From positions 1,024,001 to 1,088,000 of the forward strand of contig CAVUMN010000004.1 of NCBI GenBank assembly GCA_963742735.1: a stretch of 64,000 nt of DNA. The letters are read 5' to 3'. The notes under the pieces are model-generated. The model ran no database searches, was not told the DNA's origin, and saw only the letters and a list, made by a program, of their open reading frames with translations. Each line of letters begins with the position of its first letter. Position 1 is the stretch's first letter. Source of the DNA: an uncultured Actinomycetes bacterium. Lineage in GTDB: Bacteria > Actinomycetota > UBA4738 > JBBDTT01. A program made the translations under genes and the position numbers. Below are positions 1-64,000 of this stretch, piece by piece.

Positions 1-300
1 CGCGCGAGAGGTGGTCCCGTTGGGCGTGGAGACGATGGTCGTCTCGAGCCAGTCGGGCGCGTTCTCGGGCACGCGCTTCTGGAAGAACGACGAGCCGGTC
101 GCCCCGTTCGGGAATCGCTGCAGCAGAAGCGGGCGGCCGCCCATGGTTCGCATCACGGCCTCGGCGAAGCGCAGGTAGTGGTTGACCAGGTCGAGCTTCG
201 TCTCGCCGCGCTCCGGGAACATCACCTTGCGCGGGTTGCTGATCGTGACCTCGTGGCCGTCGATCTCGAGGGGTTCCTCGTCCTTCGGTTTGGCCGCCAC
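1..300 (-). CDS. LigD-type primase-polymerase domain protein, N-terminal part (runs off the window edge)
   Basis: Manual translation from GTG at 300: MAAKPKDEEPLEIDGHEVTISNPRKVMFPERGETKLDLVNHY...RPLLLQRFPNG...FFQKRVP, typical of the LigD Pol domain. Not in the ORF track. Confidence 0.85.
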   Translation of the reverse strand, partial: MAAKPKDEEPLEIDGHEVTISNPRKVMFPERGETKLDLVNHYLRFAEAVMRTMGGRPLLLQRFPNGATGSSFFQKRVPENAPDWLETTIVSTPNGTTSRA

Positions 301-310
301 GGGCCCGATG

Positions 311-607
311 CTAGCGCGAGTGCTTCCGCCGGCCTCCGAGGAAGCCACCACCGAACAGAATCCCGGTGCCGAGCACGAAGCCGAAGTCGTACCAGTTCCC
401 TCGGTTGTGCACCTCGTAGACGCTCACGTCGTCGGTGAACAGGGAGATGAAGAAGGTGAACGGGGCGATGATGCCCTGCCACAGGCCGCGCCAGAACCCG
501 GCGACGCCCTTGCCCTCCTGGGGCATCCCGACCTCGGGGTTCGGCCCGGGCACGCAGGCGACCAGCAGGATCAGCAGGACGACGGCGGCGAGGGCGGCCT
601 TGCGCAT
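311..607 (-). CDS. Small membrane protein or lipoprotein
   Basis: C-terminal part of ORF 311..1504: MRKAALAAVVLLILLVAC lipobox, then GFWRGLWQG...YEVHNRGNWYDFGF. Start abuts the stop of the upstream gene. Confidence 0.75.
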   Translation of the reverse strand: MRKAALAAVVLLILLVACVPGPNPEVGMPQEGKGVAGFWRGLWQGIIAPFTFFISLFTDDVSVYEVHNRGNWYDFGFVLGTGILFGGGFLGGRRKHSR

Positions 608-2091
608 CACGCTCCCATTCTCGCAGCGCTTCGAGTCGCCGGGGCGCAACGTCCGGGAAGCAGCGATGCCCCGGCGATCTGCCGCGCCGTGACCGTCGAG
701 CCGCCGCGGGCGTCGTCCCCCCACACGAGGTGGGCCATGCCGCAGCGGTCGATGGCGATGCTCTGGAAGTCGCGAAGGCTCCAGTCGTAGAGCCTCGAGC
801 CGAGGTTGCCGGCGGCGTTGATCCCGCCGGTGTGCACCGGACGTGCGCCGCTGACCCGGCTCCGGCGGATCACGGGATGGTCGGTTGCGGCGTTCACGAC
901 CTGGGCGAACATCTCCGCCCACATGGCGTCCTCCGAGGTGAAGTCGGGGGAGGCCGATCCGTACCACGAGAGGGCGACCCGGCCCGGGCCGCCCGCCACG
1001 AGCGCGGGCATGACGTTCGAGCCCGTGCCGGGCGCGTCGATCCTGGCCGGGGCGCTCCAGCTCGCGCCACCGTCCCGGGAGTGGGTCAGGTAGATGTGGG
1101 TCTCGGTCCCGGTTCCCAGGCGCAGGGAGAACGCCGAGTACAGCGTTCCAGCGCGGTCGATGGCCAACGCGGGAAGCACGTGGGCCAGGCTCCCTCCGCG
1201 GGCGGACGGGCCGAAGGCTTCCACCACGTCCAGGGCCAGGTGATTGGTCCAGGTCCGCCCGGCGTCCTCGGATGTGGCCAGCCAGAGCTGGGGCAGCGGG
1301 AACTCCCGGGCGGGTTGTCCGGCCTGCGGGGAGGGGACACCGGCGAGATCGGACAGTGCGCCCGTCGCGTAGAGCAGGTACAGGCGATCCCGGCGCACGG
1401 GGTCGATGAGCGGCCGGCTCGTCAGCGCCAGCGAAGCCACGTGCTCGAGCCCCGTCACCAGCGTGGGGCCTGAGAAGGTCCTCGCGTGGTCCGCGGAGCG
1501 CCACACGACGACGTTGCCGATCCCCTCGCTGTTGAACATGAAGACCGATCCGGGGTGCCGGGGGTCGGCGACGAGCCAGGGCCGGTCGGGCTGGTCCGTG
1601 CCGTGGGGCGGCGGGAACGCCGCCGGACCGTGCCAGGTCTTCCCGTCCGGCGAGGCGAACACCTGGACCCTCGGGCTGAAAGGCTCCTCCGGCGGGTCCG
1701 CGTACCCCAGGTTCAGGACGTACAGGTGTCCGTCCGGCCCGATCGCGGCGTCGGCGTCACCCGTGAACGCGGCGGTGGGGTCGAGGTCCCGACCCGTTGC
1801 CCAGGTCCGTCCGTCGTCGCGTGAGATCCACCACGTGGGCGGCACGCCCGCGTTCGCCTGGGCCGCGCTCACGATGGCGGTCCGCCCCCGCCCGAAGACG
1901 ATCCCGGGCTCCGCGAACGATGCCGGCGGCGCGCCGGCCGGTACGGGCAGCGTCGTCGTGCTCCACCGGAAGGAGGGGGCGGCGCGACCGGCGGCCGTCA
2001 CCGGGGCGGTGCCCCACGCCTGGACGAGGGCGGCGATCAACACGCAGCAGCCCAGCGCCGCCGCCAGCTTCCGGCCTCCGCCCTGGGCCAC
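607..2091 (-). CDS. Secreted sialidase-like / BNR (Asp-box) repeat protein
   Basis: Signal-peptide-like N-terminus after GTG 2091. Asp-box repeats SRDDGRTW, SPDGKTW, SADHARTF, SEDAGRTW, SRDGGASW. Start inferred. Confidence 0.75.
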   Translation of the reverse strand: MAQGGGRKLAAALGCCVLIAALVQAWGTAPVTAAGRAAPSFRWSTTTLPVPAGAPPASFAEPGIVFGRGRTAIVSAAQANAGVPPTWWISRDDGRTWATGRDLDPTAAFTGDADAAIGPDGHLYVLNLGYADPPEEPFSPRVQVFASPDGKTWHGPAAFPPPHGTDQPDRPWLVADPRHPGSVFMFNSEGIGNVVVWRSADHARTFSGPTLVTGLEHVASLALTSRPLIDPVRRDRLYLLYATGALSDLAGVPSPQAGQPAREFPLPQLWLATSEDAGRTWTNHLALDVVEAFGPSARGGSLAHVLPALAIDRAGTLYSAFSLRLGTGTETHIYLTHSRDGGASWSAPARIDAPGTGSNVMPALVAGGPGRVALSWYGSASPDFTSEDAMWAEMFAQVVNAATDHPVIRRSRVSGARPVHTGGINAAGNLGSRLYDWSLRDFQSIAIDRCGMAHLVWGDDARGGSTVTARQIAGASLLPGRCAPATRSAARMGA

Positions 2092-2207
2092 GTCAGGATC
2101 GTACCGAGCCCGGCCGCCCGTGTAACGTCCGGGCGACCTCCGACCAAGTACGGGTGTAGCCGAAAAGCGAGGAGGGGCGTGGTCGTGGCGGGTCGAGCTC
2201 GAGAGAG

Positions 2208-2430
2208 GTGCACCGGATCGCGAATGACCCGGAGGCGCTCGAGGCCTTCTGTCGAGCCCACGTCGACCGGGTGCAGCGGTTCGTGGCCCGCCGGACGGCC
2301 GATCCGTATCTGGCCGCCGACCTGACCGCCGAGGTGTTCCTGGCCGCGATCGGCTCGGCCCACACCTACCGCTCCGGTCTCGGGGAGCCCGCGTATTGGC
2401 TCTACGGCATCGCGCGCAACGTCGTCGCAC
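2208..2430 (+). pseudogene. Truncated ECF sigma factor (region 2 only)
   Basis: ALEAFCRAHVDRVQRFVARRTADPYLAADLTAEVFLAA...WLYGIARNVVA is sigma70 region 2. Similarity stops at about 2430 and no region 4 follows. Confidence 0.65.
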
Positions 2431-2436
2431 CCGGAC

Positions 2437-2530
2437 GGCTGAGTAGGGCGTTCCGGGATCGAGGCGCCGGCCCCGGACCGGATAGTCTCCCGGCATCGCG
2501 AGAGCGGGCCCCGAAAAGGGGCTCGCTTTC
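2437..2530 (+). other. Candidate structured leader RNA with a terminator-like hairpin upstream of the DUF1697 gene
   Basis: Stem TCCGGG(2452-2457)/CCCGGA(2472-2477). Hairpin GAGAGCGGGCCCC-GAAAA-GGGGCTCGCTTTC (2500-2530) just before RBS GAGGAGG. Confidence 0.4.
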
Positions 2531-2551
2531 TGGGTTGAGAGGAGGCACGCG

Positions 2552-3097
2552 GTGGCCCTCTACGTCGCCCTGCTGCGTGGGATCAACGTCGGCGGCAAGA
2601 ACCTGATCAAGATGTCGGCGCTGAAGGACTGCTTCGAGGCCGGCGGGTTCGACGAGGTCGCCACCTACATCGCGAGCGGGAACGTCCTGTTTCGCGCCAC
2701 CGAGGCAGCTCCGGCCCTCACGGAGCGCATCGAAAAGCTCCTCAGCAAGACGTTCGACTACCGGGCGGCCGTCGTGGTCCGGAGCCATACCCAGATGCGC
2801 GCGATCGTCGAGGGTGCGCCGAAGCGGTTCGGCGCCGATCCCGCGACGTACCACTCCGACGTCATCTTTCTGAAGCCGCCGCTCACGGCGAAGGCCGCGC
2901 TGAAGCAGATGCCCACGAAGGAGGGCGTCGACGAGGCCCACGCGGGCCGGGGAGCGATCTACTTCGCGCGGCTCTCGAGCAAGGCGGCGCAGAGCCGTCT
3001 GAGCCGTGTCGTGTCCATGCCCATCTACCAGAGCATGACCATCCGCAGCTGGAGCACGACGACGAAGCTGCAGCGGCTGATCGAGGAACGATCGTGA
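2552..3097 (+). CDS. DUF1697 family protein
   Basis: YVALLRGINVGGKN..IKM..L...TYIASGNVLF signature; RBS GAGGAGG. Confidence 0.9.
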   Translation: MALYVALLRGINVGGKNLIKMSALKDCFEAGGFDEVATYIASGNVLFRATEAAPALTERIEKLLSKTFDYRAAVVVRSHTQMRAIVEGAPKRFGADPATYHSDVIFLKPPLTAKAALKQMPTKEGVDEAHAGRGAIYFARLSSKAAQSRLSRVVSMPIYQSMTIRSWSTTTKLQRLIEERS

Positions 3098-3190
3098 CCG
3101 GGTACGCGCGGGCGGCGGCCGTCTTCCTGGCCGTGATGGCGGTCTTCGACGACACCTGCGGCAACCTGATCCAGCTCGCCAGCATGAAGT
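3094..3190 (+). pseudogene. Remnant of a VOC/glyoxalase family gene (C-terminal fragment)
   Basis: AVFDDTCGNLIQLAS is the typical VOC C-terminus; no N-terminal part is present. Confidence 0.5.
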
Positions 3191-3286
3191 ACGGGCGCCG
3201 ACGAGATCCGGTTCCGGCCACTGGCCGAGCTCGAAGACGCGAGCGACAAGCCGATCGCCGTGTGACCTCGGGGCGGTGAGCTTCGC

Positions 3287-3811
3287 CTACGCGTTCCGGT
3301 CGAGCTTCTCCTGCACCGACTTCTCGGCCCGGCTCAGCTCCTCGCGCGCCTTCTGCACCTGACGGCTCAGCTTCTCGTGCTTCCCCTGCTCCCACTCGTC
3401 GATCCGCTGACGCGCGGACTCGACCTTCGGAGAGACGGGGGCCTTGTCCAGCCCCTCGCGCCCACGCATCGCGCGACGCGTGATCTTGGCGCGGCGCGAC
3501 GTCTCGGCACGTTCGAGCTTGGCGAGCCCCTTGTCGAACTCGCCGCGAACCTGCGCGCGGAGCTTCTCGTGCGCCGCCTGCCGGGACATCCCGAGCGCTT
3601 TGCCGACGTCGGTCCAGGACGACGTGCCCGCGGTAGCGGCTCGAGCCGCCTCCTTGGCCCGGTCACTGATGATCTCGCCCAGCCTCTTGGTGGCGATCAG
3701 GGCCTCGATCGGCCGGCCATCCCGGATCGCGTCCTCGAGGTACCCGTCGACCGCGTTGATCGTCGCGTCGCCCTCGGGGGAGAGCTCGTAGCTCATCGTG
3801 CGCTCGTCCAT
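3287..3811 (-). CDS. HTH-domain protein with coiled-coil C-terminus
   Basis: SWTDVGKALGMSRQAAHEK helix-turn-helix; leaderless promoter directly upstream. Confidence 0.75.
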   Translation of the reverse strand: MDERTMSYELSPEGDATINAVDGYLEDAIRDGRPIEALIATKRLGEIISDRAKEAARAATAGTSSWTDVGKALGMSRQAAHEKLRAQVRGEFDKGLAKLERAETSRRAKITRRAMRGREGLDKAPVSPKVESARQRIDEWEQGKHEKLSRQVQKAREELSRAEKSVQEKLDRNA

Positions 3812-3815
3812 GGCC

Positions 3816-3859
3816 GTCAGGATATCCTGACAGGTGGCGGCCTGTCAAGATGCCCTGAC
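3816..3859 (-). promoter_or_regulatory. Sigma70-type promoter overlapped by two palindromic operators (probably autoregulatory)
   Basis: Minus strand TTGACA-N18-TATCCT, 7 nt before ATG 3811. Palindromes GTCAGGATATCCTGAC (3816-3831, perfect) and GTCAAGATGCCCTGAC (3844-3859). Confidence 0.7.
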
Positions 3860-3881
3860 GCCGAGATTCGAGCCATCCACC

Positions 3882-4292
3882 CTAGTGCCAGCCGCGAACG
3901 CGCCCGGCCTGTTCGATCCACTCGGCCATCGTGGGGGCCTGCGCCTCCTCGAGCGTCGTCACCTTCGCGTAGCGGGTCCGATCGGTGGTTCCAAGCGGCG
4001 GCGGCGGGTCGAACTCCGCGCCGCCGAAGAACACGACGTTCACGGAGACGTCGTAGGCGACCATCTCGATCAGCCACCCGAGCTCCGGCGTCCCGTAGTA
4101 CGCCTTCTTCCACTTGACGGCGTAGTGAAGGCCGGGGAGCGCCTCGCGGATCAGCTCGTCCAGCCCTTTGACGATGGGATGCAGGGCGGGCATCACGCTG
4201 CCGATCCAGTCGTCGATCTCGGCATGGCTCTCCGTCGGCACCGGCGGCTTCCGGACCGAGCTCGACCCCGGAGTCTTCCCCTTCGGTTTCAT
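3882..4292 (-). CDS. DUF1801 family protein
   Basis: LDELIREALPGLHYAVKWKKAYYG...; ATG 4292 with RBS GAGGAGG. Confidence 0.8.
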   Translation of the reverse strand: MKPKGKTPGSSSVRKPPVPTESHAEIDDWIGSVMPALHPIVKGLDELIREALPGLHYAVKWKKAYYGTPELGWLIEMVAYDVSVNVVFFGGAEFDPPPPLGTTDRTRYAKVTTLEEAQAPTMAEWIEQAGRVRGWH

Positions 4293-4300
4293 TCCTCCTC

Positions 4301-4660
4301 CTACGGCGTCCGCATCGACTGGTAGGGGGTGAACAGTTGGGGGGGTCCGCCGCCGGCTAACTTGGCTCTGAGCTCTGCGCTCGGCTCGCCGAGGAGCTCG
4401 CCGTGAACCACGTCGACCGTCGCGAGGACCGCGTCCGCGAGGTCGCCGATGTTCGCGGCGTGCTCGATGAGCGCCTCGGAGTCCCTGAACCGCTCGAGCA
4501 TGACGCACTCGGACTCGTCCTCGTTGAAGAAGAGGTCGTATTGGAGCGTGCCGGTGTCCTTGGTCCGCACGATCTCCAGGGCTTGAGCGGACAAGCGCTT
4601 GAACTCCTCGACCTTGCCCTCGTGGAACTTGAACCGCGCGATACCGTGAAGCTCACTCAT
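4301..4660 (-). CDS. Putative quinol / antibiotic biosynthesis monooxygenase (ABM) protein
   Basis: ARFKFHEGKVEEFKRL...DTGTLQYDLF...ERFRDSEALIEH; RBS GGAGG. Confidence 0.8.
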   Translation of the reverse strand: MSELHGIARFKFHEGKVEEFKRLSAQALEIVRTKDTGTLQYDLFFNEDESECVMLERFRDSEALIEHAANIGDLADAVLATVDVVHGELLGEPSAELRAKLAGGGPPQLFTPYQSMRTP

Positions 4661-4809
4661 GGCTCCGACCTCCAGCTCGTGCGTTCGGGTTGGCCTGATC
4701 GGGGAAGTATTCAACCTTCCGTCCGGCGTGACGCGCAGGCCTTGCGCTTTCTGTAGCCCTGCGTGATCATCGGGTACGGCGCGCCCCAACGCGCACGGAG
4801 GGAGGGATC

Positions 4810-5358
4810 GTGGGCACAGACTTGCAGTCGCGCAACATCGCGTATCTGTTCCAGGTCTGGGACACGAACGATACGGGGGAGCTCACCTGGGCCGACTACG
4901 AAGGCGTGGTCGACCGTCTCATTAGTGAATCCGGCCAGCCTGCTGGCGGCGACGCCCATGGGATGCTGACCGACGTCTTCAAGGCCGACTGGGCGGAGCT
5001 GACGAAGTCGGCCGACAAGGACGCGAACGGCTCGATCACTCCCGGCGAGTGGAACGCATACCACGTCAACATGGTGTCCACGGACGACGGATACCAGGTG
5101 GCGGTCGACTCGTTCGCCGAGGTGATCCTCCGGGTGGTCGACAGCGACCAGGACGGCGTGGTCTCCAAGAGCGACTACGGGAAGATCTTCACGGCGTTCA
5201 ACATCGACCCCGGGAAGGTCGACGAGGCGTTCGACAAGCTGGACTCGGACGACGACGGCAAGATCTCGGCGGACGAGCTCCGGCAGGCCGCGAAGGACTA
5301 CTTCCGTCCCGCGAGCGAGGACGCTCCCGGAAACTGGCTGTTCGGCTCGCCCGCGTAG
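4810..5358 (+). CDS. EF-hand calcium-binding protein (calerythrin-like)
   Basis: Four EF-hand loops DTNDTGELTWAD, DKDANGSITPGE, DSDQDGVVSKSD, DSDDDGKISADE; C-terminal PGNWLFG. Confidence 0.9.
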   Translation: MGTDLQSRNIAYLFQVWDTNDTGELTWADYEGVVDRLISESGQPAGGDAHGMLTDVFKADWAELTKSADKDANGSITPGEWNAYHVNMVSTDDGYQVAVDSFAEVILRVVDSDQDGVVSKSDYGKIFTAFNIDPGKVDEAFDKLDSDDDGKISADELRQAAKDYFRPASEDAPGNWLFGSPA

Positions 5359-5414
5359 CGACGAGCCCAACCGGCAGGAACGACCGCCCCCGAGGCCGCA
5401 GAGGAGTCGAGGCG

Positions 5415-6659
5415 ATGGTATTTCAGCCAGCAGCCGCGATGGTGCTCGAGCGCGCAACCTCGGGGGCGGTCGTACTCCGGTCCGATTTCGATGTGCTGTC
5501 CAGGAGGATCCACGGAAAGCCGCTGATCTATCTGGACAGCGCGGCGACGAGCCTCAAGCCGCGCGCGGTCATCGCGGCCATGAATGCCTACTACGCGCAG
5601 TACCCCGGCAACGTCTTCCGGGGCAACCACCTGCTGGCAGAGGAGGCCTCGGACGCCTTCGACGCCGCCCGGACGGCGGTCGCCGAACACATCGGCGGAG
5701 ACCCGCTCGAGGTCACGTTCTGGGCCAACACCACCGACGCCATCAACGCCGTCGCCCGGGGGCTCCGCCTCACGACCGAGGACCGCGTGGTGGTCCCGGT
5801 CAGTGAGCACCATTCGAACTTCCTGCCCTGGCTCCGCGGCGCCAGTGTGGACCTCGTGCCGGTCGATCGTGAGGGGTTCGTCGACCCGGCGGAGATCCGC
5901 TCGCGGCTCGAGCGCGGTCCGCGTCCGCGCCTCGTGGCCCTCGGCCATGTGTCCAACGTCACCGGCGCGATCCAGGACGTCGCGCAGATCGGCCGGCTGT
6001 GCAACGAGTTCGGCGTCCCCCTGCTGGTGGACGGGGCGCAGGCCGCCCCCCATCTGCCGGTGGACGTCGAGGAGCTCGGCTGCAGCTTCTACGCCTTCTC
6101 GGCGCACAAGATGCTCGGCCCCACCGGCGTCGGGGCCCTGTGGGGCCGGCTGGACGAGATGGAGCGACTCGAGCCGGTCCGCCTGGGCGGCGGGACCGTG
6201 CTGCGCGTCCAGAAAGACCGCTTCGAGCTCAAGGATCCGCCTCACAACTTCGAGGCGGGTACGCCCAACATCGCCGGGGTGATCGGGTTCGGAGCCGCGA
6301 TCCGCTACCTGCAGGCGGTGCCCGAGCGGGCCGCCGCCGAGACGGAGCGTCGGCTGGCCGGCCGGATGCTGGAGCGGGCCGCGGGGCACTCCCAGCTCCG
6401 CGTGCTGGGACCGCAGACGACCGACCGGCGCATCGCCCTGGTGACGCTCCTGGTGGACGGGCCCCAGTCGGCGGACCTCCTGTCGTTCAAGCTGTCCGAC
6501 CGTCACGCCGTGATGACCCGCAGCGGCACCCACTGCGCACAGCCGTTCTTCAGCTCGATCGGCGCCCCGACCAGCGTGCGCCTGTCCGCGTACCTCTACA
6601 CGACGGTCGGGGAGATCGACACGGCGTTCGACGCCATCGAGAGCATCCTGGCGGACTGA
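5415..6659 (+). CDS. SufS-type (group II) cysteine desulfurase
   Basis: YLDSAATSLKP, PLP lysine in FSAHKMLGPTG, EAGTPNIAG, catalytic Cys in RSGTHCAQP. No other suf genes nearby. Confidence 0.9.
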   Translation: MVFQPAAAMVLERATSGAVVLRSDFDVLSRRIHGKPLIYLDSAATSLKPRAVIAAMNAYYAQYPGNVFRGNHLLAEEASDAFDAARTAVAEHIGGDPLEVTFWANTTDAINAVARGLRLTTEDRVVVPVSEHHSNFLPWLRGASVDLVPVDREGFVDPAEIRSRLERGPRPRLVALGHVSNVTGAIQDVAQIGRLCNEFGVPLLVDGAQAAPHLPVDVEELGCSFYAFSAHKMLGPTGVGALWGRLDEMERLEPVRLGGGTVLRVQKDRFELKDPPHNFEAGTPNIAGVIGFGAAIRYLQAVPERAAAETERRLAGRMLERAAGHSQLRVLGPQTTDRRIALVTLLVDGPQSADLLSFKLSDRHAVMTRSGTHCAQPFFSSIGAPTSVRLSAYLYTTVGEIDTAFDAIESILAD

Positions 6660-6672
6660 GGCCCGCGCGGGC

Positions 6673-7788
6673 TCAGGGTCCCGCGGCGCCCGTCAGCGTC
6701 CCGAGGAGCCAGCCGAGGACCAACACGCCCCCCGCCGCCAGCAGTACGGAGGAGACGGCGGCGCCGATCGCGTAGGTCACGTACAGGCGACGCAGCCTCG
6801 CGGGGACAACCGGCGCCGGCTCGGTGGAGCGGCCGAGCGCCCGCTTCACCCAGCCGGTGACGTGGTCGATCGACCGGCGCCGCAGGTTCGGCGTGTCGAC
6901 CGCGTTCGACAGAAGCAGATAGCCGTCACCGCTGAGGAAGGGGATGAGCGTGCGCACCGCCCCGATGAGGTTGACCACCATGAAGGCGACGGCGCCCCGG
7001 GCGGCGAGACCTCCCGGCGGGGACCCCCACCACGCCAGCGTCGCAAGGGCCCACAGGACGATGGTGGCGAACGGGCCGGCGATGATCACGCCGGCGCGGC
7101 TCCGCCGGTCCGGAAAGAGCCAGGCGTCGCTGACGTCGGTGTAGAACCGGGGCAGCAGGTAGTGCAGGATTGCGCCCATCCGCCGCACGCTGCCGCCGTG
7201 GGCTTTCACGGCCAGGCCGTGCATGAGCTCGTGGATCGAGACGCTGACGACCAGGGCCGGGACCAGGAGCCCGACCCCCGCGGGTGAGGCCAGGGTCTCG
7301 ATCCCGTCCAGGACTTCGCCGAGCTCCAGGACCCACACCCCCGCAGCCACCAGGATCGGGACGGCCGCGGCGAGCACGAAGGCCCGGGAGAACAGGAAGC
7401 GCGTGCCGCGCAGGAGCCCCGTCAGGAACCGGTCGGGATCGACCTCGAACGGCAGACGAACGTAGAACAGCTTCCGGAGCGGGCCACCGGAGATCCCCAG
7501 GTCCTCCTCCGGTCCGGCGACCTCCTCTCCCGGAGCGACGATGAGCTGCAGCCCGTGGAGGCGGTCGCGGAACCGCTCCAGATTCTCGATGGGGGCGACC
7601 ACGCCGTGCTCGGTCTCGAGCCGGCCCCGGATCTCCTCGAGGGTCGAGGCGCCGTCGAAGTGGCGCGCCACGAGCATCTCGGCGGCGCCCAGCCGCACGA
7701 AGGTGTTGCGGACCGGGTCCTTGACGACGAAGTGGGACTCCTGCGGGACGATGACGAGATCGGGACGCAGGCGCAGCAGCCGCGTCAC
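6673..7788 (-). CDS. M50-family membrane metalloprotease with N-terminal PqqD/RRE-like domain
   Basis: N-terminal FVVKDPVRNTFVRLG...HFDGASTLEEI (RRE-like), HELMH zinc motif, FYTDVSDAW, PFLSGDGY, several TM segments. GTG 7788 overlaps the upstream stop (GTGA). Confidence 0.85.
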   Translation of the reverse strand: MTRLLRLRPDLVIVPQESHFVVKDPVRNTFVRLGAAEMLVARHFDGASTLEEIRGRLETEHGVVAPIENLERFRDRLHGLQLIVAPGEEVAGPEEDLGISGGPLRKLFYVRLPFEVDPDRFLTGLLRGTRFLFSRAFVLAAAVPILVAAGVWVLELGEVLDGIETLASPAGVGLLVPALVVSVSIHELMHGLAVKAHGGSVRRMGAILHYLLPRFYTDVSDAWLFPDRRSRAGVIIAGPFATIVLWALATLAWWGSPPGGLAARGAVAFMVVNLIGAVRTLIPFLSGDGYLLLSNAVDTPNLRRRSIDHVTGWVKRALGRSTEPAPVVPARLRRLYVTYAIGAAVSSVLLAAGGVLVLGWLLGTLTGAAGP

Positions 7789-7985
7789 AGAGCCACCTTG
7801 TACTCGAGCTGTTCCACCTCCTCGAGATCGAGCACGGTGCCCGCCTTCACGAAGATCTCGGAGAGGCTGAGCGATCCGGGTCTGATCTCGACCAGCTCCA
7901 CCGACACGCCCGGGAGCGGGTCGACCTGCCACTCCAGGAAGTCGGCCTCGACGCCGGGGGGCGGCGCGAACGGTCCCTCGGTCAC
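7785..7985 (-). CDS. Putative pearlin scaffold/carrier peptide (66 aa)
   Basis: MTEGPFAPPPGVEADFLEWQVDPLPGVSVELVEIRPGSLSLSEIFVKAGTVLDLEEVEQLEYKVAL. GTGA overlaps at both ends (7982-7985, 7785-7788). The acidic C-terminus resembles TglA/AmmA-type carriers. Confidence 0.75.
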   Translation of the reverse strand: MTEGPFAPPPGVEADFLEWQVDPLPGVSVELVEIRPGSLSLSEIFVKAGTVLDLEEVEQLEYKVAL

Positions 7986-16672: not shown

Positions 16673-17434
16673 ATGCCGGAGACGATCGAGATCGGGCCGC
16701 AGTACTACGGATTTCCGAACGTAGGGTTCGGGGGCTACGTCGCGGGGCGCCTGGCCGCGTTCGTCGGCGAGGCAGCGGAGGTGACGCTCCGGTCGCCGCC
16801 CCCGCTGGAACGGCCCATGACCGTCGAGGACCACGGCGAGGGACGGTTCCGGCTCCTGGATGGCGACGTCCTCGTCGCGCAGGCGATCGCCTCGCTGCCC
16901 GAGGTCCAGATCCCGGCCCCGCCGGTGAGCCTCGAGGAGGCGTCGCTCGCGTCGGAGCGGTTCCCGGGCTGGCGCGCTCACCCGTTCCCGATGTGCTTCA
17001 CGTGCGGGATCGAACGCGCCGAAGGGCAGGGTCTGCGGATCTTCCTCGGCCCGCTGGAGGACCGCGAGGGCGCGGCCGGAGCCTGGGTGCCGCACCCGGC
17101 GTTCGCCGCCGGGGATGGCCTGGTCCGCCCGGAGTTCGTGTGGGCGGCGCTCGACTGCCCGACCTACTGGGGGATGTTCCCCGACGGCCGTGGCCCGAAC
17201 AGCGAGGACGGGACGCTGCTCGGCCTCACGACCGGGCGCATCCACACCCAGGTGCTCGGGCCGGTCGCGGTGGGCGAGCGCTACGTCGTCCAGGGCTGGC
17301 CGCTGTCGATGGACGGCCGCAAGTACATCGGCGGCGCGGCGGTCTTCGACGAGGACGGCGAGCCGCGCGCGGTGAGCCTGGCGACGTGGCTGCCGCTCCC
17401 GCCCGAGGCGATGGCGCGGCTTCGCGGCGCGTAG
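16673..17434 (+). CDS. Hotdog-fold / thioesterase-like protein
   Basis: GFGGYVAGRLA...VTLRSPPPL, HPFPMCFTCG, WAALDCP, GRK..GGAAVF. Confidence 0.7.
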   Translation: MPETIEIGPQYYGFPNVGFGGYVAGRLAAFVGEAAEVTLRSPPPLERPMTVEDHGEGRFRLLDGDVLVAQAIASLPEVQIPAPPVSLEEASLASERFPGWRAHPFPMCFTCGIERAEGQGLRIFLGPLEDREGAAGAWVPHPAFAAGDGLVRPEFVWAALDCPTYWGMFPDGRGPNSEDGTLLGLTTGRIHTQVLGPVAVGERYVVQGWPLSMDGRKYIGGAAVFDEDGEPRAVSLATWLPLPPEAMARLRGA

Positions 17435-17438
17435 CCGC

Positions 17439-17822
17439 TCAACCCTGCTGCACCCGCAGGAACCCGCCGAGCACGTCCTCGTGGAGGGTCAGGGATACGC
17501 CGCGGGCCTCGGCTTGGCGCATGCCCTCGACGACCGCCTCGCTGGCCCGGCCGAAGATCTCCAGGCGCTCGGGGACGATGTACTCGTACGCGACGGCGGA
17601 GCGCTCCTCGGCGCCGGCGACGTGGTCGTCCATCGCGCCGGCGTCTTCGAACACGTGGATGAACGTGACCGCGCCGTCGTCGGCCGCGTAGGAGGCGAAC
17701 ACCAGCGTCCGCGGCTTCGCCCGGTCGAGCTCGGAGGTCACCCGGGCGGCGACCTCCCGGAACTCCTCGAGCTTCCCCTCCTTGATCCGGTTGTGGCTGA
17801 TGAAGACGATCGGCTCCGCCAT
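17439..17822 (-). CDS. ABM-like dimeric alpha/beta barrel protein
   Basis: IVFISHNRIKEGKLEEF...FIHVFEDAGAMDDH; similar in layout to 4301..4660. Confidence 0.7.
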   Translation of the reverse strand: MAEPIVFISHNRIKEGKLEEFREVAARVTSELDRAKPRTLVFASYAADDGAVTFIHVFEDAGAMDDHVAGAEERSAVAYEYIVPERLEIFGRASEAVVEGMRQAEARGVSLTLHEDVLGGFLRVQQG

Positions 17823-17868
17823 GTCGGGCGCTCCCCTCGGATGAAGAGGCCCTCAGTATCCGCGCGCC

Positions 17869-19198
17869 CTACAGCAGCGGCAAGTAGCGCTTCAGCTCGA
17901 AGGGCGTCACGTACGCCTTGTACTCGTCCCACTCCTCGCGCTTGTTGCGGAGCAGGAAGTCGACGACGTGCTCGCCGAGGGCCTCGCGCAGGACCTCGCT
18001 GCGCTCGGCCGCGCGGATGGCCTCGTACAGGTCCTCGGGCAGCGACTCGATGCCGGCCGCGCGCCGCTCGTCCTCGCTCATCTCGTAGATGTTGTTCGAC
18101 GCCTCGGCGGGGAGCTCGTACTCCTGCTCCACGCCCTTGAGGCCGGCGGCGAGCATGGCCGCGAACGCCAGGTACGGGTTGCACGCCGGGTCGGGGGAGC
18201 GGAACTCGATGCGGGTGGCGCCCTCCTTGCCGGGCTTGTACATGGGGACGCGGACCAGCGCGCTGCGGTTGCGCCGGGCCCAGCAGATGTACACGGGCGC
18301 CTCGAAGCCGGGGACGAGCCGCTTGTAGGAGTTCACCCACTGGTTGGTGACCAGTGTGATCTCGCGGGCGTGCTTCAGCATGCCGGCGATGTAGCCCTTC
18401 GCGGTCTTGCTCAGGTGGTACTCGTCGGTGGCGTCGAAGAACGCGTTGCGCTCGCCCTCGAACAGTGACTGGTGGGTGTGCATGCCCGAGCCGTTCACGT
18501 CGCTCACCGGCTTCGGCATGAAGGTGGCGTAGACGCCGAACTCCTGTGCGGCCTCCTTCACCGTGAGGCGGTAGGTCATGACGGTGTCGGCCATGGTCAG
18601 CGCGTCGGTGTAGCGCAGGTCGATCTCGTGCTGGGAGGGCGCGACCTCGTGGTGCATGTACTCGACGGGGATGCCCATCGACTCGAGGTAGAGGACCGTG
18701 CGCTTGCGGTAGTCGGTGGCGACGTCGAGCGGCGTGAGGTCGAAGTAGCCGCCGTGGTCGAGGAACTCGGTGGACTCGGAGTCGCCGGAAGTAGAAGAAC
18801 TCGAGCTCGGGCCCGACGAAGAAGGTGAACCCGAGGTCGGCGGCCTTCTGCAGCTGCTTCTTCAGGACGTAGCGGGGGTCGCCGTCGAACGGCTCGCCGT
18901 CGGGGTTGTAGATGTCGCAGAACATCCGGGCGACCTGGGCCTCGGATTTCCACGGGATGATCTGGAACGTCGAGGGGTCGGGCTTGGCGACCATGTCGGA
19001 TTCCTGGATGCGGCTGAAGCCCTCGATGGAGGAGCCGTCGAAGCCCATGCCCTCGCTGAACGCGCCCTCGAGCTCCTGCGGAGTGATCGCGAAGGACTTC
19101 AGGAACCCCAGGACGTCGGTGAACCACAGCCGGATGAACTTGATCCCGCGCTCCTCGACCGTGCGCAGGACGTACTCAGCTTCGTTGGTGAGCGTCAT
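17869..19198 (-). CDS. glnA2: Glutamine synthetase family protein (GlnA2 / GSI-alpha type), frameshifted near 18785
   Basis: N-half FIRLWFTDVLG, GFDGSSIEGF, GPELEFFYF. C-half [37 protein letters not shown]. Removing one base restores ..YFRDSESTEFLDHGGYF. Confidence 0.9.
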
Positions 19199-19248
19199 TC
19201 GAATCGACCTCCTGGCCCCCGAGCGTAATCCCAGGATGTGGGGCCCGT

Positions 19249-19264
19249 GTTACACGAGCGTTAA
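19249..19264 (-). promoter_or_regulatory. GlnR-box-like site upstream of glnA2
   Basis: Minus strand TTAAC-N6-GTAAC, with the same 11-bp phasing as the site upstream of glnA. Confidence 0.5.
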
Positions 19265-21456
19265 TTCGAGGGCGAGGCGGTGCAGGCAGGGTCGGTGAAG
19301 GGTCCTTCGTCGAGCCGATCGAGATCGACCCGGATGACCTCGTAGCTCTGGTCGATGGTGATCCACGCGGCCTGGCCGCCGACCCCAACGCCCAGGAGAG
19401 GCCCCACCACTCCAATATTCGCGTAGGCCGGCTCGTTCTCGATGGCTACGAGTGCGACGGTCTGCGACCGACCATCGGAAGGATCAAGTCGTACCAACTC
19501 GAGGCAGGGGGTCGTTTCAGAAGGGCGAACCACCCAGACGCCGCCCTCTCCCACGGCGAACCAGGCGAACCAGCGCTGGAGGTCCTCATTGGTATGGGTG
19601 ATCTCGCCGGTCGCGGGATCGATGCGAACCAAGGCTGACGGTCCCAACCCGGTGGCATGCACCCACACGGCTCCCTCGCCGACCGCGAGCCTGTGTCCGC
19701 CCCATCGATAGTGCGGCCTGATCTTGGGCTGGAGGTGGATCTCCTCCGTCGCGGGGTCGAACCGGGCGAGCTCGCCGTCGAACTTGCCCCCGATCTTGCC
19801 GAGTGCCCACAGCGAGCCCTCGCCGAATGCGGTTCCCTGGCAGCATGCCCACCCATCGATCATCAAGGAGACCGAGTTCGTCTCCGGATCGATCCGTCGC
19901 AGATGCCCGTCCCTGCCGTCGCTAGTGGTGACCCAGAGCGATCCGGCTCCGAAGGCGATCCCGAAGATGGCTTGGGGGAGGTCGATGGTGGCTACCAAGT
20001 CGAGGGTGGTTGGGTCGATGCGAAAGATCGTGGTCTCGTTCCCGCAGTCCGGCCCGGCACTCGTGCATGACGCGGTCCAGATAGAGCCGGCCCCCGCCGC
20101 GATGAAACCGGCATGCCCGGCTGCCCGGACCCGCGTGATCTCGCCGGTCTCCACATCGATCCGCGCCAGACCCATACCCGTCTCCGGGTACTGGACCGTG
20201 AACCACGCTGCCCCGTATGCCACGACGACCGGTCGGATGGGGCGCCCGCCCATGTCGAAATGGCGGACGGCCGGTCGCGGGGGAGGCTCGTCCTTCGAGC
20301 GGAGATCGATCCGCACAAGCTCGCCTTCGGTGTAGTTCGAGAACCAGAGCGTTCCTCCGCCGATGGCGCTGAACAATGGATCGCCCCCGGCCAAGCCTTT
20401 CGAGGCGAACGACGGATTTCCCACGGAACCAGGGATGGTGGTCTTGGGTCCAACCGCGCCCGACTGAGGATCGATACGCCGAATGGAGATCTCGTTGCCT
20501 TGGGAGCGCGACCCCACCCACACGGAGCCATCACCCACCCCGAGCATCTCTCCTTCCCCGGCTTCGACCGTGGCCGAGACGAGCTTCGTGGCCGGGTCGA
20601 CCTTCCATACGCGCCCGTCGCAGCTCGTCGTCCATACCGAGCCCTCGCCGGCAGCGATGGAGCCGAAGTGTGAGCACGGCTCGGGGCCCTCGATCGTCTC
20701 CTGGCCACCCGTGGCGAGATCCACCTTGGCCATACCGCCACCACGTGCCGTCCAGAGGGCCCCGAATCCGCCTGCGAACAGGAGGCTCTGACAGCAGTCG
20801 ATCCGGCGCTCCACGACGCCCCCACGAACGACGGCCAGCCCCTCCTCGTCCTCGGTCCAGACTGCGACCCGGTCGCCGACGACCGCGATCGAGGTCGGCG
20901 AGCTTGCAGGGCCAACATCCACACGGCCAACCTCCGTGCCGCCAGGCCCAAGCTCCACCAGGGCGGCCCGTGCGCAACTCCCTAGCGCAGTCGGCGGCGC
21001 ATCTCGCACACAGGCCAACGCCCAAGCCCGGTCACCGGATGCGCCGACCGCCATGACCCAGGCGCCCACGTCGAGGCGGCGAACATCACCGGTGACGCGG
21101 TCGACGCGAAACAGCGCATCGGCGTCCGTGCCCTCGCCCTGGCGGAGGCTCGCGATCGCCCAGGCGGCATGATCATTGGCGGCTATCAGCTGGGGTGGCG
21201 CACCCAGGGGGATGCGAGTGATCTCACCCAACTCGGTGAGTCCCGACGAGGGCTGCGGGTCGTCGAGGCCGCGGAGGGAGAACAGCGCCCAGGTCGAGCC
21301 GCTCAGGACGACGATCACCGTGGCGGCCGCAGTCCCACGTCGGAGAAGGGACCGGCGGCGGCCGCGGGCCATCAGTCGCCCAAGCGGTGGGGCGTCGTCT
21401 ACCCGGAGGGATCGTCCCGCTCGGCCAAGTCGTTCTCGAAGGTCAGCTTCGTTCAT
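19261..21456 (-). CDS. Membrane-anchored protein with two beta-propeller-like repeat domains (putative anti-sigma/sensor)
   Basis: Short N-terminal cytoplasmic region, RRR plus one TM, then repeats AAGEGSVW / GDGSVW / GAGSLW / GEGAVW / R.DP.T. Overlaps the ECF sigma gene. Confidence 0.75.
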   Translation of the reverse strand: MNEADLRERLGRAGRSLRVDDAPPLGRLMARGRRRSLLRRGTAAATVIVVLSGSTWALFSLRGLDDPQPSSGLTELGEITRIPLGAPPQLIAANDHAAWAIASLRQGEGTDADALFRVDRVTGDVRRLDVGAWVMAVGASGDRAWALACVRDAPPTALGSCARAALVELGPGGTEVGRVDVGPASSPTSIAVVGDRVAVWTEDEEGLAVVRGGVVERRIDCCQSLLFAGGFGALWTARGGGMAKVDLATGGQETIEGPEPCSHFGSIAAGEGSVWTTSCDGRVWKVDPATKLVSATVEAGEGEMLGVGDGSVWVGSRSQGNEISIRRIDPQSGAVGPKTTIPGSVGNPSFASKGLAGGDPLFSAIGGGTLWFSNYTEGELVRIDLRSKDEPPPRPAVRHFDMGGRPIRPVVVAYGAAWFTVQYPETGMGLARIDVETGEITRVRAAGHAGFIAAGAGSIWTASCTSAGPDCGNETTIFRIDPTTLDLVATIDLPQAIFGIAFGAGSLWVTTSDGRDGHLRRIDPETNSVSLMIDGWACCQGTAFGEGSLWALGKIGGKFDGELARFDPATEEIHLQPKIRPHYRWGGHRLAVGEGAVWVHATGLGPSALVRIDPATGEITHTNEDLQRWFAWFAVGEGGVWVVRPSETTPCLELVRLDPSDGRSQTVALVAIENEPAYANIGVVGPLLGVGVGGQAAWITIDQSYEVIRVDLDRLDEGPFTDPACTASPSN

Positions 21457-21937
21457 CGTCGGCTTCCACCTTGCTGAGCGTCTTGCGTAGGCGGTCCATC
21501 CCCTGGGAGGTCAGGGCGCGGACGGTGCCCTCCTTCTTGTGCAAGGCCACCGCCGTCTCGGCGACCGACAGATCCGCGTAGAACCGCAGCACGATGGCCG
21601 TGCGCTGGGCTGGGGAGAGTCCGCGGAGGGCGGCCAGCAGCTCCTCGTCGGCCGGCTCGGGTGGGTCGACCGCCTCCGTAGATACTTGCGTACGCAAATA
21701 TCGGTTCTCCTTACGCCTCCATGACAACGCCAGGTTGCCGGCGACCCGTTGGAGCCACGCGGCCGGACGGTCCAGGTTCTCCACTGCTCGCCAGCGCTCG
21801 TAGGCGCGGGCGAAGGTTTCCTGGGCCACGTCGAGGGCCTCCTCGCGGTCGCCGGTGATCAGCCAGGCCGTGCGAACGACGGCCGCGTACTCCTCGCGGC
21901 ACAGCGCCTCGAAGGCTTCGCGACGGGTGGCGTTCAC
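21443..21937 (-). CDS. ECF (SigE-like) RNA polymerase sigma factor
   Basis: Region 2 (AWLITGDREEALDVAQETF..AYERW) and region 4 (LSPAQRTAIVLRFYADLSVAETA..GTVR). Confidence 0.92.
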   Translation of the reverse strand: MNATRREAFEALCREEYAAVVRTAWLITGDREEALDVAQETFARAYERWRAVENLDRPAAWLQRVAGNLALSWRRKENRYLRTQVSTEAVDPPEPADEELLAALRGLSPAQRTAIVLRFYADLSVAETAVALHKKEGTVRALTSQGMDRLRKTLSKVEADDERS

Positions 21938-21991
21938 CGATTCACTCTGTACGACGCTCGGCGTGCCTGCCGCGCTTAGGGTGCGGGTCGC

Positions 21992-22681
21992 CTATTGCGA
22001 ATGCCAGATCCGGCCCAGGGCCCAGACCACCAAGGCGGCTGCCGCGGAGACCAGGCTGATCGTGACGAACACCGGGTTGTTCTCCCAGGGGCCCACCTCG
22101 AAAGGCGTGACGCCGAAGGGCTTCAGGTAGCCGCCCAGCCACCATCCCAGGAACATCACCACGGCCAGGACCGTCAGGGACAGCACCGCGGCGCGCCACA
22201 GGTTGCGCGGCAGTCGGCGGAGTTCAGCCTCCGCGTCGCGGCGGACCCGCGGCGGGACGAACGGCTCGCCCCGGCGGACGCGGAGGATCCCGTTCACGCC
22301 GAACCAGATCACGGCGACGATCGCCGCCAGGAACGGCAGGGCTTTCGTCCAGGCGTCGAACACTCCGCGATGCGCGACGTCGAACGGGTCCCACACCCTC
22401 GACAGCGCCCAGAACGCCCCCATGGCCGCGAGGAAGATCCCGAGCGCGAGCAGCAGGTTCCGGCCCGGTCCTCGTAGAAAGAACTCGCCGGCATCCTCCG
22501 CGATCGAGGTTTCCTTCCACGGGTCGACGTCGGGCTCGGCGGAGGGGTCCAGCGGTTCGGCCGGCGGGAGCTCCTTCGTGTTCACCCAGTCCGACCGCAC
22601 CGGATCCCACCGCGCGAAGCCGGTGCCGCGCTGGATCCAGTAGGTCCCGCCGCGCTCGAACGGCGCCTCCGGCTCAGTCAC
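21992..22681 (-). CDS. Membrane protein with Trp-rich N-terminal motif
   Basis: YWIQRGTGFARWDPVRSDW followed by 4 TM segments. Confidence 0.65.
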   Translation of the reverse strand: MTEPEAPFERGGTYWIQRGTGFARWDPVRSDWVNTKELPPAEPLDPSAEPDVDPWKETSIAEDAGEFFLRGPGRNLLLALGIFLAAMGAFWALSRVWDPFDVAHRGVFDAWTKALPFLAAIVAVIWFGVNGILRVRRGEPFVPPRVRRDAEAELRRLPRNLWRAAVLSLTVLAVVMFLGWWLGGYLKPFGVTPFEVGPWENNPVFVTISLVSAAAALVVWALGRIWHSQ

Positions 22682-23306
22682 GCTTCACCCACCGCCGTAG
22701 CGAGACCAGGAGCCATCCGGCGGCGATGACGCACGCCACCATCGCCGTCTCCCTGCTTCGGACCAGCTCGCCGGCGGTCAGACCGGTCGCGCGCGAGACA
22801 CCCCAGAAGGTGAGGAAGGCGCCGCCGAGCAGGATCGCCGCCCCCGCCACCAGCCCGAACGGCGGGTCGACGAATCTGCCCACGGTCACCGCCAGGGAGA
22901 GGAACCCCGTGGCCGCGACCGTCGCGCCGAGCAGCACCAGCAGCACGTCGCCGAGCCGGACCTCTCCGGTCAGCCACGGGACGAAGAAGACGTTCCACAG
23001 CAGTGCGATCGGCAACAGGATCACCAGCACGAGGCCGAACAGGATCAGGCCGGGCCCGGCCGACTCGCCCCACGTGCGCAGGAAGTACCAGGCGGGCGAT
23101 CCCTCCGGGCCGCCGTCCGGCGGGGGCGCGTAGACGCCGGAGCTCTCCGGCTCGAGCGGCGCGACGTCGCCGGGCCCGGTCATCTGCGCCGCCCAGTCGT
23201 TCGTAGTGTTGTCCCATCGCGCCCAGGACCCGTCGCGGGCCTGCGCCCACCACGCACCGTCGCGCTCGACCTTCCTGCGCCACCTCATCGGGAGGCGATT
23301 CGACAT
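22674..23306 (-). CDS. Membrane protein with Trp-rich N-terminal motif
   Basis: From ATG 23306: WWAQARDGSWARWDNTTNDW followed by about 4 TM segments; overlaps the downstream gene. Confidence 0.6.
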   Translation of the reverse strand: MSNRLPMRWRRKVERDGAWWAQARDGSWARWDNTTNDWAAQMTGPGDVAPLEPESSGVYAPPPDGGPEGSPAWYFLRTWGESAGPGLILFGLVLVILLPIALLWNVFFVPWLTGEVRLGDVLLVLLGATVAATGFLSLAVTVGRFVDPPFGLVAGAAILLGGAFLTFWGVSRATGLTAGELVRSRETAMVACVIAAGWLLVSLRRWVKRD

Positions 23307-23340
23307 GGGGCGATTCTGACCTGCGGATACCATCGAGCCC

Positions 23341-25995
23341 ATGACCACGCCGGAGGTCCTCGGGCGCGCCCTGGCGGCCGCCCCGGACCCGGAGCGCGCC
23401 CGCGTCGCGCTGTCGCGCGTCGGGGAGGACCCCGCGGCCCGCGAGGCGCTGGCCGACCCGGCGATCCTGGACCGGGCGCTGCCGGTGCTCGGCATCTCCA
23501 CCGCCGTGACGGACTTCCTGGTGGCCCATCCGGAGGAGGTCGCCCTGTTCGCCGACGTCGAGCCCCGTGATCGCGGGACGCTCCTCGCTGAAGCGGCCGC
23601 GGACGTGGAGCGCCTCGGCGCCGAGGCCGGCCTGCGCAGGTTCCGGCGAAGGGCGATGGCCCGCGTCACCGCGCGCGATCTGGCGGGGGAGTCGCTCGAC
23701 GATGTCGTGGCCGAGATCTCCGCGGTAGCCGAGGCGTGCCTGCAGGCCGCGCTGGCCGAGGTCGGCGACGACCTCACCGTCATCGGGATGGGCAAGCTCG
23801 GCGGGGAGGAGCTCAACTACTCGAGCGACGTGGACGTGCTCTTCGTCCACCCCGGGAGCGGCGGCGACGCCCAGGACCGGGCCGGCAAGGCCGCCGCGAA
23901 GCTGATGCGGCTCTTGAGCGACCCGACCCGCGACGGCGTGTCGCTCCGAGTCGACGCCGACCTCCGCCCCGAGGGGCGCGCCGGGGCGCTCTCCCGGTCC
24001 CTGCCGGCGATGCTCGACTACTACGAGCGCCACGCCGAGACGTGGGAGCGCCAGGCCCTGGTCAAGGCCCGGCCGGCGGCGGGCGACCGGGAGATCGGCG
24101 CGGCGTTCCTGGAGGGCGTGGCCCCGTTCGTCTACCCCGAGCGCCTGGCGCCGACGGCGATCGAGGACGTCCGGCGCATGAAGGTCCGGGTCGAGGAGTA
24201 CGTCCGCAGCCGCGGCCGGGCGGACGTGAAGCGGAGCCCGGGCGGGATCCGGGACGTGGAGTTCTCGGTCCAGCTTCTGCAGCTGGTCCACGGGCGGCGC
24301 GACGCGGCCCTGCGCGTGACCGGGACGCTGCCTGCGCTGGCGGCGCTGGCCGAGCACGGCTACGTCGCCGAGTCGGACGCCGAACGATTGGCCGACTCCT
24401 ACCGGTTCCTCAGGCGCCTGGAGCACCGGCTGCAGATGGTCCGTGACCTGCAGACCCACGACCTGCCCGAGGACCCCGCGGCCCTGACGGTGATCGCCCG
24501 TTCGCTCCGGCTCGCCGACGGTCCGGCCCTCGCCGAGGAGCACGGCCGCCACGCCGACGTCGTCCGCGGCATCCACGAGCGGCTGTTCTACCGGCCGCTG
24601 ATGGAGGCCTTCGCCGGCGCCGAGCCCCACCCCGGCGTCGACCGCGCGGCGACGGAGGAGCTCCTGGCCGGCCTTGGGTTCGCCGACCCGGCCGCCGCCT
24701 ACGGGCTGCTCGAGTCGCTCATCGAGCCGTCCACCCGCATGGGCAAGGTCCTCGGGACGCACTTCCCGATCCTGGCCCCGGGGCTGGCCACCGCCGCGAA
24801 TCCGGACCGCGCGCTGGTCCGCTTCGCGCGGGTGATCGAACCGCTTCGCGACGACGCCGGCCTGGCCGACGACCTGGCCGACCGCCCGGAGGCGATCCAG
24901 GACCTGGTCGCGCTGGTCGCGGCGAGCGACTCCTTCGCGGACGTGCTGGTCCGGCGGCCGGAGGTCGTCCGGGCGCTCGGGCCGGACGGCGAGGCCCCCG
25001 ACCCCGAGGCGGAGCTGGCCCGGCTGGCCGGGCGGTACGCGGCCGGAGCCCTTCCGGTCCCCGAGTCGGGGCGCGCGCTGTCCCGGGTGGCGGACCAGGT
25101 CGTGCGCCGTGCGGTCGAGGCCGCCGCGCCCGACGTGCCGATGGCCGTGATCGGCCTCGGCAAGTTCGGCGCCGAGGACCTGAACTTCGCGTCGGACCTC
25201 GACGTCCTGTTCGTCTACGAGGGGGAGGGACCGGAGGACTTCCAGGCCGCGGAGGCGGCGGCGGAACGGATCCTGGCCAACGTCCGGGAGGCCGGATACC
25301 AGGTCGACCCGGACCTGCGCCCGGAGGGCCGCAACGGCCCCCTGGCCCGCTCGGTGGAGTCCTACCAGGAGTACTGGGAGCGATGGGCGCTGCTGTGGGA
25401 GTTCCAGGCGCTCCTGCGGGCGCGCGCGGTGGCCGGCGACGAGGCCCTGGGCCGCCGCTTCGTCTCCCTGGCCGATGAGGTCGCGTACCCCGAGGCGCTG
25501 CCGAGCGACGCGGTGGCCCAGGTCCGGCGGATGCGGGTCCGCATCGAGGAGGAGCGGGTCCGGCCCCGCGAGGCCGTCCGGTTCCACTTCAAGCTCGGCT
25601 ACGGCGGGCTGGCGGACGTGCAGTTCGCCGTGGAGCTCTCGCTGCTGCGCCACGGGCGCGCCCACCCCGAGGTCCGGCGCCGCCACACCCTGGAGGCGAT
25701 CGAGGCCCTGGCCGAGGCCCGTCTGATCGAGGACAGCGTGGCCCTGTCGCTGAGCGAGGCTTACGTCTTCCTGAACGAGGTGAAGAACGCGCTGGAGCTC
25801 GAACGGCGGATGAGCGCGGAGTCGGTCCCGCCGGCACTGGAGGAGCAGGCGGCGCTCGCGCGGAGGCTGGGCTACGAAGAGCAGCCCCGCCGGCGGTTCC
25901 TGGAGGACTACCGCCGGATCACCCGCCGGGCCCGCCAGGCCATGGAGCGGGTGTTCTACGGCGAGGAACACCAGGAACCCTCGTACCGCACGTAG
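23341..25995 (+). CDS. glnE: Glutamine synthetase adenylyltransferase / deadenylase
   Basis: Two nucleotidyltransferase repeats: IGMGKLGGEELNYSSDVD...DLRPEG...WERQAL and IGLGKFGAEDLNFASDLD...DLRPEG...WEFQAL. Confidence 0.95.
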   Translation: MTTPEVLGRALAAAPDPERARVALSRVGEDPAAREALADPAILDRALPVLGISTAVTDFLVAHPEEVALFADVEPRDRGTLLAEAAADVERLGAEAGLRRFRRRAMARVTARDLAGESLDDVVAEISAVAEACLQAALAEVGDDLTVIGMGKLGGEELNYSSDVDVLFVHPGSGGDAQDRAGKAAAKLMRLLSDPTRDGVSLRVDADLRPEGRAGALSRSLPAMLDYYERHAETWERQALVKARPAAGDREIGAAFLEGVAPFVYPERLAPTAIEDVRRMKVRVEEYVRSRGRADVKRSPGGIRDVEFSVQLLQLVHGRRDAALRVTGTLPALAALAEHGYVAESDAERLADSYRFLRRLEHRLQMVRDLQTHDLPEDPAALTVIARSLRLADGPALAEEHGRHADVVRGIHERLFYRPLMEAFAGAEPHPGVDRAATEELLAGLGFADPAAAYGLLESLIEPSTRMGKVLGTHFPILAPGLATAANPDRALVRFARVIEPLRDDAGLADDLADRPEAIQDLVALVAASDSFADVLVRRPEVVRALGPDGEAPDPEAELARLAGRYAAGALPVPESGRALSRVADQVVRRAVEAAAPDVPMAVIGLGKFGAEDLNFASDLDVLFVYEGEGPEDFQAAEAAAERILANVREAGYQVDPDLRPEGRNGPLARSVESYQEYWERWALLWEFQALLRARAVAGDEALGRRFVSLADEVAYPEALPSDAVAQVRRMRVRIEEERVRPREAVRFHFKLGYGGLADVQFAVELSLLRHGRAHPEVRRRHTLEAIEALAEARLIEDSVALSLSEAYVFLNEVKNALELERRMSAESVPPALEEQAALARRLGYEEQPRRRFLEDYRRITRRARQAMERVFYGEEHQEPSYRT

Positions 25996-26045
25996 AATTC
26001 AAACGGAACAAGCAGGCGCCCGACCGGACAGCCGCGAGAGGTTCG

Positions 26046-26567
26046 ATGAAGAGGTTGCGTTCGACGGGGCGAGTGGCATTGCTGCTGACGGTCCTCACCG
26101 CCGCCACGTTCGGTCCGGCCCCCGCCGCGGACGCCGTGACGTCGCAGCTCTACTGCACGCTCGCCGCGCAGGTCACCTTCACGCCGGGGCTGTCGCTGAC
26201 ACCGAAGGCCCAGACCTTCTCGGGCTCGGGTCCGGTCGCGTGCGTGCGCAAGCCCGCCAACGCGTACGCGGGGACGATCTCCATCACCGGCACGACCTCG
26301 CCGCTCGACGTCTGCGCCACCGGCGCGGGGTCGGGGACGTTCTCGATGTCCCTCGCCGGCGCGCCCTCGCTCAACGTGACCGGGCGGTTCACGTTCCTGC
26401 GGGCCGGTCTGGCGATCGACGGGCCGATCACCCTCACCGGCAACGACTCGGGCTTCGGCAACCTCGACGTCACCCTGGTGCCGCTGCCCGGCCAGAATTG
26501 CGCACAGACGTCGCTCAAGAACGCGACGATGACCGGCACCGCCACCGCCAAGGGCACGATCCAGTAG
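26046..26567 (+). CDS. Secreted beta-rich hypothetical protein
   Basis: Signal peptide ending AADA, four Cys, Thr/Gly-rich; RBS GAGG. Confidence 0.7.
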   Translation: MKRLRSTGRVALLLTVLTAATFGPAPAADAVTSQLYCTLAAQVTFTPGLSLTPKAQTFSGSGPVACVRKPANAYAGTISITGTTSPLDVCATGAGSGTFSMSLAGAPSLNVTGRFTFLRAGLAIDGPITLTGNDSGFGNLDVTLVPLPGQNCAQTSLKNATMTGTATAKGTIQ

Positions 26568-26622
26568 CGGGGCCCTTGGCCCCAGTCGGTCTCGTCTTCG
26601 ACCCCGTTCGACCCGGAAACGA

Positions 26623-26652
26623 CGAGGGCCCGGCGTCTCGGCCGGACCCTCG
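26623..26652 (-). terminator. Hairpin terminator after glnA (possibly bidirectional)
   Basis: CGAGGGCCCGGC / GCCGGACCCTCG stem between convergent genes. Confidence 0.6.
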
Positions 26653-26678
26653 CGGAGTGAAGCTATTTGAGCGATCGC

Positions 26679-28100
26679 TCAAATATCATAGTAGAGCGCA
26701 AACTCGTACGGGTGGGGCCGGAGCCGCACCGCGTCGAGCTCGTGGATCCGCTTGTACTCGATCCAGGTGTCGATGACGTCCTGGGTGAACACCCCACCGT
26801 CGAGCAGGAACTGGTGGTCGCCCTCCAGCGCGTCGAGGACCTCCTCGAGGGAGCCGGGAACCTGCTTGACCAGCGCCGACTCCTCGGGCGGCAGGTCGTA
26901 CAGGTCCTTGTCGATCGGGTCCGGCGGCTCGATCTTGTTCTTGATCCCGTCCAGGCCGGCCATGAGCATCGCCGAGAACGCCAGGTACGGGTTCGCCGTC
27001 GGGTCGGGGGAGCGGAACTCCAGGCGCTTGGCTCCGGGGTTCTTGAAGAACACCGGGATCCGGATGCACGCGGAGCGGTTCCGCTGCGAGAACACCAGGT
27101 TGATCGGCGCCTCGTAGCCCGGGACCAGCCGGCGGTAGCTGTTCGTGGTCGGCGCCGCGAAGGCCAGGAGCGCCGGCGCGTGGTGCAGCAGCCCGCCGAT
27201 GTAGTGCCGCGCCATGTCCGAGATCTGGGCGTAGCCCAGCTCGTCCCAGAACAGGTTCTCCCCGTCCCGCCACAGCGACTGGTGCGTGTGCATCCCCGAG
27301 CCGTTGTCCTGGAAGATCGGCTTGGGCATGAACGTCACCGTCTTGCCGGCCTGCCGCGCCGTCTGCTTCACCACGTACTTGTAGCGAAGCACCCGATCGG
27401 CGGTCTCCAGGAGCTCGCCGTAGCGGATGTCGATCTCGGCCTGGCCGGCCGTGCCGACCTCGTGGTGCTGGACCTCGACCTCGATGCCGACCTTCTGGAG
27501 GTTCATGACCATCTCGGACCGCAGGTCCTGGTAGTGGTCCATGGGCGGCACCGGGAAGTAGCCCTCCTTGTACCGGGGCTTGTATCCCAGGTTGTGCCCA
27601 CCCTCCTCGGCGCCCGAGTTCCACGCGCCCTCGACGGCGTCGATGTAGTAGTAGCCGGAGTTCTGGGTCTGGTCGAAGCGGATGGAGTCGAAGATGTAGA
27701 ACTCGCACTCCGGGCCCCAGTAGGAGATGTCCGCGACGCCCGTCGACTTCAGGTGCGCCTCGGCCTTCTTCGCCACGAACCGCGGGTCGCGCGAGTACCA
27801 CTCACCGGTCACCGGGTCCTTGACGAAGCAGTTCAACACCAGGGTGGGGTGCTGCAGGAACGGGTCCATGAACGCCCCGTTCGGGTCGGGGACCAGGAGC
27901 ATGTCGGACTCCTGGATCTCCTGGAACCCGCGGATCGAGGAGCCGTCGAAGCCGAACCCGTCCTGGAAGCTCTCTTCCTCGAGCTGAGAGATCGGCACGG
28001 AGAAGTGCTGCCACAATCCCGGCAGGTCGCAGAAGCGGAGATCGACGATCTCGGCGCCCGCGTCCTTGGCGAGTGCCAGGGCGTCTTTCGGTTCGGCCAT
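26679..28100 (-). CDS. glnA: Type I glutamine synthetase (GSI-beta)
   Basis: [37 protein letters not shown], adenylylation site [12 protein letters not shown]-terminal [11 protein letters not shown]. Confidence 0.98.
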
Positions 28101-28152
28101 GAGTGAACGCTCCCTTCGAGCTCGAGGTATCGGCGAAGACTATCCGGACGGC

Positions 28153-28190
28153 GTTGCCCGCGAGTTTCGGCGTTGTTAATTCCTGGTAAC
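28153..28190 (-). promoter_or_regulatory. GlnR box array upstream of glnA
   Basis: Minus strand GTTAC-N6-TTAAC-N6-GAAAC-N6-GCAAC matches the actinobacterial GlnR a/b-site pattern (gTnAc-n6-GaAAc). Confidence 0.75.
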
Positions 28191-28862
28191 GCGGACCTCG
28201 GCGCGGGGCTTGAACAGCGGGTTCGCCGCCAGCAGCAGGATCACCGCGAGCCCGCCGAGGATCGTCAGCGGCGGCTTCGCGGCGCTGTCCGCCGGAGGGG
28301 TCAGCGCGCCGGCGGCGATGGGGGGTGGGGCGGCGGGAGCGCCCCCGCCGGTGTCGCTTCCGAACGCGGGAAGGACCGTCGGCGTGGGGCTCGGCGTCGG
28401 CGAGGGCGAGGGCGCCTCGGTGGGCTCGGACGTCGGCGCCTCGGTGGGCTCGCTGGACAAGGTGGGCTCCGGCGACTCGAACGGGTCCGGCTCGTAGGAG
28501 GGCGTCTCCGTCGGCTCCGGGCCGGCGCCGCGAGCCGTGACCGCCCCCTTCATCGTGCTCGGGTGGTACTCGCACGTGTACGAGTAGGTCCCTTCCAGCG
28601 CGAAGTCGATGCTCTGCGAGCCGCCCGGGACCAGCAGGCGCTCGCCGGCGGGCCAGTTCGAGCTGGTGCCGATGATGTTGTGGACGTTCTCGCCGACGTT
28701 GGTCCACGTGACGCTGTCGCCGGGCTCGATGGTGACGTTGCTGGGACTGAACGTCGCGTCGTAGGCCACCACGCCCTTGGACTGGGCGAGCGAGATCGAC
28801 ACCGGGAGCACCACGAGGGCGCCGGCGGCCAGTGCCAGGGCAAGCAGGATTCGCGGACGCAT
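28176..28862 (-). CDS. Secreted or membrane-anchored cupredoxin (plastocyanin/azurin-like) protein
   Basis: Signal peptide, FSPSNVTIEPGDSVTWTN, His in VHNI, YTCEYHPSTMKG copper ligands, Pro/Ser/Thr linker, C-terminal TM. Confidence 0.85.
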   Translation of the reverse strand: MRPRILLALALAAGALVVLPVSISLAQSKGVVAYDATFSPSNVTIEPGDSVTWTNVGENVHNIIGTSSNWPAGERLLVPGGSQSIDFALEGTYSYTCEYHPSTMKGAVTARGAGPEPTETPSYEPDPFESPEPTLSSEPTEAPTSEPTEAPSPSPTPSPTPTVLPAFGSDTGGGAPAAPPPIAAGALTPPADSAAKPPLTILGGLAVILLLAANPLFKPRAEVRVTRN

Positions 28863-28917
28863 CTGCTTACTATTGCACCACACCCGCGGGGTGTTCCCCA
28901 TCGGCATTTTTTCGTAC

Positions 28918-29592
28918 CTACTCGGGCGCGCTGCGCACGGCCGCGGCGCGGTAGCCGACCCCGCGGACGGTCTCGATGAGGTGCTCGTGCTCGGGCCCGA
29001 GCTTCGCGCGGAGCCGCCGGACGTGCACGTCGACGGTGCGGGTGCCGCCGTAGAAGTCGTAGCCCCACACCTCCTGGAGGAGGGCGGCGCGGGAAAACAC
29101 CCGGCCCGGGCGCTCGGCGAGGAACCGCAGCAGCTCGAACTCCTTGTACGTCAGGTCCAGGGGCCGTCCGCTGACGGTCACCTGATAGGTCTCGACGTTC
29201 ACCGCGAGCGGGCCCACCCGCACCGTCGCGTCGGGCCCTCCGCCGATCCGCCGCCGGAGCATCGACAGGCGCGTGCGGATCTCGAGCTCCGGGGCGCCCG
29301 CGTACAGGAACTCGTCGGCCACCTCGGCCCAGGCGTACGTCTCGAGGTCGGCGCGGGCGACGACCGCGACCACCGGGATGACCAGGTCGGTCGCGGCCAG
29401 GGTGGTGAGCAGGCGGAAGGCGTGGGGGGCGTTCTCCTCGGCGTCCACGATCAGGGCGTCGGGGGAGAGGTCCGGAAGGTGGACGAGCGAATCCACGGCG
29501 AGCGGCTCCACCTTCACGTCGGCGTCGATGCCGCGGATCGCGGGGAGCACCTCGTCGGGGGAACGGTCCGAGAACAGGACGATCCTCGCCAT
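28918..29592 (-). CDS. glnR: Nitrogen regulator GlnR (atypical OmpR-family response regulator)
   Basis: Atypical receiver domain. C-terminal LDLTYKEFELL...PGRVFSR..LLQEVWGYDFYGGTRTVDVHVRRLRAKLGPEHE is characteristic of GlnR; next to glnA. Confidence 0.88.
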   Translation of the reverse strand: MARIVLFSDRSPDEVLPAIRGIDADVKVEPLAVDSLVHLPDLSPDALIVDAEENAPHAFRLLTTLAATDLVIPVVAVVARADLETYAWAEVADEFLYAGAPELEIRTRLSMLRRRIGGGPDATVRVGPLAVNVETYQVTVSGRPLDLTYKEFELLRFLAERPGRVFSRAALLQEVWGYDFYGGTRTVDVHVRRLRAKLGPEHEHLIETVRGVGYRAAAVRSAPE

Positions 29593-29699
29593 GCGCCACC
29601 TATCTCAACGCCGGAGGTACGGGGGCGAGGGTAACAGACACCCGAAGCCGAACCGGGTGGCGCGGTCGAATTGCCGGGGATGGGTAGGCTGGGGTCGGT

Positions 29700-30481
29700 A
29701 TGCCATCGCTCCTGTCCCCGCTCACTCGCAAGTTCCGAGTGCCCCATCGCGTGTTCACGGTGCGGACCGAGGACGGCCTCACGCTGGTCGGCGCGCGGCT
29801 GGGCACCGCGCCGGTGGCCCTGGTGTTCTGCCACGGATTCCTCGGCTGGCATCGCAAGCTGCGCGTGGTCCGGTTCTGCGAGGCGCTCGCCGAGCGGTTC
29901 ACCGTGTACGCCTTCGACTTCCGCGGCCACGGGGCCAGCGAGGGGCACTCGACCCTCGGTGCCCTGGAGGTCCACGACGTCGACGCCGTGGTGCGCCTGG
30001 CCCGGAGTGACGGCCACGAGAAGGTCGTCACCGTGGGCGGCTCGATGGGGGGCGTCGCCGCGGTCCGCCACGCCGCGCTGCTGGGGGGCGTGGACGCCGT
30101 CGTGGCGATCTCGACACCGGCCGGGTGGGACGGCCACGACTCGGCGGTGGTTCGCCGGATGAGCCGGATCACCTCGACCGACCGGGGCCGGCGGGTCGTC
30201 CGGAGCCTCGGGGTCCGCATGGCGGACTCCTGGGGGACTCCGAGTCGCCCGAGGAGATCGCTTCGCGGATCAGCCCGACGCCGCTGGTCGTCGTGCACGG
30301 GCGCGACGACCACTACTTCGACGAGGAGCAGGCCTGGCGGCTCTACCGCGCGGCCCGGGAGCCGAAGCGGCTGCTGCTGGCCGCCCCCTTCGGTCACGCC
30401 GAGGACGGCTACTCGCCCGAGCTCGCGGAGCTCCTCGCCCGGCGGCTCCACGAGGTCCTGGAGGCGCGGACCTCGGGTTGA
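29700..30481 (+). CDS. Alpha/beta hydrolase, frameshifted near 30240
   Basis: FCHGF, FDFRGHGAS, GGSMGG nucleophile. Continues in another frame with PLVVVHGRDDHYF...GHAE. Confidence 0.8.
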
Positions 30482-30587
30482 CATCTACTTTCTGACTGTT
30501 CGATAATTTCCGAACATCCCGACGGAGGAGAACCCCCCCGGCGGCCCGCAGGAGTGACCGAGGTCACAGTGACCGGCGGTCAGTCAT
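30478..30587 (+). promoter_or_regulatory. Sigma70-type promoter plus tandem TetR-like palindromes upstream of the MmpL genes
   Basis: TTGACA(30478)-N18-GATAAT(30502). Palindromes GTGACC-GA-GGTCAC (30554-30567) and TGACCG-G-CGGTCA (30570-30582). Confidence 0.55.
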
Positions 30588-30608
30588 TGGGTAGGATCGG
30601 GAGAGCCC

Positions 30609-31778
30609 ATGTTCGGTCGCATCGCCGCGTTCGTCGCCCGCCACGCCAAGCTCGTCATCCTGGCCTGGTTCGTCCTCGCCGCCGTCCTGTTCGCGGTGGC
30701 CCCGAAGTTCGAGGAGGTGGCCACCCAGGACACGTCGGCCTTCCTCGGCGAGAGCGCCCCCAGCGTGGAGGGCGCCTACCGGATCTACGAGCTGTGGCCG
30801 GACGAGGAGTTCAACCAGGCCGGGGCGCTGGTGGCGGCCCGTTCGAGCGGACTGACCGAGCGGGACGAGCGCTTCCTGCGCGAGATGGAGTCGTGGCTGA
30901 ACTCCCCGGCCGCGCCCGAGAACGTCCGTGTCACTCAGTCCCCGTACTCCCGCCCCGAGCTCGCCGACGTCCTGGCCTCCGCCGACGGCGAGACCGCGAT
31001 CCTGATCGTCGGATTCACCACGCCCCCGTTCGAGCCCAGGACGAACGAGGCCGTGGCCGCGATCCGCGAGCGCGCGACCGGGGAGAAGCCCGAGGACCTC
31101 CAGGTCCACTTCACCGGCAACGCCGGCGTCGGCGCCGACCAGAATGCGGCCATCAAGACGGCCGTGGAGCGCACCACGATCATCACCCTGATCCTGGTGA
31201 TCACGATCCTGGTGTGGATCTACCGCTCGCCGGTCGCGCCGCTCGTCCCGCTGACCACCATCGGAGTGTCGTTCGCGGTCTCGCTCGGGGTGATCTCGCT
31301 GCTGGCCCAGGCCGGGCTGAAGGTCTCGGCGCTGGTCGAGACGTTCATGGTCGTGATCATCCTGGGGGCCGGCACGGACTACTGCCTGTTCATCGTGAGC
31401 CGCTTCAAGGAGGAGCTCGCCGAGGGCGGCGAGGCCCGCCGGACCCTCATCGGGACCATGGCCATCATCGGGGGCGTCATCGCCTCGAGCGCCGCCACGG
31501 TCATCGTCGGGTTCGCCGCTCAGGGTGTGGCCCGGTTCGGCATGTTCCGGACGATGGGCCCGGCGATGGCCATCGCGGTGGCCATCACCCTGTTGGCCGG
31601 ACTGACCCTCACCCCCGCGCTGCTGAAGATCCTGGGCACCCGGGCGTTCTGGCCTCAGCGGATCGGGCTACGGATCCCCGGACAGGAAGAGGTCGCCGAA
31701 CCACCCGCGCTCGACCCGGCGCCGGCGAAGCCTGGGTCGAAGCGGGGCGGGCGGAAGCCGGCGGAGGAGCTCGCGTGA
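30609..31778 (+). CDS. MMPL/RND transporter, N-terminal half
   Basis: TM1, periplasmic domain, then IYRSPVAPLVPL, GAGTDYCLFIVSRFKEE, TLTPALL. Confidence 0.9.
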   Translation: MFGRIAAFVARHAKLVILAWFVLAAVLFAVAPKFEEVATQDTSAFLGESAPSVEGAYRIYELWPDEEFNQAGALVAARSSGLTERDERFLREMESWLNSPAAPENVRVTQSPYSRPELADVLASADGETAILIVGFTTPPFEPRTNEAVAAIRERATGEKPEDLQVHFTGNAGVGADQNAAIKTAVERTTIITLILVITILVWIYRSPVAPLVPLTTIGVSFAVSLGVISLLAQAGLKVSALVETFMVVIILGAGTDYCLFIVSRFKEELAEGGEARRTLIGTMAIIGGVIASSAATVIVGFAAQGVARFGMFRTMGPAMAIAVAITLLAGLTLTPALLKILGTRAFWPQRIGLRIPGQEEVAEPPALDPAPAKPGSKRGGRKPAEELA

Positions 31779-33670
31779 GCTGGCAAGGGCTCTCCGAGTT
31801 CGTCCGCCGGCGCCCGCGACGGGTGATGCTGTTTTCGCTGGCGGTGCTGATCGCGCCGACCCTGGCCCTGCCTACCACCCGGGTCAGCTACGACCTGCTG
31901 GGCGAGCTGCCGCGCGACGCCGACGCGGTGAAGGGCTTCGAGGTCCTGTCCCGCTCGTTCTCTCCCGGTCAGATCCAGCCCCTGATCGTGGTCATCGAGA
32001 CGGACCGCGAGATCTGGAACGACGACGACTTCAAGGCCATCGACGAGCTGACCGTGAACCTGACGAAGCTCGAGACCGTCACGGAGGTTCGCTCGGTGAC
32101 CCGGCCTACCGCCGGCGAGTTCGACCCGGAGCAGGTCGCCGCGGCCGGGCTCGGCGACCTGGCCTCGTTCCCCGAGCAGCTCGACCGGGGGACGGCCGGG
32201 CTGCTCCGCGCCGTCGACGGGCTGAAGCAGATCCGCGGCGGCCTTCGGGAGATCCACGTCCGGCTGCCGGAGTTCACCTCGGGGCTTCAGGAGGCCCTGT
32301 CCGGGATCCGCGAGCTCCGGACGGGCGTCGGCCAGATCCGTGCAGGGCTCGACGAGGCCCGCGACGGCGTGTCCCGGCTGGCGTCGGAGGTCGCCGACCC
32401 GACCCAGGACAACTTGGAGCGGGCGTGGGAGGACCTCCGGGCCTCGACGATCGCGAAGACCGACCCGGTCTACCAGGACCTGGCCGAGCGGGTGGGGACG
32501 GCCCTGGCCCTGGTCTCCGGGCGATGCCCCGACCCGACCGGTGTGGGGCTGCCCCTGCTGACCGTGAACGAGCACCCGTGCACGCCGGGCGAGAAGGTCG
32601 AACCCGGCTACGACGGGCTGTCGGCCTCGCTGCGCGAGGTCGCGAGCGGGCTGGGCCGCGCGATCCAGGGGCTGGGGCAGGTAGACGCGGGCCTCGGCGA
32701 GCTCGCGGAGGGGTTGTCACAGGCGGAGCCGCAGATCGGGCGGCTGCGCGAGGGCGTGGGCCGGATGCTCGGCGGCCTGGACCTGATCATCCCGGGACTC
32801 GGCCGGCTGCACCGCGGCCTGGTCGCCGGCTTCGCCCAGGCCGAGGAGGCCGGGCTGCTCCCGTCCGGCGAGCCGGAGGACTTCGCCCTCACCGCGACGC
32901 TCGTCAACGCGTTCCCGAAGCTCAAGGAGCAGCTGAAGTTCTTCGTGGACGACTCCGAGACCGCGACCCGGCTGTTCATCACGCTCGACCGCGAGCCCTA
33001 CGAGACCCGGGCCCTGGACACCACCGACGAGGTCGTGGCGGCGATGAACCTCTCGCTGGCGAAGACCTCGCTCGAGGACGCGCGGGTGACGATGTCGGGC
33101 TCCAGCGCCTTCTTCCACGACGTGCGCGCGATCCAGCAGGGGGACATGCCGATCATCATCGCGGCGGTCATCCTGGGGATCTTCCTGATCCTGGTGGCCC
33201 TGCTGCGCAGCCTCATCGCGCCCGCGTACCTGGTCCTGACGGTCCTGCTGTCGTTCGGGGCGACGATGGGCATCACCACCATCGTGTTCCAGGGGTTCTT
33301 CGGGCACGACGCGCTGGTGTGGTGGCTGCCACCGTTCCTGTTCGTGATGCTCGTGGCTCTGGGAGCCGACTACAACATCTTCCTGACCTCGCGGATCCGC
33401 GAGGAGGCGCAGACGACCGATACCCGCGAGGCCGTGGGGCGGGGCCTGGCCCTGACCGGCCACGTGATCACCTCCGCAGGTTTGATCCTGGCCGGGACCT
33501 TCGCCGCGCTGATGTTCGCGCCGATGAAGGGCCTGGTCCAGATCGGGTTCGCCACGACGGTGGGCATCCTGCTCGACACGTTCGTGGTGCGGAGCCTGAT
33601 GGTGCCCTCGATCGCGGTGCTCCTGGGCCGGTGGAACTGGTGGCCCTCGAAGCGGGCCCAGCGGGCCTGA
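31775..33670 (+). CDS. MMPL/RND transporter, C-terminal half with coiled-coil insert
   Basis: GTG overlaps the upstream TGA. W..L..FVRRRP start, LLRSLIAP, ALGADYNIFL, GHVITSAG, LDTFVVRS, WNWWP. Confidence 0.9.
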   Translation: MSWQGLSEFVRRRPRRVMLFSLAVLIAPTLALPTTRVSYDLLGELPRDADAVKGFEVLSRSFSPGQIQPLIVVIETDREIWNDDDFKAIDELTVNLTKLETVTEVRSVTRPTAGEFDPEQVAAAGLGDLASFPEQLDRGTAGLLRAVDGLKQIRGGLREIHVRLPEFTSGLQEALSGIRELRTGVGQIRAGLDEARDGVSRLASEVADPTQDNLERAWEDLRASTIAKTDPVYQDLAERVGTALALVSGRCPDPTGVGLPLLTVNEHPCTPGEKVEPGYDGLSASLREVASGLGRAIQGLGQVDAGLGELAEGLSQAEPQIGRLREGVGRMLGGLDLIIPGLGRLHRGLVAGFAQAEEAGLLPSGEPEDFALTATLVNAFPKLKEQLKFFVDDSETATRLFITLDREPYETRALDTTDEVVAAMNLSLAKTSLEDARVTMSGSSAFFHDVRAIQQGDMPIIIAAVILGIFLILVALLRSLIAPAYLVLTVLLSFGATMGITTIVFQGFFGHDALVWWLPPFLFVMLVALGADYNIFLTSRIREEAQTTDTREAVGRGLALTGHVITSAGLILAGTFAALMFAPMKGLVQIGFATTVGILLDTFVVRSLMVPSIAVLLGRWNWWPSKRAQRA

Positions 33671-33689
33671 CGGGGTAGCCTCAGCCCCG

Positions 33690-34379
33690 ATGCGACGACT
33701 GGTGATCGGGCTCGTGCTCCTGCTGGCGCTGGGTGCGGCCGCGGACTTCGGGACCCGGGCCTACGCCGAGTCGAGGCTCGCGGCCAACGTTCAGGCCGGG
33801 CTCGGCCTGAAGGAGAAGCCCAGCCTCGAGCTGCGGGGGTTCCCGTTCCTGCTCGCCGTGAGCCGGGGGAAGCTGTCCTCGGCGGGCTTCGAGGCCGACG
33901 GCGTGGTCAACGAGGGACTCCGCGTCGAGCACGTCGAGCTCGACCTGCGCGACGTCACCTTCAACACGTCGGCGATCTTCTCCGAGTCGCCGGCCACGAC
34001 GATCCGGGCCGCGCGCGGCAGCGGCGAGGCCACCGTGACCGCCGAGGACCTCAGCGCGTTCATCGCCGAGCAGGGCTATCCCGGGCGGATCCTGTTCGGC
34101 GTGGGCGAGGCGACCGTCGAGGCGACGTTCGGGACCGGGGTGGACGTCAGGGCCACCGGCCCGCTGCGGATCGACGAGGCGGGGCGCATCGTGTTCGCGC
34201 CGCAGCGACTGGACGCCGGGGGCGTGTCGTTCCCCGCCGCCATGGCGGCGTTCACGTTCGATCTGCCGAGGCCCTTCGAGGGGTTCAGCTACACCGGGAT
34301 CGAGGTAACCGAGGGGAACGCGACGCTGCAGATCTCGATCCGCGACGCCGTGATCCCGATCCAGAAGCGCGGGAGCTGA
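33690..34379 (+). CDS. DUF2993 / LmeA-like protein
   Basis: N-terminal TM ...AADFGTRAYAESRLA, LRGFPFL, beta-rich body. Confidence 0.75.
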   Translation: MRRLVIGLVLLLALGAAADFGTRAYAESRLAANVQAGLGLKEKPSLELRGFPFLLAVSRGKLSSAGFEADGVVNEGLRVEHVELDLRDVTFNTSAIFSESPATTIRAARGSGEATVTAEDLSAFIAEQGYPGRILFGVGEATVEATFGTGVDVRATGPLRIDEAGRIVFAPQRLDAGGVSFPAAMAAFTFDLPRPFEGFSYTGIEVTEGNATLQISIRDAVIPIQKRGS

Positions 34380-34388
34380 GCGGGAGGC

Positions 34389-35135
34389 TCAGCCCTTGTT
34401 GACGACCAGCTCTTCCTTCGCGGTCTCGTTGGTGTGGATGCCGCACTCGACCTTGCCGGCGCCGGCCCAGCGGCCCGCGCGCTCGTCCTCGCCCGGGAAG
34501 ATGATCCGGGTGCAGGGCGCGCAGCCGATCGAGGCGTAGCCCAGGTCGTAGAGGGGCAGGTGCGGCAGGTCGTGCTCCTTCAGGTAGCCGACCACGTCCT
34601 TGCTGGTCCACTTGGCGATCGCGTTGAACTTCACGAGCGTCTTGCCGGGCTCCAGCTCGTACTGGTCCATGATCGGCGCGTTGGCGCGGGTCGGCGCGGA
34701 GTCGCGGCGCATGCCGGTGACCCACCCGTCCAGCTGGCGCAGGCCGCGGTTCAGCGGGATGACCTTGTTGAGCTCGCAGCACATCTTGGGGTCGCGCTCC
34801 CAGAGCTTGTCGCCGTACTCCTTGGCCTGCTCCTCGACGGTGTAGTCGCCGACCAGGTCGATCACGTTCAGCCCCATGCGCTCGGTGAGCTGCTCCTTGA
34901 ACGCGAGGGTCTCGGCGAAGTGAAAGCCGGTCTCCAGGAACAGGATGGGGACGTCCTGGCGAACCTTGACGGCCATGTCCATGACGACCGTGTCCTCGCG
35001 CTGGAAGCTCGAGGCGATCGCCATGTTGTCCAGGCCCGAGTCCTCCAGGGCCCAGCGGATGACTTCCTGCGGGGTCTCGGCCTCGAACCGAGCGTTCATC
35101 TCGGCGACGAGGTCCGGCTCCAATAGCGTCTTCAA
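34389..35135 (-). CDS. cysH: APS/PAPS reductase (4Fe-4S-binding type)
   Basis: LETGFHFAET, MCCELNKV, TGMRR, SIGCAPCT, GRW...ECGIH. Confidence 0.93.
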   Translation of the reverse strand: MKTLLEPDLVAEMNARFEAETPQEVIRWALEDSGLDNMAIASSFQREDTVVMDMAVKVRQDVPILFLETGFHFAETLAFKEQLTERMGLNVIDLVGDYTVEEQAKEYGDKLWERDPKMCCELNKVIPLNRGLRQLDGWVTGMRRDSAPTRANAPIMDQYELEPGKTLVKFNAIAKWTSKDVVGYLKEHDLPHLPLYDLGYASIGCAPCTRIIFPGEDERAGRWAGAGKVECGIHTNETAKEELVVNKG

Positions 35136-35242
35136 GGGTCAGCTCCTTGGGGTACGGAATCGGCGGGGTGAGCGAACCGAGTATAGCGCCGGAGGGGGCC
35201 GCTAGACTGGCCGGTCCCACACCCTTTTCAAGGAGCAACTCA

Positions 35243-36406
35243 ATGACGGAGGACATCATTCCCGCGCACGGCGGCACGCTCGTCGACCTGGTGCTTCCGC
35301 CGCCCGACGCGGGCGCGGCCGAGCAGGAGGCCGAGAACCACCCCAAGCACGCCCTGACCCAGCGCGACGTGGCCGACCTGGAGATGCTCGCCACCGGCGC
35401 GATGTCTCCGCTGACCGGGTTCATGGATGAGAAGGACTACCGCTCGGTGATCGAGGACATGCGCCTGGCCAACGGCCTGCCCTGGTCCATCCCGATCACG
35501 CTGAACGTGAGCGACGAGGACGTGAAGCGGATCGGCCGCTCGTCCTCGGTGGCCCTGCAGTGGCAGGGGTCGACGCTGGCGATCCTCGACGTGACCGGGG
35601 TCTTCGAGCGCGACCTCGGCGGCGAGACGCAGTCCGTCTACGGCACGACCGACCAGGCGCACCCGGGCGTGGCGGCGGCGACCGAGGCCGGCCCGTTCGC
35701 GCTGGCCGGGAGCCTGCGGGTGCTGGCGCTGCCCTCGCACGAGACTTTCTCGGAGTACCGGATGACCCCGGCGCAGACCCGGGCCGCGTTCGCCGAGCGG
35801 GGGTGGAGGCGGGTGGTCGGGTTCCAGACCCGCAACCCGGTCCACCGCGCCCACGAGTACATCCAGAAGTGCGCGCTGGAGATCACCGACGGCCTGCTGC
35901 TGCACCCCCTGGTCGGCGCGACGAAGTCCGACGACGTCCCGGCGGACGTGCGGATGCGCTGCTACGAGGTCCTGTTCGCCGAGTACTACCCGCGGGACCG
36001 GGCGATGCTCTCGGTGTTCCCCGCGAACATGCGCTACGCGGGGCCGAAAGAGGCCATCTTCCACGCGATCTGCCGGAAGAACTACGGGTGCACCCACTTC
36101 ATCGTGGGCCGCGACCACGCGGGCGTCGGCGACTACTACGGCACCTACGAGGCGCAGGAGATCTTCGAGCGCTTCGAGCCCGGCGAGCTCGGGATCACCA
36201 CGCTGAACTTCGAGCACACCTTCTGGTGCAACCGGTGCGAGGGCATGGCCAGCGCCAAGACGTGCCCCCACGGCGAGAACGACCGGATCAGCCTGTCGGG
36301 GACCAAGGTCCGGGACATGCTGTCGAACGGCGAGATGCCGCCCATCGAGTTCAGCCGCCCCGAGGTCGCGCAGATCCTGATCGACGCGATGTCCGCAAGG
36401 GATTGA
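35243..36406 (+). CDS. sat: Sulfate adenylyltransferase (Sat type)
   Basis: AHGGTLVDL, SPLTGFM, FQTRNPVHRAHE, MRYAGPKEA, HFIVGRDHAGVG, SGTKVR, FSRPEV; RBS AGGAG. Confidence 0.96.
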   Translation: MTEDIIPAHGGTLVDLVLPPPDAGAAEQEAENHPKHALTQRDVADLEMLATGAMSPLTGFMDEKDYRSVIEDMRLANGLPWSIPITLNVSDEDVKRIGRSSSVALQWQGSTLAILDVTGVFERDLGGETQSVYGTTDQAHPGVAAATEAGPFALAGSLRVLALPSHETFSEYRMTPAQTRAAFAERGWRRVVGFQTRNPVHRAHEYIQKCALEITDGLLLHPLVGATKSDDVPADVRMRCYEVLFAEYYPRDRAMLSVFPANMRYAGPKEAIFHAICRKNYGCTHFIVGRDHAGVGDYYGTYEAQEIFERFEPGELGITTLNFEHTFWCNRCEGMASAKTCPHGENDRISLSGTKVRDMLSNGEMPPIEFSRPEVAQILIDAMSARD

Positions 36407-36696
36407 CCGGCCCGGAGCCACTGTCCGAGGCGGTGCAGGCTCAGGTCGCGTCGAAGTTCCCAGCCGTCGCTCGGGAGGAAGTCCTGGAGGCGTTGGGGAG
36501 CTACGGGCTCGAGGCCCACGAGCCGGAGGTCGATCGTGTGCGGCTGGCGATCCTGGAGCTGGCTGGAGGCGAGAGCGCAAGCGTTCTCCACCTGGTGCGG
36601 GTTGCGAACGAGGACTTCCGCGATGTCCTCAGCTGGCAGGCCCAGGAGCGAGGCGAAGCGCACAAGCCGACCCCCGAGAAACCCTTGCCATGGTGA
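36403..36696 (+). CDS. Small hypothetical protein
   Basis: TTG overlaps the sat stop; EVDRVRLAILELAGG...ANEDFRDVL. Confidence 0.5.
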   Translation: MTGPEPLSEAVQAQVASKFPAVAREEVLEALGSYGLEAHEPEVDRVRLAILELAGGESASVLHLVRVANEDFRDVLSWQAQERGEAHKPTPEKPLPW

Positions 36697-36888
36697 AAAC
36701 GCTCTTCGAGGGTGGCGCGCTGACCCGCGAGGACTACGAGGAGGCTGTCGCTCGGATCCGCGGGCACGATGCCTGAGCCGGTCCAGGCAACGCGATCCGG
36801 GCCGGGCCCAGTCTGGAGCCGCGAGTGTCGGCGGGCAGTGCTAGCGTTGCCGGCGGCCGATCCTCCCCCGCGTTGACGCGGAGGTCTC

Positions 36889-37179
36889 ATGGACGTTGCA
36901 GGAGTCGTGCTCAACGCGCTGGCGGTGGCCCTCGTGGGGCTCGCGGCGTGGGGAGCGAAGAGCAAGTTCGAGGGTCTCGAGGCCCGGTTCGACGCAGTTG
37001 ACGGCCGGTTCGACGCGGTTGACGCCAGGTTCGACCGGCTGGATGGGCGTACCGATCGCCTGGAGGGTCGTTTCGACAGCCGGATCGACGTGTTGCAGTC
37101 GTCGGTGGATGCGATGCGGTCGGACATCACCCAGGTTGCACTCGCGGTCGGGGTTCGGCCCCGAGCCGAGAACGGCTAG
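36889..37179 (+). CDS. Small TM plus heptad-repeat coiled-coil protein
   Basis: N-terminal TM, repeats RFDAVDG/RFDAVDA/RFDRLDG/RTDRLEG; RBS GGAGG. Confidence 0.75.
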   Translation: MDVAGVVLNALAVALVGLAAWGAKSKFEGLEARFDAVDGRFDAVDARFDRLDGRTDRLEGRFDSRIDVLQSSVDAMRSDITQVALAVGVRPRAENG

Positions 37180-37544
37180 TCCAGGCAGCGAACCCAGACG
37201 GCGACGTTGGGTCCGGGCTGCTCACCCCTCGGGTCCACGGCGATCCACCCGAGTTCGACGATCTGGCTCCGGTCGCCGGAGAAGCAGTCCACCCCCGGAA
37301 GGTCGGGCGTGATCGGGAAGCCACAGCCGCCGCCTCCCTCGGACCCGCAGTCCCACGGCGACTCGCCCTCCGGACGGAGGACGTAGATGGCGTCGACGTC
37401 GCCGTTCACCATCGCGTCACCCGAGATCACGTTGACCGGAAAGGGCCCCCTCCACAGCGCCCGGTCCGCCGCGATCCCGATCAGGACGCCCACCACCAGG
37501 GTCGCGGCCAGGGAGAAGACGAGGGTTCGGCGAGGGCTCACCAT
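37176..37544 (-). CDS. Membrane-anchored hypothetical protein
   Basis: N-terminal TM, four Cys, C-terminal VWVRCL. Confidence 0.55.
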   Translation of the reverse strand: MVSPRRTLVFSLAATLVVGVLIGIAADRALWRGPFPVNVISGDAMVNGDVDAIYVLRPEGESPWDCGSEGGGGCGFPITPDLPGVDCFSGDRSQIVELGWIAVDPRGEQPGPNVAVWVRCLD

Positions 37545-37614
37545 CCGTGACCATCATCACGGCCCCCGCGCCGGGCGGCAAGGAGGTGTGCTCGCCCGGC
37601 CCTAGACTGCCGCC

Positions 37615-40600
37615 GTGGTCTGTCCCAGCTGCGGCCGGGAGAATCCCGAGGGCAACCGCTTCTGCGGGTCGTGCGGCGCGCCGCTCGATGAGGACGCCGG
37701 CGCCCAGGCTCGCAAGACCGTCACGATCCTCTTCATCGACCTCTCCGGGTTCACCTCGATGTCCGAGCGCCTCGACCCGGAGCGGGTCCGCTCCCTGGTC
37801 GGTCGCTACCTGGAGGAGATGAAGGCCGTGGCCGAGAGCCACGGCGGGACCGTCGAGAAGTTCATCGGCGACGCGGTAATGGCCGTGTTCGGCGTGCCGA
37901 CCACGCACGAGGACGACGCCCTCCGCGCGGTGCGGGCCGCCTGGGACATGCTGGCGGCCCTCGAGCGGATGAACGAGAGCGTCCGGACCGAGCACGGGTT
38001 CGAGCTCACGGCGCACGCGGGGATCAACACCGGCGAGGTCATCGTGGGCGACACCTCGGGCGACCGCTTGGTCACCGGGGACGCCGTGAACGTCGCCGCG
38101 CGGCTGCAGTCGGCGGCCGGCGCCGGAGAGATCCTCATCGGAGATTCGACCTACCAGCTCGTTCGCTCGGCCGTGACGGTCGTCCCGGTGCAGGCGCTCG
38201 ACCTCAAGGGCAAGGCCGAGCCGGTGCCCGCCCATCGCCTCACCGGTGTGGATCCGGCGGCCGCGGCGTTCGAGCGCCGGCTGGACCAGCCGCTCGTCGG
38301 CCGGACGGCCGAGCTCCGGGCGGCCCTGAACGCGTTCGGACGCGCCGCGGAGGCCCGCCGGTGCGAGCTGGTGACGATCGTGGGGCCGCCGGGCCTGGGG
38401 AAGTCGAGGCTCACCGCCGAGGTCCTGCGCCGGATCGGGCCGACGGCGCGGATCCTGGTCGGGCGGTGTCTGCCCTACGGCGAGGGGATCACGTTCTGGC
38501 CGGTGGCCGAGGCCATTCGCCAGGCCGCCGGCATCACCGAGGGCGACACGGCCGAGCAGGCGATCGAGAAGATCGAAGGGCTGGTCGCCGGCGACGACGC
38601 GGAGCTCATCCGCAGCCGGATCGCCGCCGCGATCGGCCTGGGCGGGGAGGGCGGCAGTCTCCAGGAGACGTTCTGGGCCGTCCGCCGGCTGCTGGAGTCC
38701 CTGGCCGCCGAGCGACCCGTGGCCTTCGTCGTCGAGGACGTCCACTGGGCCGAGCCCGCGCTGCTCGACCTGCTGGAGTACCTGGTCGAGTTCACGTCGG
38801 GGGCGGCCGTGTTCGTCCTTGCCACCGCCCGGCCGGAGGTCCGCGAGGCCCGTCCGGACTGGGGACGCGCCGGCGAGACCATCACCCTGCAGCCCCTCGA
38901 CCGCGAGGAGAGCGCGGCGCTCGTCGAGAACCTGCTCGGCTCGGCAGGGATCCCCGAGGCCGTCATCGACCAGGTCGCACACAGCGCGGAGGGCAACCCC
39001 CTGTTCGCCGAGGAGCTGCTGCGCAAGCTGCGCGACGACGGGCTCCTGGTCCGGTCGAACGGGGGGTGGACCCTCCAGGGGGACCTGGGAGAGGTCGCCA
39101 TCCCCGGCACGATCTCGGCGCTCCTCGCCGCGCGCATCGACGGCCTCCCCGAGGGCGAACGCTCGACGGTCCAGCGGGGCTCGGTGGTCGGCCGGGTGTT
39201 CTGGTGGCGGGCCGTGGAGGCCCTCGCGCCGGAGCTCGAGCGGACCGACGTCGGCTCGCACCTGCGAACCCTGGTCCGCAAGGAGGTCATACATCCCGAA
39301 CGCGACCCGTCGGCGTTCGTCGGCGAGGACGCCTTCGCGTTCGGGCACATCCTGGTCCGCGACGCGGCGTACGACTCCACGCCGAAGGGCGTGCGGGCCG
39401 ACCTCCACGAGCTGTTCGCCGGCTGGCTCGAGCACGCCGCCGGCGACCGCGTCCAGGAGTACGAGGAGATCGTTGGCTACCACCTGGCCGAGGCCGCCAG
39501 GTACCGGCGCGAGCTCTCGCCGAACGATCCCCGGGCCGCGGCCGTCGCCGAGCGCGCCGGCGTCCGCCTGCTGGCGGCCGGGCGGCGGGCCGAGGCGATG
39601 GGGGACGGCCGGGGAGCCATCAGCCTCCTGGGCCGCGCCGCCGAGCTGTTACCAGAGGACGACCCGCGCCAGATCGGTGCGCTCATCCTGCTGGGAGACG
39701 CTCGATTCGACACCGGCCTGTTCGCGGAGGCCATCGACGCTCTCGACGAGGCGATGGCGCGGGCGCAGCGGATCGGCAACGGCGTGCTCGAGAACGTCGC
39801 CGCCCTGCGCCGCGTGTACGTCACCGCCCACTTCATCGTGGATCCCGACGAGGCGGCCACCTTTCGACGGGCTCGCGAGGCGGCGGCGAACCTGGAGTCC
39901 CTCGGGGACCGGGAGGCGATGGTCGACGGGCGGGCCTACCTTGGGATCCACGAGTTCGTTCGCGGCAACTCCGCCGCCGCCGTGCGCTCGCTTGGAAGCG
40001 CCATCGCGCTGGCCCGCGAGCTGGGCCGACCAATCCACTTCGCCGGCCGGTGGCTAATGGTCGCCGCCGTGCACGGCGTCACGCCGGTCGACGAGGCTCT
40101 GGAGATCCTTCGCGACCTCGAGCCGGACGCGCCTGTCGGCAGTGGCCTGCAGGAGGCGCTCCTACGGAACCGGGCCATGCTGGAGGTCCGGGCCGGGCGG
40201 TTCGACGAGGCGCGGGAGAGCTTCCGGCAGTCCCGGGAGATCGCCACCGAGCTCGGACGGGCGATCGTGCTGGCCGGCGGCGACCGGAACGCCGCGGACC
40301 TCGAGGAGTCCGCCGGGAACCTCGAGGGGGCCGAGCGACTCCTCCGCCGCGGCATCGCGGCGTACGAGTCCATTCACGACTATGCGCACGGGACGAGCCT
40401 GGCATCCCGGCTCGCGAAGCTGCTGGCGTTGGGCGGCGCCCTCGAGGAGGCGCGGCGGTCTGCCGACCTCGGTCGCTCGTGGCTCACACCGGGGGACGTG
40501 GACGGCGAGGCCGAGTGGCTGCTGGCGGAGACCCGCATCGCGCTGGGACACGGTGACCCCAAGGGGGCGCTGGCGCACATCGACCGGGCTGTCGAGATGC

Positions 40601-40806
40601 TGCGCAGCACGGACTACCTGACGATGACCGCGGAGGCCCTGGTCACTCGGGGGGAGGTCCTCGAGGCGATGGGCCGCACCACGGAGGCCGCGGTCAGCGC
40701 GCGCGAGGGCCTGGAGGTCGCCCGCCGCAAGGGCGACGTCCGGTTCGTTCGCGCCGCCGAGGAGGCGCTTGCCCGCCTGGCGCCCGGCGAACCTACCGAC
40801 CGGTAA
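37615..40806 (+). CDS. Class III adenylate/guanylate cyclase with double zinc ribbon, AAA (STAND) ATPase and TPR-like domains
   Basis: CPSCG...FCGSCG; TILFIDLSGFT, KFIGDAVMAVFG, GDAVNVAARL; Walker A GPPGLGKS; EDVHWA; GNPLF. Confidence 0.93.
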   Translation: MVCPSCGRENPEGNRFCGSCGAPLDEDAGAQARKTVTILFIDLSGFTSMSERLDPERVRSLVGRYLEEMKAVAESHGGTVEKFIGDAVMAVFGVPTTHEDDALRAVRAAWDMLAALERMNESVRTEHGFELTAHAGINTGEVIVGDTSGDRLVTGDAVNVAARLQSAAGAGEILIGDSTYQLVRSAVTVVPVQALDLKGKAEPVPAHRLTGVDPAAAAFERRLDQPLVGRTAELRAALNAFGRAAEARRCELVTIVGPPGLGKSRLTAEVLRRIGPTARILVGRCLPYGEGITFWPVAEAIRQAAGITEGDTAEQAIEKIEGLVAGDDAELIRSRIAAAIGLGGEGGSLQETFWAVRRLLESLAAERPVAFVVEDVHWAEPALLDLLEYLVEFTSGAAVFVLATARPEVREARPDWGRAGETITLQPLDREESAALVENLLGSAGIPEAVIDQVAHSAEGNPLFAEELLRKLRDDGLLVRSNGGWTLQGDLGEVAIPGTISALLAARIDGLPEGERSTVQRGSVVGRVFWWRAVEALAPELERTDVGSHLRTLVRKEVIHPERDPSAFVGEDAFAFGHILVRDAAYDSTPKGVRADLHELFAGWLEHAAGDRVQEYEEIVGYHLAEAARYRRELSPNDPRAAAVAERAGVRLLAAGRRAEAMGDGRGAISLLGRAAELLPEDDPRQIGALILLGDARFDTGLFAEAIDALDEAMARAQRIGNGVLENVAALRRVYVTAHFIVDPDEAATFRRAREAAANLESLGDREAMVDGRAYLGIHEFVRGNSAAAVRSLGSAIALARELGRPIHFAGRWLMVAAVHGVTPVDEALEILRDLEPDAPVGSGLQEALLRNRAMLEVRAGRFDEARESFRQSREIATELGRAIVLAGGDRNAADLEESAGNLEGAERLLRRGIAAYESIHDYAHGTSLASRLAKLLALGGALEEARRSADLGRSWLTPGDVDGEAEWLLAETRIALGHGDPKGALAHIDRAVEMLRSTDYLTMTAEALVTRGEVLEAMGRTTEAAVSAREGLEVARRKGDVRFVRAAEEALARLAPGEPTDR

Positions 40807-40820
40807 ACTTCGCCTGACCT

Positions 40821-41972
40821 ATGGCCTACCGGCATCCGCTGTTTACCGACGACCATGACTCGCTGCGGGCCGTCGTCCGCGAGTGGGTGGAGAGCGAGCT
40901 GCAGCCCCATGCCCTGGACTGGGAGGCCGAGGGCTACTTCCCGGACTGGGTCTTCAAGCGGGCCGGCGAGCTCGGCCTGACGGGCGTCCGCTACCCGGTC
41001 GAGGTCGGCGGCCAGGGCGGGGACTGGGGCCACACCATCGTCGTCTCCGAGGAGCTCGCCCGGATCGGCTCGGCCGGCGTCGGGATGGGCCTCGCCGTCC
41101 AGTCGGACATGGCCTCGCCGCCGATCCTGAAGTTCGGGACGCCGGACCAGATCGAGCGCTACCTGAAGCCCACCCTCCGCGGCGAGAAGATCGTGTGCCT
41201 GGGGATCACCGAGCCCAACGCCGGCTCGGACGTCGCGAACATCGAGACCACCGCGGTGCGCGACGGCGACGAGTGGGTGATCAACGGCTCGAAGACGTTC
41301 ATCACGAACGCCGTTCGCGCCGACTACTGCCTGCTCGTCACCCGGACGAACAAGGCCGCGGGCTACGAGGGGTTCTCCCTGTTCCTGGTGGACACCGACC
41401 TCCCCGGGTGGAACGTCCAGCGTCACCTGGACAAGCTCGGCATGCGGTCCAGCGACACCGGCGAGATCTCGATCCAGGACGTCCGCGTCCCGGCCGGCGC
41501 GTTGCTCGGTGAGGAGGGCAAGGGCTTCTACCAGATCATGTGGGAGCTCCAGGGTGAGCGGCTGATCGGCGCCTCCGGCTCGCTGTCGGGCGCGTCCCTG
41601 GTCCTGGACCGGACCATCGAGTACGCCCTGGAGCGCAAGGCGTTCGGGAAGCCGATCGGGACGTTCCAGGTCAACCGGCACGCCGTCGCCGAGATGGCCA
41701 CCGAGATCGAGGCCGCCCGCCAGCTGACCTACGACGTCGCCGTCCGGTGGGAGCGCGGCGAGTACCCGGTCAAGGAGATCTCGATGGTCAAGCTCTACGC
41801 CGCGCTGGTGGTCGGCCGGGTCATGAACCGATGCATGCAGCTGTTCGGCGGGATGGGCTATGCCGAGGAGCACTTCATCGAGCGGGCGTGGCGCGACGCG
41901 CGGCTGATCCGGATCGGCGGCGGGACCGACGAGGTCATGCGCGAGGTCATCTCCAAGGCGATGGGGCTGTAG
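40821..41972 (+). CDS. Acyl-CoA dehydrogenase
   Basis: ITEPNAGSDV, NGSKTFITN, KLGMRSSDT, RKAFG, QLFGGMGY, IGGGTDE. Confidence 0.95.
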   Translation: MAYRHPLFTDDHDSLRAVVREWVESELQPHALDWEAEGYFPDWVFKRAGELGLTGVRYPVEVGGQGGDWGHTIVVSEELARIGSAGVGMGLAVQSDMASPPILKFGTPDQIERYLKPTLRGEKIVCLGITEPNAGSDVANIETTAVRDGDEWVINGSKTFITNAVRADYCLLVTRTNKAAGYEGFSLFLVDTDLPGWNVQRHLDKLGMRSSDTGEISIQDVRVPAGALLGEEGKGFYQIMWELQGERLIGASGSLSGASLVLDRTIEYALERKAFGKPIGTFQVNRHAVAEMATEIEAARQLTYDVAVRWERGEYPVKEISMVKLYAALVVGRVMNRCMQLFGGMGYAEEHFIERAWRDARLIRIGGGTDEVMREVISKAMGL

Positions 41973-41974
41973 CG

Positions 41975-43174
41975 ATGCCCGGCCTGGAGATCGGGATCGA
42001 GCCGGCGAAGGAGCGCTTCGCCTCGATCCCCAAGTGGGGTCTGTTCACCGAGGACCACGACGAGCTGCGCAAGGGGATCCGGCAGTGGATCGAGGGACGC
42101 CTGGCCCCCCACGCCGACGAGTGGGAGCGCGAGCGCGACTTCCCGTACCGCGATGTCTTCAAGGAGGCCGGCGAGATCGGCCTGTTCGGGGCGAAGTACG
42201 AGGAGGCGTACGGCGGTACGGGCCCGGACCTGATCGCCGACGCGGTGATCACCGAGGAGACCGTGCGCTGCGGCGCGGGCGGCGTGGCGGCCGCGCTCGG
42301 CGCGCACAAGGACCTCGGCCCCTACTACGTCTACCGGTTCGGCAACGAGGAGCAGCGGCAGCGGTGGATCGTCCCCGCCATCGCCGGGGAGCTGATCGGC
42401 GCGCTCGCGGTGACGGAGCCGAACGCCGGCTCGGACGTCTCCGCCCTGGCCACGCGCGCCACGCGGGACGGTTCCGACTGGGTGCTGAACGGCACCAAGA
42501 CGTTCATCACGAACGGCTCGATCGCCGACTACGTGGTGGTCGCGGCGAAGACCGACCCCGACGCGGGACACCAGGGCCTGTCGCTCTTTGTCGTTCCCGG
42601 GGACGCTCCCGGCTTCGCCCGTTCGCGGGTCAACACCGTCGGGTGGCGGACCAGCCACACCGGCGAGCTCCACCTGGACGAGGTGCGCATCCCCGCCGAG
42701 CACCTGCTGGGGGAGGAGGGCCGCGGCTTCTACCACATCATGGGCAATTTCCAGTGGGAGCGGATCGTGATGGCCCTCGCCGCCGTGGCGGCGGCGGACC
42801 TCACCCTGGCGAACGCGATCGCCTATGCGAAGGATCGTCACGCGTTCGGCCGCCCCGTCGCGAAGTTTCAGGTGTGGCGGCATCGATTCGCCGACCTGGC
42901 CACGGACATCGAGGCGGCCCGCAGCCTGACCTACAGCGCGCTGCGCAAGATCGTCGCCGGCGAGGACGCCACGAAGGACGTGTCGATGGCCAAGTGGTAC
43001 TCGACCGAGCTGGACTGGCGCGTGGCCGACGAGGCCCTGCAGGTCCACGGTGGGTACGGCTTCATGATGGAGTTCCCGGTCCAGCGGGCCTGGCGCGACT
43101 CCCGTCTGGGCCCCATCGGCGGCGGGACGACCGAGATCATGAAAGAGGTCATCGGGCGTCTGATGGGTCTGTAG
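41975..43174 (+). CDS. Acyl-CoA dehydrogenase
   Basis: VTEPNAGSDV, NGTKTFITN, RHAFG, QVHGGYGF, IGGGTTE. Confidence 0.95.
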   Translation: MPGLEIGIEPAKERFASIPKWGLFTEDHDELRKGIRQWIEGRLAPHADEWERERDFPYRDVFKEAGEIGLFGAKYEEAYGGTGPDLIADAVITEETVRCGAGGVAAALGAHKDLGPYYVYRFGNEEQRQRWIVPAIAGELIGALAVTEPNAGSDVSALATRATRDGSDWVLNGTKTFITNGSIADYVVVAAKTDPDAGHQGLSLFVVPGDAPGFARSRVNTVGWRTSHTGELHLDEVRIPAEHLLGEEGRGFYHIMGNFQWERIVMALAAVAAADLTLANAIAYAKDRHAFGRPVAKFQVWRHRFADLATDIEAARSLTYSALRKIVAGEDATKDVSMAKWYSTELDWRVADEALQVHGGYGFMMEFPVQRAWRDSRLGPIGGGTTEIMKEVIGRLMGL

Positions 43175-43268
43175 TGACCGGCTCGTCCCCGCCCGCTCCG
43201 TAGCCCCCCGTAGTTACAACGGGCTATTTCCCGCTCGCGCACTTGGCCTGCTCGGGGGTTGCGCCGAT

Positions 43269-45542
43269 ATGCAAATTGTGACCACCGCGGCCCCCTCACG
43301 CCCTCGTCCTGACCATGCCGGCCTGAACCCCCGGCGGCTGGGCGACGCCCTGCTCCGCAGGCGCCCCGGCGAGGAGCGGCCCTGGCCGGTCCGGGCCTCG
43401 CGGGCCTGGGGCGTGGTTCTCATCCTGGCCGGCGGCGTCGTCGTCGCCGAGTCCGTGGCCCTGTCCGGCGGCCCCGACGGCCGGCCGCCCACCCTGCTCG
43501 GGGGCGCGATCGGCCTCATGGCGGGACTGCTGGCCTGGGGACTGGCGAGGCGGCATCCCTCCGACCGGCTGGTGGCCTGGCTCCCGGTCATCGGGCTGTT
43601 CCTGATCATGATCGACAACGTCGCCGACTCGCCCGCCGGGATGTGGACCGACGGCTACCTCCTGGTGTTCGTGTGGACCGGGCTGTGGAACCCGCGCGGC
43701 ACCTCCCTTCGGATCGCGCCGCTGGCCGCGGTCGCGCACCTCGCCCCGCTGTATCTCAACGGCGCGACCGGCAAGCTCGGCACCGTCGCCGGGGCGCTCG
43801 TGATCTGGGTGGTGGTCGGGGAGACGCTGGCCTGGGCCACCTCCCGGTTCCGCGAGACGGAGGGGCAGTACCGCGCCGACCGCGTGCGCTCGGACGCGCA
43901 GCTTCGCCGCCAGGCCCGCGAGCTCGAGGCGCTCCACGAGACCACCCTCGGGCTGCTGGACGAGCTCAATGCCGGCGACATCCTGCAGGGCACCGCCCGG
44001 CGCGCCGGGGCGCTCCTCAACACCGAGCACGCCTACGTCTACGTCGTCATCCCCGGGACCGAGGAGCTGGAGGTCCGCGCCGGCACCGGGGTCTTCGCGC
44101 AGGACGTCGGGTTCCGGCTTCACAAGGGCGACGGCCTGGCCGGCCGGGTGTGGGAGACCGGCGTGGCCCGCGCCGTCGACGACTACGGCCAGTGGTCCGG
44201 CGGACGCAAGGAGTTCGCGCAGCTCGGTCCGGTCATCGCCGCGCCGATGCGCCAGGGCGCGGACATCGTCGGGGTGATCGGCGTGGCGGCAACCCAGCCC
44301 GGACGGTTCACCGACGAGGACGTCGAGCTCGTGGCGCAGTTCGCCCGCATGGCCACCCTGGCCCTCAAGCACGCCCGGCTGCTGGACGCCGCCGAGCGCC
44401 GCCTGCTCGACAGCGTCCGCGCCCAGGCCGCGATCCGCGACTCCGAGCGGCGGTACCGGATGCTGTTCGACAGCAACCCGCACCCGATGTGGGTGTACGA
44501 CCGGGAGACCTACCGGTTCCTGGCCGTGAACGACGCGGCCATCCGGCACTACGGCTATCCGCTCGAGCAGTTCCTGGCCATGACCATCCTGGACATCCGC
44601 CCGCCCGACGAGGCCCCGGCGCTGATGGAGCGACTGGTTCGCCTGGACGAGGACGACGAGGCGCGCACCGCCCAGTGGGTCCATCGCACGCGAGACGGAA
44701 GCCTGATCGACGTCGAGGTGACCGCGCAGGCAATCACCTTCGGCGACCGGCCGGCGCGGATCGTGCTGGCCACCGACATCACCGACCGCAAGCGCGCCGA
44801 CGAGGCGCTGCGCTCTGGCTACGAGCGCGAGCACCAGGCCGCCGAGCGCCTGCGCAAGGTGGACGAGATGAAGAGCCACTTCCTGAGCGCGGTCTCCCAC
44901 GAGCTTCGGACGCCGCTCACCTCGGTCCTCGGCTACTCCGAGACCCTCCGCAAGTGGGGCCCGCAGCTGGCCGAGGCGGATCGCGACCAGATGGCCGAGC
45001 GGCTCTCGGCCAACGCCCGCAAGCTGGACACCCTGCTCGGCGACCTGCTCGACGTGGACCGGATGGCGCGCGGCATCCTGGAGCCCAACCGGAAGAACAC
45101 CGACGTCGGCGGGCTCGTCCGCGGCGTGGTCGAGACCGCCGACTCGCTCGGTTGGCGCCGGGTCCACGTGCAGGCGCCGCCGATGGTCCTGAAGGTGGAC
45201 GCCCCCAAGGTGGAGCGCATCGTGGAGAACCTCCTGGCCAACGCGGTGCGGCACACGCCGGCCGGCACCGAGCTGTGGGTGAAGGCCACCCGCGTCAACG
45301 CCGGGGTCGTCATCGCCGTCGAGGACGCGGGCCCGGGCATCGCGCCGGAGGTCCGGGCGAGGATCTTCGAGCCGTTCGAGCAGGGTCCCGACCGGGTCGA
45401 GCACTCGCCCGGCGTCGGGATCGGCCTCTCGCTGGTTGCCCGGTTCGCCGAGCTGCACCGGGGGCGGGCCTGGGTCGAGGAGCGCCCGGGCGGCGGGGCT
45501 TCGTTCAAGGTGTTCTTGCGGGAGGCCCCGGCCGGCGCCTGA
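43269..45542 (+). CDS. Membrane sensor histidine kinase with GAF and PAS domains
   Basis: TM region, GAF (GDGLAGRVW), PAS (NPHPMWVYD...VNDAA), H-box SHELRTPLT, N-box NLLANA, DAGPGI, GVGIGLS. Start uncertain. Confidence 0.9.
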   Translation: MQIVTTAAPSRPRPDHAGLNPRRLGDALLRRRPGEERPWPVRASRAWGVVLILAGGVVVAESVALSGGPDGRPPTLLGGAIGLMAGLLAWGLARRHPSDRLVAWLPVIGLFLIMIDNVADSPAGMWTDGYLLVFVWTGLWNPRGTSLRIAPLAAVAHLAPLYLNGATGKLGTVAGALVIWVVVGETLAWATSRFRETEGQYRADRVRSDAQLRRQARELEALHETTLGLLDELNAGDILQGTARRAGALLNTEHAYVYVVIPGTEELEVRAGTGVFAQDVGFRLHKGDGLAGRVWETGVARAVDDYGQWSGGRKEFAQLGPVIAAPMRQGADIVGVIGVAATQPGRFTDEDVELVAQFARMATLALKHARLLDAAERRLLDSVRAQAAIRDSERRYRMLFDSNPHPMWVYDRETYRFLAVNDAAIRHYGYPLEQFLAMTILDIRPPDEAPALMERLVRLDEDDEARTAQWVHRTRDGSLIDVEVTAQAITFGDRPARIVLATDITDRKRADEALRSGYEREHQAAERLRKVDEMKSHFLSAVSHELRTPLTSVLGYSETLRKWGPQLAEADRDQMAERLSANARKLDTLLGDLLDVDRMARGILEPNRKNTDVGGLVRGVVETADSLGWRRVHVQAPPMVLKVDAPKVERIVENLLANAVRHTPAGTELWVKATRVNAGVVIAVEDAGPGIAPEVRARIFEPFEQGPDRVEHSPGVGIGLSLVARFAELHRGRAWVEERPGGGASFKVFLREAPAGA

Positions 45543-45549
45543 ATCCCGC

Positions 45550-45945
45550 TCAGCCCTCCGTTCGGTAGCGCGCGAACGCGGCATACCCGATCACGACGGC
45601 GAGGATCCCGTACATCCACGGGTCGGTCGAACGACCGCCCAGGTTCCGATCGATCAGGTGCGAGACGAAGTGCGTGACCGCGGCGGCCGTGGCTCCCCCG
45701 AGGGCCACCAGGAGCCCGTCGCGGAACACCAGCGCCAGCAGCAGGGTCACGCCGAGGCCGATCAAGAACGCGCCGAGGTCGTGGATCAGGTGCTGGTTGT
45801 ACGGGGGGAACTTCGCGAAGTCCGCGAAGGACCGCGGGGCGAGGAACGCCCACAGTCCGAGGGCGGTCGTCGTCACGCCGGCGGCCGCGGCGATGGTCCG
45901 CGCCGCTCGCTGGCCCCGGCTCGCTGCGTGCCTGCCCGCTCCCAT
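45550..45945 (-). CDS. Small membrane protein
   Basis: GLWAFLAPRSF...FPPYNQHLIHDLGAF; 4 TM segments. Confidence 0.7.
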   Translation of the reverse strand: MGAGRHAASRGQRAARTIAAAAGVTTTALGLWAFLAPRSFADFAKFPPYNQHLIHDLGAFLIGLGVTLLLALVFRDGLLVALGGATAAAVTHFVSHLIDRNLGGRSTDPWMYGILAVVIGYAAFARYRTEG

Positions 45946-46059
45946 CGGCTCCCGCACGGTTCCTCCTTGAGGTCGATGACGAGGTGCCCATCTTCCCTCA
46001 GGCGGCGCCCACCCCCCGCCCCATCCCGAGGAACCCCTCGCCTGATAGCTTCTCCGCCG

Positions 46060-47586
46060 ATGAACGTCGCGATACTGGGCGAGCAGAACGTCGAGAAGTT
46101 CGGCGAGTACAGCGTCATTCACTTCGAGGGTCGCGACTACCGCAACACCGAGATGCTGGCCGACGGCCATCGGCTCGGGAACGCACTGCGCGACCTGGGC
46201 GTCGGTCCCGGCGACCGCGTCGCGGTCATGCTCCCCAACGCCCTCGAGGTCTTCCAGTCCTACGTCGCGATCGGCTCGCTCGGCGCCGTGGTGATCCCCG
46301 TGGTGTTCCTGCTCGCCGTCCCCGAGGTCCGCCACATCGTGGACGACGGGAAGCCGAAAGTCCTGATCACCAGCCCCGAGTTCTTCGGCAACGCCGCGCA
46401 GGCCGTCGAGGGGCTCGAGGACGCGCCGGTCATCCTGGTCTCCGGTGGCGACGCGCCGGAGGGCGCGCTCAGCCTCGAGGCCCTGCGCGACGCGGCCTCG
46501 CCCGACCTCGAGGTCGTGGACCGCGCCGACGACGACCTCGCGGTGATCATGTACACCGGCGGGACGACCGGGCGCCCCAAGGGCGTGATGATCACCAACG
46601 CGAACCTGTACTGGAACGCGACCACCCTCGCCGAGACCATCAAGATCGAGGCCGGGGACGTCGGGCTGCTCGCCCTGCCCATGGCGCACCTGTTCGGGAT
46701 GATCTCGGTTATCACCGCGCAGGTCCTCGGGGTCAAGGGCGTCCTGCTGAAGTGGTTCACCGCCGAGGGCGTCCTCCAGGCGATCCAGGACCACAAGGTC
46801 AACTACATGCCGATGGTCCCGACCATGATGACCTATCTGATGTCCGTGGAGAATGTCGAGGACTACGACCTCACCTCGCTCAGCAAGGTGTTCGCCTCCG
46901 CGGCGCCGGTGCCGGTCGAGCTCGCTGAGGCGTTCGGCAAGCGCTTCGACTGCGAGGTCGTCGAGGCGTACGGACAGACCGAGGCCGCGCCGGGCCTGAC
47001 CGTCGAGCGGCCCGGCGGACTGAAGAAGGCCGGGTCTGCCGGCCCGGCGCTGCCGGGGGTCGAGCTCCGCCTCGAGGACGACGACCACCACGAGGTCGAG
47101 ACCGGCCAGCTCGGGGAGATCGTCGCGAGAAGCCCCGGGATCATGCAGGGCTACTACAACCTGCCGGAGGCCACCGAGGACACCCTGCGCCACGGCTGGC
47201 TGCATACCGGCGACATGGGCTACATCGACGAGGACGGCTACCTGTTCGTCACCGAGCGAAAGAAGGACCTCATCATCCGCGGCGGGTTCAACGTCTACCC
47301 CCGCGACATCGAGGAGCTGCTCTATCAGCACGCCTCGGTGGCCGAGGCCGCCGTCGTCGGCAAGCCCGACCCGACCATGGGCGAGGAGGTCGTGGCGTTC
47401 GTCGTCCTGAAGCCGGGCGCGGAGGCTACCGAGGACGAGCTGCTGGCGTTCTGTCGCGAACACCTCGCGAAGTACAAGACGCCCAAGGAGGTCATCTTCA
47501 CCGACGCGCTCCCGAAGAGCCCGATCGGAAAGATCCTCAAGAAGGACCTCCGGGCGCGTTTCGACGCGCAGGCGGAGAACGCCTGA
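46060..47586 (+). CDS. Long-chain fatty acid-CoA ligase (AMP-binding)
   Basis: YTGGTTGRPKG, YGQTE, GWLHTGD, RKKDLIIRGG.NVYP, LPKSPIGKILK. Confidence 0.93.
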   Translation: MNVAILGEQNVEKFGEYSVIHFEGRDYRNTEMLADGHRLGNALRDLGVGPGDRVAVMLPNALEVFQSYVAIGSLGAVVIPVVFLLAVPEVRHIVDDGKPKVLITSPEFFGNAAQAVEGLEDAPVILVSGGDAPEGALSLEALRDAASPDLEVVDRADDDLAVIMYTGGTTGRPKGVMITNANLYWNATTLAETIKIEAGDVGLLALPMAHLFGMISVITAQVLGVKGVLLKWFTAEGVLQAIQDHKVNYMPMVPTMMTYLMSVENVEDYDLTSLSKVFASAAPVPVELAEAFGKRFDCEVVEAYGQTEAAPGLTVERPGGLKKAGSAGPALPGVELRLEDDDHHEVETGQLGEIVARSPGIMQGYYNLPEATEDTLRHGWLHTGDMGYIDEDGYLFVTERKKDLIIRGGFNVYPRDIEELLYQHASVAEAAVVGKPDPTMGEEVVAFVVLKPGAEATEDELLAFCREHLAKYKTPKEVIFTDALPKSPIGKILKKDLRARFDAQAENA

Positions 47587-47697
47587 GCGTCGAAATCACG
47601 GATGAGGTTGCCACCCCCCGGCGAGGGCCGGTACGCTCCGCCCCGACCTTTGCCCGGCTACCGGCCTGCGCAGCGCAGCCCAGCTGGAGGACGCGGT

Positions 47698-48723
47698 TTG
47701 ACCGTCAGCAGAGCCAAGACTCGACTTCCCCTGCTGATCGCCTCGGTGCTGATCGGCGTGGTCATGGTCGTCCCGGTTCGGGCCGACACCGCCGACGACC
47801 TCGCGGCCGCGAAGAAGCGCCAGGCCCAGGTGCAGGCCGAGCTCAACCGCGCGACGGCGGCGCACCAGGCCGCCGTCTCCCGCTACGAGAAGACGCAGGA
47901 TCAGATCGCGGCGACCCTGAAGTCGATCGCGGCAACGGAGAAGAAGCTCCACCGGCTGCGTCAGGGGCTCGCCCAGCGTGCGCGCGACGCCTACGAGCGG
48001 GGCGCGGCCGGCACCCTCGACGTGCTGCTGACGTCCTCGAGCTTCAGCCAGTTCTCCGACCGGGTGCAGTACCTGGACCGGATGTCCGAGGGCGACGCGG
48101 ACCTGATCATTCTGGCCAACGTCACCAACGAGCAGCTGTCCCGCCAGCGGGCCGACCTGGAGAAGCTCTCGAAGGCGCAGGCCTCCGCCGCCGCCGAGGC
48201 CGCCGCACAGGAGGCGAGCATCGCCTCGCTGTTCCGCGAGGCCGAGGCGCTGGTCGACAAGCTCGACGCCACGCTGCGGGCCGAGCGTCAGCTCTCCAAC
48301 TTCATCGACGTCATCCAGGGCTCCGGCCTCAACGCGTGTCCGGTCAACGGCCCGCGCGCCTTCGGCGACGACTACGGGAACCCGCGCTCGGGTGGCCGAT
48401 CCCACCAGGGCAACGACATCCTGGCGCCGTACGGCACGCCGGTCGTGGCCGCGCAGCCCGGTCGGTTCGAGGGCACCTACAACTCGCTCGGCGGCACGTC
48501 GGCCTACGTGTACGGGGACGGCGGCGACCTCACGTACTACGCGCACCTGTCCGCCTACGCGGGCGTCGGTAGCGGCTCCCACGTCGACGCCGGCCAGGCC
48601 ATCGGCGCCGTGGGCGACTCCGGGAACGCGTCCGGCGGCCCGCCGCACCTGCACTTCGAGTACCACCCCGGCGGGGGCGGGCCCACCAACCCGTATCCCT
48701 ACCTCAGGGCCGTCTGCGGTTAG
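47698..48723 (+). CDS. Secreted coiled-coil plus M23 peptidoglycan endopeptidase
   Basis: Signal peptide, coiled coil, HQGNDI, YYAHL, PHLHFE; RBS GGAGG before TTG. Confidence 0.9.
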   Translation: MTVSRAKTRLPLLIASVLIGVVMVVPVRADTADDLAAAKKRQAQVQAELNRATAAHQAAVSRYEKTQDQIAATLKSIAATEKKLHRLRQGLAQRARDAYERGAAGTLDVLLTSSSFSQFSDRVQYLDRMSEGDADLIILANVTNEQLSRQRADLEKLSKAQASAAAEAAAQEASIASLFREAEALVDKLDATLRAERQLSNFIDVIQGSGLNACPVNGPRAFGDDYGNPRSGGRSHQGNDILAPYGTPVVAAQPGRFEGTYNSLGGTSAYVYGDGGDLTYYAHLSAYAGVGSGSHVDAGQAIGAVGDSGNASGGPPHLHFEYHPGGGGPTNPYPYLRAVCG

Positions 48724-48761
48724 GTCTTTCAGGGGCCGCGCTCGCGGCCGATAATCCAGGG

Positions 48762-49587
48762 GTGGATCCGGTGGTGATCACGGTCGCTCCCGTCGGAGGC
48801 GAGCTGTCGCGAGACGAGCAGCCGCATCTCCCGCTGACCCCCGACGAGATCGCCGAGGAGGTCGCGCGCGCCGCGGAGGCCGGCGCCTCCATCGTCCACG
48901 TCCACGCCCGCGACGAGCGCGGCGCCCCCAGCCAGCGCGCCGAGCATTTCGTGCCGATCCTCGAGGCCATCCGGGCCCGGACCGACATCGTGATCCAGAC
49001 CTCGACCGGCGGGCTCCGTCGGGATGACGGAGGCCGAGCGGGCCGAGCCACTCACCCTGGACCCCGAGATGGCCACCCTGACCACCGGCACGGTGAACTT
49101 CGGCGCCGAGGTCTTCGAGAACCCGCCTCAGCTCATCGAGCGGTTCTTCGCCGAGATGCGCGAGCGGGGGATCGCCGTTGAGTTCGAGTGCTTCGACGCC
49201 GGCCACGTCGACGCGGCGGTGGGGCTGGTCGAGCGCCACGACGTGGAGGCGCGCCACCTGCACTTCGACTTCGTCCTGGGCGTGCCCGGCGGGATGCGGG
49301 GGAGCCCCGAGGCGGTGGCGTTCATGGCCTCGCTGCTTCCCCCCGGAGCCACGTGGACGGCGACGGGGATCGGGCGGACCCATCTGCCGGTGACCCTGGC
49401 GGCCATCGCCCTGGGCGGGCACGTCCGTTCCGGCTTCGAGGACAACATCTACTATCGGAAGGGCGAGCTGGCCACCTCGAACGCGCAGCTGATCGAGCGG
49501 GTGGCGCGGCTGGCCGCGGAGTCGGGCCGAGGGGTCGCCTCGGTCGACGAGACGCGAGCGATGCTGGGTCTGGAGGGAGCGCCATGA
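48762..49587 (+). CDS. 3-keto-5-aminohexanoate cleavage (Kce/BKACE) family protein, frameshifted near 49015
   Basis: VITVAPVG, LPLTPDEIA, GASIVHVHARD, STGG; second frame EFECFD, GGHVRSGFEDN, SNAQL. Confidence 0.88.
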
Positions 49588-50138
49588 GCGAGCGGGTACG
49601 GATGGGCGGGAACCGGCGGATCGACCACATCCTGGACCCGGAGTTCGTCCAGGGCCTCCAGGACCTGGCCACCGAGGAGCTCCGCCGCCGGCGCGACCTG
49701 ACCCGCGCCGAGCTCGAGTACCTCTCCTACTTCCGGCGCCTGCTCCAGGTCCGCCAGGACATCCTGTCGGCCGAGCGCGACCGCCGGGCCTCCGGCGGGG
49801 ACGCCGTCCCGGTCGTGGACCGGCTGTCCGAGATCCTGTCCGAGGGCTCCTCCGGAGCGGGCGGCTCGCGCGGGCAGTACCTTTCGCTCGAGGTCCCCGA
49901 CGAGGAGATCCAGCTGGCCCGCCGCGGCGCCGAGGCCCTGGTCGCCGACGCGCAGCTCTCCGACCTGGAGGCGTTCACGGACGAGGGCCTCGGCGAGACG
50001 ATCGACCGGCTCTCGAAGAACGAGACCGAGGTCTCCGAGGACCGCGGGGCCGTGTTCAAGGTCCACGACGCGCTCCAGGAGGAGCTGAAGGAGCGCTACC
50101 GGACCGACCTCAGTCAGGTGCCGTCGGAACCCCGATGA
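49584..50138 (+). CDS. RsiG/AmfC-family coiled-coil protein
   Basis: GNRRIDHILDPEF, LSYFRRLLQVRQDIL, EVSEDR...HDALQEELKERYR; ATGA overlap with the kce-like gene. Confidence 0.8.
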   Translation: MSERVRMGGNRRIDHILDPEFVQGLQDLATEELRRRRDLTRAELEYLSYFRRLLQVRQDILSAERDRRASGGDAVPVVDRLSEILSEGSSGAGGSRGQYLSLEVPDEEIQLARRGAEALVADAQLSDLEAFTDEGLGETIDRLSKNETEVSEDRGAVFKVHDALQEELKERYRTDLSQVPSEPR

Positions 50139-50165
50139 AGATCGAACAGCGCGCCCCCTCGCTCC

Positions 50166-50897
50166 GTGTCCCCCGAGCTCGAGTCCGTCCAGCGCCAGCT
50201 CGCGGTCTTCGCCAAGGAGCTCAACGTCCTGTACCGGCAGGAGCGCCAGCGTTCCTCGGAGCTGCAGCGGGCCCTGGAGCAGCTGCGGGCGGCCCACCTG
50301 GCCACCATGAAGACGCTCGCGTTCGTGGTCGAGGCCAAGGACGCGAACACCCGCGGGCACCACGACCGGACGCATCGGTACGCGGTGGCCCTCGCGAAGC
50401 TCGTCGACCCCTCGCTGGGGGAGCGGCCCGAGCTCGAGTACGGGTTCCTGCTCCACGACGTCGGGAAGGTCGCCGTCCCCGAGCACATCCTGAACAAGGA
50501 CGGGCCCCTGACCCCCGCCGAGTACGAGGTCATGAAGACCCACACCCTGCTCGGCGCGCAGATCGTCGCCCCGATGGAGTTCCTGGGCGAGGCCGTGGAG
50601 GTGATCCTGAACCACCACGAGCGCTGGGACGGCGAGGGCTACATGAAGGGCCTGAAGGGGACCGAGATCCCGATCAGCGCGCGGATCTTCTCGGTGGTCG
50701 ACGCGTTCGACGCCATGACCAGCGACCGTCCGTACCGCAAAGCGCTGACCCTCGACCACGCGGTGTCGGAGATCATGGCCGGCTCCGGCCGGCAGTTCGA
50801 CCCGGAGGTCGTCGAGGCGTTCACGATCCTGGTGGCGGGGATGGACTCGCTGGCCGTCGCCGCGCCCCAGTCGATCGGGATGTCGCCGCCCGCGTGA
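50166..50897 (+). CDS. HD-GYP domain phosphodiesterase
   Basis: VEAKDANTRGH, LLHDVGK, HHERWDGEGYM.GL.G, DAFDAMTSDRPYR, QFDP. The true start may be ATG 50135 with an indel. Confidence 0.9.
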   Translation: MSPELESVQRQLAVFAKELNVLYRQERQRSSELQRALEQLRAAHLATMKTLAFVVEAKDANTRGHHDRTHRYAVALAKLVDPSLGERPELEYGFLLHDVGKVAVPEHILNKDGPLTPAEYEVMKTHTLLGAQIVAPMEFLGEAVEVILNHHERWDGEGYMKGLKGTEIPISARIFSVVDAFDAMTSDRPYRKALTLDHAVSEIMAGSGRQFDPEVVEAFTILVAGMDSLAVAAPQSIGMSPPA

Positions 50898-50919
50898 GCG
50901 GACGCTAGGCTCGCCCCAC

Positions 50920-51894
50920 ATGGCTCGGTCCGCACGGCTCGTCGAGGTCGTGCGCTCGGGGTTCGCCGAGTCCGTCCACCGCGGCTCGGTGGCGGTGGCC
51001 GACCCCGACGGCAACCTGGTGGCGTGGGCGGGACAGCCCGAGGCCCGCGTGCACGCCCGCTCGTGCATGAAGCCCCTGCAGGCCGCCGTGTCACTCTCGC
51101 TGATCGAGGACCCGCTGTCGGACCCGGAGATCGCGGTGATGTGCGCCTCGCACAACGGCGAGCCGCAGCACATCCAGCAGGTCGAGGCGATCCTTCGCCG
51201 GGCCGGCCTGGGCTCGGAGCACCTGCGGTGTCCGTCGGCCCGGCCGATGGACCCCGAGCTCGACCGGAGCGCGAGCGGGCCGGACCGGCGCTATCACAAC
51301 TGCTCCGGCAAGCACGCGGGCATGCTCCTGGCGTGCGCCCGGCAGGGCTGGGAGCTGGAGACCTACCGGTCCCCGGACCATCCGCTCCAGCAGCGGGTGC
51401 TCCAGGCCGTGCGGCAGGCGGCCGGGGAGGAACCGACGGTCGGGGTCGACGGGTGCGGCGTTCCCGTGCACGGGATCACCCTGCGGGCGATGGCCACGAT
51501 CTTCGCGCGGCTGGCCAACCCGGCCGCGCTCGGCGAGCTCGCCGGCCCGGCCAGGCGGGCGGTGGCGGCGATGCGGGCCCAGCCGTACCTGGTCGCCGGT
51601 CGCGACCGGCTGGACACCGACGCCATGGCCGCCGTGCCGGGGCTCGTGGTGAAGTCCGGAGCGGAGGGGCTGGGCTCGGCCGCGCTGCTCGACCGGAGCC
51701 TGGGGATCGCGGTGAAGATCGACGACGGCGGCCACCGGGCCGTCCCCCCGGCGCTGCTCCGCACCGTGGAGGGCGTCGGCGGACTGGATGCCGAAACCCG
51801 GACCCGCCTGGAGCGCTACGCCGAGCCGCCCGTCATGGGCGGCGACGAGCGGGTCGGCTCGCTCGTCCCGGCGTTCGAGCTCGAGCGCGCCTGA
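50920..51894 (+). CDS. L-asparaginase II family protein
   Basis: RSGFAESVHRG, RSCMKPLQA, ASHNGE, HNCSGKHAGML, DGCG, KSGAEG, KIDDG. Confidence 0.92.
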   Translation: MARSARLVEVVRSGFAESVHRGSVAVADPDGNLVAWAGQPEARVHARSCMKPLQAAVSLSLIEDPLSDPEIAVMCASHNGEPQHIQQVEAILRRAGLGSEHLRCPSARPMDPELDRSASGPDRRYHNCSGKHAGMLLACARQGWELETYRSPDHPLQQRVLQAVRQAAGEEPTVGVDGCGVPVHGITLRAMATIFARLANPAALGELAGPARRAVAAMRAQPYLVAGRDRLDTDAMAAVPGLVVKSGAEGLGSAALLDRSLGIAVKIDDGGHRAVPPALLRTVEGVGGLDAETRTRLERYAEPPVMGGDERVGSLVPAFELERA

Positions 51895-52007
51895 CCCGTA
51901 TCTGCCGCCCGCTCCCTCTGCTTGCAGCTGTTATCTATTTCGCTTGCAAGTGTTTAACACTCTTGGTAGGCTGGGTAGGTACGTTGGTGGGAGGAATCGA
52001 TGGTCAG

Positions 52008-52469
52008 ATGGTCATGAAGGTTCGTGAGCTGGGGAGCTTCATCCGGGAGCAGCGCAGCAGCGCGAGCATCTCGCTGCGCAAGCTCGCCAAGCTGGCGGGC
52101 GTCTCGAACCCCTACCTCTCCCAGATCGAGCGAGGCCTGCGACGGCCCTCCGCGGAGATCCTGCAGTCGATCGCCAAGGCGCTGCAGATCTCGGCGGAGA
52201 CGCTGTACGTGAAGGCCGGGATCCTCGACGAGAAGGTCGGGACCGACCTGCGCCAGGCCGTCATGGCCGACGCCTCGCTCACCAGGAAGCAGAAGGACGT
52301 GTTGCTGTCGGTCTACGAGAGCTTCCGGACGGCCGACCGGAACGCGGAGGTGCTCGCCGAACGGGTCGAGGCCGCCGCGACCGAGACGCCGGTCCGGAGG
52401 AAGAAGACGCCGGCCAACGCCGCGCGGGCGAAGGCTCCCGCCAAGCCCGCGAAGGCGCAAGCCGGCTAG
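52008..52469 (+). CDS. XRE-family HTH regulator (type found upstream of hbhA)
   Basis: LGSFIREQR...SLRKLA..AGVSNPYLSQIERGLRRPSAEILQ.IAKAL.ISAETLY. Start uncertain. Confidence 0.88.
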   Translation: MVMKVRELGSFIREQRSSASISLRKLAKLAGVSNPYLSQIERGLRRPSAEILQSIAKALQISAETLYVKAGILDEKVGTDLRQAVMADASLTRKQKDVLLSVYESFRTADRNAEVLAERVEAAATETPVRRKKTPANAARAKAPAKPAKAQAG

Positions 52470-52552
52470 AGCGACGGGGGGTGGAGACCCAGGCTGTTAC
52501 AGCCCTCACCCGGCTCCCCTCCGCCCCCCGTCACCAACCCGAAAGGGAGGAG

Positions 52553-52873
52553 ATGAAGATGGCTGAGCCAAGGAACGCGCTGTACGCGACGATCGGCACC
52601 GGTTCGTTCGCGACCGAGCGCGCGAAGAAGCTGGCCGAGCGCATCCAGGGGTACGCGACCGACTACCGCAAGTGGGTGTCGAGCAACTACCGCGACCTGG
52701 TGCGCCGGGGAGAGCGGATCACCAAGAGCATCCGCACCTCCGCGCCGGTGAAGCGCGCGCAGTCGCAGACGAAGACCGCGCAGCGGCAGGTCAAGGCGGC
52801 GACCACCAGCGTCCGCAAGGCGCTCGGTGCGAACGTCGAGGCCGTGGAGTCCGCCGCGAAGAAGGTCAGCTGA
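52553..52873 (+). CDS. HBHA/phasin-like basic coiled-coil protein
   Basis: LYATIGTG...Y.DL..RGE pattern, K/R/A-rich; RBS GGAGG; follows the XRE regulator. Confidence 0.65.
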   Translation: MKMAEPRNALYATIGTGSFATERAKKLAERIQGYATDYRKWVSSNYRDLVRRGERITKSIRTSAPVKRAQSQTKTAQRQVKAATTSVRKALGANVEAVESAAKKVS

Positions 52874-52890
52874 CCGATTCGCGTCGAATT

Positions 52891-52924
52891 CGAAGGGGCC
52901 CGCCCGGAAGGGCGGGCCCTTTCG
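52891..52924 (+). terminator. Rho-independent terminator
   Basis: CGAAGGGGCCCGCCC-GGAA-GGGCGGGCCCTTTCG hairpin after the HBHA-like gene. Confidence 0.8.
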
Positions 52925-52976
52925 CTTGTCCGAGGGAGGGAAGCATCCGCATCGTTTCGGCGTTCCTGAGGTACAC

Positions 52977-54236
52977 ATGACGCAGATGCGTACCGACCCA
53001 CGCCCGCGCGTGGCCTTCGTGAGCCTGCACACCTCCCCGCTCGACCAGCCCGGCACGGGCGACTCCGGGGGCATGAACGTGTATATCCGCGCGGTGGCGG
53101 AGCAGCTCGCGGGCCGCGACGTGGACGTCGACGTCTTCACCCGGTGCCGCGGCCAGGGCGTGCCCGAGGTCGAGGACATCGCCGACGGGGCCCGCGTCAT
53201 CACCGTCCAGGCCGGCCCGTGTGCGCCCATGGCCAAGGCCGATCTGCCCGAGCTCCTGCCGAACTTCCTGGAGAGCGTGCGCGCCTTTCGCCGGCGCGAC
53301 GGGCTGGCGTACGACATCGTCCACAGCCACTACTGGCTGTCGGGCTGGGTGGGGCAGCGGCTGGTGGACGAGCTCCAGGCGCCGCTGGTCGCCTCGTTCC
53401 ACACCCTGGGCAAGGTGAAGAACTTCACGCGCGTGTCGAACGACCTCCCGGAGCCGGCTCACCGGCTGGACCAGGAGGAGCGGGTGGTCGGCCGCGCGGA
53501 CCGCATCCTGGCGCCGACGCCGGCCGAGGCGGCCCAGCTGGTCGGCCTCTACGGCGCGGATCCCGAGCGCGTCCGGGTGATCCCGCCCGGGGTGGACATG
53601 TCGCTGTTTGCGCCGCGCGATCCCGCCGAGGCCCGGGCCCGGCTGGGGCTGGTGGGCAAGCGCGTCCTGGTGTTCGTCGGACGGCTTCAGCAGCTCAAGG
53701 GGCCGGACGTGGCCATCCGCGCGCTGGCCGAGGCGGTGGCGCGCGACCCGGTCGCGACCCGGGACGTGGTGCTCGCCGTGGTCGGCGGCCCCAGCGGTCC
53801 ACGCGACGGCGCCAGCGAGGTCGAGTCGCTCATGGACCTGGCCACGACGGCCGGCGTGGGCGACCGCGTCCAGTTCTACCCGCCGCAGGCGCACGAGCGG
53901 CTGCCCGACTTCTACTCGGCCGCCGAGGCCGTGCTGGTGCCATCGCGCTCGGAGTCCTTCGGGCTGGTGGCGCTGGAGGCCCAGGCCTGCGGCGCGCCGA
54001 TCGTGGGCGCGTCGGTGGGCGGGCTGCGGCTGGCCGTGGCCGACGGCGAGTCGGGGTTCCTGGTGTGCGGCCACGACCCGGCCGACTACGCCGACCGCAT
54101 CCTGCAGGTGCTCACCGACCCGGGCCTGGCGAGCTCGATGCGGGCCCGCGCGCTGGAGCACGCGCGCCGGTTCTCGTGGGGCGCCACCGCCACCGGCACC
54201 CTCGGGGTGTACCGGGAGCTCGGCGCCGCCGCCTAA
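52977..54236 (+). CDS. mshA: D-inositol-3-phosphate glycosyltransferase (mycothiol biosynthesis)
   Basis: SLHTSPLDQPGTGDSGGMNVY, HSHYWLSG, HTLGKVKN, VGRLQQLKGPD, SESFGLVALEAQACG. Confidence 0.92.
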   Translation: MTQMRTDPRPRVAFVSLHTSPLDQPGTGDSGGMNVYIRAVAEQLAGRDVDVDVFTRCRGQGVPEVEDIADGARVITVQAGPCAPMAKADLPELLPNFLESVRAFRRRDGLAYDIVHSHYWLSGWVGQRLVDELQAPLVASFHTLGKVKNFTRVSNDLPEPAHRLDQEERVVGRADRILAPTPAEAAQLVGLYGADPERVRVIPPGVDMSLFAPRDPAEARARLGLVGKRVLVFVGRLQQLKGPDVAIRALAEAVARDPVATRDVVLAVVGGPSGPRDGASEVESLMDLATTAGVGDRVQFYPPQAHERLPDFYSAAEAVLVPSRSESFGLVALEAQACGAPIVGASVGGLRLAVADGESGFLVCGHDPADYADRILQVLTDPGLASSMRARALEHARRFSWGATATGTLGVYRELGAAA

Positions 54237-54320
54237 CCGAGCAGGTCGCCGAGCAGGAACCGGGGTCCGGGGACGTCGAATTTCCCTAGCATTGGGGCTC
54301 CGCCCCGCCCGTTCCAAACC

Positions 54321-56984
54321 GTGCTGATGACCATGACGACGACGTCTGCCCGCCGCCATCGCGTGGCCGCCATCCTGGTGGCCCTGGCAGTGGCGTTCGG
54401 CGCCGTGGCACTGATCGTCCCCGCCCTCGCCGCCGGCTGCTCGCTGGACCCCAGCCCCTGGCGGAGCATCAACCCCCGCTTCCCGGCCGGCGGCGGCGAG
54501 GTCGCCGCCATCGCGACCCTGCGGTTCACCCCGGCGTACGTCTACGTCTCGAACGGCCCCTCGATCGTTCGGTCCGCCGACGGGGGCTGCACGTTCGCCG
54601 ACGCCCTCACGCTCACGGAGCTGGGCCTGAGTCAGGCGGCCCGCGTCACGCACATGGCCATGTACGCGGGCGACCCGCGGATCGTCTACGCCGTGATCGA
54701 GGAGACGACTCCCACGCACCGGATCCGGATCGCCCGCACGCGCGACGCGGGCGGGGACTGGGTGCTGGACGACGACGGCCTGGAGGCCGCGGTGGGCTCC
54801 CCGCTCGCGTTCGGGGTCGGCACGCGCGACAGCGAGAACAGCCTCTACCTCCTGGTGGGCCCGGCTCGCCTGACGGACGGCGAACCGTCCGTCTCGACCG
54901 GGCCGGTGCTCTACCGGAGCCTCAACCAGAGCGACACGTGGGAGCCGCGGACCGCGCCCGCCGACCTCCTGGGCGTTGGCGGCGCCGGCGAGGGGGATGA
55001 GCTCGACCTGCGAGGCATCGAGCTCGATCCCCGCGAGCCGAACAACGTCTGGCTGTACGGGCCGAGCGGCCTGTTCAAGAGCGAGAACGGCGGGGGGGCG
55101 GTCACGCAGGTCATGACCGAGCCGATCAGCGAGGTGCTCGACATGCGGACGCAGGGCGGGCTGCACTGGGTCCTGGTGTTCCACGCCGAGCGCCGCAGTG
55201 CGTTCCTCTCCCTGGACGGCGGAGGCAGCTTCCGGCCGATCGGCGTGCCGGGTGTAGGGCAGTCCGCGGCGCCGGGACGCGTCGATCTGAAGTCGGGCGA
55301 GTTCGTGATGACCTCGCTCGCCGGCGACGCCTTCCACCGGGTCGAGCTCGACGGGGCCTCCGCCGACCTCTCCCCGGGCGACGGCCGCGCCGTGTACGAC
55401 CTGCAGACCGGGCTCGTCAACAACAGCAACGACCTGGTCGTCTACGGGCGGACGGCGACCTCGCTCGAGCGGATGGTCCTGCCGGGGCCCCCGGTCCTCG
55501 GCGAGAACTCGATCCCGCCTCTGGACCCCGACGACCTCCAGCTCCCCGACGGCCGGACGCTTCGCCGGCCGACCATCGTCCCGCCCGGTGAGCAGGTGAA
55601 GCTCGCCGCCGGCGAACGCCGGACGCTCCCGGTTCGCCTGTTCATGCCGGGGACCCGCCGCGTGGACGTGTTCTTCCTGATCGACGCGTCGGCGAGCATG
55701 GGGCCGGCCATCTCGGGCCTGCGGGGGGCGCTCGCCGAGATCGTCCGGCAGCTGAACGCCGCCGGGATCGACACCTACTTCGGGCTCGCGCTCTACAAGG
55801 GCTATGACCCTCAGGCCGGAGACCCGGCGGACCGGTTCGTGTACCGCCGCATCCGTGACGTGGGCCCGCCCGACCGCGACTTCGTGATCAAGCTGGGCGA
55901 GATCGGCGTGAGCGGCGACGTGAACAACGAGAGCTCGCTGGGCGCGCTGTATCAGCTGGCGACCGGGGCCGGTCAGGACTCTGCGCCGATGTCGATCCCC
56001 GCCGGACAGGGCGCCCACTTCCGGACCGGGGCGCTCCCGGTCGTCGTGCACGCGACGGACGAGGCGTTCTCCCACGCCGCCCCGAACCCCCAGGTCGAGA
56101 CGGTGGCCTCCGCGATGCGGGCGGTGAAGGCGCTGCAGGTGGGCCTCGCCCTGCAGAGGGAGAACCAGGGTCTCATCGACCGCCGCAGCCGGCCCGGCGC
56201 CGATCTGGAGGACATGGCCCGGCGAACCGGAGCGGTCGCGCCGGTGGAGGGGCTGGACTGCGACGGCGACGGGTTCCCGAACCACGGGCCCGGCGAACCG
56301 CTCGTGTGCGCCATCGACCCCGCGCGGTCGAACGACGCGCAGGTGATGGCGCCGGCCATCGTCAACCTGCTGCTCAGCCTGGTGGACCTCGCCGACGTCT
56401 CGCTCGAGGCGAAGAGCGATCCGGGGATCGTTCGCAAGGTGTCCGCGCCCGTCAGAGACGTGCCCCTCAACTACGCCCACCAGCTCGCCTACGCGGTGAC
56501 GGTGGCGTGCCCGCCGTCGGCGGAGGGGGAGTCGCACGAGCTCGAGCTCGAGGCGTTCGCGCGGGGGGCGGCGCTGGCGAGCGGCGCCACCCAGATCGTG
56601 TGCGGCGTTCGGGTGCCGGAGCTCGCGAGGGTGCTGCCGCCGCTGGTGATCAACCCGCCGCCGGCGCCGCAGCCCGTGCAGCAGTCGAACCCGCAGTCCA
56701 ACCCCCAGCCGCAGGGCGCGTTCGCGGCGCAGCGCCAGCAGCAGCATCAGCTCGTATACGGATACGTGAACCCCACCAAGCCGCAGCCCGAGGTGGCTCC
56801 CGCCCGTGAGGAGAGCTACGAGATGCGCCGCGTACGGGAGGAGTTCACCGGCGTCCCGCCGGCGGCGACGTTCCTGACCGGCGCCGCGCTGGCCATGGGC
56901 TTCGCCCTGGCCTCGCGCCGCCGAGCTTCGCCCGCCCTGGCCCGGGCCCGCGTGACGAGACCCCCGAGGAGGAGGACCTGGTGA
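54321..56984 (+). CDS. Secreted beta-propeller (Asp-box) plus vWA domain protein with C-terminal membrane anchor
   Basis: Signal peptide; SADGGCTF, SLDGGGSF; MIDAS FLIDASASM ... ATDE; Pro/Gln linker; C-terminal hydrophobic segment plus RRR. Confidence 0.8.
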   Translation: MLMTMTTTSARRHRVAAILVALAVAFGAVALIVPALAAGCSLDPSPWRSINPRFPAGGGEVAAIATLRFTPAYVYVSNGPSIVRSADGGCTFADALTLTELGLSQAARVTHMAMYAGDPRIVYAVIEETTPTHRIRIARTRDAGGDWVLDDDGLEAAVGSPLAFGVGTRDSENSLYLLVGPARLTDGEPSVSTGPVLYRSLNQSDTWEPRTAPADLLGVGGAGEGDELDLRGIELDPREPNNVWLYGPSGLFKSENGGGAVTQVMTEPISEVLDMRTQGGLHWVLVFHAERRSAFLSLDGGGSFRPIGVPGVGQSAAPGRVDLKSGEFVMTSLAGDAFHRVELDGASADLSPGDGRAVYDLQTGLVNNSNDLVVYGRTATSLERMVLPGPPVLGENSIPPLDPDDLQLPDGRTLRRPTIVPPGEQVKLAAGERRTLPVRLFMPGTRRVDVFFLIDASASMGPAISGLRGALAEIVRQLNAAGIDTYFGLALYKGYDPQAGDPADRFVYRRIRDVGPPDRDFVIKLGEIGVSGDVNNESSLGALYQLATGAGQDSAPMSIPAGQGAHFRTGALPVVVHATDEAFSHAAPNPQVETVASAMRAVKALQVGLALQRENQGLIDRRSRPGADLEDMARRTGAVAPVEGLDCDGDGFPNHGPGEPLVCAIDPARSNDAQVMAPAIVNLLLSLVDLADVSLEAKSDPGIVRKVSAPVRDVPLNYAHQLAYAVTVACPPSAEGESHELELEAFARGAALASGATQIVCGVRVPELARVLPPLVINPPPAPQPVQQSNPQSNPQPQGAFAAQRQQQHQLVYGYVNPTKPQPEVAPAREESYEMRRVREEFTGVPPAATFLTGAALAMGFALASRRRASPALARARVTRPPRRRTW

Positions 56985-59080
56985 GCACCCCGGAGACGAC
57001 GACCGACCTGGGAGACGCCCCCTTCCGCAGGCGCTACGACGCGTGGCGGCTCCGGCGGCGCCGCTCGCGCCAGGCCCGCCGCCCCAGCCCCGGCCGCCGC
57101 ATGACGATCGGGCTGATCGCGGTCGTGATCGTGCTCCTCGGCGCGTTCGGATGGTCCGTCTCGTACCTCACGCCCCGGACCGAGGGCACCCAGCTCTCCC
57201 TGGACGAGCTCGAGGCCCTTTCCGCGGAGCTCCGCGTGGAGACCGCGACCTTCCAGGACGAGGACAACCGCCTGGTCGGCGAGTTCTCGGCGCCGATCCC
57301 ACCCGCCCCCAGGCCCAGGCCGAGGGCCACCGCCTCGCCGAGCCCGTCGCCCGAGCCGGCGGTCGAGACCCCCGTCGGGTCCGGCGCGTACTGGGTGGCC
57401 TACCCGAAGGGCGGCGCGGCGTTCGCGGCCCTGTTCGACACGCTCACCGCCTCGGGCGCCCGCGTCGACGTCGACCCCCAGGTCTCCAAGACGGTCGTGC
57501 GCACCATCTCCACGTACCTGCTGCCCCTGCTCATCCTGGCCAGCGTGTTCGGCCTGCTGTTCGCCACCGGCCGGTCGGGCGGATCCGGCATCGGCGAGGT
57601 CATGACGTTCGGCACCATCGGCAAGAAGCGCTACTCGCGGGGCATGACCGCGCCGACCACCTTCGACGACGTGGGCAGCGCCGAGGAGGCGGTGACCGAG
57701 CTCAAGGAGGTCGTCGACTACCTCCAGGACCCGGATCGCTACGAGAAGATCGGCGCGACCCCGCCCAAGGGCGTCCTGCTGTACGGGCCCCCGGGGTGCG
57801 GCAAGACCCTGCTGGCCAAGGCCGTCGCCGGCGAGGCGAACGTGCCGTTCTTCTTCGTGGCCGGCGCGGAGTTCGTGGAGTCGCTGGTCGGCGTGGGCGC
57901 GGCCCGCGTGCGCGACCTGTTCCAGCGGGTCCGCGCGGTGGCGCCGGCGATCGTGTTCATCGACGAGCTCGACGCGGCCGGGCGCCGGCGCGGCCATGGC
58001 GGCGGCGAGGGCGGGAGCGACGAGCGCGAGCAGACCCTGAACCAGCTCCTGGTGGAGATGGACGGGTTCGAGGTCTCGGCGGGCATCGTGGTCGTCGGCG
58101 CGACGAACCGCCCCGACATCCTGGACCCGGCGCTGCTCCGCCCCGGCCGGTTCGACCGCCACATCACCGTCGAGCAGCCGGACCACGCCGGGCGGGTGGA
58201 GATCCTGAAGCTGCACGCCCGCGGCAAGCCCGTCGACGCCGACGTGGACTACGACTACCTGGCCAAGCGGACCCCCGGGTTCAGCGGCGCCGACCTGGCC
58301 AGCGTCATCAACGAGGGCGCGCTGCTCTCGATCCGCCACGGCCGCAACCACATCGGGACCGAGGACCTCGAGGAGGCCATCCAGCGCGTCCTCCACGGCC
58401 CGAAGCGCCGCGGCCGGCTGCTGACGCCGGAGGAGGAGCGGCGGTCGGCGTACCACGAGGCCGGCCACGCGGTGGTGGCGGCGGCCCTCGGCCGGGCCGA
58501 TCAGGTCCACCGCGTCTCGATCCTCGCCCGCGGCGGCGGCCTGGGGATCACCGCCCTGCAGCGCGACACCAGCGACTCGGTCCTGTTCACCGCGAGCCAG
58601 CTGTACTCGCGGCTGGTCACCGAGGTGGCCGGGCTCGCCGCGGAGTCCCTCGCGTTCGGCGAGATCTCCACCGGCGCCGAGCGCGACCTGGAGCACGCCA
58701 CGGAGATCGCCCGGGACATGGTCGCCCGCTACGGCATGTCGCCGTCCCTGGGACGGCCGCGCCTGATCGCCTCGGACGCGGAGCGGTTCCTGGGAAGCGA
58801 GGGCGCCCTCGGGCAGATCTCGCTGGAGACCGTCCAGGAGCTCGACCGCGAGGTGCGCCGGCTCATGGACCGGGCGGAGTCCGACGCCACGCGGATCCTC
58901 AAGGCGAACCGGCGCATCGTGGACGACCTCGCCCGGAAGCTCGAGAAGGAGGAGTCGCTCGAGGGCCGGCCGCTGGACACGATCCTCGGCAAGGTCCCGA
59001 CCTCGGCCGCCGCGGGCCTGGAGCCCTTCCCCGAGAACGGAACGCGGGTCCGGCGCAGGGCTCCCGCCCCCAAGCACTAG
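56981..59080 (+). CDS. ftsH: ATP-dependent zinc metalloprotease, FtsH homolog
   Basis: Two TM segments, PKGVLLYGPPGCGKT, FIDELDA, ATNRPDILDPALLRPGRFDR, HEAGH, STGA..D; GTGA overlap with the vWA gene. Confidence 0.9.
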   Translation: MSTPETTTDLGDAPFRRRYDAWRLRRRRSRQARRPSPGRRMTIGLIAVVIVLLGAFGWSVSYLTPRTEGTQLSLDELEALSAELRVETATFQDEDNRLVGEFSAPIPPAPRPRPRATASPSPSPEPAVETPVGSGAYWVAYPKGGAAFAALFDTLTASGARVDVDPQVSKTVVRTISTYLLPLLILASVFGLLFATGRSGGSGIGEVMTFGTIGKKRYSRGMTAPTTFDDVGSAEEAVTELKEVVDYLQDPDRYEKIGATPPKGVLLYGPPGCGKTLLAKAVAGEANVPFFFVAGAEFVESLVGVGAARVRDLFQRVRAVAPAIVFIDELDAAGRRRGHGGGEGGSDEREQTLNQLLVEMDGFEVSAGIVVVGATNRPDILDPALLRPGRFDRHITVEQPDHAGRVEILKLHARGKPVDADVDYDYLAKRTPGFSGADLASVINEGALLSIRHGRNHIGTEDLEEAIQRVLHGPKRRGRLLTPEEERRSAYHEAGHAVVAAALGRADQVHRVSILARGGGLGITALQRDTSDSVLFTASQLYSRLVTEVAGLAAESLAFGEISTGAERDLEHATEIARDMVARYGMSPSLGRPRLIASDAERFLGSEGALGQISLETVQELDREVRRLMDRAESDATRILKANRRIVDDLARKLEKEESLEGRPLDTILGKVPTSAAAGLEPFPENGTRVRRRAPAPKH

Positions 59081-59086
59081 CCGGGC

Positions 59087-59641
59087 TCAGGCCTCGTTCG
59101 GGTCGGGCACGATGGGGGCTTCGAAGGTCCCCCGGATCGAGCCGCTGGAGTCGTGCACGTCGATGGCGCCACAGACCCGCTCCTCGTCCGCGACCGAGAT
59201 CGTCATCTCCGAGCCCTCACCGCCGATCGTGGTGGGGAGGTAGCTGGAGTCCGCCGTCCGCGCGCCGGGGGAGAAGATCGTGTTCTCCCCGGTCACGTAG
59301 GGGTAGGTGCCCGGCGTGGGCAGCTCCTTGTCCATCCGGAACCAGTCGATCTCGATCACGTGGTTCCCCTCGGGGACCTCGTAGAACGACGTGTCGCCGG
59401 GCTCGAGGTCGTAGTCGGCGAAGAAGAGCTGGTAGTGGTCGCCGTACAGGGAGTCGTCCTCGACGACGAACACGAACGAGGTCGAGGGCTCCAGGGAGAA
59501 CTCCGGCATGCTCGAACCGACCGCCGTGAACGAGGTCGTCGCGGGACAGCTGCCCTGCGCGGGAGCCTCGACGGAGGGCGCGTCGTCGCCGCAGGCAACG
59601 AGGCCGAGGACCAGGATCAGCGGGGCGAGGCGGGAGAGCAC
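59087..59641 (-). CDS. Putative lipoprotein
   Basis: From GTG 59641: VLSRLAPLILVLGLVAC lipobox; acidic beta-rich body. Confidence 0.7.
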   Translation of the reverse strand: MLSRLAPLILVLGLVACGDDAPSVEAPAQGSCPATTSFTAVGSSMPEFSLEPSTSFVFVVEDDSLYGDHYQLFFADYDLEPGDTSFYEVPEGNHVIEIDWFRMDKELPTPGTYPYVTGENTIFSPGARTADSSYLPTTIGGEGSEMTISVADEERVCGAIDVHDSSGSIRGTFEAPIVPDPNEA

Positions 59642-59757
59642 GGCGGCAAGGATACGAGCGGAAGGGTCCCGCGCCCGGAGTTCGCCAAACTTTCTCCGAA
59701 CGACTTTGCGGGGCATCTGACCTGCGACGACGCGACGCCACCAGGGGTTTTGTCTCC

Positions 59758-59786
59758 TTGACCCTGAACGGGCCCGCCAGTACATT
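59758..59786 (+). promoter_or_regulatory. Sigma70-type promoter of the structured RNA
   Basis: TTGACC(59758-59763)-N17-TACATT(59781-59786); the predicted +1 at G59794 is the first paired base. Confidence 0.7.
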
Positions 59787-59793
59787 CCGCCTC

Positions 59794-60099
59794 GCTCCGA
59801 GGTGCTGGAGCGGTCGAATCAGGGAACCGAATGGGACCCCCTGGGAAAGCCGTAAGGCCGACTAGGCGCACCTGCTCGTACGGTTGGGAAGGCCAACTAG
59901 CTGTGCGGGTGGGGAGGCTTGGAAGGCCCCAAAGCCCAACGAAAGGGGTCATCATAAGGAAACCGAGACGGCGGCTAAGGTACCTCGGAGCACCTGACCC
60001 GAGGGGCTGACGGTGGCCGCGAGGTCGGTGGAAGGGGGGCTTGCTCCCCGGAAGCGGAGTCTCTGCGGCGAGCCGAAGGTCCCTCGGGTCTTTAACTTT
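59794..60099 (+). ncRNA. Unassigned highly structured non-coding RNA, about 300 nt
   Basis: GCTCCGAGGTGC(59794-59805)/GTACCTCGGAGC(59980-59991); GACCCC/GGGGTC; GCC-GTAA-GGC; GACCCGAGGG(59996-60005)/CCCTCGGGTC(60081-60090) then TTTAACTTT. No credible CDS. Confidence 0.7.
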
Positions 60100-60173
60100 C
60101 CCGCCTCCATCCGGTCGCCCGGGTGAGGGGCCCCGGGGGGTGGCGCCTGCGGTGGATCGGAGTGTCTCCTCGG

Positions 60174-60345
60174 GCCAACTCACCGAATATCGCGGCACCG
60201 CTATGTCTCCCAGAGGCTGGCGCCGCACACAAAGGGACGTTCCTGGAGTCTGAGCGGAACCGAGACGGACGCCGGGCGGCCGCGAGTCGAGCCGAACCGG
60301 CCGACGCAGCGAATATAGCGGGCTCGCGATATTCCGTGAGTGGGC
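60174..60345. repeat. 33-bp imperfect inverted repeat pair flanking 106 bp
   Basis: 60174-60206 GCCAACTCACCGAATATCGCGGCACCGCTATGT versus the reverse complement of 60313-60345 GCCCACTCACGGAATATCGCGAGCCCGCTATAT (27/33 identical). Confidence 0.7.
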
Positions 60346-60409
60346 GTTCGACAGAGCCTCGGTGTCGCTCTGGTTCTGCCTGACCCGCTTCAGCTCCTAC
60401 CAGTCAGGC

Positions 60410-60706
60410 TCATTGCTCCCTCAGCCAGCGTTCATAGGTCGGTTTCCGGCGCCATGGCAGCTTCCGCCAGAGCGGCCTTGAAGGCTCAGGCCAGAAGCAG
60501 CCGCCGGTATTACAACGCTCATCCGGGTCGTAGCCGGCATTGACGTGCTCGTATGCGAGGTGGAAGCAGACCCAATGCATCCGTTCGAACGTTTCGTAGT
60601 CCTGGGCGTTCACCCGAACTGGCTCCCCACAGCGAGCGCAGATGCGTGCTCCAGCCACCGCGTGGTCCACAGCGGGAGTCTTACGCACGCCAGGGTTCCA
60701 GTCCAC
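60410..60706 (-). CDS. Small Cys/His-rich (putative zinc-binding) hypothetical protein
   Basis: CARC...MHWVCFHLAYEH...DPDERCNTGGC; lower GC than its neighbours. Start uncertain. Confidence 0.55.
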   Translation of the reverse strand: MDWNPGVRKTPAVDHAVAGARICARCGEPVRVNAQDYETFERMHWVCFHLAYEHVNAGYDPDERCNTGGCFWPEPSRPLWRKLPWRRKPTYERWLREQ

Positions 60707-60761
60707 GAGATCGCCCGGAGCGGGTGCAAGAGTCGTACGGCAGGTTCGATACCCTTACGTC

Positions 60762-61308
60762 ATGCCCGGAGATGCGCTTATCGTCGTCGACGTGCAGGAG
60801 GGGTTCACGCGGCTCGGGAACCTCGCCAGCCCGGTGTGCACCGAGGCCATCCCGCGGATCGTCAGCGTCGTCGAGTCCGCCTTCAACGACGGCACTCCCG
60901 TCATCTTCACCAAGGACTCGCACGTCGAGAACGACCGCGAGTTCGAGATGTTCCCGCCGCACTGCATCGTGGGCACGCCCGAGCACGACCTGGTCGAGGA
61001 GCTGCGGCCCTTCGAGGGCCGCGCCACCGCGGTCATCGAGAAGCGCCGGTACTCCGCGTTCTTCGAGACCGACCTCGAGGGGCTGCTGCGAGAACCTCGG
61101 CGTCGAGGCGGTGCGCGTGGCCGGGCTGTGTACCGACATCTGCGTCCTGCACACCACCTCGGACCTGCGCAACCGCGACTACCCGGTGACCGTCCTGGCC
61201 GAGGGGTGTCAGACGTTCGACGCGCCGGGGCACGACCACGACGAGGTCAACCGGTGGGCGTTCGCCCACATGAAGGGGATCCTCGGCGCGACGGTCGAGG
61301 GGGAGTAG
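60762..61308 (+). CDS. Isochorismatase/nicotinamidase-family cysteine hydrolase, frameshifted near 61090
   Basis: ALIVVDVQEGF, TKDSH, FPPHCIVGT, KRRYSAFF; second frame VAGLCTDICV. Confidence 0.85.
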
Positions 61309-61313
61309 CGGCG

Positions 61314-62233
61314 GTGGCCCGGACGCTGCGGGCCCTGATGGTCTGGCTCACGTCGCTGGGCTTCGTCCGCAGGTTGATCGCCGACTCGGCCATGGGCCGT
61401 CGCGTCGCCCGGCGGTTCGTGGCCGGCGACACCCTCGACGAGGCGATCAAGACTGCAGGCGACCTCAACGATCGCGGGCTGGGGGCCATGCTCGACCTCC
61501 TGGGCGAGAACGTGACCAACGAGGAGCAGGCCGAGCGGGCTGCGGCCGGCTACGCCGCGGCGCTCCGCCGGATCGAGGCCACCGGCCTGGACGACGCGAA
61601 CATCTCGATCAAGCTCACCCAGCTCGGCCTGGACATCTCCGAGGACCTCTGCGTGGCGAACTGCGAGCGGGTCCTGCGGGCGGCGAACGGGACGCTGGTG
61701 ATGATCGACATGGAGTCCTCGGAGTACACCGAGCGCACCATCACCGTCTTCGAGAAGCTCCGCGCCGGCCACGACAACGTCGGCGTGTGCCTGCAGGCCG
61801 CGCTGCACCGCACGCCCGCCGACGTGTTCCGCATCGCCGCTCCGAGCGTGCCGATCCGGCTGGCCAAGGGCGCGTACCTGGAGCCGCCGGAGATCGCGAT
61901 CTCGGATCCGCGGGAGGTCGAGCAGGCGTTCGCCCGACTGGCCGCGACGGTCCTGAGCCTGGGCGCGAGCCTGCACATCGCCACCCACAACCCCGGCCTC
62001 CTCAACGGCGCCCGCAGATATCTGACGGACCGTCAGATCCCGAAGGACCGCTACGAGTTCCAGATGCTCTACGGGATCCGGCGCGACCTGCAGGACGCGA
62101 CTGAACGCCGCGCGGGTTCCCCGTTCGGGTGTACGTCCCCTACGGCTCGGAGTGGTACCCGTACCTCACGCGGAGGCTCGTCGAGCGTCCGGCGAATGTA
62201 TGGTTCTTCCTCTCCAATCTCCTCAGGCGGTGA
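61314..62233 (+). CDS. Proline dehydrogenase (monofunctional), frameshifted near 62105
   Basis: RRFVAG, DLLGE, SIKLTQLG, IDME, RLAKGAY, IATH, EFQMLYG; second frame RVYVPYGSEWYPYLTRRLVERPAN. Confidence 0.88.
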
Positions 62234-62240
62234 CGACGAG

Positions 62241-63069
62241 ATGAGCCGGAAGGTCGCCTTCCTCGGCGGCGGAAAGATGGGCGAGGCCCTGATCTCGGGC
62301 CTGCTGCGCGGCGGCGGCCGCTCGGCCGACGAGATCATGGTCACCGTGCGCCGCGAGGAGCGCGCGAAGGAACTGGCCGAGCGCTACGCGATCCAGACCT
62401 CGCTCTCGAACGTGGACGCGGCGGAGTGGGCCGAGGTCCTGGTCCTGTCGGTGAAGCCGCAGGACATGGAGGCGCTGCTGGAGCAGCTCGACGGCTCGGT
62501 CACCGGCGAGACCCTCGTCGTCTCCCTGGCCGCCGGCATCCGGACCGGCTTCATCGAGAAGCGTCTCCCCGAGGGCGTCACGGTCGTGCGGGTCATGTCG
62601 AACGTCGCCGTCGAGGTGGACGAGGCCATGTCCGTGATCAGCGCCGGCACCCACGCCGAGGACAAGCACCTCGCCGATCGCCGAGGAGCTCCTGTCGAGC
62701 GTGGGCAAGGTCATCCGCCTGTCGGAGACCTACCAGGACGGCGTCACCGCGCTGTCCGGATCGGGCCCCGCGTACTTCTTCCTGCTGGCCGAGGCGATGA
62801 TCGACTCGGGCATCCTGCTGGGGATGCCCCGCGACGTGGCGACCGACCTGATCATCCAGACGATGGTCGGCTCGGCGAAGATGCTGCGCGACACCGGCAA
62901 GCACCCGGTCGAGCTTCGGGAGATGGTCACCAGCCCCGGCGGCACCACGATCGTGGCCATCAAGCACCTGGAGCAGGCCGGCATCCGGGCCGCGTTCCTG
63001 AACGCGATCGACGCCGCCCGGGACCGCAGCGCCGAGCTCGCCAAGGGCGACGAGGCCGAGACCATCTAG
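62241..63069 (+). CDS. proC: Pyrroline-5-carboxylate reductase, frameshifted near 62678
   Basis: FLGGGKMG, LSVKPQ, SLAAG, RVMSN; second frame TALSGSGPAY, VTSPGGTT. Confidence 0.92.
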
Positions 63070-63105
63070 ATTCAAGCCTTCAGACTCGCGAAAGGACCGA
63101 CAGAC

Positions 63106-63219
63106 ATGGGCAGAGGAGACCGGCCGAAGGTGGCGTGGGCGCGCAAGCGCGAGCGCAAGTTCAAGGACCGCGTGAAGCGCACGGCCGAGACGAAGGGCGC
63201 CGAGCGCAAGAAGAAGTAG
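63106..63219 (+). CDS. 37-aa highly basic small protein
   Basis: MGRGDRPKVAWARKRERKFKDRVKRTAETKGAERKKK; RBS AAGGA; GC3-rich codons; below the ORF-track cutoff. Confidence 0.7.
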   Translation: MGRGDRPKVAWARKRERKFKDRVKRTAETKGAERKKK

Positions 63220-63241
63220 CGCCGACCGAAAGGGGACGAGG

Positions 63242-64000
63242 ATGTTCCCGCTCTCGAAGGGCAGGGTGGCGAAGCAGGCGCACGTCGGCCTGCCGGACGG
63301 CACCTACGAGGAGGAGCACGGCCGCGAGGCGTTCGAGGGCCGGGCCTCCCACCTGTACCGCACGCACCCGCCCACGGGCTGGGTCCGCATCGACGGCGAC
63401 CTGCAGCCCCGCGCGTACGACCTGAACGGGCTCAAGCCCGAGGACCTCACCGACGCGGCCGGCGACTGGGCTCGCATCCTGCACAACGAGGACCTGGCGA
63501 TCTTCGTGTCGCGGCGGACCGAGCCGACGCCGTGGTTCCTCCGCGACGCCGACGGCGACCTCTGCTACTTCGTCCACCACGGCACGGGGATGCTCGAGAC
63601 CGACTATGGCCCGCTGCGGTATCGCGACGGCGACTACCTGGTGGTGCCGAAGGGCACGACGCACCGGCTCGTCCCGGACGGCTCGGGCGAGACGTTCCTC
63701 TACGTCGTCGAGGGCCGCGGCGAGTACCGGCTGCCGGAAAAGGGGATCCTGGGCAAGCACGCGCTGTTCGATCCCGGCGTCATCGAGACGCCCGAGCCCG
63801 ACCCGCACGACGAGGAGGGCGAGTTCGAGGTCCGGGTGAAGCGCGGCAACGAGTACACGAAGCTGACGTTCCAGTGGCACCCGCTGGACGTGGTCGGCTG
63901 GCAGGGCGACCTGTGCCCGCTCCGGGTGAACGTCGAGGACTTCCGGCCGGTCGTCTCGCCGCGCTACCACTTGCCGCCGTCGGTGCACGTGACGTTCCTC
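63242..64000 (+). CDS. hmgA: Homogentisate 1,2-dioxygenase (runs off the window end)
   Basis: Manual translation: MFPLSKGRVAKQAHVGLPDGTYEEEHGREAFEGRASHLYRTHPPTGW...DADGDLCYFVHHGTG.LETDYG...HPLDVVGWQG...RYHLPPSVHVTF. Confidence 0.88.
   Translation, partial: MFPLSKGRVAKQAHVGLPDGTYEEEHGREAFEGRASHLYRTHPPTGWVRIDGDLQPRAYDLNGLKPEDLTDAAGDWARILHNEDLAIFVSRRTEPTPWFLRDADGDLCYFVHHGTGMLETDYGPLRYRDGDYLVVPKGTTHRLVPDGSGETFLYVVEGRGEYRLPEKGILGKHALFDPGVIETPEPDPHDEEGEFEVRVKRGNEYTKLTFQWHPLDVVGWQGDLCPLRVNVEDFRPVVSPRYHLPPSVHVTFL

Follow-up and report, generated by a model that had tools for sequence, protein, structure and literature searches.

This locus raises the question of whether the short interval between a methyltransferase-rhodanese gene and an M50 protease gene encodes a peptide, and what role such a peptide would have in an operon whose first gene encodes a PEARL (peptide aminoacyl-tRNA ligase). 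In the window (the whole stretch of 64,000 nucleotides analysed here), a 66-codon gene in this interval is real and conserved, and its product is predicted, with a probability of about 80%, to serve a pearlin-type pathway as its carrier (scaffold) peptide. The features on which the argument draws are the following:

7785..7985, minus strand: gene for the candidate carrier (scaffold) peptide, 66 aa, GTG start, TGA stop (translation, codon-position GC, relatives, tail motif, profile alignment)
10448..12739, minus strand: PEARL (peptide aminoacyl-tRNA ligase) of the small LanB-like type, 763 aa, encoded at the start of the operon (Pfam, homologues, residues)
9230..10384, minus strand: methyltransferase-rhodanese fusion, 384 aa, rhodanese loop YSEDGRRS (Pfam, alignment)
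7982..9220, minus strand: methyltransferase-rhodanese fusion, 412 aa, rhodanese loop YCDTGERS (Pfam, NCBIfam, alignment)
6673..7788, minus strand: M50-type intramembrane metalloprotease, 371 aa (Pfam, NCBIfam, HELMH motif, RRE-like N-terminal domain)
5049..6659, plus strand: SufS-like cysteine desulfurase (codon-position GC, translation, Aminotran_5 347 bits)
12782..14197, plus strand: PLP-dependent decarboxylase of group II, its gene oriented divergently to that of the PEARL (Pyridoxal_deC 157 bits)

The peptide gene and its relatives

Five minus-strand genes are organized in one operon in the order PEARL, two methyltransferase-rhodanese genes, peptide and M50 protease, separated by gaps of 63 and 9 nt and then by two 4-nt overlaps. 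The peptide frame runs from 7985 to 7785 for 66 codons followed by a stop, and its translated C-terminus is DLEEVEQLEYKVAL. The plus-strand TCAC at 7982-7985 reads GTGA on the minus strand, where the TGA of the second methyltransferase-rhodanese gene overlaps the GTG of the peptide gene, and the TCAC at 7785-7788 is a second GTGA, in which the TGA of the peptide gene overlaps the GTG with which the M50 gene starts. Translation and both tetranucleotides thus bear out the initial annotation, which had described a 66-aa frame with a GTGA coupling at each end. It had also taken this frame, which the ORF listing contains solely as the final part of a 273-aa ORF (7785-8606), to be distinct from the spurious rest of that ORF, and rightly so: the upstream part has codon-position GC values of 0.91/0.68/0.56, a non-coding pattern. 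The 66 peptide codons have gene-like values (0.75/0.37/0.90 versus 0.70/0.49/0.91 and 0.75/0.48/0.93 in the adjoining genes). A GGAG lies approximately 9 nt 5' of the GTG start, and within the 66 codons no alternative in-frame ATG, GTG or TTG precedes the conserved DFLEW block. The gene had been called hidden, but gene callers do not miss it: its 66-aa product is already present in the protein collection as P0006, the protein of the window itself.

That product was the sole match when a word-index protein search was made with the peptide, and a Pfam search (E up to 10) gave no match for the peptide or two of its relatives. A search of 1.84 billion representative proteins yielded six short relatives, together with 15 long proteins of 554-3260 aa with 3-11 matched stretches each, which are taken to be repetitive acidic proteins. 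The relatives with genomic context belong to a single order: in three genomes of Haliangiales-order level (L003, L082 and L116), a relative has a PEARL gene or a methyltransferase-rhodanese gene as its neighbour. In L003 and L082, whose peptides are nearly identical to each other, the peptide is 50-52% identical to that of the window and lies 6 nt past a PEARL 35-36% identical to the window PEARL, so that equivalent ORFs do stand next to homologous PEARLs, as the initial annotation had required of a genuine carrier. In L116 the relative is directly 3' of a methyltransferase-rhodanese gene. An alignment of nine family members places DFLEW and LPGVSVEL within a conserved N-terminal half and the tail LDLEEVEQLEYKVAL at the other end; conservation extends to the last residue, with no variable core. 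Among its 66 residues the peptide has no Cys, four Ser and two Thr, in agreement with the earlier remark that it has no Ser/Thr/Cys-rich core. Modelled alone, it has no secondary structure and a mean pLDDT of 42; such predicted disorder is in line with a substrate peptide.

High-GC DNA yields many long spurious ORFs in this region (for example 7785-8606, 10448-13714 and 5298-6533), and the peptide frame might on this account be a chance ORF in a non-coding gap between its neighbours. Its codon-position GC is nevertheless that of genes, it overlaps the adjoining gene by 4 nt at each end, and it has relatives at the protein level with 46-73% identity. Because the peptide is conserved, the frame is more than chance, and a chance origin, which we regard as practically inconceivable, is refuted.

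The gene set around the peptide recurs in other loci, and the tailoring genes are not constant. Homologues of the SufS-like gene lie beside carriers in L003, L082 and L004, and another is present in L029; in L003 a SufU-CysM fusion directly follows SufS. The tailoring set varies, since a full methyltransferase-rhodanese gene is absent from the L003 genome and L116 has an aldolase-like gene, instead of SufS, after the peptide relative. Also in the L003 neighbourhood are genes for an M50 protein fused to HlyD and for a LanC-like protein.

The C-terminal tail

The tail core motif, [DE]L[DE][DE][IVLM][DE]x[IVLM][DE]x[KR][IVLM], is an acidic/hydrophobic stretch of 12 residues. In the six-frame ORFs of 81 loci (25,211 ORFs, 2,472,948 residues) it occurs four times. 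Every occurrence ends two residues short of a stop, and all belong to PEARL loci, namely the window, L003, L005 and L018. Because the expression was built from the window tail and the TglA tail given in the initial annotation, only L005 and L018 are independent hits. L005 is a tgl-type cluster, and its peptide is TglA by NCBIfam NF038377 (61 bits, cut-off 45). The TglA tail given there agrees with the printed TglA-Cys 19-mer, FEEFDLDDIEVIESKVFAC (PMC9016710). In the examined loci the stop-anchored motif identified carriers of the TglA type, of the BhaA type and with a fused PDZ; BhaA-like peptides are found in L108-L110.

The proposal that the C-terminus lies in the pearlin carrier register gains support from a profile comparison by hhalign, in which the nine-member family aligned with TglA/BhaA-type carriers over 14 columns (E 7.1e-5, probability 63%), with window residues 52-65 opposite TglA-like residues 37-50 at the C-terminus. 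The likeness to known carriers is limited to these approximately 14 residues. No alignment of the peptide with the TglA-like peptide was obtained by BLASTP at E up to 100, and the NCBIfam models for TglA (NF038377) and TmoA (NF050126) did not match the window or L003 peptides at E up to 1. With an HMM built from two TglA-like peptides only, the L003 relative was the top non-self ORF with a weak score (E 0.7), and the window frame was absent from the best 15 matches. Since both NCBIfam models are unmatched, the peptide is, judged by its sequence, neither a TglA nor a TmoA equivalog and belongs to a separate, new family of putative carriers.

A short tail is enough for the enzymes studied. TglB cysteinylates fragments down to 12 residues and also binds a 20-residue piece from the C-terminus of TglA (PMC9016710), and the C-terminal 12- to 18-mer of BhaA is sufficient for its enzyme, the last residue of BhaA being variable and replacement of the terminal Ala by Leu being tolerated (PMC11962472). 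Six of the nine aligned family members end in Ala-Leu; the terminal Leu is therefore a family trait, and the prior trimming once suggested to account for it is not needed. Two of the nine (P0036 and P0044) end in ...KIALC, which corresponds to the family Ala-Leu end plus an encoded Cys; a locus scan for these two relatives found no locus.

The PEARL and its partner genes

Lant_dehydr_N (PF04738) is the sole Pfam domain of the 763-aa PEARL, which is a glutamylation-type LanB without an elimination domain. Its start was set by homologue coverage, and the 1088-aa ORF at 10448-13714 was rejected as a spurious upstream extension. R17, D494, E754 and R756, which do not vary across 18 aligned sequences, align with TglB R10, D/E542, E801 and R803; the TglB residues have roles in carboxylate phosphorylation and substrate binding (PMC11962472). 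Y125 and R128 lie in a conserved block, ...Y.QR..KN[ED]T.SFFGP, common to the TglB-like enzyme, and their equivalence to BhaB7 Y205 and R208, a helix Tyr/Arg pair assigned to the tRNA 3'-CCA end (PMC11962472), was deduced from spacing. By alignment, the window PEARL thus keeps the catalytic residues and appears to keep the tRNA-binding ones. It is the only PEARL in its genome. The closest PEARLs (P0008-P0014, one of them named Haliangium ochraceum) are 52-54% identical to it; for one of these, a partial PEARL at a contig end (L084), no peptide was found in its 2.3 kb of upstream DNA. A complex prediction for the PEARL (17-row alignment) and the peptide (9-row alignment) returned a score of 0.00 in two runs without controls and carries no weight either way.

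The rhodanese domains of the two fusion proteins resemble that in the MoeB family model NF006444; the product of 9230-10384 has Ser at the catalytic Cys position, and that of 7982-9220 keeps the Cys. The SufS-like gene, convergent with the M50 gene and probably starting near 5390, encodes a desulfurase that scores 369 bits with TIGR01979, under the cut-off of 475. The minus-strand ORF at 5298-6533, which at first resembled a conserved uncharacterised gene, is a spurious antisense frame of this gene. The decarboxylase gene has the same divergent placement next to PEARLs in L006 and L012, with homologues also in L125 and L053, and is a possible member of the cluster.

The M50 protease contains the motifs HELMH and GDG. 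Among the NCBIfam models, that for the daptide intramembrane metalloprotease (NF041824) matches it best, with 176 bits where the cut-off is 300; it shares 29% identity with the M50 protease of the tgl-type locus L005 across 361 aa, and M50 homologues were detected by tblastn (E < 1e-12) in 13 of 79 PEARL loci. The N-terminal 120 residues were unmatched by Pfam at E up to 10. The RRE that had been postulated for this protein finds support in the predicted beta3-alpha3 structure of its N-domain, which matches solved RRE domains weakly, with TbiB1 (TM 0.68, target-normalised) and lasso B1 as the top fold matches. The protease is TglG/TmoG-like and has a predicted RRE-type N-domain. A membrane-bound metalloprotease is described as freeing the product in PMC9303977.

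Proposed pathway, alternatives and significance

The features of the carrier class found here are the location of the peptide in one operon with a PEARL, a tail in the TglA/BhaA register and an M50 protease in the cluster. In the pathway that we propose, every chemical step of which we infer, the acidic/hydrophobic C-terminal tail of the peptide would be bound by the PEARL, which would phosphorylate the carboxylate of the terminal Leu with ATP and join an aminoacyl-tRNA to the activated carboxylate, giving a peptide one residue longer. The attached residue would be tailored on the carrier by the two methyltransferase-rhodanese proteins, with persulfide sulfur from the SufS-like desulfurase; the RRE-bearing M50 protease would remove the modified residue and regenerate the carrier, and the freed amino acid would perhaps be acted on by the divergent PLP decarboxylase. 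The product, built on the peptide end by a tRNA-dependent ligase, would be a small sulfur-containing natural product. Sulfur transfer and methylation as the tailoring chemistry have about an even chance of being correct. Cys as the appended residue is a lead at somewhat under even odds, suggested by the ...KIALC ends of two relatives, and a part for the decarboxylase in the pathway is held equally tentatively.

The same genes could belong to a conventional RiPP pathway, in which the modified peptide or a C-terminal fragment is the end product and the M50 protein acts as a leader peptidase or immunity protein, without single-residue release. The daptide protease as the best model for the M50 protein and the M50-HlyD fusion and LanC-like gene near the L003 peptide point in this direction, and the authors of PMC9303977 cannot rule out modified peptides as real products. 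We nevertheless consider it unlikely: the peptide is conserved to its last residue and has no variable core, it offers no Cys and only six Ser/Thr residues, its tail is in the same register as carrier tails, the NF041824 score is far under the cut-off, and a scan of the window ORFs between 1 and 21456 revealed no peptide exporter.

A sulfur carrier is also conceivable. CysO, ThiS and MoaD are small proteins with an activated C-terminus and with rhodanese and cysteine desulfurase partners, and a metalloprotease regenerates the carrier; they have a beta-grasp fold and a C-terminal Gly-Gly. By analogy, the PEARL would only make the acyl phosphate, and the Cys-bearing rhodanese, loaded by SufS, would convert it to a thiocarboxylate or methyl thioester. 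The recurrence of the SufS-like gene and rhodanese domains with this carrier family, the MoeB-like character of these domains and the SufU-CysM fusion right behind SufS in L003 are consistent with such a role, as is the C-terminal carboxylate phosphorylation reported for PEARLs (PMC11962472). It is highly improbable, however, given that the PEARL keeps Y125 and R128 (matched by spacing to the pair assigned to the tRNA 3'-CCA end), that the peptide ends in Ala-Leu rather than Gly-Gly and has no predicted fold, that the activating enzyme is LanB-like, not ThiF/MoeB-like, and that the encoded extra Cys of two relatives fits residue addition better. A related scheme, which we rate as very unlikely, would couple the acyl-phosphate chemistry of the PEARL to a SufS-to-rhodanese persulfide relay and place a thiocarboxylate, persulfide or methyl-disulfide on the carrier C-terminus or the added residue. 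If true, a LanB-like route would here lead to chemistry for which ThiS, MoaD and CysO depend on adenylation, and the pathway would be the first among pearlins to be supplied by a sulfur relay.

The carrier reading can be set against three known types of system. In the 3-thiaglutamate pathway of Pseudomonas syringae (TglA with TglB and TglG), as in the window, a small peptide without a Ser/Thr/Cys-rich core accompanies a PEARL and a membrane metalloprotease with an RRE (in the window a predicted one), and the TglA tail FDLDDIEVIESKVFA shows the same pattern in the same register. The window peptide differs from TglA in its terminal Leu, in its failure to match the TglA model and in a conserved N-terminal half of its own (35 residues); the locus has no MbnB/TglH-type gene and contains the methyltransferase-rhodanese fusions, SufS and the decarboxylase instead. 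BhaA and AmmA, of the aminoquinone and ammosamide pathways, carry an acidic tail (...LEEIEDKVA...) recognised by PEARLs (PMC11962472). Their tails continue with PLALA after KVA or KIA, whereas the window peptide ends two residues past Lys-Val, and the published Bha and Amm clusters have several PEARLs each, in contrast to the single one in the window's genome. The 3-thiahomoleucine system of Tistrella mobilis (TmoA/TmoB/TmoS/TmoG) likewise combines a carrier, a Cys-adding PEARL, a thiol methyltransferase and a membrane metalloprotease (PMC9303977). It differs from the window locus, which has no match to the TmoA model and no DUF692 or radical SAM genes, and in which each methyltransferase carries a fused rhodanese domain.

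The pearlin class is young. A few tailoring routes appear in the papers cited here: a beta-carbon is excised in the Tgl and Tmo pathways, and indole/aminoquinone chemistry operates in Amm and Bha. In the full-text literature, none of the matches listed connects PEARLs or pearlins to rhodanese, cysteine desulfurase or thiocarboxylate. The stop-anchored tail motif provides a search handle that finds carriers missed by gene lists and family models, and the five operon genes with the two flanking genes make up a set small enough for expression. The locus would represent a new version of an already known type of pathway, with a new carrier family having an Ala-Leu end and a conserved N-terminal half and with new tailoring genes. 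By joining a PEARL and this carrier family to methyltransferase-rhodanese fusions, to a desulfurase resembling SufS and to a PLP decarboxylase, it may constitute a new pearlin tailoring route.

Peptide gene and its operon

The window has a G+C content of 70.9%, and long spurious ORFs are numerous in it; in the longest-ORF listing, the 66-codon frame appears solely as the end of a 273-aa ORF (7785-8606, minus strand). Translation from the GTG at 7985 (minus strand) gives 66 residues with the C-terminus DLEEVEQLEYKVAL, followed by TGA. The TCAC found on the plus strand at 7982-7985 and 7785-7788 is GTGA on the minus strand; thus, the stop of the methyltransferase-rhodanese gene (7982-9220) overlaps the peptide start, and the same holds for the peptide stop and the M50 start. 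The GTG is preceded by GGAG approximately 9 bases 5', and no alternative usual start codon was found within the 66 codons 5' of the conserved DFLEW block. G+C at codon positions 1/2/3 is 0.75/0.37/0.90 for the 66 codons (7785-7985), 0.70/0.49/0.91 and 0.75/0.48/0.93 for the adjoining genes (7982-9220 and 6673-7788), and 0.91/0.68/0.56 for the upstream part of the 273-aa ORF, all on the minus strand. The initial annotation described the gene as hidden, which holds for the longest-ORF listing, not for gene callers, since the product is already present in the protein collection as the window's own protein. The gene is single-copy in this genome.

Genes of the operon, in operon order, and of its flanks
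12739-10448, minus strand: PEARL-like enzyme (peptide aminoacyl-tRNA ligase), 763 aa, first (Pfam domain)
10384-9230, minus strand: methyltransferase-rhodanese fusion, 384 aa, second (Pfam domains)
9220-7982, minus strand: methyltransferase-rhodanese fusion, 412 aa, third (Pfam domains)
7985-7785, minus strand: peptide, 66 aa, fourth
7788-6673, minus strand: M50 metalloprotease, 371 aa, fifth (Pfam domain)
12782-14197, plus strand: PLP decarboxylase, divergent from the PEARL
5049-6659 (ORF), plus strand: SufS-like cysteine desulfurase, 3' of the operon, convergent with the M50 gene

Two readings were rejected: the 1088-aa ORF holding the PEARL, whose upstream part is spurious and crosses the plus-strand decarboxylase gene, and ORF 5298-6533 as a gene of its own, which is an antisense frame of the SufS-like gene. 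The high-G+C artefact ORFs 10448-13714, 7785-8606, 5298-6533 and 14337-16646 either extend real genes or lie antisense to them (PEARL, peptide, SufS and the NAD synthase 15005-16636). The SufS-like protein scores 369 bits against TIGR01979, below the cut-off of 475, and is the best match to the family model among five class-V aminotransferase genes of the genome. An EF-hand protein gene (4810-5358, plus strand) lies about 30 nt 5' of the likely start of the SufS-like gene, on the same strand.

PEARL and M50 protease

Pfam detected a LanB N-terminal (glutamylation-type) domain in the 763-aa enzyme and nothing else; an elimination domain was not found. In an 18-sequence alignment, which takes in the TglB-like enzyme of the tgl-type cluster L005, residues R10, D542, E801 and R803 of the latter correspond to R17, D494, E754 and R756 of the window enzyme, and all four are invariant. 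TglB E542, E801 and R803 were assigned to ATP-dependent phosphorylation, and the matching Arg of BhaB7 (R34) contacts the substrate carboxylate (excerpts of PMC11962472). The block ...Y.QR..KN[ED]T.SFFGP is retained, its Tyr and Arg being, by spacing, the probable counterparts of the BhaB7 residues reported to hold the tRNA 3'-CCA end. The enzyme is uncommon in its lineage, occurring in 1 of 201 genomes sampled from the window's order, i.e. only in the window's own. Metagenomes and Haliangium ochraceum are the sources of its nearest relatives (52-54% identity). In the Haliangiales order, to which L003 belongs, some genomes (G249, G287, G237) have 4-7 homologues of PEARLs, with several of them located on the same contig.

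The M50 protein carries HELMH and an LxPxxxGDG motif and shares 29% identity over 361 residues with the M50 protein adjoining TglA in L005; homologues were found in 13 of 79 PEARL loci (tblastn, E < 1e-12). Its predicted structure (mean pLDDT 79, four-row alignment) has an N-terminus of three strands and three helices. Foldseek returned nothing at E <= 0.001 for this model; the best rows, all above that value, were the site-2 proteases 3b4r and 8vjl and leader-bound RRE domains (5v1v and 6jx3, target-normalised TM 0.68; 4v1u; 8t19). TglB and TglG were predicted to contain RREs (excerpts of PMC9016710). In the Kofleriaceae MAG locus L003, an M50 homologue is fused to HlyD-type domains (7303-10062) and has PECAH in place of HExxH, so that the first His is missing; 5' of it are a LanC-like gene and another LanB-like gene, the second in this locus and of full length.

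Probable carrier family and its C-terminal tail

A tblastn search of 79 reference-genome PEARL loci gave a single clear relative of the peptide, in L003 (56% identity over 57 residues, E 1.6e-17), which begins 6 nt beyond a PEARL with 36% identity to that of the window. The same peptide-after-PEARL arrangement recurs in L082, another Kofleriaceae MAG, and in the third genome (L116) the peptide is directly 3' of a methyltransferase-rhodanese gene; altogether, the peptide was found in 3 of 147 genomes searched from the order of L003 and L082. When 1.84 billion representative proteins were searched with a profile, 21 matched at E <= 0.001: six short ones (49-77 aa), aligned over the whole length, and 15 long ones with multiple matching stretches. 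For the relative P0027 and the PEARL P0015 (38% identical), the longest contig is 10,176 bases in both cases, which suggests that they share one contig. P25, G26, G37, L41, G49, L52, L54, E61, K63 and L66 are invariant in the nine-member alignment. The conserved N-terminal half holds DFLEW and LPGVSVEL; by analogy with TglA, whose regions read by TglB and TglI differ (excerpts of PMC9016710), it probably serves the tailoring enzymes, or the RRE of the protease, as a handle.

A pattern derived from the window peptide's own tail occurred four times in 2,472,948 residues, which make up the complete six-frame ORF set of 81 loci, and in every case it ended two residues ahead of the stop: in the window frame (via L001), L003, L005 and L018. 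As the pattern was built on the window's tail, the L005 and L018 matches alone are independent. The NCBIfam equivalog model identifies the L005 peptide as TglA (61 bits, cut-off 45); M50, TglH-family, PEARL and MFS genes accompany it in the tgl-type cluster. The initial annotation had aligned the peptide's C-terminus with the pearlin carrier pattern of TglA. This was borne out when the nine-member family was compared by hhalign with four carriers of the TglA/BhaA type: residues 52-65 of the window peptide aligned to TglA-like residues 37-50 (E 7.1e-5, the value for one single comparison; probability 63%), which places both C-termini in one register. The likeness to known carriers is confined to this short stretch: BLASTP of the peptide against the TglA-like peptide gave no match, nor did the NCBIfam TglA and TmoA models match it. 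With an HMM from two TglA-like peptides alone, the L003 relative ranked first among non-self ORFs, weakly (E 0.7), and the window frame was absent from the best 15 rows. For comparison, the TglA-Cys 19-mer is FEEFDLDDIEVIESKVFAC (excerpts of PMC9016710), a C-terminal 12- to 18-mer of BhaA is sufficient, and its terminal residue can be replaced, Leu being among those accepted (excerpts of PMC11962472). We consider it likely, at roughly 80%, that the peptide is the carrier of the neighbouring PEARL; it is predicted to work similarly to TglA, yet falls outside the TglA and TmoA equivalog families.

Myxobacterial PEARL loci also encode 120-140-aa proteins in which a carrier-like tail (...LSLDV.D..EVLERKISP or ...LSLEDVDLELERKIAP) comes after a PDZ domain: L008:9019-9411, L006:12226-12642, L013:4790-5209, L017:2796-3161 and L004:16345-16707, and others in L010, L012, L014, L016 and L031. 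Pfam confirmed the PDZ domain in all four tested; these proteins resemble folded carriers more than peptides.

Putative tailoring and product

Three stages of the pearlin scheme (excerpts of PMC9303977) are predicted here: one amino acid would be attached to the carrier, tailored on it, and released by the membrane protease. Two peptides of the family end in ...KIALC, i.e. the family Ala-Leu end plus an encoded Cys, which is a lead for Cys as the added residue; we put this forward tentatively, at somewhat below even odds.

The window's rhodanese domains have the loops YCDTGERS (Cys) and YSEDGRRS (Ser), and L082 (1017-2288 and 2191-3426) likewise has one Cys and one Ser domain. With orthologues assigned from the methyltransferase halves, the Cys-bearing paralogue is swapped between the window (7982-9220, 9230-10384) and L082; the two proteins could work as a pair. 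SufS-like genes adjoin carriers in L003, L082 and L004, and another is present in L029; decarboxylase homologues are divergent from PEARLs in L006 and L012 and occur in L125 and L053. The rhodanese domains and the SufS-like genes hint at sulfur chemistry; sulfur transfer plus methylation has about an even chance of being the tailoring. The gene set varies among loci: no full methyltransferase-rhodanese gene was found in the L003 genome, an aldolase-like gene lies 3' of the peptide in L116, and, besides the window's own, no methyltransferase match in the 79 PEARL loci extended into the rhodanese part (tblastn). The SufS gene 3' of the carrier in L003 is immediately followed by a fusion (13557-14885) that joins a SufU/NifU_N domain with a CysM-type cysteine synthase.

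Among the full-text matches listed, none linked rhodanese, cysteine desulfurase or thiocarboxylate to PEARLs or pearlins. Precedents exist for carrier peptides, PEARLs and release proteases; the accompanying gene set is unreported for pearlins in these matches, and the putative carrier family is new, with no curated model, an Ala-Leu end and an N-terminal half of its own.

Follow-up and report, generated by a model that had tools for sequence, protein, structure and literature searches.

INTRODUCTION

Bacterial 6S RNA is a single rod of approximately 160 to 200 nt whose one central loop mimics an open promoter. The large "ornate" bacterial RNAs raiA/ModT, OLE, ROOL, and GOLLD are of unknown function, and OLE, ROOL, and GOLLD form multimeric structures. 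Pairing with G-rich ribosome-binding regions has been proposed for actinobacterial sRNAs with C-rich loops, 6C among them, and in HIV-1 the DIS hairpin is a kissing-loop dimerization site. According to two published accounts (PMC4191392, PMC9130861), Ms1 RNA of Mycobacterium and Streptomyces (MTS2823, scr3559) binds the RNA polymerase core, is about 300 nt long and very abundant, and is transcribed as a single gene from a conserved sigma-A-like promoter to a terminator of its own. The same accounts describe a long hairpin, best conserved at its internal loop and the helices next to it, an extra hairpin near the 3′ end, and synteny with a HAD-IB hydrolase and an oxidoreductase, with 6C RNA one gene away (PMC4191392, PMC9130861); Rfam provides Ms1 candidates, and Ms1 RNAs of different genera are mutually dissimilar by BLAST (PMC9130861). 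CoRP of Corynebacterium glutamicum is an abundant lineage-specific RNA of ~516 nt that is unlike 6S or Ms1, binds RNA polymerase, is flanked by tRNA genes, and is cleaved in two, and further lineage-specific abundant RNAs that bind RNA polymerase have been proposed to exist (PMC11077062).

The window analyzed here (a whole stretch of 64,000 nucleotides from the genome of an uncultured Actinomycetes bacterium) encodes on its plus strand, at 59794-60099, a stand-alone structured RNA of ~300 nt. It shares with Ms1 the phylum, the size, a promoter, a terminator, a rod, a 3′ hairpin, and very high abundance, but it lacks the 5′ hairpin of Ms1, has two large internal loops instead of one, carries a palindromic apical loop and an exchangeable interior, and lies among genes for an mshA-like GT4 glycosyltransferase, a TetR-family protein, and ProC rather than in the Ms1 neighborhood. 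Like 6S RNA (RF00013), it is an abundant sRNA that has the shape of a rod, contains a large internal loop, and forms its own transcription unit; it differs from 6S RNA in its length, its second large internal loop, its separate 3′ hairpin domain, and the lack of a match to the model. CoRP, which we compared by description only, is a precedent for a lineage-specific, abundant, and unannotated actinobacterial RNA, whereas its greater length, tRNA flanks, and two-part cleavage belong to CoRP. With raiA/ModT, OLE, ROOL, and GOLLD the RNA has in common a complex conserved fold, GNRA tetraloops, high expression, and no obvious cis target; in contrast to them it is smaller, occurs in other taxa, has a modular build (closing helix P1, interior, and 3′ module D2), and has no Rfam match.

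RESULTS

Promoter, boundaries, and expression

A first-pass annotation of the locus had proposed an unassigned stand-alone RNA with its own promoter, and this proposal was borne out by the lack of an Rfam 15 match, a conserved promoter, covariation, varying downstream genes, and coverage in RNA libraries. We consider it very likely that the locus is an independent noncoding gene with its own promoter and terminator, present as a single copy in the window's own genome. The near-consensus sigma-A-type promoter read in the first pass (TTGACC-N17-TACATT) was recovered by a promoter scan as the only promoter-like site in 59000-61000 (average in shuffles, 0.1). TTGAC of the −35 box was found in 113/113 sequences with letters at that position, and the T, the A, and the last T of the −10 box were found in 109, 109, and 111 of 116 sequences, respectively; these loci had been gathered by a pattern that did not include the promoter. 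The TTG.C columns just 5′ of the −35 box were kept in alignment A1 and among the 116 sequences, and CCAGGG(G)TTTT was also found in loci of f18, a family of another class. The conserved upstream motif was seen by eye, in the form CTGACCTGCGG, upstream of the homologous promoters in f18 loci and in type B loci and lay inverted 5′ of the promoters of type C (both types are described below). As a regulon marker, CTGACCTGCG was rejected: there were 29 matches genome-wide versus ~27 expected by our own estimate, i.e., no enrichment, and no regulon is therefore drawn from a count so near chance.

Transcription would start at ~59794, as judged from the conserved promoter, and would end near 60099, where the D2 hairpin is followed by the U-tract, giving an untranslated product of ~300 nt. 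Domain 2 is followed by TTTAACTTT, and among the homologs at least four T residues within 10 nt followed D2 in 29/29 sequences and at least five in 26/29. D2 and its U tail were not called by a simple terminator scan because the stem and loop of D2 lie beyond the limits of that scan. Contigs with an adapter joined at 59796 (X17 and X20) and 59808 (X15 and X16) weakly hint at a 5′ end near the P1 5′ strand.

Contigs from four environmental RNA libraries (three studies) covered 59792-60031 only, and no contig of the same libraries fell in 59600-59791 or 60032-60300; these are contigs and not reads, so that their ends are not mappable with confidence and uncovered parts are no proof of absence. 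Empty flanks are also partly expected because contigs from other organisms land only on the conserved core. The summed word depth over the RNA was up to 1.3 million, and one soil run yielded mismatch-free contigs inside the RNA (runs X18 and X19, with small word shares, were left out). The RNA is thus covered in environmental libraries and its flanks are not, and it is very strongly transcribed in communities of soil and sediment.

Fold, covariation, and coding potential

The plus strand of 59794-60099 folded with −175.2 kcal/mol (z = −8.6; 0/100 shuffles were as good), and the minus strand gave a z of −1.5, an asymmetry that fits an RNA rich in G-U pairs. Across 29 homologs, 96.1% of cells were paired (27 to 49% with partners slid) and compensatory changes occurred at 38/85 pairs (11 to 17 with partners slid), values reached by 0/500 shuffles. 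When 7 rows from unpublished genomes were removed, 96.8% of cells were paired and 35 pairs had compensatory changes. Covariation among homologs thus supports the fold, and that 59794-60099 on the plus strand is a real structured RNA is nearly certain.

A coding reading was rejected. Variation by codon position was flat (0.151, 0.145, and 0.140), length differences in domain 1 were not multiples of three in 15/28 homologs, and open reading frames overlapping the RNA matched no Pfam family. Stop-free frames over the RNA were found in 10/29 homologs on the plus strand and 19/29 on the minus strand, a count that is uninformative on coding because such frames are common at high G+C.

Architecture of domain 1

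The features of the locus are collected in Table 1.

TABLE 1 Features of the RNA gene and its upstream region, in window coordinates
Feature	Position	Strand	Remarks
Conserved upstream motif CTGACCTGCGA	59717..59727	+	~30 nt 5′ of the −35 box
CCAGGGGTTTTGTCTCC element	59741..59757	+	Directly 5′ of the −35 box; putative role
Sigma-A-type promoter	59758..59786	+	−35 TTGACC, 59758-59763; 17-nt spacer; −10 TACATT, 59781-59786
Domain 1	59794-59991	+	13-bp closing helix P1, two conserved large internal loops, apical 9-nt loop
P1 5′ strand, predicted transcription start ~59794	59794..59806	+	Pairs with 59979-59991
P2 5′ strand	59810..59815	+	Partner 59970-59975
Outer internal loop, 5′ strand GAAUCAGGGAACCGA	59816..59830	+	
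P3 5′ strand	59831..59839	+	Partner 59945-59955
Invariant junction, 5′ strand CCUGGGAAAGCCGUAA, running on into GG	59840..59855	+	
Long GU-rich terminal hairpin, P4 to P7	59856..59928	+	
Apical 9-nt loop GAAGGCCAA	59888..59896	+	Tetranucleotide GGCC, 59891-59894; proposed kissing-loop dimer site
Invariant junction, 3′ strand CCAAAGCCCAACGAAA	59929..59944	+	
Outer internal loop, 3′ strand AAGGAAACCGAGAC	59956..59969	+	Kept in the class and f18
P1 3′ strand	59979..59991	+	Within covariance model R2
D2, conserved 3′ hairpin module	59996..60090	+	Purine-rich internal loops
D2 basal stem	59996-60008 with 60078-60090	+	
D2 second stem	60012-60020 with 60065-60074	+	
D2 variable tip	60021-60064	+	Length varies
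U-rich tail TTTAACTTTCC	60091..60101	+	Predicted intrinsic termination site

Domain 1 had been described as a multibranch domain closed by a 12-bp helix. The closing helix is real, but it is 13 bp long, and the consensus of 29 homologs is not multibranched; it describes a rod, essentially without branches, that is interrupted by two large internal loops. In P1, 98.7% of cells were paired and 3 of the 13 pairs had compensatory changes, with CCGAG/CUCGG replaced by CCAAG/CUUGG in type B and other lineages; in P2, 5/6 pairs had compensatory changes. Motif UCAGGGAACCGA of the outer loop was kept across the class and f18, with a related form in type B, and in some lineages a small hairpin (GGGG-CGCA-CCCC) replaced the 3′ strand of this loop. 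The GACCCC/GGGGTC helix noted in the first pass corresponds to P3, which covaries (5 of 11 pairs with compensatory changes; one pair, for example, was G-C in 17 and A-U in 10 homologs).

In the inner junction, CTGGGAAAGC.GTAAGG on the 5′ side and CCCCAA.GCCCAACGA on the 3′ side did not vary among the 29 sequences that blastn had found, and approximately 45 junction nucleotides were invariant across families. RNAalifold (alignment A3) paired UGGG of the 5′ strand with CCCA of the 3′ strand. From the element earlier read as CTGG..GCC-GTAA-GGC..CTAG, the GCC-GTAA-GGC part is invariant save for wobble-only variation, and a hairpin there is plausible, but CTGG and CTAG are not complementary. The proposed GGCTT/AAGCC helix has to be abandoned: the T of GGCTT covaried instead with A/G of CTAGGC (G-C in 24, A-U in 3, and G-U in 2 homologs). 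The long GU-rich helix is real (59871-59887 with 59897-59913); compensatory changes occurred at 3 of 10 pairs in P4-P5 and at 9 of 16 in P6-P7, where 97.8% of cells were paired.

Apical loop and predicted dimerization

The tetranucleotide in the apical loop was a Watson-Crick palindrome, of five kinds, in 97/116 unique full-length homologs (GGCC, 58; AGCU, 29; GCGC, 4; GUAC, 4; GAUC, 2). The others were GGCU (4), AGCC (11), and AGCG (4), and the inner dinucleotide was self-complementary in 116/116. In a set not chosen by pattern, 27/29 apical tetranucleotides were palindromic. On a FastTree tree built from ~330 columns, at least 5 changes fell in the inner pair and at least 22 in the outer pair; the apical loop was thus kept self-complementary through compensatory changes, as in kissing-loop RNAs. 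We found no segment inside the RNA that tracked the apical tetranucleotide among the 116 homologs.

A self-complementary loop that switches between palindromes points to a kissing dimer, and loop-loop self-pairing of two copies of the RNA is, on the evidence of these sequences, probable. Two molecules would pair via the apical tetranucleotide; in RNAs with two cores, in some of which the loop tetranucleotides of both cores were identical or compatible, the kiss could be intramolecular. The HIV-1 DIS hairpin is similar in its 9-nt apical loop, a self-complementary core flanked by purines, and variants that go from palindrome to palindrome; it differs in having a palindrome of six bases versus four here, and the setting here is a bacterial chromosomal sRNA whose dimerization is predicted from sequence. 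In 15/116 loops (AGCC and AGCG), self-complementarity was confined to the inner two bases, which speaks against a dimer.

The 3′ module D2 and sister sRNAs

The second domain proposed in the first pass exists, but its inner part, read there as GCGA and CTTG hairpins, varies in length, and most relatives have a short UUCG-type hairpin at this place. In the basal stem of D2, 99.2% of cells were paired and 4 of 13 pairs had compensatory changes; CCCGAG/CUCGGG was replaced by CCCAAG/CUUGGG in four lineages. D2 was kept even where the interior of domain 1 was replaced (type B). In this genome, one other conserved sRNA has a related D2 module at its 3′ end, as detected by matches to covariance model R2, and second matches to this model were found in 6 genomes. 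A third sRNA, S3, which was conserved in 38/41 relatives, consists of P1, an interior, and a hairpin that is D2-like by eye and in a short motif only; it was not among the R2 matches. At loose thresholds, the window RNA and the sister sRNAs as well as types B and C gave chance-level matches only to Rfam, mostly to eukaryotic families. The RNA is thus modular, with a closing helix P1, an exchangeable interior, and the 3′ module D2, and D2 would serve both as a terminator and as a handle, one found again in a second conserved sRNA encoded by this genome and, as judged by eye, in a third. Neither this modularity nor the self-complementarity of the apical loop had been noted in the first-pass annotation, which also did not mention sister sRNAs whose 3′ module is related to D2.

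Distribution and variant types

Matches to the RNA were found by blastn in 49/61 genomes of the window's order and by a core model in 87/151 genomes of its class. Model R2 finds the family outside the class, and the RNA occurred in other families of the phylum (8/10 in f18) at the same mshA-to-proC locus. Homologs usually lay between an mshA-like gene and proC, with GT4 (mshA-like), TetR, isochorismatase, proline dehydrogenase, and proC genes as neighbors. The downstream gene varied among genomes (TetR, isochorismatase, and others). That no same-strand gene follows closely, as had been stated, is true of the window (none for ~650 nt) but not of many relatives, since in loci of types A and B the start of a TetR-family gene follows D2 by ~90 to 170 nt.

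In type B, which occupies the same locus in some genera, P1 and D2 were kept and the core was absent, the interior consisting of five to eight GCAA-capped hairpins that radiate from a junction. Some RNAs carried two cores in tandem. Type C is a shorter relative with the core and no D2; its loci had no conserved neighbor, and the next gene was often on the other strand. Closed genomes exist for the genera that carry types B and C, and cultured isolates may be among them.

Comparison with known RNA families

A scan with all 4227 families of Rfam 15 at gathering scores found nothing in the whole window except a tRNA, and at E values up to 10 there was no plus-strand match in 59600-60400. A full-text search found no published description of the RNA, although it may be listed as an unnamed motif in supplementary files or subscription journals. 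We take this to be, in all probability, a new family without a match among described RNA families.

The first-pass annotation had seen no hallmarks of RNase P, tmRNA, SRP, or Ms1. The former three are rejected as identities since each is present elsewhere in the same genome above its cutoff (RF00010 at C2:192412, RF00023 at C4:1495551, and RF00169 at C4:496058), and Ms1 is disfavored both by the lack of an Rfam 15 match and by the different synteny. Searches of the window's own genome (88.9% complete) for 6C RNA (RF01066), a marker of Ms1 synteny, and for a TROVE-domain (Ro) protein (PF05731) found neither; a bacterial Y RNA, the partner of Ro/Rsr, was rejected on the latter ground.

For 6S RNA, RF00013 had nothing above the cutoff in the genome and, at E values up to 10, no match in 59600-60400 or in the type C relative. 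A better 6S-like candidate was found in the same genome at G000:C3:707417-707499 and also in 13/41 relatives; its homologs in relatives are typical 6S matches that stay below the threshold (41.9 bits versus a cutoff of 46.4). Because of this candidate, we rejected 6S as the identity of the window RNA.

DISCUSSION

The best reading of these data, to which we assign a probability of roughly 0.4, is that of a trans-acting, putative protein-binding RNA with RNA polymerase as the leading candidate partner. Rather than being the leader of a downstream gene, the RNA would be a stable particle that works in trans and binds or sequesters protein, and for a putative protein-binding particle acting in trans the chances are not quite even. 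RNA polymerase is put forward as the partner by analogy with Ms1, 6S, and CoRP and, taken singly, is a doubtful candidate. Several observations go against it: the RNA has no similarity to 6S or another Rfam family even at an E value of 10, the Ms1 synteny does not apply, and the genome has a separate and better 6S-like candidate. Moreover, neither the multibranch GNRA array of type B nor the tandem cores fit a fixed mimic of an open promoter.

A different and somewhat unlikely explanation is that the RNA self-assembles and functions in an RNA-only dimer or higher assembly, with no RNA polymerase and perhaps no dedicated protein, built like OLE, ROOL, and GOLLD, here from a palindromic kissing loop and GNRA tetraloop contacts. 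The elements for such an assembly are at hand in the apical loop that switches between palindromes, the invariant, putative GUAA-capped hairpin in the junction, the GCAA-capped hairpins of type B, the matching loop tetranucleotides of tandem cores, and the junction nucleotides that are invariant across families. A kiss of four base pairs is weak by itself, however, the multimers are putative, and the RNA is much smaller than OLE, ROOL, and GOLLD and matches no Rfam family. Self-assembly is compatible with a protein partner and therefore overlaps with the protein-binding reading that we prefer.

That the RNA is a base-pairing sRNA, of which the C-rich single-stranded CCCCAAAGCCCAAC (59927-59940) or the loop strands pair with G-rich ribosome-binding regions of mRNAs, appears improbable. 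The phylum is known to have Hfq-independent sRNAs with C-rich seeds, and invariant unpaired segments in an RNA that is transcribed on its own, from a dedicated promoter to a dedicated terminator, would suit such a function, but for a seed-type sRNA the degree of helical covariation is unusual, as are the size and the two-domain build, and the invariant segments are probably engaged in tertiary or alternative pairs, such as the UGGG-CCCA pairing predicted from alignment A3.

We regard as likewise improbable a riboswitch-type element in which the domain 1 junction is an aptamer closed by P1, D2 is the terminator of an expression platform, and a ligand sets termination versus read-through into a same-strand downstream gene, TetR in many genomes. 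The invariant junction nucleotides, the tandem cores (reminiscent of tandem aptamers), and the TetR-family gene shortly past D2 in type A and B loci could be read in this way, and on paper CCUCGG of the P1 3′ strand can pair with CCGAGG of the D2 5′ strand into a possible alternative hairpin. This hairpin has 6 bp, though, versus the 13-bp helices with which it would compete, and is weakened where D2 has CCCAAG. Furthermore, the RNA is not consistently placed upstream of one gene class, D2 as the supposed platform is kept more widely than the supposed aptamer, type B retains P1 and D2 without the core, and type C retains the core without D2 and has no conserved downstream gene; the first-pass view that this is no riboswitch is therefore upheld. 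That the RNA is the organism's own 6S RNA, an open-promoter mimic for the sigma-A holoenzyme, is barely conceivable: a rod with large internal loops, high abundance, and the lack of an above-cutoff RF00013 match in the genome would agree with it, but the RNA itself does not match RF00013 even at an E value of 10, has ~300 nt, an extra 3′ domain, and two large loops, and is surpassed as a 6S-like candidate by the locus at G000:C3:707417-707499.

Beyond the protein-binding reading, the RNA could be the founding member of a superfamily of modular P1-interior-D2 RNAs in deep-branching Actinomycetota, with kissing-loop assemblies and D2 as a handle for one RNA-binding protein, which we offer as an unlikely but consequential proposal. 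Its members, made from related promoters, may rank with the most abundant transcripts that these soil bacteria make, and the main member may form dimers or larger assemblies via the palindromic kissing loop and GNRA contacts. To our knowledge, the phylum lacks Hfq and ProQ, and the putative D2-binding protein may be their functional counterpart.

If our interpretation is true, this is a new structured bacterial RNA family that occurs widely in a branch of Actinomycetota which is common in soil, poorly known, and for the most part uncultured, and in some environmental RNA libraries few transcripts would be more abundant than this RNA. Abundant conserved RNAs of such size have, with few exceptions, proved to be central players, as 6S, Ms1, tmRNA, RNase P, and SRP did. 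The family has testable features in a predicted kissing dimer with natural compensatory variants and an interior that evolution has swapped or duplicated, and the 3′ module common to the sister sRNAs would offer a way to find a protein partner that they share. The finding would bear on which RNAs fill the role of 6S and Ms1 in actinobacterial lineages without a known 6S or Ms1.

Conservation, covariation and anatomy of the RNA

The structured RNA at window positions 59794 to 60099 (+ strand, about 300 nt) occurs only once in its own genome. Blastn matches (E ≤ 0.001) were found in 49/61 genomes of the same order and in 34 of the 39 same-order genomes of at least 90% completeness, and identity between families was 75 to 89% (blastn), which is very high for noncoding DNA. 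RNAalifold predicted 85 pairs from 29 homologues picked by blastn only (alignments A1 and A2). On this structure 96.1% of cells were paired, compared with 27 to 49% when the 3' partners were slid by 1 to 3 columns, and 38 pairs had changes on both sides, compared with 11 to 17 when slid; none of 500 shuffles matched any observed covariation measure. Collection of homologues thus bore out the first-pass annotation, which had proposed a structured RNA. Genomes flagged as unpublished supply seven rows of the homologue alignments (A1 to A4), two copies of the type C variant (in genome G115) and the locus in family f52 (L191), and they enter the same-order, class, phylum, 6S-like and S3 match counts. 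Without the seven rows, 96.8% of cells were paired and 35 pairs had two-sided changes, and no conclusion depends on these genomes alone.

A protein-coding region was ruled out by flat variation over codon positions (0.151, 0.145 and 0.140), by domain 1 lengths that differ from that in the window by a non-multiple of three in 15/28 homologues, and by the two overlapping open reading frames (ORFs), which had no Pfam family. The frequent stop-free frames over the RNA follow from its high G+C content.

The near-consensus promoter reported in the first-pass annotation was the sole such site in a scan of 59000 to 61000 (shuffle mean, 0.1) and is conserved in homologues: the −35 TTGAC was present in all 113 sequences that include these positions, and the −10 box read TAnnnT in about 109 of 116 loci, most of which had been collected with a pattern located in the core (the interior of domain 1) and not in the promoter. 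The fold of the + strand was −175.2 kcal/mol (z = −8.6; 0/100 shuffles equal). Its reverse complement lacked this excess stability over shuffled sequence (z = −1.5), as expected from the many G-U pairs in the RNA. Domain 1, described earlier as multibranched, is instead a rod, and the GGCTT/AAGCC and CTGG/CTAG helices placed in it were unsupported.

Features of the RNA and of the DNA upstream of it (window coordinates)
Feature	Position	Strand	Remark
mshA-like GT4 gene	52977-54236		
Large unassigned ORF	54321-56984		no Pfam family; between mshA-like gene and RNA
FtsH gene	56981-59080		between mshA-like gene and RNA
Putative lipoprotein gene	59087-59650	-	between mshA-like gene and RNA
Promoter-like site	59758-59786		TTGACC-17-TACATT
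Domain 1	59794-59991	+	rod
P1 (closing helix)	59794-59806 with 59979-59991	+	13 bp
P2	59810-59815 with 59970-59975	+	6 bp
Outer internal loop	59816-59830 and 59956-59969	+	sequence of both strands conserved
P3	59831-59839 with 59945-59955	+	covariation
Invariant junction	59840-59855 and 59929-59944	+	contains candidate three-pair hairpin with GUAA cap
Terminal hairpin	59856-59928	+	long, GU-rich
Apical loop	59888-59896	+	9 nt
Linker	59992-59995	+	4 nt
D2 (3' hairpin module)	59996-60090	+	long hairpin; purine-rich internal loops; tip length varies
U-rich tail	from 60091	+	29/29 homologues have 4 or more T within 10 nt

Expression

Part of the stretch was present in 20/24 listed runs, 6 of the 20 being recorded as RNA. 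Expression was assessed in contigs, rather than reads, of four RNA runs from three studies; these covered 59792 to 60031, with none in 59600 to 59791 or 60032 to 60300. A sediment run with 578 contigs had a summed word depth as high as about 1.3 million, and a soil run had 142,000, values to be read with the reservation that contigs of relatives can land on the conserved core only and that levels and transcript ends are not properly measurable from contigs. One soil run had contigs without mismatch at 59808 to 59863, 59834 to 59919 and 59921 to 59990, and adapter sequence was joined at 59796 and at 59808 (two runs each). Such depth restricted to the gene is unlike contaminating DNA. The evidence shows an RNA that is structured and conserved, stands alone and is expressed at a high level.

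Variant and sister RNAs

In genera g5, g14, g24 and g42, the same locus (mshA-like gene, RNA, TetR, proC) carries a type B RNA with promoter, P1 and D2 as in the main form, in which the interior has given way to an array, 300 to 430 nt long, of five to eight hairpins capped by GCAA (loci L174 to L177); its fold is a multibranch domain (z = −7.2). A type C RNA of about 190 nt was found at a separate locus in genera g5, g14 and g49 (13 matches, 12 loci; L178, L179 and L205 to L216). It consists of a reduced core rod (z = −5.6) with its own P1-like closing helix and a U-run directly after, lacks D2 and has no conserved neighbors at these loci. In one low-GC lineage, two family members lie next to each other as a tandem pair of genes (L035, − strand, about 640 to 1560; L090, 1 to 830), each with its own promoter after a GCGCGAA...CGCGAA repeat, and the second holds two cores within a single P1-D2 frame; RNA-library contigs joining 59946 back to 59839 have the same tandem-core arrangement. 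These forms establish that the P1-D2 frame can be separated from the rod and that the RNA is modular in build.

Two unannotated sRNAs outside the window, neither with an Rfam match, resemble parts of this frame. S2, the second match in the genome of the window (G000) to R2, a covariance model built from D2 and the 3' strand of P1, lies at C3:862051-862139 (−) (L217, L229) and has orthologues in five relatives (L218 to L222), in which R2 matched as well. It is a conserved sRNA, about 110 nt long, that is preceded by a TTGAC promoter and folds into a small 5' hairpin and a D2-like hairpin at the 3' end, with a U-rich tail after it. S3 (about 290 nt; G000:C1, about 135094 to 135399, +; L252, L253) was spotted via a short motif and by eye, and is absent from the R2 match list even at E values up to 5. 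Its build is like that of the main RNA, with a promoter, a P1 helix in which GGUCCCAAGCGG pairs with CGCUUGGGACC, an interior that contains the GGGAACCGA motif and, by eye, a D2-like hairpin; part of it matched in 38/41 relatives and in 27/27 high-quality genomes (blastn).

Self-complementarity of the apical loop

In a set of 116 unique homologues of full length, the central tetranucleotide of the loop was a Watson-Crick palindrome in 97, namely, GGCC (58), AGCU (29), GCGC (4), GUAC (4) or GAUC (2); GGCU (4) is self-complementary with wobble pairs, and AGCC (11) and AGCG (4) at the inner two bases only, which were self-complementary in all 116. The chance that a random tetranucleotide is a palindrome is 1/16; 27 of the 29 sequences that were not pattern selected had one. 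On the tree, the inner pair changed at least 5 times, each time from one self-complementary dinucleotide to another, and the outer pair at least 22 times, counts that are rough (FastTree tree from a short alignment, loop columns left out). Both GGCC and AGCU occur within families f5, f7 and f8. Same-genome paralogues, some of which may be recent copies, mostly have the same tetranucleotide.

Positions 1 and 4 of this tetranucleotide cannot pair inside one loop. Pairing between two molecules, or between two cores of one RNA, is the simplest reading of the sequences. No other window of the RNA tracked the loop tetranucleotide over the 116 homologues. A particle that self-assembles from RNA only is somewhat unlikely, and a base-pairing sRNA is a distinctly weaker proposition. 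The reading that we favor is an RNA that would dimerize through this loop and bind protein.

Distribution and gene neighborhood

A pattern of the two junction motifs recovered at least 119 stretches from the genome collection, and among the matches listed all came from metagenome-assembled Actinomycetota. These loci were chosen for the motifs, and motif invariance among them therefore proves nothing. R1, a covariance model of the core, matched 87/151 genomes of the class, which in this sample is a single order. R2 matched 21/151 genomes drawn from the phylum: 10/11 of the class, 8/10 of family f18 and one genome each of f11, f14 (weak) and f52.

By crude ORF calling, 76 of 124 unique loci have an mshA-like GT4 gene upstream in the same orientation, and 61 have proC downstream. 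The f18 RNAs share the main build with a variant core and lie in the order mshA-like gene, GNAT, YbjN, RNA, with proC 4 to 5 kb further, which indicates that the RNA gene is old at the mshA-proC locus. The distance from the end of the mshA-like gene to the RNA promoter is 100 to 150 nt in most relatives. A TetR-family gene often follows roughly 90 to 170 nt past D2, and none was found downstream of the RNA in the window; that the RNA is a riboswitch-type leader of the downstream gene is improbable.

Several other features were seen nearby. An isochorismatase-family gene (60750 to 61308) and proC (62250 to 63069) each appear split over two frames, with N- and C-terminal halves in different frames (Pfam confirms only the N-terminal halves, the rest being by eye), which reflects frameshifts or assembly errors. 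A predicted 98-codon ORF (60410 to 60706, −), located between the RNA and the isochorismatase-family gene, contains several Cys/His residues and has no assigned Pfam family. A 16-nt inverted repeat with one mismatch (ctcaccgaatatcgcg/cgcgatattccgtgag; 60178 to 60193 and 60328 to 60343, by eye) encloses about 135 nt of noncoding DNA just downstream of the RNA. One TGACCTGCGG-type motif lies upstream of the promoter (59717 to 59727); elsewhere in the genome (G000:C3:349165-349640, outside the window), some nine (C)TGACCTGCGG(T)TTT motifs within 500 nt precede tRNA-3'-half-like sequence and then a hairpin of the same motif.

A new RNA family and its possible role

Against Rfam 15, the whole window gave only a tRNA at gathering scores, and the + strand of 59600 to 60400 gave no match at E values up to 10, in keeping with the unassigned status proposed at first pass. 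RNase P RNA, tmRNA and SRP RNA, already discounted there, are each present elsewhere in the genome. Neither 6C RNA nor a Ro protein was found in G000 (88.9% complete). Identity with 6S proper is very remote: RF00013 had no match to the RNA, and typical sub-threshold matches lie at another locus in 8/101 class genomes (best, 41.9 bits; cutoff, 46.4), the best, in a relative, having the typical GGGAGCCC...GGGCACCCACCUG signature. Its homologue in G000 (C3:707417-707499, outside the window; L204, 1485 to 1592), with 81% identity to it and only 20.1 bits with RF00013, is likely the 6S RNA of this genome; blastn found this locus in 13/41 relatives (families f1, f6, f7 and f8), many also carrying the RNA. 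No description of the RNA was found in full-text literature; supplementary files and much subscription literature lay outside this search, so an earlier unnamed listing is possible. The RNA is a new family of a kind not yet assignable.

We put the probability that the RNA is a trans-acting particle that binds protein at about 0.4 to 0.45. D2 would then be a terminator and a handle common to the sister sRNAs. RNA polymerase is the leading candidate for the partner, itself an unlikely one, on the basis of likeness to the polymerase-binding RNA Ms1 in size, promoter type, terminator, a rod with a conserved loop, abundance and phylum (Ms1 as described in passages of PMC4191392 and PMC9130861). Both estimates take into account that the RNA has no similarity to Ms1 and a different neighborhood, that it has no similarity to 6S, for which the genome has a separate locus, and that its interior is exchangeable or duplicated. 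Passages of PMC11077062, which argue for the existence of additional abundant RNAs that are lineage specific and bind polymerase, with CoRP as one example, also speak for this candidate.
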